In this document: positions 1-41,160 of the stretch, one piece after another | Layout: the number at the start of each line of letters is the position of its first letter | Position numbering within the stretch: position 1 is the stretch's first letter | Assembly: GCA_000320545.1 (NCBI GenBank) | Contig: ADNK01001718.1 | Location: forward strand, 1 to 41,160 | Length of the DNA stretch: 41,160 nucleotides | Direction of reading: 5' to 3' | Source: Bigelowiella natans CCMP2755 | Taxonomy: Eukaryota > Protista > Cercozoa | The notes under the pieces: generated by a model | What the model was told of the DNA's origin: nothing | What the model saw: the letters and a program-made list of their open reading frames with translations, nothing else | The model's database searches: none | Program-made: the position numbers and the translations under genes

Positions 1-60
1 ATTGTTTCCCACACGTCTTCCTTCCTCGCACCCCACTCTCAGTCTCACTGTCGGTCGCTC

Positions 61-105
61 TCGCGCGCTCGCTCGCGCGCGCGCGCGCGATCGCGCGCGC
101 GCGCT

Positions 106-188
<83 letters not shown>
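61..188. repeat. Compound (CG)n-(TA)n microsatellite
   Basis: Directly visible cgcgcg run followed by about 40 TA units. Confidence 0.95.
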
Positions 189-193
<5 letters not shown>

Positions 194-199
194 AACACG

Positions 200-600
200 A
201 AAGCGCATGCGCCAAATCATATAAACGCTCAAAAGCTCGAAATTGATCGACACTGTCGCTGTCAAGGGGCGTCGTTGTGAGGGGTGAGAGAGCGATGGAA
301 AACAGCATCGCGACAACCGTGATACATGAGAACAGCATTGCTTTTACATCAACCTGATCTTTTGCCTGCGATCCTGTTGTTGCCGTTGTTGTTGTGTTCT
401 GCCCTGGGCCGTTGGCGTTGTTATTGTGAGCTTCTCCAATACCGGAGCGCGTTGTGAGAGCACCGGCCTGCTGCTGCTGTTGCTGATGGTTTGCTTGCAG
501 CATACTCATATCGAGAGTGGGCAATCCGACGATGCCGTTGCCCCCGCCTTTAGCCTTTTCATCATGTTCGTCGAGTTTGTTCAGAAAGTCCGCCCAACTG
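200..600 (-). CDS. Probable exon of a gene running off the left edge; Q/N/T-rich segment followed by one hydrophobic helix; function unknown
   Basis: Open frame ...WADFLNKLDEHDEKAKGGGNGIVGLPTLDMSMLQANHQQQQQQ...AMLFSCITVVAMLFSIAL...; candidate acceptor ttttcag near 600; followed by a (TA)n/(CG)n intron-like tract. No homology recognised. Confidence 0.35.
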
Positions 601-1030
601 AAAATAGCACATCGCCGATGCCGCCGGAATGAGAAACAAACATGTTACCATTTTACGCCGTTATATCATCAACAAGCAGTCCCCCTTTACCTGTCAATCT
701 TCCTCATGCTTTTACCACCATTATCACCGTCTACGGACAAAAATTTTCCCGTATCCTTGGCAGGGTTACGAGATCAGTTTAAGCGAGTAACAGAGAGAAC
801 ATGAGAAATTGCAGAAGGACCTCGTCATTATTTCCCGCCCCCCCATTATTTGCAATGATCATTGGGAAAACTTGAGGCCTTAGATAAGCTCGATCGTTCT
901 ATCTTCTCGAATAGGAAGTGACCCAGCGAGATCCAGAAAACTGTGTGTAGGAAAAAGTTTGATGGAAGGAGTATTCGGGTAAAAGTTTTGGGCCGCTGAG
1001 CTTTTGTATTTCTAATCTCTTTTTGGCCAT

Positions 1031-1054
1031 TAACCCTAACCCTAACCCTAACCC
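1031..1054 (-). repeat. Interstitial telomere-like repeat (TTAGGG)4
   Basis: taaccc x4 on the + strand. Confidence 0.8.
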
Positions 1055-1499
1055 TTATTAGCATCCAGTTTACATAGACTTCCTACACGCGAAATCCTCC
1101 TACTTGTTGAGACCAACAATCGGGTCTTCTCGTTATCGTTCCGTGCAAGGGGAGGCGAACCTTTAAAGGGGATCCTCAGTATGCACTGTTTCTTGTTGAT
1201 CTGAAACACTAGCGTTTACCATGTAATTAGCATACTACGACTTCAAAAAAACGCAATTAGATAGTTAATTCAACGGCACATCGACGAGATATTAACAAAT
1301 TATTAGCTGAAAATCTCCTCTCGGTAAAGTGAAGATACAACTATGTGAGAGACTTGAAATCCTCTTTTTTTAAAAATTAATGAAATTTGAATATTTGGGC
1401 AATACCACCAAGTCTTCCTATGTAATCCAGCTTGGTAATTGCTGCGACAACGCGCCAATCTTCATTGTCTTAGACTGAATCCGCGGCCAAGAAAGCCTG

Positions 1500-2920
1500 A
1501 TCTTCGGCGTTGGAAACAAAGCATGAATTTGTGTCTAGATCTAATTTCCGTTTGTGTCGGATTTCTTAGCCAATTCCGCATGCGTTTGGTATTTTTTCCA
1601 CATAAAGCGTCGTATTGCTTGTCGCACTTGGGAATGCCTATGGTTGATTAACTTTTCCCAGCGAGCATCTCCGGCGTCAGTTTGGGCCAGCCTTGTTGGG
1701 GGCCCCCTCGGACGACCCGTCCGTGGACCGTGGAGTAGATGTAGCCTTCAGGAAGTTCCTGCTCAAAGTGGATGCTTTGTGTCGTCGCCACATTGCTATT
1801 AGTCACATTGCTCCGCAATGACCAGGATGCCAATTCCAGAATTCCAAACTCCTGCTGGTTTCACCAGTTGGACCTCCCTAGCTCCCTGCCTCACTGAAGC
1901 TAGTTCGAGGCACTGCGTTTTGCACACTGCAAGTGTCTTGCAACACTTTGGAAGTGTGGTTCATCATCATTGTTTTGTTGCCTCAGAAAGTTCCTGTGGT
2001 TCAAGGTTTGGTGTGCCTTTGACAAGCAAAGAAGTCGACGTGGCTTTCCGTCGAGTCATCGTTCAGCTCGATCGATGATTTTGCTGCTGTGCGCCAATCC
2101 AATTCTCCTTCGTCTCAATGAGATCCTCGCTCCTAGTTCATGCTGTAGACCCGATCGAGATGACCAGTTTCAGCTGGTGCTCGGACACACTCCAGCTGCA
2201 CGTTCAATCGATGGGCAGTTCACCTGGCCCAAGCTAGCAAGTTCTGGAGTGCTTCACTGTCGATCCCAGCTTGGCTCCCTTGGTGACAGGACACTGGCTA
2301 GTTGTGTTACTTGCACCAACAGGGTGCTGATTAGTCCTCGCAATGATTCTTTGTTGAGGCGCTGCCACGTGTTTGTGCACGTCTCCCGTGTGGTTCTGCT
2401 TGCTCGTGCAGGTTGCACCAACGCTTCGTTCAACGCGTTTGCATGGTGTTGTAGTGTTCAGTGCCTGTCCTGCTCAAAGTGCGCACTTTGCGTCGCCGCC
2501 ACATCTAGACATTGCTGCTAGTCACACTGCTCACGACAGTCAGTGTGCCATCGTCGGTTTGCACTGCAAACGTCTTGCAACGTTTTTGTCGGAAACGTGG
2601 TCTCTCTCGGACTGGTGACTCTGCTTTCTTTCCTCCCACTCTGCAATGTCCCCTCTCCAACTTGATTCACCTTTGAGCCCAACAACGACTCAACCAGTTG
2701 TGGACATGATTCAACGTGCCACTCGTTTTGTTCCGATGAACGCGGCTAGCCAGCTAGGCGGGCCCACTTCGGACTCAACGACCACTCCCAGTCTCAACTT
2801 CTCAACCAGCTGCTGCGCGGGCTGCCAGCGTGCGTTGACACCTGCCAGTTTTGGCAATCCCCACCAACAGAGTGCTGACAATTTCTCGCAATGACTTTTG
2901 CTTGTGGGCGCTGCTGCGCT
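1500..2920 (-). mobile_element. Highly degenerate, TpA-poor retroelement remnants, possibly an RNase H-bearing LINE
   Basis: Internal similarity 2320-2370 vs 2870-2920 and to 31145-31180; the minus strand reads WHPGHCG near 1810-1830 (RNase H WxPGH-like); strong TpA loss from about 1900; NNNN-CTAG-NNNN insertions. Confidence 0.4.
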
Positions 2921-2926
2921 GCACGC

Positions 2927-3407
2927 TGGCACGGCCACCACAGCCAGGCCAGCAGGCCCTGGCGTGATCAGGATGTCCGAAATTGCAAATGCGAGCTCGC
3001 AGGCGACTAGCAAGCGCAGCACAGCGCGTGCATGTGACCACAAACACATGACAAGTGGGTTGCGGGCTGCTGTGAAAATCCACACTTTCGACAAAACGTG
3101 GTCAAAACATGCTTTTTTGAGGTTTTGACGCACATTGAAATGAAAGGACGAATTTCGCACCAATGTTGAACAAACATGGAAACAAAACCGAGAGGTGTCG
3201 CAAAAATTTGAAGCGCAATTCGTTTCGTGCATGACCATGCTAGCATGGAATTTGCAACGAAAAGGTCCCATGCATGACCGACATCGCAATCAGACACAAT
3301 GTGCATGTGAAAGCAATAATTTCAACGCATGCGCGCGCAAAATGGATTTTGCAATGAAAATCCGGGATCACAGATCACGCCCGGGCCTGGCTGTGGTGGC
3401 CGTGCCA
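2927..3407. mobile_element. MITE-like element with terminal inverted repeats
   Basis: tggcacggccaccacagccaggcc (2927-2950) is the exact reverse complement of 3384-3407. The match extends to gcgtgatc/gatcacgc once an 8-bp insertion in the left arm is removed. No clear TSD. Confidence 0.7.
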
Positions 3408-3801
3408 CAATGCGTGCATGTGCACGCCTCCTGCTAGCCCGCGTGGTCCTTGTGACTTGCGTGAAGCTGCACGTGTTGAACTGTCGCGAGCATGTGGGAC
3501 GATGAGTGATGCCCTGGAGCATCCGGAAAAATTGGGGTGATCACATGCGCAGGCGTGCGAAGCGTGAACGAAGACGCTAGCACGAAAAATTGGAGATTCC
3601 ACAGTAATTGCTTTCATCGTCGAGCATGCCTTTGCGAGTTCATTGAAGTGCACGGATGCTAGCCCCAGCAACACAAGGAATGACAACTACGCAGGGTGCA
3701 TGGAGTCAATGTTTGTCATTGTTGATCGAAAATTTTTGATGCGATTACAAACGCACTGGTGTGGTGGCATCCTTTTGGTAAAAATCGAAGCAAACACTAA
3801 C

Positions 3802-6063
3802 TTATAGGATCATGCTCGGTTTCCAGACCAATCCATACATTTCAGGAGATGACGCGAAGTTTTTCCCAACGCGCGAAATGGAATAGTAAGTGTGAATTTT
3901 CTCCTTGATGAAGACATAATCTGCTAGATTTACTTGGACTTCACACACCATTGACACGCCATTGGCCTCAAACAACACATTGACGAGGATCTGTCGATAC
4001 CCAAACGCTGGATTTTTGGCTGCGAAACCGTTTTTGATACGAAGAACGGTCAATTTCTTGCATCCTTTCAGCTTGCTCATGGCCTCGACAACATCCTCTG
4101 GAGTCGGGCAGACCACCATACACCGCACGACGTCCCCAAGCAGGGCGCCGATCGGCGGCTTATCGTCTTTGAACTCGGTGTCTAGCATGTAGTCCAAAGC
4201 GACTTTGTCCTGGCAACGTTGCACCTTCTTTACTACGTCGCAGCGATGCAGCCAATCCCCATAGAGGCTAGCCATCAGATCCTGAAAGGCTGGGTTTACC
4301 TTGCGGGCACTGTTAACGAGGAAGAAGAGAAACGGCTCGAAGTTGATGCGTCGGGCAGAGGGCTCGGTATATTTAAAAGCGACGTAGCAGCTCTGTCGCT
4401 GCTGAAGAAACCAATCGACGATATCCTTGTCCATTGTTTCATCCATGATTTTCTCCTCCTCCGCGGTCACGTCGTAGTAGTTAAAACCGTAATAGGGACA
4501 CGATCGCGCAGATGGGTCTTTCAGGTTTGGGCTCTTGAACAAACTGAGAAGATGGAAAGTGGTATAGAATTAGAATACAATCGAAAAAAAAGTTAAAAGT
4601 TGTTTCATCTTCATACTCACAAATGTACAAATTGACAAAATTCTCGACAGTTTTCAATGTTCTGCTGGCAATAACCGTTCCAGTTTCTTAAATGTAGCAT
4701 GTTTTCCCAAAGCCTGTTCATCATCTTGACGCATGCGCTTCCCGCCATTTCCACACTCCACCAACTGGTTATATTTTCCATCAGCTTGGAGCTTTTCTTC
4801 AATCTGAAAATATGAACAATACTGAATACAGCTGTACTTGACAGATGCAGACGCATAATCAAGCACACACACACACACACACACAGCACAAAGCACACAG
4901 CACACAGACACAGACACAGACACAGACACAGACACACACTTGTCCACCTTCTTGAGCATTTCCGTGACTTTCAAGACTTTCGACTTCACAATCTCCTTCA
5001 GCTTCTCTGTTCAGGATAGATCAGCCGTTTATTCAGACACAGCAATCATATATCTAGATTACGAGTCTGTTGAATATTTATTAGCCAGCCCTCCTCCTCC
5101 CACATAAACTTCGTAATCGTAGTTCCATGAAACCCCTTCATCCTCTTTTCCATTTTTCCTTACTACTCACTCATATTTTCATCGTGCTTGGCGTCCTTGG
5201 CAAGGGTATAGGTAAGCATTGCGCTGATCACGAAGGCAGTCGTTTTGGAAGGCTTGTCCATCTTCCAGGCCGCTCTAACCTTCATTTACAAAAAGTAGCC
5301 TCTATGAGATGTGTGGGTGAGATTGGGATGCCAAGATTTAAGATAATACATGCAGAGCAAGACGTTGTTCTAGAATAACAAATTCCATAGATAAGCACCT
5401 CGCATCACTTTCTAGGGCTATTCTATTTCTATTCGCTAAAATTGTTTATTGTGTAGAATGGTTCTCCCTACCTTTCCGTCGCCATTCGTCTCGGGTTCCA
5501 ATATCTCATCCAGAACCTTCCACAGGCTCTCCACCATTCCTTTAGGCGCGTTGTTAGCGGGATCATCCGCGATGGTCTCTGCCCATGTTTTTCCGTTCTA
5601 GAGGGATGACCGAGAGGAGGGTAGGATTATCAAATGGTGTATTGTTGGGGGGGGAGGGCGGTCGCAGTAAAAAAGCGAATGTTGCGGAACAGACGGCACA
5701 TAAATGGCATTTAATTGAATTAAAGAACGTCTTTCATGGGATAAAGCTTTTCACTGTCAGAGTTTGGAAATACTGTCTTTCTGATTCTCGTGTTGGGAGA
5801 AGACCTTCCTTCTCACTCCCATTCTCAGGAAACCCATCTTATCTCTCCCCAATATTACCACAGATATCGGATAGCTGAGTTTCACCCAATCTTTGGTGAA
5901 CACTTCCTTCATAAAAGCCTGCAAATCTTCGTTGGAAGAGCGCGACTTATAATTCGAGCAGATCTCCTTGGATTTGGCAAATGTTTTCTGGAGGCGATCA
6001 TCCTGCGCCTTCTTCGCATCTGCAATGCGTTTGTCCTGCTCTGGAGATGGTTTAGGTGCCTGA

Positions 6064-6103
<40 letters not shown>

Positions 6104-6110
6104 CAAAGTA

Positions 6111-6151
<41 letters not shown>

Positions 6152-8079
6152 GGAGAGAGAGAAAGAGAGGGGGGGATGATTTCAAAAGGATGATGGGCAT
6201 TTATATGGAATTTCTGTGAATTCCATATAAAGACTTAAAAATCCCTTTCTTTCTTGCACTGCAGTTTTCTCTCCCTCTCTCCCTCTCACATACATATTTA
6301 ACATCGTCAGAACGGGTTTGCTGTCCTGTCGTGTTACAAAGCACCACCAGACCTGTGGCGCTGCTGCTGCTGCTGCTGCTTTTGCTTGAGCGGCTATGGC
6401 CTGAGCCGCTGCTGCGGCAGCATTGGCCTCGGCCAAAGCTTTTGCAACTGCCGCGGCAGCAGGGTCGTCCCCTCCAGTCTCTCCCCCTCCTTCCATCTTG
6501 AAGGCTGGGCTCTCCACAAGCACTTTCGAATTTTGGTCGAAGTAGCGGAGAACGTATTCTTTACCAGGTTGCAGAGCGTGGCTAATCGTTGCGCTTCCGG
6601 ATTTGGCAGCTTTGCTGTTGTATGCGTACGTCTCGTAGAGCTGGGGGTTAGAGGCCTTTGCATCACAGATAGCAATGTAATCGGAGTCTGTCGCCTCCTT
6701 TGCCAACGTCCACGACGCGGTGACCTTTTATATGTAGGTGCAGATATGGTAGTTGTAGAAGTCATAGAAGCAGGGGGGGGGGAGGGGAGGAGGAGACAAA
6801 CAACAAATATTGATCGTGGTGTTGCAAAACTCTAGCGACCATAGCCTCCCATAAGAAGCATGTGGGTTCTGCTTCCTTGGGGCAAAGCAAGGTACAAAAC
6901 ATTACGAAATGTATATCCACGATGAAAACACTGCTCGATCAACTACTGAGCAGAGATTGATGGGGAGGAGGAAACAATGAAAGCTTCCAGCCCCCAAAAA
7001 TCATTTTCGTTTAAGCTACTGCTACCCCGTCCTTATTGAAGTCGGTGCACGCGAGTGTGCTCTTTCCCGCCGCCGCTTCATTTTGCGCTCCCGCTGCATC
7101 TCCCCCGATGGAGAATGTCTCAGTCGATACGAGCACTTTTCCATTAGAATCGTAGTACCGCACCAAATACTTGCCTGCCACCTACACACAATGCGCCAAA
7201 CGCATCCGAGGAGGGAAAGCGGAATGGGATCTATGTTACTGAATGATACGAACACTGGTTTTCTGGCACGGCCCTTAATTGCTGTTGCGTACCGTATGGC
7301 ATATAGTAGCTTTGCCTTCTTGGGTTCCGGATGCATATTCATACGTGATGTAGTCTGCATCGGCGCTCCCGTCATTGCATATGGCGACGTAGTCAGAAGT
7401 GGATACCGTCGATCCGGCGAGGTTCCACTTAACGGTCACACCTTTGATATCAGCGATAGCACATATTGTACATATTTAAATACAAACTATCTCTATCGCT
7501 TGAACCAACTACTCTGGCTGCAGCGAGGAGGTAAACAAGAGGATGCATTGAGGTCGTGTCACGTATACCTTCGTGGGAAGGGGCATTTTAGAGACATCAA
7601 CCAACACCCAATTCCGTATTTCATATGGCTAGTGCGTGTCACAGGGATGTGAATTCAAGGAAGCTATTACCTGTCTTCGTATCGACGCTATCGAGTTCCA
7701 TCTTCGCCTTAGATGCCGGCTTACTCTCAGCTTTCTCAACGTTGTCAGCTTTGGCCTCCTCAGGAGCGGTTTCTTTCTTTCCTGCACCCTTACTAGGAGC
7801 CTCTTCTGCCGGATCATTGCTTTCCTTCTTAGCATCATTGGGCGGAGAGGCTGCTGGGAGGCTATCCGCAGCGGTATCCTCATTGCTTTTCGGGTTGTCT
7901 TTGCCCTCTGTTCACAGTCGGAATAGGAATCGCGTCAGGCATCGTCCCCTTCCTCCACCCTCCCCCCCCCCCCTCACCCACCCTCTTTCAGATCTTCCGT
8001 TTAAAGAGAACTAACTCTGTGCTGGAGAGGAGCCCGAAGCCGGAGCCCTATTTTCTTCTCCTGAAGCCCCACAGCCCAT
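3802..8079 (-). CDS. Multi-exon gene: N-terminal MGCGAS acylation motif, acidic/Lys-rich linker, two SKICH-like Ig domains, Ala linker, C-terminal RelA/SpoT-like nucleotidyltransferase domain
   Basis: ATG at 8079 gives MGCGASGEE. Exons give VTVKWNL..SDYVAIC..YITYEY..GKYLVRYY..FSI and VTASWTL..SDYIAIC..YETYAY..GKEYVLRYF..SPAF. The last exon (3802-4543) has VKKVQRCQDK, DVVRC, VLRIKNGF, GYRQILVNV, CEVQV and KEKIHTYY. GT-AG junctions were in phase where I checked them. Confidence 0.8.
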
Positions 8080-8362
8080 GATTCGCTATTTATGAAACGC
8101 ATATAGCCGCCTTATTTTATATTATAAAGACTCTTTGATGATGTCGCAAGTCAATAATGGCATATATATTTGTCTGATTCTAGATGTGTGTCCACACACC
8201 GCAATACATCCACCAAATTCCTTCCACTTGGGTTCGGGTGCTTTTCAGTCGTGCGAGGGATTATTATGGAACGCCGACGGCTTGGTTTCTGGTCTAGACT
8301 GCAGAATTTTCGTTGTCGTAGTTCTGGGAACCCAGGATTGAATTCATACGGCCTTCTTTTTT

Positions 8363-10145
8363 ATGGACTTTGTCGATCTGAATTTAGAACTAGTCGCCCA
8401 AGCAGTACCCTACCAGCCCCATAGGCCTTCTTCTCGTTGGCAAGATCAAACAACGATGGAGCCCTTCCATCCCTTGCAGAAACATAGGAGGGTTTCATGC
8501 TTGATCTATATCGTGGTTGCTGCTGTATTGCTGTCCATGCTGAGGTAAGGAAGGATGCTTGGTTGGGGGGGAGGCACTTGTTCCGAGATTTATGATCTGG
8601 TGTGTGTTATGTTAATTACCAGGCGTTTTCCTTCCTATACCCCTCGCGAAAACTTGGAGAGAAGTATTTCAACACGTGCAATGTCTCCTGGAGGACAAAT
8701 GATGGCGAGAAAGTGGGGCGGACAAAGAGCGCAGCCTACACTACCTTCCCTTGTGCGGTTGCCGCCCCTCTCCCCGCTCAAGCGTTTTGGCGCCCAGTCG
8801 CCGCATTACCCACTCACAGATACCGGAATTAGACAAACTGGAAGAACTGCTAGCGGTACGGCATTAGTTCCTGGTTCTAATCTCCCCCCCCCCCCCCCAC
8901 ACACACACATAAGGAAGAAGTAGCGAGCAACAGTCCAGAGTATCACCAGCACCACCACCTCTTTTTGTGCCATCTTACATTTGAATTATCCTTGCTGATG
9001 ATGAGCCTTGGGGTATTTAAATGCAAAGGTGGGGATGACAAAGAAGCAAAGATGGTTGGTAACTTTGAGGAAGTGCTATGCCAACCGATCCGACCCTCCG
9101 TCATCGAAAAGCTGACTCAACGAGGAATCGTTACGCCGACACCTATACAAGTGCGTGGTTAGGGTTGGACACAACACAAACGTCTCTAACCATAACCCTT
9201 TATACCTGACCTTCCCTGTGATCGTTCCTCCTTCAAAATTACAGGCCGCAAGCTTTAAACGCATCTATGAGGGTGAGAGCGCGATTTTGCACGCGGAGAC
9301 GGGGTCTGGAAAGAGCCTCGCTTTTATCCTCCCCACTTTGCTACGGATGGACGCTGACAAGGCGGCGAGAGTGGAGGCGGAGCAAGAAAATCTATCTCCG
9401 GCAGATTCAGCATCTTCTATGCTGATGCTGGCACCAACGAGAGAGCTAGCCGTACAGCTTGCGAGCGAAGTCTCAGCGCTGGTGGCTAATTAGTAGCATC
9501 GACATCAATAGCAGCTGTTTGATGATAGCAGTAACTGCTACTTATGCTCCTACTTATTGCAGCAGCAGCAGCAGCAGCAACAACTATTGTTCCTATAGCA
9601 CTCTGCGCTTTGGCACAGAGATGCAAGGAGAGAGATATGTGGAGTACTCTAGAGTGAATAATTCATCACTATCTAATAATGTATGCACGTGCTGCACGCA
9701 ATGCTATCAGGTGGACGACCCTTCGTCTGTCCAGCTTGTCGTTGCCGGAGCCACCCCGCTCTTCAAAGCGCTGAAGAATGCCCGCATCATTGTTGGCACT
9801 CCGGGGGAGATCGACGAGTGGAGAGGTCAGCAGGGTTTTGCGTATTCGTCTGAACTACGAAGCGGATTATTCCTTAGAGACATGAAAAACTTGAAGGAAT
9901 TATGAAACAATTTCAGAATAATTCTCTTGGGCGACTGTCGGTCGTCCCCCGCCCCCCCCCCCCCCCTCCCCCCTGTCACATGATACTTGCCATGCTGTGA
10001 AATGGAAGCAGAGATGAGCTCAGGCCTCTCCTTCATTATTTGCGATGAGAAGTTTTTATCCGCAGCAGCTGCTATAATTTAGAGCCATAAAACTCGCGAG
10101 GGGGCTGTGATGTTTCCTTCAAACATAAATTAGATATTATATTAG

Positions 10146-10188
<43 letters not shown>

Positions 10189-11198
10189 ATATATGTGTGT
10201 ATGTGTATGTGTGTGTGTGTGTGTTTGCGTGTATCTTTTCCATATTCCTTTAATCTGTTTCTCTTTTTTTGAACAACTCGAAGCTGGAACGTGCTATCGT
10301 CCGGTTCTCCTTCTCTTTGAGTGTCTAACTTCTATCGGTGTTCTTGTTTTGGGTCTGCTCTGCCTCTGTTTGAACAACTGCCTCTCATGCGGTCGGCGCC
10401 CACGTAGGACGGAGGGACGGTGCGGTTGTGGAGATGCGAGACCTGAGTTTTCTAAGCCATCTGAAGCATATCGTCCTCGATGAGGTTGATGAGAAAGGAG
10501 ACAAAAAAGACGGAACAGAGGAAACGAGATTAGATAGAAGAACGATCAAACCAACGGAGAATAGAATGAATATCAGTCAAATCTTAGCACTAGTTGAGTA
10601 AGGTTATAGTTATGTGTTGTGTACTCACCCCGAAGAAGTTACTTGTGGTTTGTTACACCTTAAAGTAGCGTCAAACCTGCGCAGAAACTAAGGCCGGTTA
10701 TGTGACAGATTCCCAACTTGATTTTTATCAATTATCAGGTTGACTACTTGCTCCCAACAGTCAAGTTCTATGGCCCTCGGGCCAAGGCGAAGAAGGTTAG
10801 CAAGCAATTGCTCACACCTCAAAATGCACATATTTAGACTGACAAGTCGTTCCAGATCCTTGTGCTTTGCTATCCTTTGTTGTGATTCGGGTTTTTCCCC
10901 AAACGCGTGTTTTCCCGCTACAGCCGTCACCATGCGTAGATTTTTCCTTCTACACTATGATTTCTATTTCAAGATGTAATTGCCACCTGACTAAGTCACT
11001 CGCCCCCCTTGTCCACCTCTGATCACCCCTCCTTTGCCTCTATTATAATAGGTTAAGTTTAATCGATGGTCAGAAAAGAAACTTGGAGCTGCTGAAAAAT
11101 TGCTCTCACAAGTCGTCCTACCAAATGCCCTCAGGCCCGATATACAAGTAGAGCCGTTTTTCTGACTTTTTTGATTTGTATGTGCACGCGTGGTGCAT

Positions 11199-11249
<51 letters not shown>

Positions 11250-11564
11250 TGTGCAATTCATAATTTTGTGTTTATGTAGTCCAAAATCTTTTGGTCTCCC
11301 CCCTCCCCCAGATAATTCATCTATCATCTTGTGTTCATGTAGTCAAAAATCTTTTGGTCTCCCGCCTCCCCTTTAAATAATGCATCTATCTCCTCGCCCG
11401 TCTACCTGGCTCCTCTATTCCACTCATCTCTCAGTCCTCACTTTCATTTTTCATTTTTTCGTTTTGTTTGAATTTGGTTCTGATGTGTAGGTAGTCTGTG
11501 CCTCTGCGACAGTTGGGAGGGAGGTAAAAGACCACGAATCGCCACATTTCCCCACTGCCCAGGC

Positions 11565-11610
<46 letters not shown>

Positions 11611-13545
11611 TATATATGTAATATTATATATCCCTTCCTCATGCACGCACGCACGCACGCATACACATGTTTATATTAATATGTGTAGTGTATTTCGAAA
11701 GTGTACCCATACATCTGGTCAAATCAGGTGAAAATGAAGGTCAATCGCGTGCTAAGAAAGGTCGTTTGGATAGATAGATGGAAGGACGATGCGAAGGGAT
11801 GCAAAGAGGGTGTGAGGGCAGAGATGCAAAACCACGGCGAGATCGTGGATGATGTGCCGTAGTGTGGAAATAAAAATCTTCTTGTGAGAGATTCTTGTTA
11901 TGTTACAAGAGTTCTATCTTTCTGCTCGGTTCTCCCCATCACCATTGCGAAGCAGCAGTACATTTGTTGGCGGCACCAAACGACTCCACATTCTTATTGC
12001 CATTGCTTTTGCGCGCAAATTTATATATTCTATACATATGGGGGAGACAGGATCCTCTCGGCCGTTTCCAAAGAAGCAGTGGTGACGCTGAAAACGAAGA
12101 GGAGGAATCAAGCGCAGCCTTGTCATCAACGTCGCCCTCGTCTCAGTTTGCTGGTCTAAATATTATCCGGCCGGCTCACGTAACAGAGAAGTCCCTGGAC
12201 TCGGAGCCAAGAGCGGTGACGGTTCCCGGACAGATCTCTCACTCTCTTCTACCTCTGGACCGATCTCTGTACGCACAGTAACAAGCAAAACAAGGAAACC
12301 ATATAGATTCTTTCTTCCCACTTTCGAGGGTTTTATTTTTATCATGTTCTGCGTTGGATGCGAAACGCCGATGTTTTTAAGGAAATGCTTCGGCGTTTTC
12401 ACTTCAGCTAGACGACTCTAACCCTTCGTGGGGAAGGAGCTATCAATGTTTTTGGCATTGATTACACGGATTTTTTTGTATTTATATGAACTTAGCAAAA
12501 CGAAAGCAATGTCTGCAGTAGCAGAGCATATTATTGCATCACAGCCACGCTCATCTCTAGTCTTCATCTGCCCCTCTTCAAGTCTCTCGGTATCTCAGGT
12601 ATGTAGCAATTATTCTCCTGCGCCCACACCTTCTCCCACTTCAATCCCCTTGTCTTCCTCTTTTTTTACACGTTTTTCCACCCCTCTGCCTTCATTCATA
12701 AAGGCTGTCAAACAGCTGCATGAGCTTGGAGTCGATGCTAAAGCCCTCCATGAGGTGGCAGACTACTTATGCGTACATGTATTGTGTGGAAAACAGGAGT
12801 TTGGATCGCTTAATGTTCTTAGCGAAGGCAATAGAAATATCTGCCTTACTACATAGTACTTCTTACTTTACCGTATAAGACGTGCTTCTAATCAAAATTT
12901 TGCACGAAATGTTTCTCTTTTTTTCCTTTTAATCCTCCAGGCACTTGGATGGAAGAAGGGTGCCAAGTACGACTTGGAAGCAGATATGGGGTAGGTTAAT
13001 AATACGACAGTTTCCTTTTTCTTCTGTTATTAGAATGCGTTTTTCTATTATCGTTTCTTCATAGTTGCAACTCATTTGCTGCATCTACGTGGCCTAACAG
13101 GTTGGACACGTCATCGAGCTTGAAGAGCCGCCACCAGATTTTGTCGAGGCGATTCAGCGGCAAAAGGAGTGGGAAGGAAGAGACGAACGATCAAAAGGAT
13201 GAGGAGAATACAGAGGAGGTAGGCGATGACAACGAAAGATCTCCGGTTATCGTTACCTTTGAGGCAATGGCGCGGGGTCTTCATTTTGATGCTGTGGAGA
13301 CTGTATTTATTGTGGGCCGGCCTGCAAACCATAAGATGTGCGTAAGTGGAGAGAAAAAGGGAGTGGGGGGGCGAGGTGGGGGGGGATTAAGATATATCAT
13401 TACCACGTCCACCACCCCTACTTCACAACTACTGCTACAACTCCATCCCCAATCGCTAACAAGGATGAATACGAGTTCAACGATGAATAATTAGAATGGC
13501 AAAAGAAGTCAATGTGATGGGGCATCGAATCACGAATATTTATAG

Positions 13546-13601
<56 letters not shown>

Positions 13602-13855
13602 GGCACGCGTGTGTGTTTGTAACAAGCAGGTATCTCCACCTCGCCGGCCGCACCGGTCGTTACCCTGTCCTAGAAGGAAACGTAGTTACCATATGTACCA
13701 AAGGTGATAGTGATCATCTTCGCAGCTGGAAGCGGCAGCTAGGTGGCATTGAGTTTAAGTTGCTGGAAGCGGGGAGTAGTGGCAATGAGTGTAATAATAC
13801 TAATAGTGCCGGGAGACGAGTGAGTAAGAGTGACATCTCAGACGAAGATGATTAA
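8363..13855 (+). CDS. Multi-exon DEAD-box RNA helicase with a probable bipartite (signal + transit peptide) N-terminus; start at 8363 or 8456
   Basis: Motifs in order: PTPIQ (Q), AETGSGKS (I), APTRELA (Ia), GTPG (Ib), HIVLDE|VD (II, split by an intron at ~10483/10739), CASAT (III), LVFIC (IV), ARGLHF (V), YLHLAGRTGR (VI); stop ends at 13855. Confidence 0.92.
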
Positions 13856-14049
13856 GTAGCGATGTGAATTTCATGAATGAAGCATCTAAAAAATCTGCTA
13901 CCTCGATTGTACGTGAATGAAAACATCATTACATGTTCCCAACGTAATTCAGGAGCTACGAAGCAATTTTGTTATGCGTATGTGTGGTTTGTAGTGTTTC
14001 ATTTCTAGTAGTAGTTGAATATTGTACTTGAGCTGGAATTGATGGGTTG

Positions 14050-15330
14050 GCACACTCGACCTGGCTTGCTAAGCAAAGCTAGAAAGTTATCACTTTCCAG
14101 CGAATATAGGCGAGTGATGTAACGGAGACGCGAGAATGAACATAGTGTTTTTTGAACATGAAATACAATTAAAGCAGCGCTGTCTAGCTGTGGCTAGGTG
14201 GCCGCTGCTTTGCATAGCTACGTTAGGATGTTCATTGAAAATAGTGTTCACTGCTAGATTGTGCATGGTGTCCAGCAGCGCTAGAGCGCCACAATAACAT
14301 GATCCTTTGACAAAGGCCCGAACTAGTGAAGTGCCATGCTAGCATGTCTAGATTGGGCACTTGTATGACACTCAAAAAAGATCTGCGCATGCACAACAAG
14401 TGAAGGTTTGCATGCGCTGCCACATCACTGTGGTCGATCTTTTTCTTGTTCACGGTAGGACTCCAAGCTTCATACTGTGGCTCCTCTCCAATCCCTTGAT
14501 CCATCATTCACAAAGTATGAGACGGATGTAATGAAATGTTTAAATTTTTTCAATGGTCATCCTAATGTAGCTGTGCAATGCAGCGGCTACAGCGCTTAAA
14601 TTGATTCACAAAGTACAACCGCTACCAGTGCAATTAGCTAACAGACGCGCTGCTTGCCAACGCGTCTGTTAGCCGCAATTACAATCGCACTTCACAACAA
14701 GTTGGTGCAGCGACAAGTAGACAAGTCAAAGGCTGCGCACTTGCTAGCTTGGAAAAAATTGGGTTCCTGCCGTCGTCTCGCACAACTGGCATCAAATTGA
14801 AGCTCCCAAGCTAGCAAGCATTGCCACTTCTTGAATGTGCGCTATCATCTTAGGTTGGCAATCTTGGGAAATTCATGATGTCCCGAGGTCAATGCACACA
14901 AGCTAGCAAGCAGAGGCCACATGCGTGGCACGATGCAGGACATGGATCACCTCCTGCATTGCATGCAGGAGGAAGTACTACACAGTACGCACATCAAAGG
15001 CTTAAATTGAACAAACAACTGACGGCCATCATGAACCGTAACGACGAAACGAAACGCCTCAAAAATGCAGGAAAAAAGAGCTCGCACCGCTGCGCGCATG
15101 GCACGACATGGCCGACCAATTTGCAATGCTTTCAAATGCATGCAACATGCATGTGACACAAGAAACTAACAGATATGCAACTTAAGCGCGGTACCCGCAG
15201 CTCTGCACAGCTGCATCAGGATGACCATTGAAAAGTTTGGTATAGCTAGGAGGTACACGTGTTTACATGCGCGTACACGTACATGAACTTACAAGTCCCT
15301 AAGGAACATTTCATTACATTCGTCTCATGA
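14050..15330 (+). mobile_element. Decayed fragments of the LINE family seen at 20.4-23.6 kb (3' part), riddled with CTAG insertions
   Basis: 14720-15235 aligns by eye with 23055-23525 (e.g. aacaaacaactgacggccatcatg is identical); another 3'-end copy lies at 14170-14240. Confidence 0.8.
14518..14603 (-). mobile_element. 86-bp 5'-truncated LINE insertion with a 12-bp target-site duplication
   Basis: Reverse complement matches 23468-23553 with 8 differences; flanked by attcacaaagta at 14506-14517 and 14604-14615. Confidence 0.9.
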
Positions 15331-15349
15331 ATGAGCTAGATGATGCTGG

Positions 15350-16398
15350 CTAGTCAATGCACTTCATCCAGGACCATCGTTCCATTTCTAAACACAAAAA
15401 AGAATAATCGAATTAATTAAATCTCACATTTGGTGATTGAATGCATGTTAGCTAGATACGATAGTTAATGAAATTAGTACCTGGGTCACTATTTTCCATT
15501 TTTCTGTTTTTCCTTCTCATGTCGGAGCTGGTCGATGTGGCCATAGCCTGGTTCATGTGCGAGAAATGCACCGCTTTTAGGTGGCCCTAACACATCGTTC
15601 CAATGATAAAAATATTAAGAGGAATAGTAGTATCGCAAATATGGTGGATATTATGATATCATGGTGTTTGGAGACGCTTTGTTTTAGTTTGTATTTAGTT
15701 ACCTTAAGATGAGGCTTCTGTCTGAAAGCCGCAGAGCATAATTCTGCGTATCATTAAATCAGGAATTCCTTTCGAAAATCGACATCATAGTGAATTAGGG
15801 TGCATCAGCGTATACCGCATATAAAAGGTCTCATTCCAGTGTGAGTTAGTAGGTGACGTCTCAATCTATACTTGGTCTTGAACGACTTTGCGCAAACCGT
15901 ACACCTGTTGGGAATTTAATTTCAATACCTGTCACTACAAAGCTATTCATCTTTTATTGATTAAAACATACTGGTGTTTCCTCTTGACGTCGGTAGTTTC
16001 TGAAGACCCGAATAAAGTCTCTGGTTGTAGTGGTGGTAGTTGTGGCATTTGCGGACCCTCCAAGTTCTGTGGCGGAGGAGTCTTTAAGATAGGGATTGCG
16101 GATCTAACAATGCTGTAGAAGTTGTTCAAATCAGTTCAAAACATTAAATTGCATCAAAATGATCTCACCTGAGCTTCAAATCGGCCATTGCTCGTGGAAG
16201 TTCAATGTGAAGAGTGTTCTTATTATTCCAGATTTTGTACTGGAAGTCGGTGCAGTCTCTGGAAAATTATATTTAATCAACGAAATGATGTTACACAGAA
16301 TGATTGTAGGTTTACCCTGCCTGAAATGACACGGTTATTTCTTCTATTTTGGTGAAAGGGGAGGCCTCGCGCGAGTTCAAGGTTTTCGAGGTCATCAT
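15350..16398 (-). CDS. Multi-exon C2H2 zinc-finger protein (two fingers), likely a transcription factor; fingers not captured by the ORF track
   Basis: Spliced product MMTSKTLNSREASP...DVKRKHQ|CTVCAKSFKTKYRLRRHLLTH-TGMRPF-IC|ELCSAAFRQKPHLK|GHLKAVH...; TGExP-like linker; in-phase GT-AG introns. The last exon and stop at 15350 are less certain. Confidence 0.88.
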
Positions 16399-16723
16399 CT
16401 TTTTGAGGTTGGAGGTTTGACGAATGATTCCGTAGGCAGTGGCAATGAACAATGAACAAGCAAACGAGGGAAGTTACGCTCTTGAGGGCATGCACTCTGA
16501 ATGACTGGAAAGCGAGGAAATATTTCCTTAGACTTTTCGTCCGTTGAAACCGCTCTTTGTTTTTACTATTAATATGGTATTTCTGTAGTATATTGTAGTG
16601 TGGCTCAGTATTTTGTACCCGGACATTTGGCCCATTTTACAGGAAAGACCCGTTTACTTAGATTAGGTACTACACGTATGATGGCGCCACCGTAAAAATG
16701 CCGGGAGTTATTAGGATTGAAAT

Positions 16724-17026
16724 GGGGTATTAGACAAATATGCCCACTCCTGAGAATCTTAGACAAAAATACCCACTTTTGGGCAATACCACCAACTATT
16801 ATTATAAAAATCTGGACTTAAAAAAATTAATGTTACGTATAAGGTGCCTTATTATTCGGGGAAGATCCAAAATAAATCTATGCGGTCCAAATTTGACATT
16901 AATACACCCAAAATAGATCTACACCATGCAACGGAGCAATGAACAATGAACAATCGGAGCGAGGTTTCCCGAATCACTGTACAGGGGCACCATTTGTCAG
17001 GAGTGGGCATATTTGTCCAAAACACC
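16724..17026. mobile_element. MITE-like element with 21-bp perfect (about 30-bp imperfect) inverted repeats between two divergent genes
   Basis: gacaaatatgcccactcctga (16733-16753) vs tcaggagtgggcatatttgtc (16997-17017); subterminal partial repeat at about 16760-16780; no TSD identified. Confidence 0.65.
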
Positions 17027-17204
17027 ATGATTGTGTGTTGAAACTGACACTACCGACTTTAGCATAAACTTTCAAACACAGGCGGTTTGTCCAAAAAATG
17101 AAGCGATTTAGTTCTCAAACCCTTCGCTTTTCTGTGTTTGTTGATTCGCCCTTCACAACACCTCAAACTCGCACTTTGGTTGAAATTCAGGCGATTAGAA
17201 ACTG

Positions 17205-19556
17205 ATGTTCCGCATCAATGAGCTACTCCAGACCGACCTTCTCGTGGAACTGAATCGTTGCGAGGAGGAGCATCGCAAATTCCGCGACGAGGTGATTGAT
17301 AGATTGGAACAGATGGCCAAGAGCAATCAGCGGAGGAAGGAGGTGAGATTATTTTAATGCCCTGTCCCCATCAATACAACAACATTTCTTTTTTAGATGG
17401 AGGCTAGTAAGAAACAGGTTAACCAGTTGAAACGACTATTGGAGAGGGAACGGATTTCGGAGGCCAAATGGGTGATTCGCAGAGATGACATCCAGAAAAT
17501 GGAGGAAATTGGGAAAGGCGGGTTCGGGGTCGTATATCTGGCCAAGTATTACGGGATGGATGTCGCTGTCAAAGAGTCTAAAGTTGAGTTTGGTAGCTCT
17601 AATCAGGCCCTAGAAGATATGGAGCTTTTCAAGAAAGAGCTCACTACATCGGTTTCCCTTCGGCACGAGAATGTTATTCGGGTGTTTGGAGGGGCTATGG
17701 AACCGAATGTCTTTATTGTGATGGATTACTGCTCCCTCGGAAGCTTGGGTGATGTGATTGATGACTGTGATACATAAAAAATTGCGAACAAGCATCGCCT
17801 CATTTGGTCTAAGCAATTGGCGAACGGACTTCATTTTCTACACAAAAAGTTGGTCATTCACCACGACATAAAGAGCCAGAATGTGCTAGTGGATGAGCGA
17901 GGGGTGGCGAAATGGGCGGATTTCGGTCTGGCCTCTACCCACACGAGCTCCACCTTCTCACAGATGAAGGTCTCTACTGGAGGAACACCCGAGTGGTCGC
18001 CTCCCGAACAGTTCAGGGGTGAATACGGTTACAAGTCGGACATTTGGGGACTGGGACTGGTGATGTATCACCTCGTAGAGATGAGGATGCCGTTTGATGG
18101 GGTCCACAAGAATATGTTGCGGGATGCCATTCAAAGAGGGCGGTTAAAGTATGATAAGATGGATAAGACAGACCCGTTTCTCAAGGAAACCATAAAATTG
18201 TGCCTGAACACAGACAGAACCAAGCGACCCAAGGCAGGTCAACTGGCCGAAGGGCTTAATAAGATTGCTCCTAAAATGAGTTCTCTCCAGTTTTTGAAGC
18301 AACTTGGATTGGACGACGAAGCAGAGGAGCTTAAAGAGAAGTTGGAGATGGCCGAGAAGAACAAAGAAGAGGCCGTCAGAGAGGCTGAAGCGAGAGCAGA
18401 AGCAGATAAGAGAAAATTGCTAGAGGAGAAGCAGAAGGCAGAAGCGAAAGCAGAAGCGGATAAGAGAAAATTGCTACAGGAGAAGCAGAAGGCAGAAGCG
18501 GATAAGAGGAAATTGCTAGAGGAGAAGCAGAAGGCAGAAGCGAAAGCAGAAGCGGATAAGAGAAAATTGCTACAGGAGAAGCAGGAGGCCAACAACCGCA
18601 TCCGGGAGCTGGAAGAAAAGCTTGAGCGAATCTCGCGACTGAGTTCGCCCAAGGAGAAACAGCAGGAAACGAAGAAGGCGATTGAGGACTATCTCAAAGA
18701 AGGGTGGACGAAAATCCCTGATATGGATACTGAGAGGAGTGGTTTGGGTGTGGCCGTTGGGGATGGCAAACTGTTTGCTGTTGGTGGGGAGGATGGTAGT
18801 AATCGTCACAAATCTGGGGAGTATCTGGATTTAAAGAATGTGGATGCGGGGTGGAAGGAAATCCCTGAGATGAATACTATGAGATTTGGTTTGGGTGTAG
18901 CCGTTGGGGATGGCAAACTGTTTGCTGTTGGTGGGTATGATGGTAGTAATTGGCTTAAATCTGGGGAGTATCTGGATTTGAAGAATGTGGATGCGGGGTG
19001 GAAGAAAATCCCTGATATGGATACTGAGAGGGATGCTTTGGGTGTGGCCGTTGGGGATGGCAAACTGTTTGCTGTTGGTGGGTGTGATGGTAAATCTGGG
19101 GAGTATCTGGATTTGAAGAATGTGGATGCGGGGTGGACGAAAATCCCTGATATGGATACTGAGAGGTGGAGTTTGGGTGTGGCCGTTGGGGATGGCAAAC
19201 TGTTTGCTGTTGGTGGGTATGATGGTGGTAATTATCTCAAATCTGGGGAGTATCTAGATTTGAAGAATGTGGATGCGGGATGGAAGAAACTCCCTGATAT
19301 GAATACTAGGAGGCGGTATTTGGGTGTGGCCGTTGGGGATGGCAAACTGTTTGCTGTTGGTGGGTTTGGTGAAAAATCTGGGGAGTATCTGGATTTTAAT
19401 AAAATGGATGCGGGGTGGAAGGAAATCCCTGATATGAATACTAAGAGGAGTGGTTTGGGTGTGGCTGTTGGGGATGGCAAACTGTTTGCTGCTGGTGGGT
19501 GTGATGGTAATTACAACGAGCTTAAATCAGGGGAGTATATTCGCATCGCTATGTAG
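17205..19556 (+). CDS. TKL-like protein kinase + coiled coil + six Kelch repeats; one in-frame TAA at 17775-17777 (possible pseudogene or null allele)
   Basis: Exon 1 is 17205-17342 and exon 2 starts at 17397. Kinase motifs GKGGFG, VAVK, HHDIKSQN, DFG, GTPEWSPPE, SDIWG. ORFs 17397-17777 and 17817-19556 are in the same frame. Kelch signature LFAVGG...Y......W x6. Confidence 0.9.
18384..18588 (+). repeat. Coding tandem repeat (AEAK)AEADKRKLL(E/Q)EKQK x4, coiled coil
   Basis: Near-identical gcagaagcggataagagaaaattgcta units. Confidence 0.9.
18702..19547 (+). repeat. Six ~147-bp Kelch-coding repeats with very high internal nucleotide identity
   Basis: gttggggatggcaaactgtttgctg recurs six times; the first period, 18702 to 18849, is 147 bp. 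Confidence 0.95.
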
Positions 19557-19699
19557 ACTGCTTCCGCACACACACCTGGTCCAGTCTGGAGAAAATATGG
19601 TTGGAACAATTAATATGTAGATGACCTTTCACTTTAGAAGCACCTTTCTGTTGTTGACAATGTGATAATCATCATATAAAACTTTGCTAAAATCCTTTT

Positions 19700-20428
19700 G
19701 CTTCATACATACCATCATCGCAACATACATAGCAGTCCCATAGCAGTCGCATAGCATCGCATATCGCCTCGCAACATGCATGCACACACAGCACAGCACA
19801 TGGTACGGCACGGCACATAGCACGGCACATAGCACACAATGACATCGCATGCTTCTTCATTTTTTTTTAGACCCCCACTTCAATTGGTGTTTTTTCTTGA
19901 CCTCATTCATTTTGTTGTTGATGAGAGATCATGGGCACTTTGAAAAAACAAACTTTTTTCATGACTTGCACATGCATGCCCCCTCCCTTGAAAAACACCC
20001 CTCAGAAACATGAGCACAATGATGCAATGTGACACAGCACAATGACACAGTCGCACAATGCTGTCGCACAACACAGTCGCATCGCTTTGCGGTGTGATGT
20101 GCAAGCAACAATGATGATGATCATCATGACTGCTGACAACAGCATCACAAGTCACAGTCGCATCGCTTTGCGAGGTGTGCTCAGCACACATGCTGCCATT
20201 GGCAGTTGCAATCATCATCATTGTTGTCACTTGCACATCACACACATGTTTGATTTGATTTGGTTTGAACAAATGCGAACGTTTTGAAAAATTGTTTCCA
20301 AACACCAAACACTTGCAAACTTGTGTTTGGTTTGTTCAAATGCTGCTCTAGCTCATGCAAACAAGCATTTGATTTGAACAAACAATGTTTGTTCAAATGC
20401 ATTTGCAAATGCATTTGTTTTCAAGCAT
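19700..20428. repeat. Low-complexity degenerate repeats (gcacagcac / acagtcgcatcgc / tttgcaaa units) upstream of the LINE
   Basis: Short-period repeats; acagtcgcatcgctttgcg occurs at about 20073 and 20154; essentially TpA-free after 19870. Confidence 0.6.
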
Positions 20429-23400
20429 TTGTGCCCAGCCCTGGTGATGGTGGCATGCCTTCAACCTTGCGATGTGTGCCATCTTGAGGAAAGGCTCGAC
20501 TTCATCACGGAAACTGTGAAGAAACAAAAGTGGAAACACTGCGTCATTGTGGGCGACACTGATGCCAAACACTCTGCATTTGATGTCCGTCACCAAGAAG
20601 ACAGGCGGGGCAAACTTTTGCACCAGTGGCTTGCAGACAACGACGTCATGATGCTCAACCCTGGCGAAGTGACCTGTTTTCGGAAAGGACACACGAGCAC
20701 GATCGATCATGTCCTTTGTTCATCGAATGTGATCCAAGAAATTGAACATCAAATGACCACCACCACAACAAGCGACCACTTCGGCATTCACTTTGGAAAA
20801 GCTGTGCCGCCCAACCAAACAGAAACCAAATCAATGATTCACGACATTGACAAGTTTGAGGTGGACCTGTTTGACGAGCACTTGGACTCGATCACAGCCC
20901 CTTTGAGACAGCGAATGCTTCGCGTTGCATCTGAGGCGGATTCAAAGAACCTTGAACAGTGGTTCTGGAATTCAGTTCAACAAGCACATGGAACCAGTGC
21001 GCCGAAAAAACAGCAGCGATGGAGTCCCATTGAACCACATCAAAACCACCCAGCACACAAAAAAATCAAATCACAACAAGTCAAACCATTCAGATCTCTC
21101 AGACACGAGAGGAAACACAACAAGAGAAAAATGTTGGAAACAAAAATCAAAGAAATCAACTTTGAAATTGAATCCATCACAGAAACTCTCAGATGCTAAG
21201 CATGGCAAAAATTTCTTGCTCGCTTCGAGAAATGCAACAACGGGAACCACACCAGACTTTTGTGCAAATTGTTCCAAAAATCCAGAGGGAAAGACAAACA
21301 TCGAACCCTCGACGGTGAAACTTCAGAAACGAAAAAGTGCCAAGTGTGTGCATCGAAGTGGAAGGACACTTGCAAACCTCACCCTGCAGATGCAAAAAAC
21401 AGAACGTTTCACCGAGAAACCGAACAGTGGAGACATGCCTTCCGAAGTTCGGAGAATGAACACAGCACTTTGCCTCACAACAGGAAATTCACCCCCGAGG
21501 AAATCCAGAGAACACTGCACACCATGTCACCATGTGAATCCCCAGGTGACGACGGCATCCATCCAAACGTGTTGAAGAAAAGCAACAAGCTGCATCAACT
21601 CTGGGCTCTTGTTTTCAATGTGTCATTCAAATGGGGTGCCCGTCATGAATCAAGAAAAGCTGCCGTCTTCTGTTTGATCCCCAAACCCGGGAAAGAATTG
21701 AACACTCCCCTCAACGGCAGAACAATGTCGCTTCTCCAAATTGCTTCGAAAGTCGAAGACAAACTGGTTGAACTTCGCTTGCGTGAAGCCATCCCACCAG
21801 AGAAACTGAGCAAACATCAATGCGCTTTCATGAAGAACAGATCATGCGAAACAGCGTCAACAAGAATGACTCAACGGATCGAAGACGGCACGTGTGACAA
21901 AAAACCAATCGGCATCATGCTGTTCACTGACGCTTCAAAAGCTCACCCTGAAGCCTGGCATTCAGGAATGGTGCGGAAACTGAGTGAAAAACATGGTGCA
22001 AGGGGAAACCTGCTTCTGTGGATCGATGATTGGCCAAGTGAGCGCACTGCCAGATTCAAATTTGGCAGCATGCTGTCACAACACGTGCAACTGCAAAGCG
22101 GCGCACCTGAAGGATCGTCCCTCAGCTGCTGTTCATTCATCACCCATTGCGACACATGCGAGCACATCAAGTTTGCTGACCATCAGATGCATTGCGACGA
22201 TGTTGCCCCATGCAAATCATTTGCGCCATCCCGCTGGGGGGAAATGCAAACTGGGCTGCAAAAAGATCTGACAAACATGACAACCTGGTGCATGAAGTGG
22301 CGAATGAGATTCAATGGGGAGAAAAGTGGACACCTCCCAATGGACAGGAGGAAGAATGCAAAAAAAAAACAGGCCTTGTGGAACACATCACTCAACCTGC
22401 AAGGAAAAATGAAAAGAAAAGAGTGTGGCAAATGCTTGGGCCTGTGGTTTGACGAAAGATTGACTTTCGAAAAACATGCCCTTGTTGTGCATCCAAAGCT
22501 GCAGAAAAAAAGAAGATTTTTGCTCAGGCTGTGCTCCATGCGAGCACACATGCCATTCAACGTGAGATCAAAGTTTCACAACACGTGGTTCACAGCTCAA
22601 AGTGAAGCGGCTGGATTCCATGGAATCACAAACACTCAAAAGGGTGCTTGGATCACCAGGATCCATTTCCAATGACACACCCCATGTGCTAGCGGCAACT
22701 TTGCCACCACGTCACCGCACACAAGTTCAATGCACCAAATCATGGTTGCGAACCAATGCATGGGTGGACAAAAATGATGGTGACGGACACGTGGTCGAAG
22801 AAGAAGTGATCAATTGGAGCTCTTTGGGACACCACGTTGAATCCTTGCTGGAACACAAGTGGCATGACACCACTAGATCGTGGAACAGAGTGTCCTTGCA
22901 ACGCCGACTCAGTTTGATTACGACCAAAGTGCTTGGAGCGGAACACCCCACAACACGTGCCACAAGCAAAACATTGAGCAGGAAATTGAACACACACAAC
23001 AAAACGATCATGCGAACCGCCACATCTGACTTCAAATTGAATTGGTGCCAAGAGGGAACAAAGGCCATGCATTTGAAAAAACTTGGTTTCATGCCTGGCT
23101 CTTGCACAACAGGAATCACATTGAAGCTGCCAAGCATTGCCACATCATGGATGCGCGCCATCTGTGGAGTTGGCAACCTTGGAACTTTTTTGCTGTCCAG
23201 AGGACAACACACAAAATTGGAAGCAATGTGTGACACATGCAACACATTGCAAGACATGGGCCACATTCTGCAATGCAAGAAATGCGGACCACAGAGACTC
23301 AGACTCAACAAACAACTGACGGCCATCATGGATCGCAACGATGAGACTGCGCGTCTCACAACTGCAGAAAAAACAAGTCGCAAAGCAGCGCGCGATGCGC

Positions 23401-23553
23401 GACACGCTAGACCAAATCTTGATGCATTTTCATGCATGCAACACGTGACCAAGGAAACAAACAGATGCAACATGAGCGCTGTAGCCGCTGCATTGCACAG
23501 CTGCATTGGGATGACCATTGAAAAAATTTGAACACTTCATTGCATCCGTCTCA
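20429..23553 (+). mobile_element. Non-LTR retrotransposon (LINE) ORF2: APE endonuclease + reverse transcriptase + C-terminal Cys/His motif; 5'-truncated and inactivated
   Basis: APE motifs VGDTDA, TIDHVL, SDH; RT motifs SPGDDGI, LIPKPGK, QCAF, DASKAH, GAPEGS, HCDD, KCLG; CxxC...H..xC near the C-terminus; one in-frame TAA (21197-21199) and one frameshift (~22600); the 3' end recurs elsewhere in the window. Confidence 0.93.
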
Positions 23554-23861
23554 CACATCGAGTTTCACTTTGTGTGCACTTGATGCAAAAGCTGCACTCG
23601 CAAGATCCAAACGGGAAACAAGCGTTTGCACCCAGCACAGCCCCCGATGCTGGCTGGCAGGGTGCCGGCGTGTGCGGCCCAGCTAGCCCTGGAGCCATGT
23701 GTGGGCCAGTGGAAACGTTTGAATTCGGAAAAGGAAGGAAATCCTTGAAATCGCAGGGTGTTTTTTTGTGCTTTGGCTTTTTTTCATTGTCGTTCCACAA
23801 AAGAGGAGGTTCCTCTCCCCGATCTTCCATGCAGAGCAGCCGCAAGCGAACCAAAACCGAA

Positions 23862-24234
23862 ATGGCTTCCGGAGTGGCTCGACAGGCCTCCAAGCTGCTG
23901 ACACCCAGGCTCGTAGCGAAACGAACTGGTGCAGATGAGGAATGTTCAATCGATCGATCGATCGATCTCGGGAGAAAGAGAAAGAGAGAGAGGGGGGGGG
24001 GGGGGGCGGTGGAGAGAGCGAATGTCGAGTCCCGCTCGTAGGGACGCAGAAACGTGCGCTACCCACTGACTGGTGTTCTTTCTTGATGAAGATTGCTGCT
24101 GCTGTTGCTGCTGCTGCTGCGTGAATAGGGGTGATGTGCTGTGACATCCAAGAGCGATTTGTTCCTTTGATCAAGAACATGGATAGCGTCGTCCTCTGCT
24201 CGAAGTAATTGCATGCACCGTACATGGTTTGTTG

Positions 24235-24313
<79 letters not shown>

Positions 24314-24687
24314 TGTGAGTACATCGCGATTTCGGAGGTGCCGGCACGCATTCCACCGGTGAAGGAAAACAAAAGTAGCGAATGGTGATGTGGGGTGGGA
24401 GCGCACTTACGATTGATAACTGCCCTTACAAGCTTCTGGGGAAAACACACATATGCAGGTGGGTGCTCAGTGCGGCTAGGGAGCTGAAGATGCCTGTCAT
24501 TGCGACAGAACAGTAAGTTTTCTGCGTCCTCCTTCGAGAGTATGAATCCTACATCGACTGCATGTTTACAGAAGTGCGGTAATCGTTCGTTCGGTATCTT
24601 AGGTACCCCAAGGCTTTAGGGAGCACCGTAAAGGAAGTCAAGGCGGAGTTGGAGGTAGGCAGATAAGCGGTGAGAGTGGAGAATCAA

Positions 24688-24730
<43 letters not shown>

Positions 24731-25645
24731 CGGCAGACCGCACCAATTTCGGAATTTGAATAATAATGACAATAATGATGATAATAATAATAACAACAAA
24801 AGTGAAACATCAAACATGGGCTACATGGATCTCACTGATTAGTAATATTATCCTAGCGCATTTCTCAAGAACAATATGGCCATAGAGATTTACTGATCAT
24901 GTCCCCATCTCTGAGCTACTACCTACTCATTACTGCCCTCTCCCTTCCCTCTGCTGATGATGTGCTTCCCTGCTCCCCTCTTTTGGTCTATCTGCCGCAA
25001 ATATTTAAAAAAAAAACACGCACACACAAATGAAGGGCGCTCACATGTTCGAGAAGACTCAGTTCTCCATGCTTACCGAGACGGTGGGCGAACTGCTACC
25101 TGATTATGAGTCTTTTTTTCCTTAAGTATTCCTAGCCGCACAAAACCCCATCCTAGCTGAAACCAAAGTACACTGCGAGAATTAATGCCCCGCGTCGTTA
25201 ACGTCCCTGACTTGGAGGCGTTGAACCTCTTTCACCATCATCTAAGCAACAGCCGCAGCCGCCGCCTCCCAAATAAGGCTCAATGGCGGTTTTTGAATTT
25301 TAGTTCATCGCGCCGCACTTATATGTACAGCTCTGAATGATGCTATAAATTGCGTTGGCCTGGGAGAATTAGTATTCGTTTCCTCTTCCACGACATGTGA
25401 CAAATGATCGATGAACACTCGTGACAGCCTCCCATTGCCATTCGCTCTTTCACTTGTCGTTTGCTATTCTATTGCTATTCAATTACAATCATAGTTTCCA
25501 TTCCCACCCCCACCCCCCTCCCCCGTCTGTTTTCTGAATGATATCAAGGTGGTGGAGACCGTTAAGAAGCAAGAGAATGTCGATACATGGGTAAGATGGT
25601 GTGTTTAATGGCTGCATCTTTCATAATTATATTACATATGATAAA

Positions 25646-25690
<45 letters not shown>

Positions 25691-25913
25691 ATAATACTGA
25701 GTTTTAAGGTTATACCTATGCAATGCTGTGTTGTATGTATAAGTTCTCTCTAAAAAATATCCCGTAAAGTTTTGATGTGTGCCATGTCGATTGCACCGCG
25801 CAGGTGATCATCGGCATTGAGTCGCACGTGTGTGTGCAGCAGGTCTCCACAAATGGCGTTTCCCTCTCTAATTATATTAAACGCCGTACCCTCCCCGATT
25901 TTATGAGAGAGAA

Positions 25914-25965
<52 letters not shown>

Positions 25966-26263
25966 TAAGAATAATATATATATATATATATATATATTGT
26001 ATATATTATACGTGCGGTCGTGTGTGTGTGTGTGCGTGTGTGTGTATGATCATGTGGCATGTCTTTGTTAACGATCGAGCATATTCTCAGACGGTGTTGG
26101 GCCTCTTGGAAATGGACAAACATGTGTTTGTCCTAGCAGATGCAGTATCCTCTCAGGTCCTGAATATGTCGGCACTATTTCTAAGCGTTCTACCCAATCC
26201 AAGCGTAGCAAGGAAACACACACATGCGCGCGCGCACTGACACAATGTGTGCAAATACTTACA

Positions 26264-26337
<74 letters not shown>

Positions 26338-27212
26338 ACACGTGTAAGATATAGAGTATATATGAGCGTATTAGTAATATCTACATGCAATGTTGTTTTG
26401 GAGGAGCACGGCATTCGTTGCGCACTGTGCTTGGGATGATGTTCGCTGCTGTATCGCTGTTGTTGTGTTTTCATCAGTACATCGGCGATCGATACATAGC
26501 TCTTGAGCGCATGCGACAGGTATAAGGCAGCCATCACTCGAATGCCTCCAGCTGTTATCCTCTCGATCTGCACGCCATGTGTTTTTTTGGTTCGCTGCGC
26601 ACTTCACAAATTTTCCCGGTTGGAAACTCCCCAACCCCCCCCCCCAAGGCGCGAACGTACGCTCTGTCTGTGTAAACACGCCAACGATGAGAATAATGAG
26701 GACGCTGAAATGATGGTCTCAGGCCGGGGCAGTCGTCACCACCACCGAGTCGGCCATCTTTGAGCTTCTAGGTAGGTGCGATGTTCGCTAGTGCCGACCA
26801 CCGCTGCCGCCCGGCATATTGCACCTCGTTTACTTCGCTGTCGGTTTCTCGTTGAAACATAATTATAAAATAAAAAGTGAGGGGGGGGGGGAGGGGGAGG
26901 GAGAAGCGAAGCGCCATCTCTGAGCACCGCCTCAGTACAGTAAAGCGAAGGCCGGTGAGGCGAATGAACTACTGTACCTGCGTGCTGGGCAATCCTTTTC
27001 CGGGGCAGCCCACACGATCCAAAAACAAAGAACAAAAAAACAAAGAACAAAAAAACAAAGAACAAAAAATGCTCCTGCTTCCCAGTACTCAACTGTTCTG
27101 TTTTTCAGGCGACTTCAAGCACCCGTTAGCAAAGAAGTTGTCTAAGGGTGGGAAAGGACGCCCGGAATGTGGGCTGCCTCAAGGACTCCCGCAAGCATCA
27201 GGAAAATTGTGA
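23862..27212 (+). CDS. Multi-exon isochorismatase-domain protein (ISOC1/ISOC2-like)
   Basis: Spliced exons: CCDIQERF, IATEQ|YPKALGSTVKE, FEKTQFSML, VIIGIESHVCVQQ|TVLGLL, VLADAVSSQ, ALERMRQ|AGAVVTTTESAIFELL|GDFKHP; stop ends at 27212. Confidence 0.92.
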
Positions 27213-27282
27213 TTTGTATCAGATAACCACAGACACACACAACTCGTGTATATATTGAGGCGGTGCGACCGGTTGATTAAAA

Positions 27283-27322
<40 letters not shown>

Positions 27323-27386
27323 CACACACACATACGTGTGTGTGTTTGTGTGCTTGTGTGTGAGAGAGACAACGCAATATAAGAAC

Positions 27387-27426
<40 letters not shown>

Positions 27427-27440
27427 TAATGCATATATGA

Positions 27441-27532
27441 CATGGATGTAATGTAGTAATTAAATAATACTTTCAATTGTCATCCTCATGTAGCTATGCA
27501 AAGCAGCGGCTATACGTTTATGTTGTGACCGC

Positions 27533-27571
<39 letters not shown>

Positions 27572-28200
27572 GCGTATACATGCATAATTAATACATACAT
27601 ATTAATGACTGTCTCAATCGTGTATAGAATGTGCATTTATGTATATGCACATGTATTGCGCTGGATTCATTTGCCTCTGTGCGTCATGCAACATGTTTGC
27701 GAGATGTTGTTGGCGCTACGTACGTTCATGCTAGATCGCATGTAGCAGTGCCAACATCTGCTAGCAGACGTCGTCATAGTCGCCTTGACGCAAGTCGTAT
27801 ACAAGTGTACACACACAAGACTAATCAAAACATGACGTACGTAACGTCATCGCTAGCAGATCGGTCGAGGTCGTTGAATGTCTAGATGTGCTTGCCTGTG
27901 TGCACGCACGCGGTGCATGGTGCTGATGATGTGCTACATGACTTCATGCGCAGTAGGTAGCAGGGGCACCGCTACTAGATCAGGAATGCAGTACGTAGAC
28001 GCGCTAACTCTCGGCCAGATTATCCAGCTGCACATAGTGTGTAGAATAGTGCTTGCAATGATTGCATGTAGAACAACAACAGACACAACGCATGACAATT
28101 GCGTGAAGCGAGACAGTCTGTACCACAGATGACACGGTGCACACTGCACAGCAAATGAATTGCACATATGATGTTTGCACAATGCCGGGCGGAGGTCGCA
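27441..28200. mobile_element. Degenerate repeat block between convergent genes, including an inverted LINE 3'-end copy (~27441-27512)
   Basis: ttcaattgtcatcctcatgtagctatgcaaagcagcggcta is the reverse complement of the LINE 3' end; atgt-ctag-atgt at 27878-27889. Confidence 0.55.
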
Positions 28201-28231
28201 GGCCAATGGATGGATGAACGAGTAGAGCCTT

Positions 28232-29499
28232 CTATTCCTCTATCAGAACTTTCTTCTTGGAGAACACCTGTGCGAAACATTCAATGTTCAGCCAGCATGT
28301 GCAGATGATGTACACGTGCGTCAGCAGCCCCCGCAGCCCCCGCAGCAGAAGCAGAATTCAAGGAGTTCAGCGGCATCCTAAAGCATGAAACTAGCTATCA
28401 TTTTGCTCTCAGAATGCCCCTGTGGTGCGTTGTCCTTTATGCTCCGCGAAGAACACACTAAACAGTCCCATCTTTTTTTTCGGTCGCTGCTGGTTCCTTC
28501 TTTGGCTGTTTTCGCTTTTTTGGAGCGCGGGAGTGGGGAAAGAAAAAAAAGCCCACCTTGATTGCATCCTCGATCTCCTTCATCTTTGCTTCCAACGCTT
28601 TCTTGGCCTATCATCAAGCCAGGTAGAAGAGGAGGGTGGGAACGTGAAGAAGGGGGGCAGGCAAACTCGCTGCCATATGAAAATGCGGGCATCGAAATGA
28701 CTTTGAACAGCGATAAAAACATAACCCAAATTGCAAGCAGCATCTGCGGATATTGCAATTGTGCGTGTTCTCCACATCACATTGCACAGCGTGTTCACCA
28801 GCCAAAGCTTTCCCCCACCTTCTTTCTTGACAAAGTCTCAACTACTAGCGGAAATCTAGACAGCTCCGCGGCGACCTCCTTCTTGCCTAATGGCCACAAA
28901 GAGTAAGCGAAGGGTACTATGGATATGGTTCTTGCGCAAAAAAGCGATATGTTGGGCATTTGGCCAGGGAAGGATTTTGATATCAATAATCCGAAATGGC
29001 TACTAGCCCCCCACGAGGGCATTGGTGATTTCCAGTCCAACGGCCTCGGTTTTTTCTCACAACTCTCATAGAACTTCGGTAGGTGCGATAGCTCGATTTC
29101 ATTCTTTTTGGATATCACCCTCTCCTCTCTTTCCTCGAATAAAGGCGCTAATTCAACGGGCATGCGTGCGCGCACCCGATTGGAGCTTTCTAAGAACCTC
29201 GAGCCTCTCCTCCTCAGGCACCTGTACCATACCTGATGGTAGGTCGTCTTTCCGAGATGCTACCCTATTTAGGTCACGTGCGAAAAGATTTAGGCGTTTG
29301 TTACAACGGGTCGGGTGGCGACGGTTAGGGGGGGGGGGGGGGGGACGTGGAATGTGATCAGCGTTGTAGCGTCCCTAGTCAGCTTCTTTTTTCTGAGCAG
29401 CTGAATCTTTCGTTCAATGATGCTGTTATCATGTTAAGTAAAACACACACATACGAGCGCGAAGGCCCACAGGCAGAGGGGGAAAAGGAAGGGAGAGGA

Positions 29500-29538
<39 letters not shown>

Positions 29539-29539
29539 G

Positions 29540-29582
<43 letters not shown>

Positions 29583-30568
29583 ATTACGACCAGTGTTGTA
29601 ACACCATTTCAAAACAGAAAGAAATAACATCTCACGTCGCTGAAATCTTGCTAATTTTTTTGCCGTACGCGATGCGAGCTTTCCCGACCCCTCGCCCATA
29701 AATAATAAATTGCCGGCGTGTTTTGGGAGGAAATCGATTCTTAACTAGTCTGGGACTTGGCCAAAATTCTTGTACGCGGAGGCCCTTTTCTTCGGTGGAG
29801 CTCGGCTTTTGGTGTTTGCTGCCGTGCTACGGTTTTGCGATATCCAATCTTTGTTTGGACGGCGGGCCGAGTTCTGGCCACGAAGTCACATACCGAGCAA
29901 AAAGTTATGAGCGCATCAAAAAATTACAAAAAATCACGTGCTGCTGAGTGAGGTGTGTGCGGCCCTGTTTTGTGATCTGAACCGACCGGCTGAGAATCAA
30001 GTTCATGACGGGTTGGGATGGGAGCTTTTGTCTTTGTTTTCCGGCTGGTGTAGTTGGTCTGTCCGCCTCTCCTGGCAGCATCATCTGCCGGGTTTGGACG
30101 GGAGTTCTTCTTCAAGAAGCTATGGCCTTTCCTTGGCTGGTTGTGATTCGCCAGGAAGAAGGAAGGGGAACAATCGTCACATTATGCTTGTTGACGAACC
30201 AATTAAAAAGCTCAATATTCTCAACCTGAGACTCAAGGCGCTTCGCCACTGTGGAGCCCACCCCCTTGAACTTCGCCAATCGCAAGCGCTGCTCCTCGAC
30301 AGCCTGGGGTGCGGACCAAACACAAATCGTAACTCACAGATACTAGCAGAGTTTGAAACGTGGTTGCACCTGTCGCTCTGCCTCCTCATCAACTGCTCTC
30401 GACATTCGATTTTGCGCTTGTTTCTGTCTAAGAGTCCGGAGGTTGTCGCGGTGGTGATTTTTGGGTTTTATCCCCTTTTTTTCCAATGCCCCTCTAAGTG
30501 AATGACACATTGCATTTGCATGATTTTATGATGTCAATGGTGAATTTGGTATTTGGAAAAATGCTGCT

Positions 30569-30661
<93 letters not shown>

Positions 30662-30768
30662 TCCCCCCATCTCCTCTTCCAGCACCTGTATCCTTTCGTC
30701 GGGCAGAGAATCTCTGACATCTGAGAGCCCCTTGCGTGCCGCATGCCGATTTTCTTGGCAGCTGACAT
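28232..30768 (-). CDS. Multi-exon enkurin-domain protein (ENKD1-like, cilia-associated)
   Basis: MSAAKKIG...|GIKPKNHHRDNLRTLRQKQ...; the C-terminal exons LPSGMVQVPEEERLEVLRKLQS|GKKEVAAELSRFPLVVETLSRKK|AKKALEAKMKEIEDAIK|VFSKKKVLIEE* match the enkurin domain pattern; middle exons uncertain. Confidence 0.78.
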
Positions 30769-30799
30769 AGTTCTTCTGAAAGTTCTGAAGAAGTTCTGA

Positions 30800-32200
30800 C
30801 TCGAGCTATCGCAAACTGATCAGCTGGCAGCCGGCTTCTTCAGGTCGGCAGGGGGATGGGGGAAGGAACTGTGGGACAGTTACACGAACCCGCGCAAAAC
30901 TGTGCATTTCGTTTCCAGGCAGCAACGCCGTGTGCAACGGGGGTTTTCTTCCTGCGACAACCCCAACCAATCCTTCTCTGCAAGAAGTCGGAGCTCGTTT
31001 GAAAACCCGGATCATTCTCTTCGCTGTTCTCTGCCGCTCTTTTCCACTGAATGCGCACTTCTTTGCACTTCATTGGAACGCTCACCGAGACTGGGTCATG
31101 GACGACAATGCTGGAATGGCGCTGCGTGCGCGTGCTTGCCTGTTGTTCGCAACTGTTTTCACTTGTGGGAGCTGCTGCGTGCCAGTGAGAGTCTCCCATG
31201 TGGTGTTTTCGCACGTCATTTTGCACAATGCTCAGCACAATGCACAATGCTCAATGTTCGATGTTCAATGTCTAGACGTGTCACGTTGCTGTTCGAGGTT
31301 TCTGGCTAGCTAGCTAGCCAGCTAGCCAGGTTTGTCCAGTTGTCGCGAGAACGCACAAGAAAAACGTCTTGGTCACACGATTCGCGATGAACAAGCTGGT
31401 GCAGCAGGTTTTCCAGATGCTGTGTCCAAAATGTCATTGCAGGGACACGTGACTCACGAGAAGAGATGGCTCATGAGTGCTGAATGGCTGGACAGACAAA
31501 GGAGTTCGTGCTGGCGGCCATGCAGCTCTGGAGCTGGCTAGCTGGGCTAGTTTGGCAGTCTAGCAGTGGGGGTGCGAACTTTTCCAGATTTGAGTTCATT
31601 GCTTGATTGGTTGGCTAGCTAGCTAGTTGGGTGCTCGCTGACTTCATCTGGTCTAGCAGTCATGCACGTGTGCACTTGCTAGCTTGCGGGCTTTTCTGGC
31701 CAGGCCTGGAAGGAAGTAGCTCATGCTGCACGCGTTGCTCACTACATCACCGAGTGCAAGCACCAGCACGCTACTAGCTAGCTGGGCTAGCGTGCTGTGG
31801 CGTGCTAGCGTGCTGTGTGGCATGCTGGTGTGGCTGACAAACGATTGTTGTGCCACGAACGTGTACGTCTAGACGTGTTCATGCTAGCGATGACCGCTGG
31901 ACCGTGCTAGCTAGCTAGCGTGCCAGCGCTAGAGCGTGGTGCATGCACGGGATTTCTGCAATGCCAGAATACTAGAATGTTCAGCGCTGGAGCGTGCTAG
32001 CGTGCGCACATGCTGTCACGCATTTGTTGCCAATCTGCTGTTTGTTCATTGTTTTCTTCAATTTAATCACTGTGTGGATGAAGTTTCCAATGCTCTTGCT
32101 TTCATTCGGGGGAAGTGCCTGCGAAGTGCAACTCGAAGAATTTGACAGGAATGTGCTGAAACGCAATGAAATTGTCAGCGAATGATGTGCGAGAGCAATG
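30800..32200. mobile_element. Degenerate TpA-depleted repeat block dense in CTAG insertions
   Basis: Few TpA outside CTAG; similarity of 31145-31180 to 2885-2920; more than 10 NNNN-CTAG-NNNN units in 31300-32005. Confidence 0.7.
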
Positions 32201-32426
32201 CTAGATAGCCATGGAGTACAAACGCATGCAAGAGTTTTCCATCTGCGAAATTGGTTGAGAATCTAAGAGTTGCGATGGCGATTTTGAGTTGATTTGTAGA
32301 TCGCTTGAGGCTGAGCAATGCAATGGTGAATGTAGATTGAACATGCCGATTAATCCACACTTATTGTTTCAGGGTGAACCAGAAACAAATAATTGGGTCG
32401 ATTGCAACGTTCGGATATCAATTTTC

Positions 32427-34900
32427 TCAAGATCGTCTACTTCTCTCGTAGGCCACATCTGATTGTAATGCTTAAGCAGCGTCCTATTTGTCATTAAGTC
32501 CATTTACATTTACAAAATTTTGTGTGCAAGCTTTCCATCGAAATTCTAATTGATGTGTAACCGTACACGGCCCAAACTAAAGAAACCAAGAGGGTTGACC
32601 ATAGGCTTACGTCTTCTTGAAGCCTGTAATTTTCTTTCTCCTCCTCTATAACAGTTGAATATTTCTTGGTCTCATCAGCATTTAAGGTTCTGAACAATAA
32701 GGTCTTTCAATACGATTGAGTGTGTGATGAAAAATTATATTCAAACTAAAAATGAGCTGCGCAGCTACCTGAACGCCACCAACGCAACGAAAACGACCGC
32801 GAATATGTAAATAACCGAACCGAAGCAAGCCAATACATTTAGCTGTTGAATGAAAAAGGGACGTAATGTTTTCGTAACATAGTCTATTCTAGACCAATCA
32901 AATATGTACACACATAAGTATATCATTTCTTCCCAGGATGAGATCCTCTTACTCTATGGATAATCTGCTGAAGTCCTTTAGTTCTGGCTGCTGCAGCCCG
33001 CCTTCCTCGAATACTTTAGAATAAAAAATTGCAACATCACATAAGTTCTCGTGAAATGAAATCAGATTTGTTGACCTTCTCATGTTTGATTTTGCATTCT
33101 TCAGCGATCGCTGAATGATGAAGAAGTTAGTGTTTAAGTGAGATATAAATAAACAGATGCCTTACTGCGCCTGTCGATCCTACTTGCAAAATGGTAGCTG
33201 CTGAATCAGCGGATGCCTCATTGATTTTTTTCACATCTATAGATTGCAACTCAATACTGAATCCTGCTGAGGTCTTAACCTCTAAAATTGAACCCTGCTC
33301 TACAGGCTTATTCTCGGCACAGGATATTAAGTTTTCTCTCGTTTGCGAAGCTGCAACGGGCCTTTTATCTGTATTTGAGATATGGGAGAAGCCACTTTGA
33401 GGTGTGGCACCTGTTCTCCGCGAACTGAGTTACAGAGAGGAAATTTATCGCAATCCAAGTTCAGAAACTCACAAGCAGATTATTAAGAAGATAAATTTAC
33501 TCTTTGAAGCTCTTTTTGATTTCTTGGCCTGCGCTTCTATTAACGTGGGAACGTGGAGGTGAATCTCCGTCATGTTTTAAGAGTGACCTCAGGTTGAACA
33601 CAGCACAGATAAAAAAGCCTCCTGAAAATTATGGACAAAATCAGGAAGTATCGAGGCCCAACAGGTAAATGGAAAATTTTCGAAAATTTTAAATCAGAAT
33701 ACCTACTGTTGTTATGAGAAACAAAAGGCCCAATATACGTGAAGCGTCACAAATGAACTAAATTGAATTTTACTACATGTTGGAACGTGCATTGAAAGCT
33801 CAATTTAAATGATTTTAGTATTTAGTAATTTTTGTATGAGAATAAGAATAACGTACAAGGTCGAGGGAATATACTAAGACCAAACTCAGAAGAGTTGTGA
33901 AAGTATTTACAGATGCTACAGAAACCATTAGATATTCTGCAAATAGCCAAAGGGAACACACTTCAGCACTTCAGCACTTTCAAAGTAAGAAATGGGGGCA
34001 GAACACGCTAGTTAATTACCCAGCGATTTTGGTAATTGTTTCCTGATAATTTTTCGTCGTACGACGGTGCTGGCTATTGCATTGTTAGCAATAGAGACGA
34101 GAAATATGACTGATAAATGAGAAATAATCAGTGCAAATCTATGCCCCCTTAGTTATTAAAAAAAGAACCATAGCATGCTATGAAACTTTGAGCCAACTAA
34201 AACATTTTAAAGGTGAGTAAAGGCTGCATATCATAACTGATTATGAGGTAAAAGGTAATACAAATGCCATGTAGCGGAAGAATATCACGAGCTGCCAATC
34301 CATAGGGATCACAACATCATGTGATCCCAAAGAAAGGAAAATTTGAGGTACAAGACCAGCGAGAACCATCCTAATTGCGCAATTGTACACGTGGATATAA
34401 GAATATTAGCGTCTCCTTTATGCAGACAATAAATTATGCCTAAAATGGAAACATGGCTCTGAACACCATTGCAATATTTTCTTTGCTTGATTTGTGTCTT
34501 TTGAAAGCAGTTGTAATGTCATAAATGCGAGCAATAATGTTTGAGCTAGCGCACGAAGGCGGTCTGATATCTGCCATTCCTGAATCAAAGCAAACGCATT
34601 CGTCAAAGAGATACTATTTGCCTCATGAAGAACAATAGTGAAACCTCTGCTGTGTCTCCATCCATGCTTTTGAGTTAACGGCAAAAACAAAAAGGCGAGC
34701 ACGCTTCCATTAGACAAAGCGCAAAGTGCCGATCGTATTGTCGTACTTTCAAAATGCATTCAATTTTGAATCGGCACAAATTGTACACAATTCGCCCCAG
34801 AGCGTAGTTCATCACAAGTGCTTTGTAGTGGTAGTTCGCCTGAATGAGCTAATGCTTCAAAATATCGGATGGAATTATAAATGCCATTGAATCACAATGA
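32427..34900 (-). CDS. Multi-exon multi-pass membrane protein with a long hydrophilic loop (7TM-like topology possible); 5' end uncertain
   Basis: GT-AG-bounded exons with hydrophobic helices (VIFLVSIANNAIA, LNVLACFGSVIYIFAVVFVALVAFR, VSLWSTLLVSLVWAVYGY) and an ~85-codon polar exon at 33166-33424; no family recognised. Confidence 0.5.
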
Positions 34901-35117
34901 GCGACATACCTCGAAGCGTCCCGTTGAAGCCAGAAATTTCGGGATTCGCACTCGTACTACCCCCAACTCCTCTCTGGAACTGAATTACAATGTTTTTGAT
35001 GTCGCAGGATACGAATAGCAAGCTCTTAGATCTTGAAAGCCTTTGAGAACTAAAATTGCGTAATTATTTCTTCGCAGGCGTCACCACCAAGAATCTAACT
35101 CGAGTGTTACAAATATC

Positions 35118-36097
35118 ATGTCTCTCGAGTCCAAGCAAATCGCTACCATTCGCACCCTCGCCGCCGATGTTGTGCAAAAGGCTAACTCTGGGCACCCTGG
35201 TTGCTGCCCTTTAAGTTCTTTTATAAATTCATTGAGTCAGCGTATTAAAGTTGGTTTGCGTTTTCACTTGTGCAATGATGACATGATGATATACGACATG
35301 CGCATCCCAAAGCGACGAAGGCAATGTTTTGAAGAAAAACATGTACTTTAAGGTGCGCCAATGGGGATGGCTGCTATGGCACACGTACTTTGGGGAGAAG
35401 TCATGAAATACAGTCCAAAGAATCCCGACTGGGTGGAAAGAATAAAACGACACATTTGTCTTACGTCTATGACCAACACAGGGCGTCACAATGTTGTTTA
35501 ATCATCAGATGGGAAAAGATCGCTTTGTACTTTCCAACGGACATAGTTGTGCACTACAATACCTCATGATGTATCTCACTGGCTACGATAGTGTAGGAAT
35601 GGATGATTTGAAGAAGTTTCGCGTTTGCCGTAGCCGGTCTGCTTCGATTTTGTTTGGATATAAAAACAATCTTCTAAACAAAGTTGCATCTTCTATGAAG
35701 AACCCCTGGACATCCAGAACGTCACGCAACTAAAGGAATCGAAGTAAGCACTGGACCTTTGGGACAAGGTGTGTCACTATTTTAAGTTTTAGCTCAAAAT
35801 CTTATCGATCTGAAATAAAAATAAGAAATCAAGATTAAGAAATTAAGATAATTTATGCAATTTATACGCATCGAATTGTTGAACCCTTAGGAATTAGCAA
35901 TGCTGTTGGATTGGCAATCGCCGAGTCACATATGGCTGCCACTTACAACAAGCCCGATTTCAAGGTGTTTAACAATTTCACCTACGTCTTGTGTGGAGAT
36001 GGTTGCATGCAGGAAGGGGTTGCATCTGAAGCGTGCTCTCTCGCAGGCCATTTGAAACTTGGCAAGGTTGTCATCCTCCTACCCCCCCCTCCCCCCT

Positions 36098-36150
<53 letters not shown>

Positions 36151-38687
36151 TGGACACGTTTTCCTCATATTATTCATAGCTAACGTATTCTCTTTGCAGC
36201 TAATTGTCCTCTATGATGACAACAATATTACAATCGATGGAGATACGGATCTTAGTTTTACAGAGGACGTTGGCAAACGCTTTGAAGCATATGGATGGCA
36301 AGTCTTAGAGGTAAGCACGAAATATCTTAAATTTGTTTACGTACGTTAATTAATCATATTTAAAGGTTAAGGATGCCAACCATGACACTGAAGCAATTAA
36401 GGCAGCAATAGTTCTAGCAAAGCAGGTTAGTAAATAAAATTAAATTAAGTATATAAACGATTAATTTCAGTTTTCTTTATTTTTATTGTTTACGTTAGGA
36501 AACAGAAAAACCAACAATTATCAAATGCAAAACTGTCATTGGATTTGGATCTAGCAAAGAAGGGACTCATGGTGTTCACGGGGCCCCTCTAGGCGAGGAC
36601 GACATTGCTCAGGTACAAGGATCATCCAGCAGTAAATTGTCTATTTATATGAACAGGTAATCTCAATTAGTTTGACTAAACTTTAAGGTAAAGGAAAAAT
36701 TTGGCTTTGACTCAAAGCAGAAATTTTTCGTTCCAGAGGAGGTGAGATTGTTTTTAGCATGTCTACTTCGCCATTCATTCTTTTATTTGGTTTTCTGAAG
36801 GTTCTTTCCGCATACCGAGGGAAAATTGATGAAGGAAAGAAAATGGTTGCTGAGTATGAGAAAATGTATTCCAAATATGAGGCTAAGTACGCAAAAGAAG
36901 CTGCCGAAATTAAGCGCAGATTTGCACAAAAACTTCCTGAAGGATGGGAGGATGTGTTACCTACGTATAAGCCAGGAGACAAAGCACTTGCCACCCGATC
37001 TCTATCTGGAAAGGTGCTGAATGCCTTGGCCAATATTATGCCGGAGCTAGTTGGAGGTTCTGCAGACCTAACACCATCAAACAAGGTAAATAGCGACGGA
37101 TTTATTATGACATTTTGATTTTATGTAATATGATTCCCTTGTCCAGACTGCATTAGGATGTACTGTTGACTACCAGAGTACTAGTCCTCAAGGAAGGTAG
37201 TTATCACTGTAGATTATTCTCAATATAAAGATCAAATGAGCACATGACGATCTGCTGTAGGTATATTCGTTTCGGAGTTCGTGAACATGGAATGGGAGCA
37301 ATTGGCAACGGGCTCCATGCTTACGGAGGTAGCTAATATGTTCAGAACTTTTATGTAAACGAATTCGGTGTCTGAAATTAAACCGAAACCATTTATCATA
37401 GGAATCGTTCCATTCACCGCGACATTCCTAACATTTATCGAGTACATGTTCCCAGCAGTCCGACTCGCCGCTCTGAGTGGTTCGTTTATATAGGACATCT
37501 TATCCAATCATTGCGTATATTTTTCTTTCGTCTTCCCAGGGCACAAGCATATTTTCATCATGACTCATGATTCGCTTGGCATCGGTGAAGATGGGCCTAC
37601 CCACCAACCCATCGAACAGGTGCAGAAATCTGACAACATCACCATATTTTGAAGCAGAATTTAAGCGGTAATTTCGTTTATCAGGTCAATATCGTCCGTG
37701 CAACTCCGAACGTTTTGATGTTCCGCCCTGCAGACGGTGAGACTAAATATTGCATCCACAAATATCTACCATCTGCAATCACTCCTCGAAATTAGTACTT
37801 CTGGTATTTGTGCGATGTTGACAACAGGAAATGAGACCAGTGGAGCTTATAAGGTTGCTATGGAACAAGAGGACACACCATCTGTTCTGGCTCTCAGCAG
37901 ACAAGTAATTCAACAATTTGATGACTTACTTTTTATTTTATTGAAAATCTAGATTCATTTTAGTTATCTGAGTAAGCTTTACGGTATCTTTTTGCGCAGA
38001 ATCTTCCTCAACTTGCGGGCACAAGTATCGAAGGTGTATCTAAAGGTGCTTACACGATCGTCGAAGAGAAGGTTACTTCACCAAAAATAACATGAAAACC
38101 AGAATGTGATGGTTTTTATCTTTATATCAGGACCCAGATGCAATTTTGATTGCGACAGGGTCTGAGGTAGCTCTTTGTGTCGAAGCTGCAAAGTTATTGG
38201 AAGGCAAATTTTCAATCGTTTCGATGCCATGCGCCAAGCTATTTGATGAGCAGCCGATCGAGTATCGTAGAAAAGTGCTTCCTTTCAAGACTCCAATCAT
38301 TGCTGTCGAGATGGCTGCTGCTTCAGGGTACAAAGAGAATTCGTCCACCAATTTTTGAGTGAACTAACTTAGAAACAATCAATCTCATTATTATTAGGTG
38401 GTATAAGTATGCAAATCATGCAATTGTGATGAGAACCTTCGGAGTATCCGGGAAAGGATCGGTGTGTAAATTAAAATTTTCAATATTTTAGCTTAGCATT
38501 GCTAAAACCACTTGTTTGTTTTCAGCATTGTATGGATTACTTTGGTTTTACACCAAAGAAGATTGCAGGCTCAATCAAAGAGTGGCTCGGCAATGCAGGA
38601 AAGGAAATGAAGAGTCATGGATTTGCAGTTGCAGCTCAGTTTGAGGAACCTGCCAAACGCAATTTGCATTACGTTGAATACATCTAG
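35118..38687 (+). CDS. TKL: Transketolase (multi-exon; no targeting extension, so probably cytosolic)
   Basis: KANSGHPG|[35 protein letters not shown] (TPP-binding), [44 protein letters not shown]; stop ends at 38687. Confidence 0.97.
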
Positions 38688-38859
38688 ATGGAATCAGTTG
38701 CAGATATATTATCATCTCAGCACCTTTGCCGTGCTAGCTCTAGCTCATTAAATTAAGACAATAGCTCTTGTTCTCAATTTATTTACTTACGACCCGATGC
38801 GACACGATGCCAAGGATTGATAATCACGACCAAGTGATGACTATTATCAGCGCCCATAG

Positions 38860-39510
38860 TGCATGCTTGCTAGAACAGCATCAGTATTTCGCCACTAAGC
38901 GCTAATAGCAACGCGCCTTTTCATAGTAGCTCATCATTGAGCGCAGGCTAGCAGGAGCTGCTGGGAGGAACTAGCGAAGCTATTCTGTGCTAGCTAGCTA
39001 GCATGCTCTAGATGCTGTCTAGCTAGCTAGCTGTGATCGAGACGGATGCAATGAAGTGATTGAATCTTTTCAATGGTCATCCTAATGTACTAGTGTAGCT
39101 GCATGTCTCTGGCTAGCTAACTAGCTCTAGCTAGCTAGCTGTTGGAGTGAACTAGTGCATTTGCAGATTTGACATCTCTAGATCTTGCTAGCTAGCTAGC
39201 TTGTGCACATTCCATTGTCATTGCAACTCACGCTAGCTGCCTAGCTGCGTAGCGAGCTAGCGAGGTAGCTAGGCAGAGACACACCTAGACACAGTTTGCA
39301 GAGTCTAGGTGTGTGCTAGCTAGCTAGCACTACTAGACAAGTAGAGCACATCACTTGCTAGCATGCACACACAGTCTAGCAGTGCTTGCTGGCTAGCTGG
39401 CATGTCGAGCTAACGAGTGCTAGAGTGCACTCTGGCTAGCAGGACACCTGCGCTTTCTAGCCATCTAGCTGTACGCACGTTCACGAATGTGTGTATTACT
39501 AGATTAGTGC
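38860..39510. mobile_element. Extremely decayed repeat block, including an inverted LINE 3'-end at ~39039-39105, saturated with CTAG insertions
   Basis: gagacggatgcaatgaagtg...ttttcaatggtcatcctaatgta matches 14519-14569; about 20 exact or one-mismatch NNNN-(CTAG)n-NNNN units. Confidence 0.8.
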
Positions 39511-39701
39511 AACGAACACCAATGAGAAATGTGACGTGTTATGTAACTGCTGGTTAGTTCATACGTGCATACATAGGTGTCTAAAGTCCCGCAGGCATGT
39601 TTATGCTAAATATGTAGACGCATCCTGCTGCGATAAATGTTACAGCGATCTGATGAGAGAGGAGAGGAGAGGGAAGTGGAGAGAAACGGAAGTATGTATA
39701 C

Positions 39702-39743
<42 letters not shown>

Positions 39744-39989
39744 CAGTCAACGCCAAAAATGCATTACATTTGTAGATAAACTTCGTACAATTAATGATAT
39801 TAACGCTCTCTCTCTCTCTCTCTCTTACTGTCTCTATCTCAAAATCTAATTTGGGTATCTGCATACACTTTTTATCATTCATCATCATCATCATCATCAT
39901 CATTATTATTATTCTTGCGTGCGCTACTGCGCGAGCCAGCCACCATTGAGGCTGTGTGCATGGCACGCGTGTATCATGAAAGGCAAAAA

Positions 39990-40609
39990 CACAAACCTGT
40001 CTGATTATTGTATAGCACCAGTGGTGGGCAGTGAAGTTGGACAGGGCGCCTCCTACGACAATCTGAATGGCAGCAGTAGTAATATTATATGCTCCTGTGT
40101 GTCTTCGCGAGGGCAAAATGTCGAGCTAGGTGCTTGCTGCTTGCACAGAAGTAAGCGGCGACTAGATGATATCATTCTAAATCGCGATGTCTTTCCGGCG
40201 GACAACACGCTCATTATCGAAATATTCCGAGTCGTGGTGGTCGTGTCGAGAGGCAAAGATATATAAGTATATATAATATAAATAAATAAATATATATATA
40301 TATATATAAATTTATTTATTTATATTTGTATATGTCCATATGTTTACTCTGGAAATTCAGCTTCGGTAGAGAAGAAACCCGTGGCGAAATGAATATGATT
40401 TTTTTTTTTTTAAACTATAGTTTGCAATTGTTAGGTACCGTCATGATGAAGCTGAATATAAGGCATCCGTAGAAACCTTGATGCCAAATCCCTCCTAAAT
40501 ACCACGAGGCTAGAGGCACCTAAGGGAAGAAAATCTTCATCAAAAACGCACGCCAGCTTCTTCGCGAAAGATATCGGTGGAGGGTGCTTTGTCCTGCTTC
40601 CTAACCACC

Positions 40610-40654
<45 letters not shown>

Positions 40655-41127
40655 TCTCTCTTTCTCTCGTTTGCTCTCTCTTTCTCTCTCTTGCACGCGC
40701 ATTCTCTGCAGGTCAGATATCACCAACACCCGAACATCACTCCCAGCACTCCATTCATACATATCACCCTACATCATCATCATTATCATCATTCGGCTTC
40801 TTCCCCCTCCATCTGGAGAGAAGGTAGGAGAGAAAGAGCTGCTCACCAGTGCTCGGGCGCCGTAGCCAACAGCGCACATAATAACGCCCTTCCAGGGCTT
40901 CCCTGGGAGAAGGGGGGGGGGGGGGGGGATAAAAGAGCTTGCAATGAAAACGACAGCAAATTTCACAATACCAACAAGAGTGGAGAAACCCGCACATATC
41001 GGCGCAGGTGGCATGACAATATAATATGACGAGTGGAATAGGAAAGCAAGGACGACGCGCCAAATAACACCTCCAAGCTCATCAGGGTCTATGCCAAGGT
41101 CAACACGAGACCAGAAATCAACTAACC
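39990..41127 (-). CDS. Probable exons of a membrane protein entering from the right edge (possibly MFS-like)
   Basis: After the acceptor near 41128: LVDFWSRVDLGIDPDELGGVIWRVVLAFLFHSSYYIVMP...; a further exon at ~40440-40520 gives VPLASWYLGGIWHQGFYGCLIFSFIMT. Structure not resolved. Confidence 0.4.
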
Positions 41128-41160
41128 TGTGAGTGAGTGAGTGAGTGAGTGAGTGAGTGG

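Follow-up and report, generated by a model that had tools for sequence, protein, structure and literature searches.

Stacked CTAG runs in Bigelowiella natans and the nested re-insertion of an 8-bp scar

The DNA analysed here, called the window, is a stretch of 41,160 nucleotides from Bigelowiella natans CCMP2755 (assembly GCA_000320545.1, contig ADNK01001718.1, positions 1 to 41,160 of the forward strand). It is the whole of its contig (label C2019 in the sample) in an assembly of 91.4 Mb and 3736 contigs, has about 45% G+C, and contains many dinucleotide repeats and split genes. A sample of 241 kb was made up of the window and two further stretches of 100 kb, one from contig C254 and one from contig C435; these contigs were picked since the match lists showed them to be long, and this gives the sample a slight bias. 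Genome-wide figures reach beyond the sample and come from pattern counts together with the first 100 matches listed for a pattern. The main features of the window, with related copies in the sample, are the following.

35118-38687, plus strand: split transketolase gene, with its stop codon at 38685-38687
17817-19556: open frame of 579 amino acids, containing a 147-bp tandem-repeat array
1031-1055: contig-internal telomere-type repeat TAACCC, four copies
2937-3397 and 16742-17008, and C435:5390-6657: inverted-repeat pairs, 17-18 nt each, with identical 4-bp flanks (GGCC, ATAT, ATGT)
39039-39092: 50-bp LINE-like repeat, inside the second island below and between two (CTAG)3 runs; copies of 87-90% identity at 14519-14569 and 23504-23552 of the window, C254:88082-88135 and C435:90485-90541
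31250-32064: island with 8 bracketed single CTAGs (non-CTAG targets), 14 single CTAGs, 1 doublet and 3 triplets
38888-39566: island with 10 bracketed single CTAGs (non-CTAG targets) and 5 triplets

The inverted-repeat pairs are candidate small transposons, and their ends are not of the form CT..AG. CTAG-rich DNA starts at 38734, about 50 bp past the transketolase stop codon, and this stretch may in part belong to the 3' UTR. When the metagenome collection was searched with a 26-mer of the last transketolase exon, which lies beside the CTAG-rich DNA at 38734-39566, no match was obtained.

The window contains 139 single CTAGs, one exact doublet and 8 exact triplets, while 100 dinucleotide-preserving shuffles of the window gave no (CTAG)3 at all. 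A run is here said to be bracketed when the 4-mers on its two sides are identical. This is the case for 31 of the 139 singles (binomial P 1e-44 against 1/256) and for 4 of the 8 triplets (P 2e-8 against 1/256). The triplets of the window, and the chains in which some units differ from CTAG by one base, are listed here with one pair of overlapping single scars.

2742-2761: GCGG-CTAG-CCAG-CTAG-GCGG, three-unit chain, TA of the middle unit changed to CA
14180-14201: CTGT-CTAG-CTGT and GTGG-CTAG-GTGG, two separate hits at one spot, with targets overlapping by 2 nt
31298-31333: seven-unit chain read from the sequence, GTTT-[CTGG CTAG CTAG CTAG CCAG CTAG CCAG]-GTTT
31611-31630: TTGG-(CTAG)3-TTGG, nested scar, the first duplication still bracketing
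31770-31789: GCTA-CTAG-CTAG-CTGG-GCTA, three-unit chain with TA of one unit changed to TG; holds the sole exact doublet of the window (31774-31781)
31903-31922: CGTG-(CTAG)3-CGTG, nested scar
38990-39001: (CTAG)3 with non-identical flanks, TGTG and CATG
39015-39034: CTGT-(CTAG)3-CTGT, nested scar
39127-39138: (CTAG)3 with non-identical flanks
39184-39203: CTTG-(CTAG)3-CTTG, nested scar
39316-39327: (CTAG)3 with non-identical flanks in inverted arrangement (GTG...CAC)
39385-39404: CTTG-CTGG-CTAG-CTGG-CATG, core mutated to CTGG and copied to both sides of a new CTAG, outer 4-mers one base apart

Six of these stacked runs had been picked out in a first-pass annotation, and all six are confirmed in place and far above chance. 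For the seven-unit chain, whose units occupy 31302-31329, the GTTT brackets at 31298-31301 and 31330-31333 were absent from that annotation; the chain also includes an inner scar CCAG-CTAG-CCAG, and all seven units lie inside one 4-bp duplication. The left CTTG of the scar at 39184-39203 shares 2 nt with the right ATCT of a neighbouring ATCT-CTAG-ATCT (39174-39185). If units that differ from CTAG at one base are counted as well, the bracketed chains of the window have 1, 3 or 7 units.

At two places in the window, 31649-31660 and 38986-39005, the flanks of a scar have TG on one side and CA at the same position on the other (TGGT and CAGT, TGTG and CATG). Such pairs are expected if a target containing TA is duplicated and the two copies then mutate in opposite ways. 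The flanks TGTG and CATG of the triplet at 38990-39001 could both derive from TATG, through TA-to-TG and TA-to-CA.

The basic element of all these arrangements is an 8-bp scar, in which a 4-bp target X is converted to X-CTAG-X. In the 241-kb sample, 104 of the 654 single CTAGs and 6 of the 15 triplets are bracketed by identical 4-mers. When all spacers between exact 4-nt repeats at an offset of 8 are compared in the same sample, only CTAG (20-fold) and CCAG/CTGG (6.4-fold) are enriched, the latter two being the products of TpA-to-CpA/TpG mutation of CTAG; repeats of 3 nt and 5 nt are enriched no more than chance extension of the 4-nt repeat gives. The remnant is thus flanked by a target duplication of fixed length, 4 bp, as in the footprint of a cut-and-paste excision. 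The possibility that CATG is a second scar core was discarded, since CATG is without enrichment as a spacer.

The duplicated 4-mer X has in the sample C (55%) or A (32%) as first base and G (55%) or T (32%) as last base, and 36% of all X are of the form C-N-N-G. The target preference is C-W-W-G or, more loosely, M-N-N-K. Genome-wide, among the first 100 matches listed, C-N-N-G-flanked sites have identical sides in 74% of cases at n = 1 and 76% at n = 3, where n is the number of CTAG units in the run, against about 10% by chance. The target spectra of single scars and triplets also agree: among the first 100 matches listed for each, CATG, CAAG, CGTG, CCAG and CAGG occur 14, 8, 8, 8 and 8 times at n = 1 and 13, 8, 9, 8 and 8 times at n = 3. 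That the C..G preference could be an artefact of TpA mutation in TA targets was considered and rejected as the main cause, with 14 fitting flank pairs against 6 in a displaced control.

The flanks bear directly on a reading in which selection maintains GCTAGCTAGCTAGC because it functions as a palindromic signal downstream of genes, for instance as a terminator element or a site bound by a protein. Runs do occur in islands just beyond gene ends, and the 14-mer GCTAGCTAGCTAGC is perfectly palindromic. Yet what flanks the runs is an arbitrary duplicated 4-mer, drawn from the spectrum also seen at single scars, the units decay freely to CCAG and CTGG, the run lengths vary from 2 to 8 units, and nothing in the present data indicates conservation; selection on such a signal is therefore a very improbable explanation.

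The TpA-to-CpA/TpG spectrum, by which CTAG decays, has been measured in B. natans in a 2026 preprint (10.64898/2026.01.13.699255). In the mutation-accumulation lines of the same study, 0 of 21 de novo indels were of the CTAG type, and from this follows that the scar-forming process is rare, or inactive, in culture. Seven de novo insertions in these lines end in ACA (for instance TACA, TGACA, CCAACA and TACACA), and one multinucleotide change is TGGC>AACA (Table S2 of that study). The insertions that end in ACA may constitute a second stereotyped insertion signature.

The first-pass annotation had proposed that triplets arise when a second event takes the CTAG core of an earlier scar as its own 4-bp target. 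As an example, consider a scar X-CTAG-X in which the core has already mutated to CCAG. If this mutated core is re-used as a 4-bp target, it will be duplicated around a new CTAG, and CCAG-CTAG-CCAG will be found within the old bracket. If, instead, slippage or a single event creates the triplet and the units decay afterwards, single mutants should greatly outnumber double mutants, and CCAG paired with CCAG should be as frequent as CCAG paired with CTGG. The two cases were distinguished with the genome-wide pattern C-V-N-G CCAG C-Y-R-G C-Y-R-G C-V-N-G, all 78 matches of which were inspected. With identical outer 4-mers (X not CCAG), CCAG-CTAG-CCAG occurs 31 times and CCAG-CTAG-CTGG once, while CCAG-CTAG-CTAG occurs 8 times, CCAG-CCAG-CTAG 3 times and CCAG three times in a row twice. 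Same-type pairs are in excess, with P = 4e-6 against mixed pairs and P = 4e-26 against the count of single mutants, and this means that the earlier scar was re-entered and its 4-bp core duplicated. Hypermutation of one strand was rejected as a source of these twins: adjacent double and triple mutants should then match or exceed the outer pairs with an intact middle unit, and the counts are otherwise. The twin pattern arises only if a scar that has already mutated is duplicated, over 4 bp, around a newly added CTAG, and in this respect it is decisive.

Re-insertion also occurs out of frame. When scars of the type Y-CTAG-Y are peeled away from the sequence, ATAT-CTAG-ATAT is found near position 30860 of C435, interrupted by AGAT-CTAG-AGAT. 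A later event has, in other words, duplicated part of the product of an earlier one, and this is seen both in frame and out of frame. With the twins and the scar within a scar, the proposal of a recurrent process that takes earlier scar cores as targets is borne out. The number of triplets per island in relation to scar density, which rises only when the window selected beforehand is counted, was not used as evidence.

These observations are at variance with the view that (CTAG)n is a tetranucleotide microsatellite, in which slippage adds CTAG units one at a time and the flanks of a triplet are inherited from a single scar. A single CCAG cannot by slippage yield CCAG-CTAG-CCAG (31 against one mixed pair), a mutated unit should spread only to its neighbour (CCAG-CTAG-CCAG 31 times, CCAG-CCAG-CTAG 3 times), and scars out of frame inside other scars cannot be produced in this way.

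The distribution of run lengths leads in the same direction. Genome-wide, overlapping (CTAG)k is counted 14723, 5555, 1159, 331 and 61 times for k = 2 to 6, and about 18 times for k = 7 from the matches listed. The corresponding numbers of exact (CTAG)n runs, which span 2 to 8 units, are 4772, 3568, 558, about 227, about 28 and about 11 for n = 2 to 7. The successive ratios from n = 2 to n = 7 alternate (0.75, 0.16, 0.41, 0.12 and 0.41), and the curvature of the logarithm of the counts switches sign at each n, with z = +28, -8.8, +5.1 and -2.5 at n = 3 to 6. The control (GATC)n in the same genome drops steadily (2367, 85, 13). In the 241-kb sample, doublets amount to 2.3% of singles for CTAG and to 0.7-2.5% for other palindromic 4-mers. 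The CTAG share lies within the range of the others, and the raw n = 2 count is therefore background. Triplets of other palindromic 4-mers are absent from the 241 kb, except for AGCT, which is CTAG in another frame. The excess hence begins at n = 3, and odd lengths remain over the trend.

Raw runs mix scars with this background, and bracketed runs were therefore counted genome-wide with the pattern C-V-N-G (CTAG)n C-V-N-G, the listed matches being tallied by eye. For n = 1, 2 and 3 the totals are extrapolated from the first 100 matches listed.

n = 1: 18271 matches; first 100 listed are 66 unique sites, 49 with identical flanks; estimate about 8950
n = 2: 376 matches; first 100 listed are 68 unique sites, 39 with identical flanks; estimate about 147
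n = 3: 456 matches; first 100 listed are 63 unique sites, 48 with identical flanks; estimate about 219
n = 4: 49 matches, all inspected; 32 unique sites, 20 with identical flanks
n = 5: 16 matches, all inspected; 9 unique sites, 5 with identical flanks

Intact brackets appear to be kept by about 1/6 of all triplets in the genome, a fraction that rests on the estimated share of C-N-N-G among the targets.

The bracketed series is not geometric, since the count falls to 1.6% from n = 1 to n = 2 and then rises 1.5-fold at n = 3. A path that adds one unit at a time is unfit to give this series, nor do the alternating raw ratios show the steady fall of the (GATC)n control. In favour of slippage are the existence of even runs with intact brackets, and an n = 4 to n = 3 ratio (0.156) that equals the 0.15 of (GATC)n. 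Slippage as the main source of n = 3 is already contradicted and, as a general account of the runs, has very little probability left; it survives only for changes by single units.

How far does the odd-number rule of the first-pass annotation hold? Inside the window its claim of 1 or 3 units, and never 2, stands, in the sense that the single doublet belongs to a three-unit chain with one CTGG. Genome-wide the claim gives way to about 147 bracketed runs with n = 2 and 20 with n = 4, side by side with about 219 at n = 3 and 5 at n = 5, and a strict rule of odd numbers fails. That n = 2 was missed in the window thus reflects the small number of runs there. The anticipated excess of odd n in the genome-wide histogram is there when odd n is compared with the trend through even n, as the z values above indicate, but not in the bracketed counts at n = 4 and n = 5, where the even class is the larger (20 against 5). 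A geometric distribution with n = 2 at least as common as n = 3 had been named as the opposite outcome; what is found is a distribution that is not geometric, in which n = 3 exceeds n = 2 among bracketed runs while n = 2 exceeds n = 3 (4772 against 3568) among raw ones.

When n = 3 arises from n = 1 by in-frame hits, the product of hit rate and time is fixed by the ratio n = 3/n = 1 and equals 0.049. The same rate predicts about 11 bracketed runs with n = 5, where 5 are observed, and a raw n = 5/n = 3 ratio of 0.049, where 0.064 is observed. Even runs with brackets can not be reached by any pair of canonical 8-bp events, and a second process must for this reason be assumed. If n = 2 runs serve as seeds that grow by two units, about 11 bracketed runs with n = 4 are predicted, in comparison with the 20 observed (P = 0.007). 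The levels of bracketed even runs fit ordinary 4-bp duplication or slippage, and since (GATC)n has the same n = 4/n = 3 ratio, the even runs that remain are most simply put down to ordinary slippage. An alternative source is a single event that leaves a two-unit scar. Among the matches listed, bracketed n = 2 runs have CATG as target in 17 of 39 cases and CAGG or CCTG in 0 of 39, compared with 29 of 195 for CAGG or CCTG elsewhere (P = 0.006, post hoc), and neither source of doublets accounts for the absence of CAGG and CCTG.

Doublets of another construction were also seen. In 4 of the 15 doublets of the sample (C435:66759, 66925 and 90576; C254:41270) a 9-nt insert, consisting of CTAGCTAG and one more base, lies between 4-nt repeats (3 nt in one case). 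At C1058:50054-50093 the sequence reads CACG-CTAGCTAG-CACG-CTAGCTAG-CGTG-CTAGCTAG-CACG, which is a doublet array with a period of 12 bp and one flipped spacer.

The two-unit scar has a more general form, in which each event leaves one, two or three CTAGs, for instance because element ends are joined in different registers. Some such non-canonical source is required by the bracketed n = 2 runs (about 147), and the agreement in targets between n = 1 and n = 3 would be predicted here just as it is by nesting. The formation of multi-unit scars in one step does not, however, predict mutated twins around an intact CTAG, and it leaves n = 3 over n = 2 without a reason. Furthermore, CTAG itself fits the target preference, so nested hits are due anyway at near the observed frequency and leave little room for another source. 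We regard one-step formation as improbable, and nested re-insertion as the preferred origin of the triplets.

The first-pass annotation went on to suggest that an earlier CTAG is a preferred target. In the islands of the sample, the fraction of 4-mers that has been hit is 8.8% for CTAG (19/215), 5.6% for other C-N-N-G (29/515) and 53/8599 for all other 4-mers. A sharper comparison is obtained when the scar is used as its own control, because X-CTAG-X contains one CTAG and two copies of X of equal age. A hit in X gives X-CTAG-X-CTAG-X, and this arrangement is present about 322 times genome-wide (686 matches; all three 4-mers equal in 47 of the 61 sites listed), as compared with about 219 for X-(CTAG)3-X; like the bracketed totals, the re-hit total is extrapolated from the first 100 matches listed, tallied by eye. 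When the presence of two X targets is allowed for, the hit frequency of CTAG is 1.36 times that of the average adjacent duplicated X. The ratio depends strongly on X: it is about 0.6 in relation to CATG, 1.2 to CAAG, 2 to CAGG, and 4-5 to CGTG and CCAG. What makes CTAG a good target is its C-W-W-G form. As a member of that class it is indeed preferred, by about 1.4 times over the average neighbouring 4-mer, but it is hit less than CATG. There is no sign that the status of old scar adds anything to targeting, special homing is not needed, and nesting is about as frequent as the preference among other targets would lead one to expect.

Some of the CATG re-hits are possibly 8-bp slippage, since the same 20-mer, CATG-CTAG-CATG-CTAG-CATG, is a plain tandem array elsewhere: in metagenomes it occurs in 22 unrelated contigs, all of which are plain (CATGCTAG)n arrays without other X-CTAG-X marks. 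Some of these contigs are of high GC, and one array adjoins a gene for a putative plasmid partition (ParA-like) ATPase.

All of this is brought together in an account with recurrent 8-bp insertion, nested re-hits, slippage or duplication of units, and TpA decay, which we hold to be probably correct. A single mutational process would add 8 bp per event, CTAG and a copy of the 4-bp target, to give X-CTAG-X, and would act on non-coding DNA, in short islands behind genes, favouring C-W-W-G (more loosely M-N-N-K). The core of an old scar would be re-hit about as often as other good targets in the same island; its duplication around a new CTAG would give X-(CTAG)3-X, and further in-frame hits would give 5 and 7 units. 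On top of this, ordinary 4-bp tandem duplication or slippage would add or remove single units and so create even runs, and TpA-to-CpA/TpG mutation would convert units to CCAG or CTGG. The data contain the 8-bp unit with its 4-bp duplication and constant CTAG, the target preference, re-insertion in frame and out of frame, and an overlap in time with TpA mutation. As to the agent, we infer a DDE-type cut-and-paste enzyme with 4-bp staggered cuts, and excision of a transposon; after excision, end-joining of the element's two ends, or of their self-complementary overhangs, would then leave CTAG, much as Tc1/mariner elements leave their footprints. A search of 241 kb for inverted-repeat elements that end in CT..AG and are flanked by a 4-bp duplication found none. 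Nor did these 241 kb contain any paralogous alignment across a (CTAG)n run, the matches being limited to the 50-bp LINE-like repeat and microsatellites.

Excision footprints of Tc1/mariner elements and Sleeping Beauty consist of TA, 2-3 nt of the element ends and TA. They resemble the scars of B. natans in that a short, nearly constant palindromic remnant stays enclosed by the two copies of the target duplication, and in that they recur at preferred targets. They differ in that the duplication in B. natans is 4 bp of variable sequence rather than TA and the remnant is CTAG throughout. Further differences are that the search of 241 kb revealed no element whose ends match, and that there are tens of thousands of scars, all within islands behind genes. 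Duplications of 2-4 bp linked to topoisomerase II are known from yeast top2 mutants and from the cancer signature ID17, and a 4-bp copy is what fill-in of a 4-nt staggered break would give; those duplications are, however, directly tandem and have no constant CTAG between the copies. With tetranucleotide microsatellites the CTAG runs share the head-to-tail units and, it appears, a rate of single-unit changes like that of (GATC)n, whose n = 4/n = 3 ratio is likewise about 0.15, in contrast to the peak at three units, the saw-tooth that favours odd n, the duplicated 4-mer flanks and the mutated units in matched pairs. The nested transposons of maize intergenic DNA likewise have later insertions inside earlier ones, in an order that can be read by peeling, but there the nested item is a whole element and here it is an 8-bp scar. 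With the integrase of prototype foamy virus and with Ginger DNA transposons the scars have in common a 4-bp target duplication with a weakly palindromic consensus, here C-W-W-G; elements of that kind measure kilobases and remain in place after integration, whereas only 4 bp lie between the duplicates in B. natans. Retroviral integration, as described in PMC4422553, gives duplications of 4-6 bp at weakly palindromic targets.

An agent other than a conventional transposon can be imagined: a host-encoded or domesticated enzyme might repeatedly cut the DNA downstream of genes with a 4-bp stagger and close each cut by adding an invariant CTAG. The runs would then be a record of its repeated action on C-W-W-G. 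We consider this unlikely; if true, it would be a form of site-directed insertional mutagenesis undescribed in any eukaryote. Our literature search found no published description of CTAG scars, and the genome-wide counts of run lengths and brackets, the twin comparison, the re-hit comparison and the existence of even runs are believed to be new here.

With the stacked runs, what was a static oddity becomes a process open to measurement. Each event appears in them as a 4-bp staggered cut and the addition of exactly CTAG, and the process has lasted long enough to strike scars that were already mutated, so that a hit rate per site can be obtained. The search for the agent is thereby narrowed to DDE-type enzymes that cut with a 4-bp stagger and act on ends leaving CT..AG. 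A caution also follows for the use of (CTAG)n in this organism, where it is not an ordinary microsatellite and its length shifts mostly by two units. Finally, the stacked runs allow events to be placed in order relative to the TpA hypermutation reported for B. natans.
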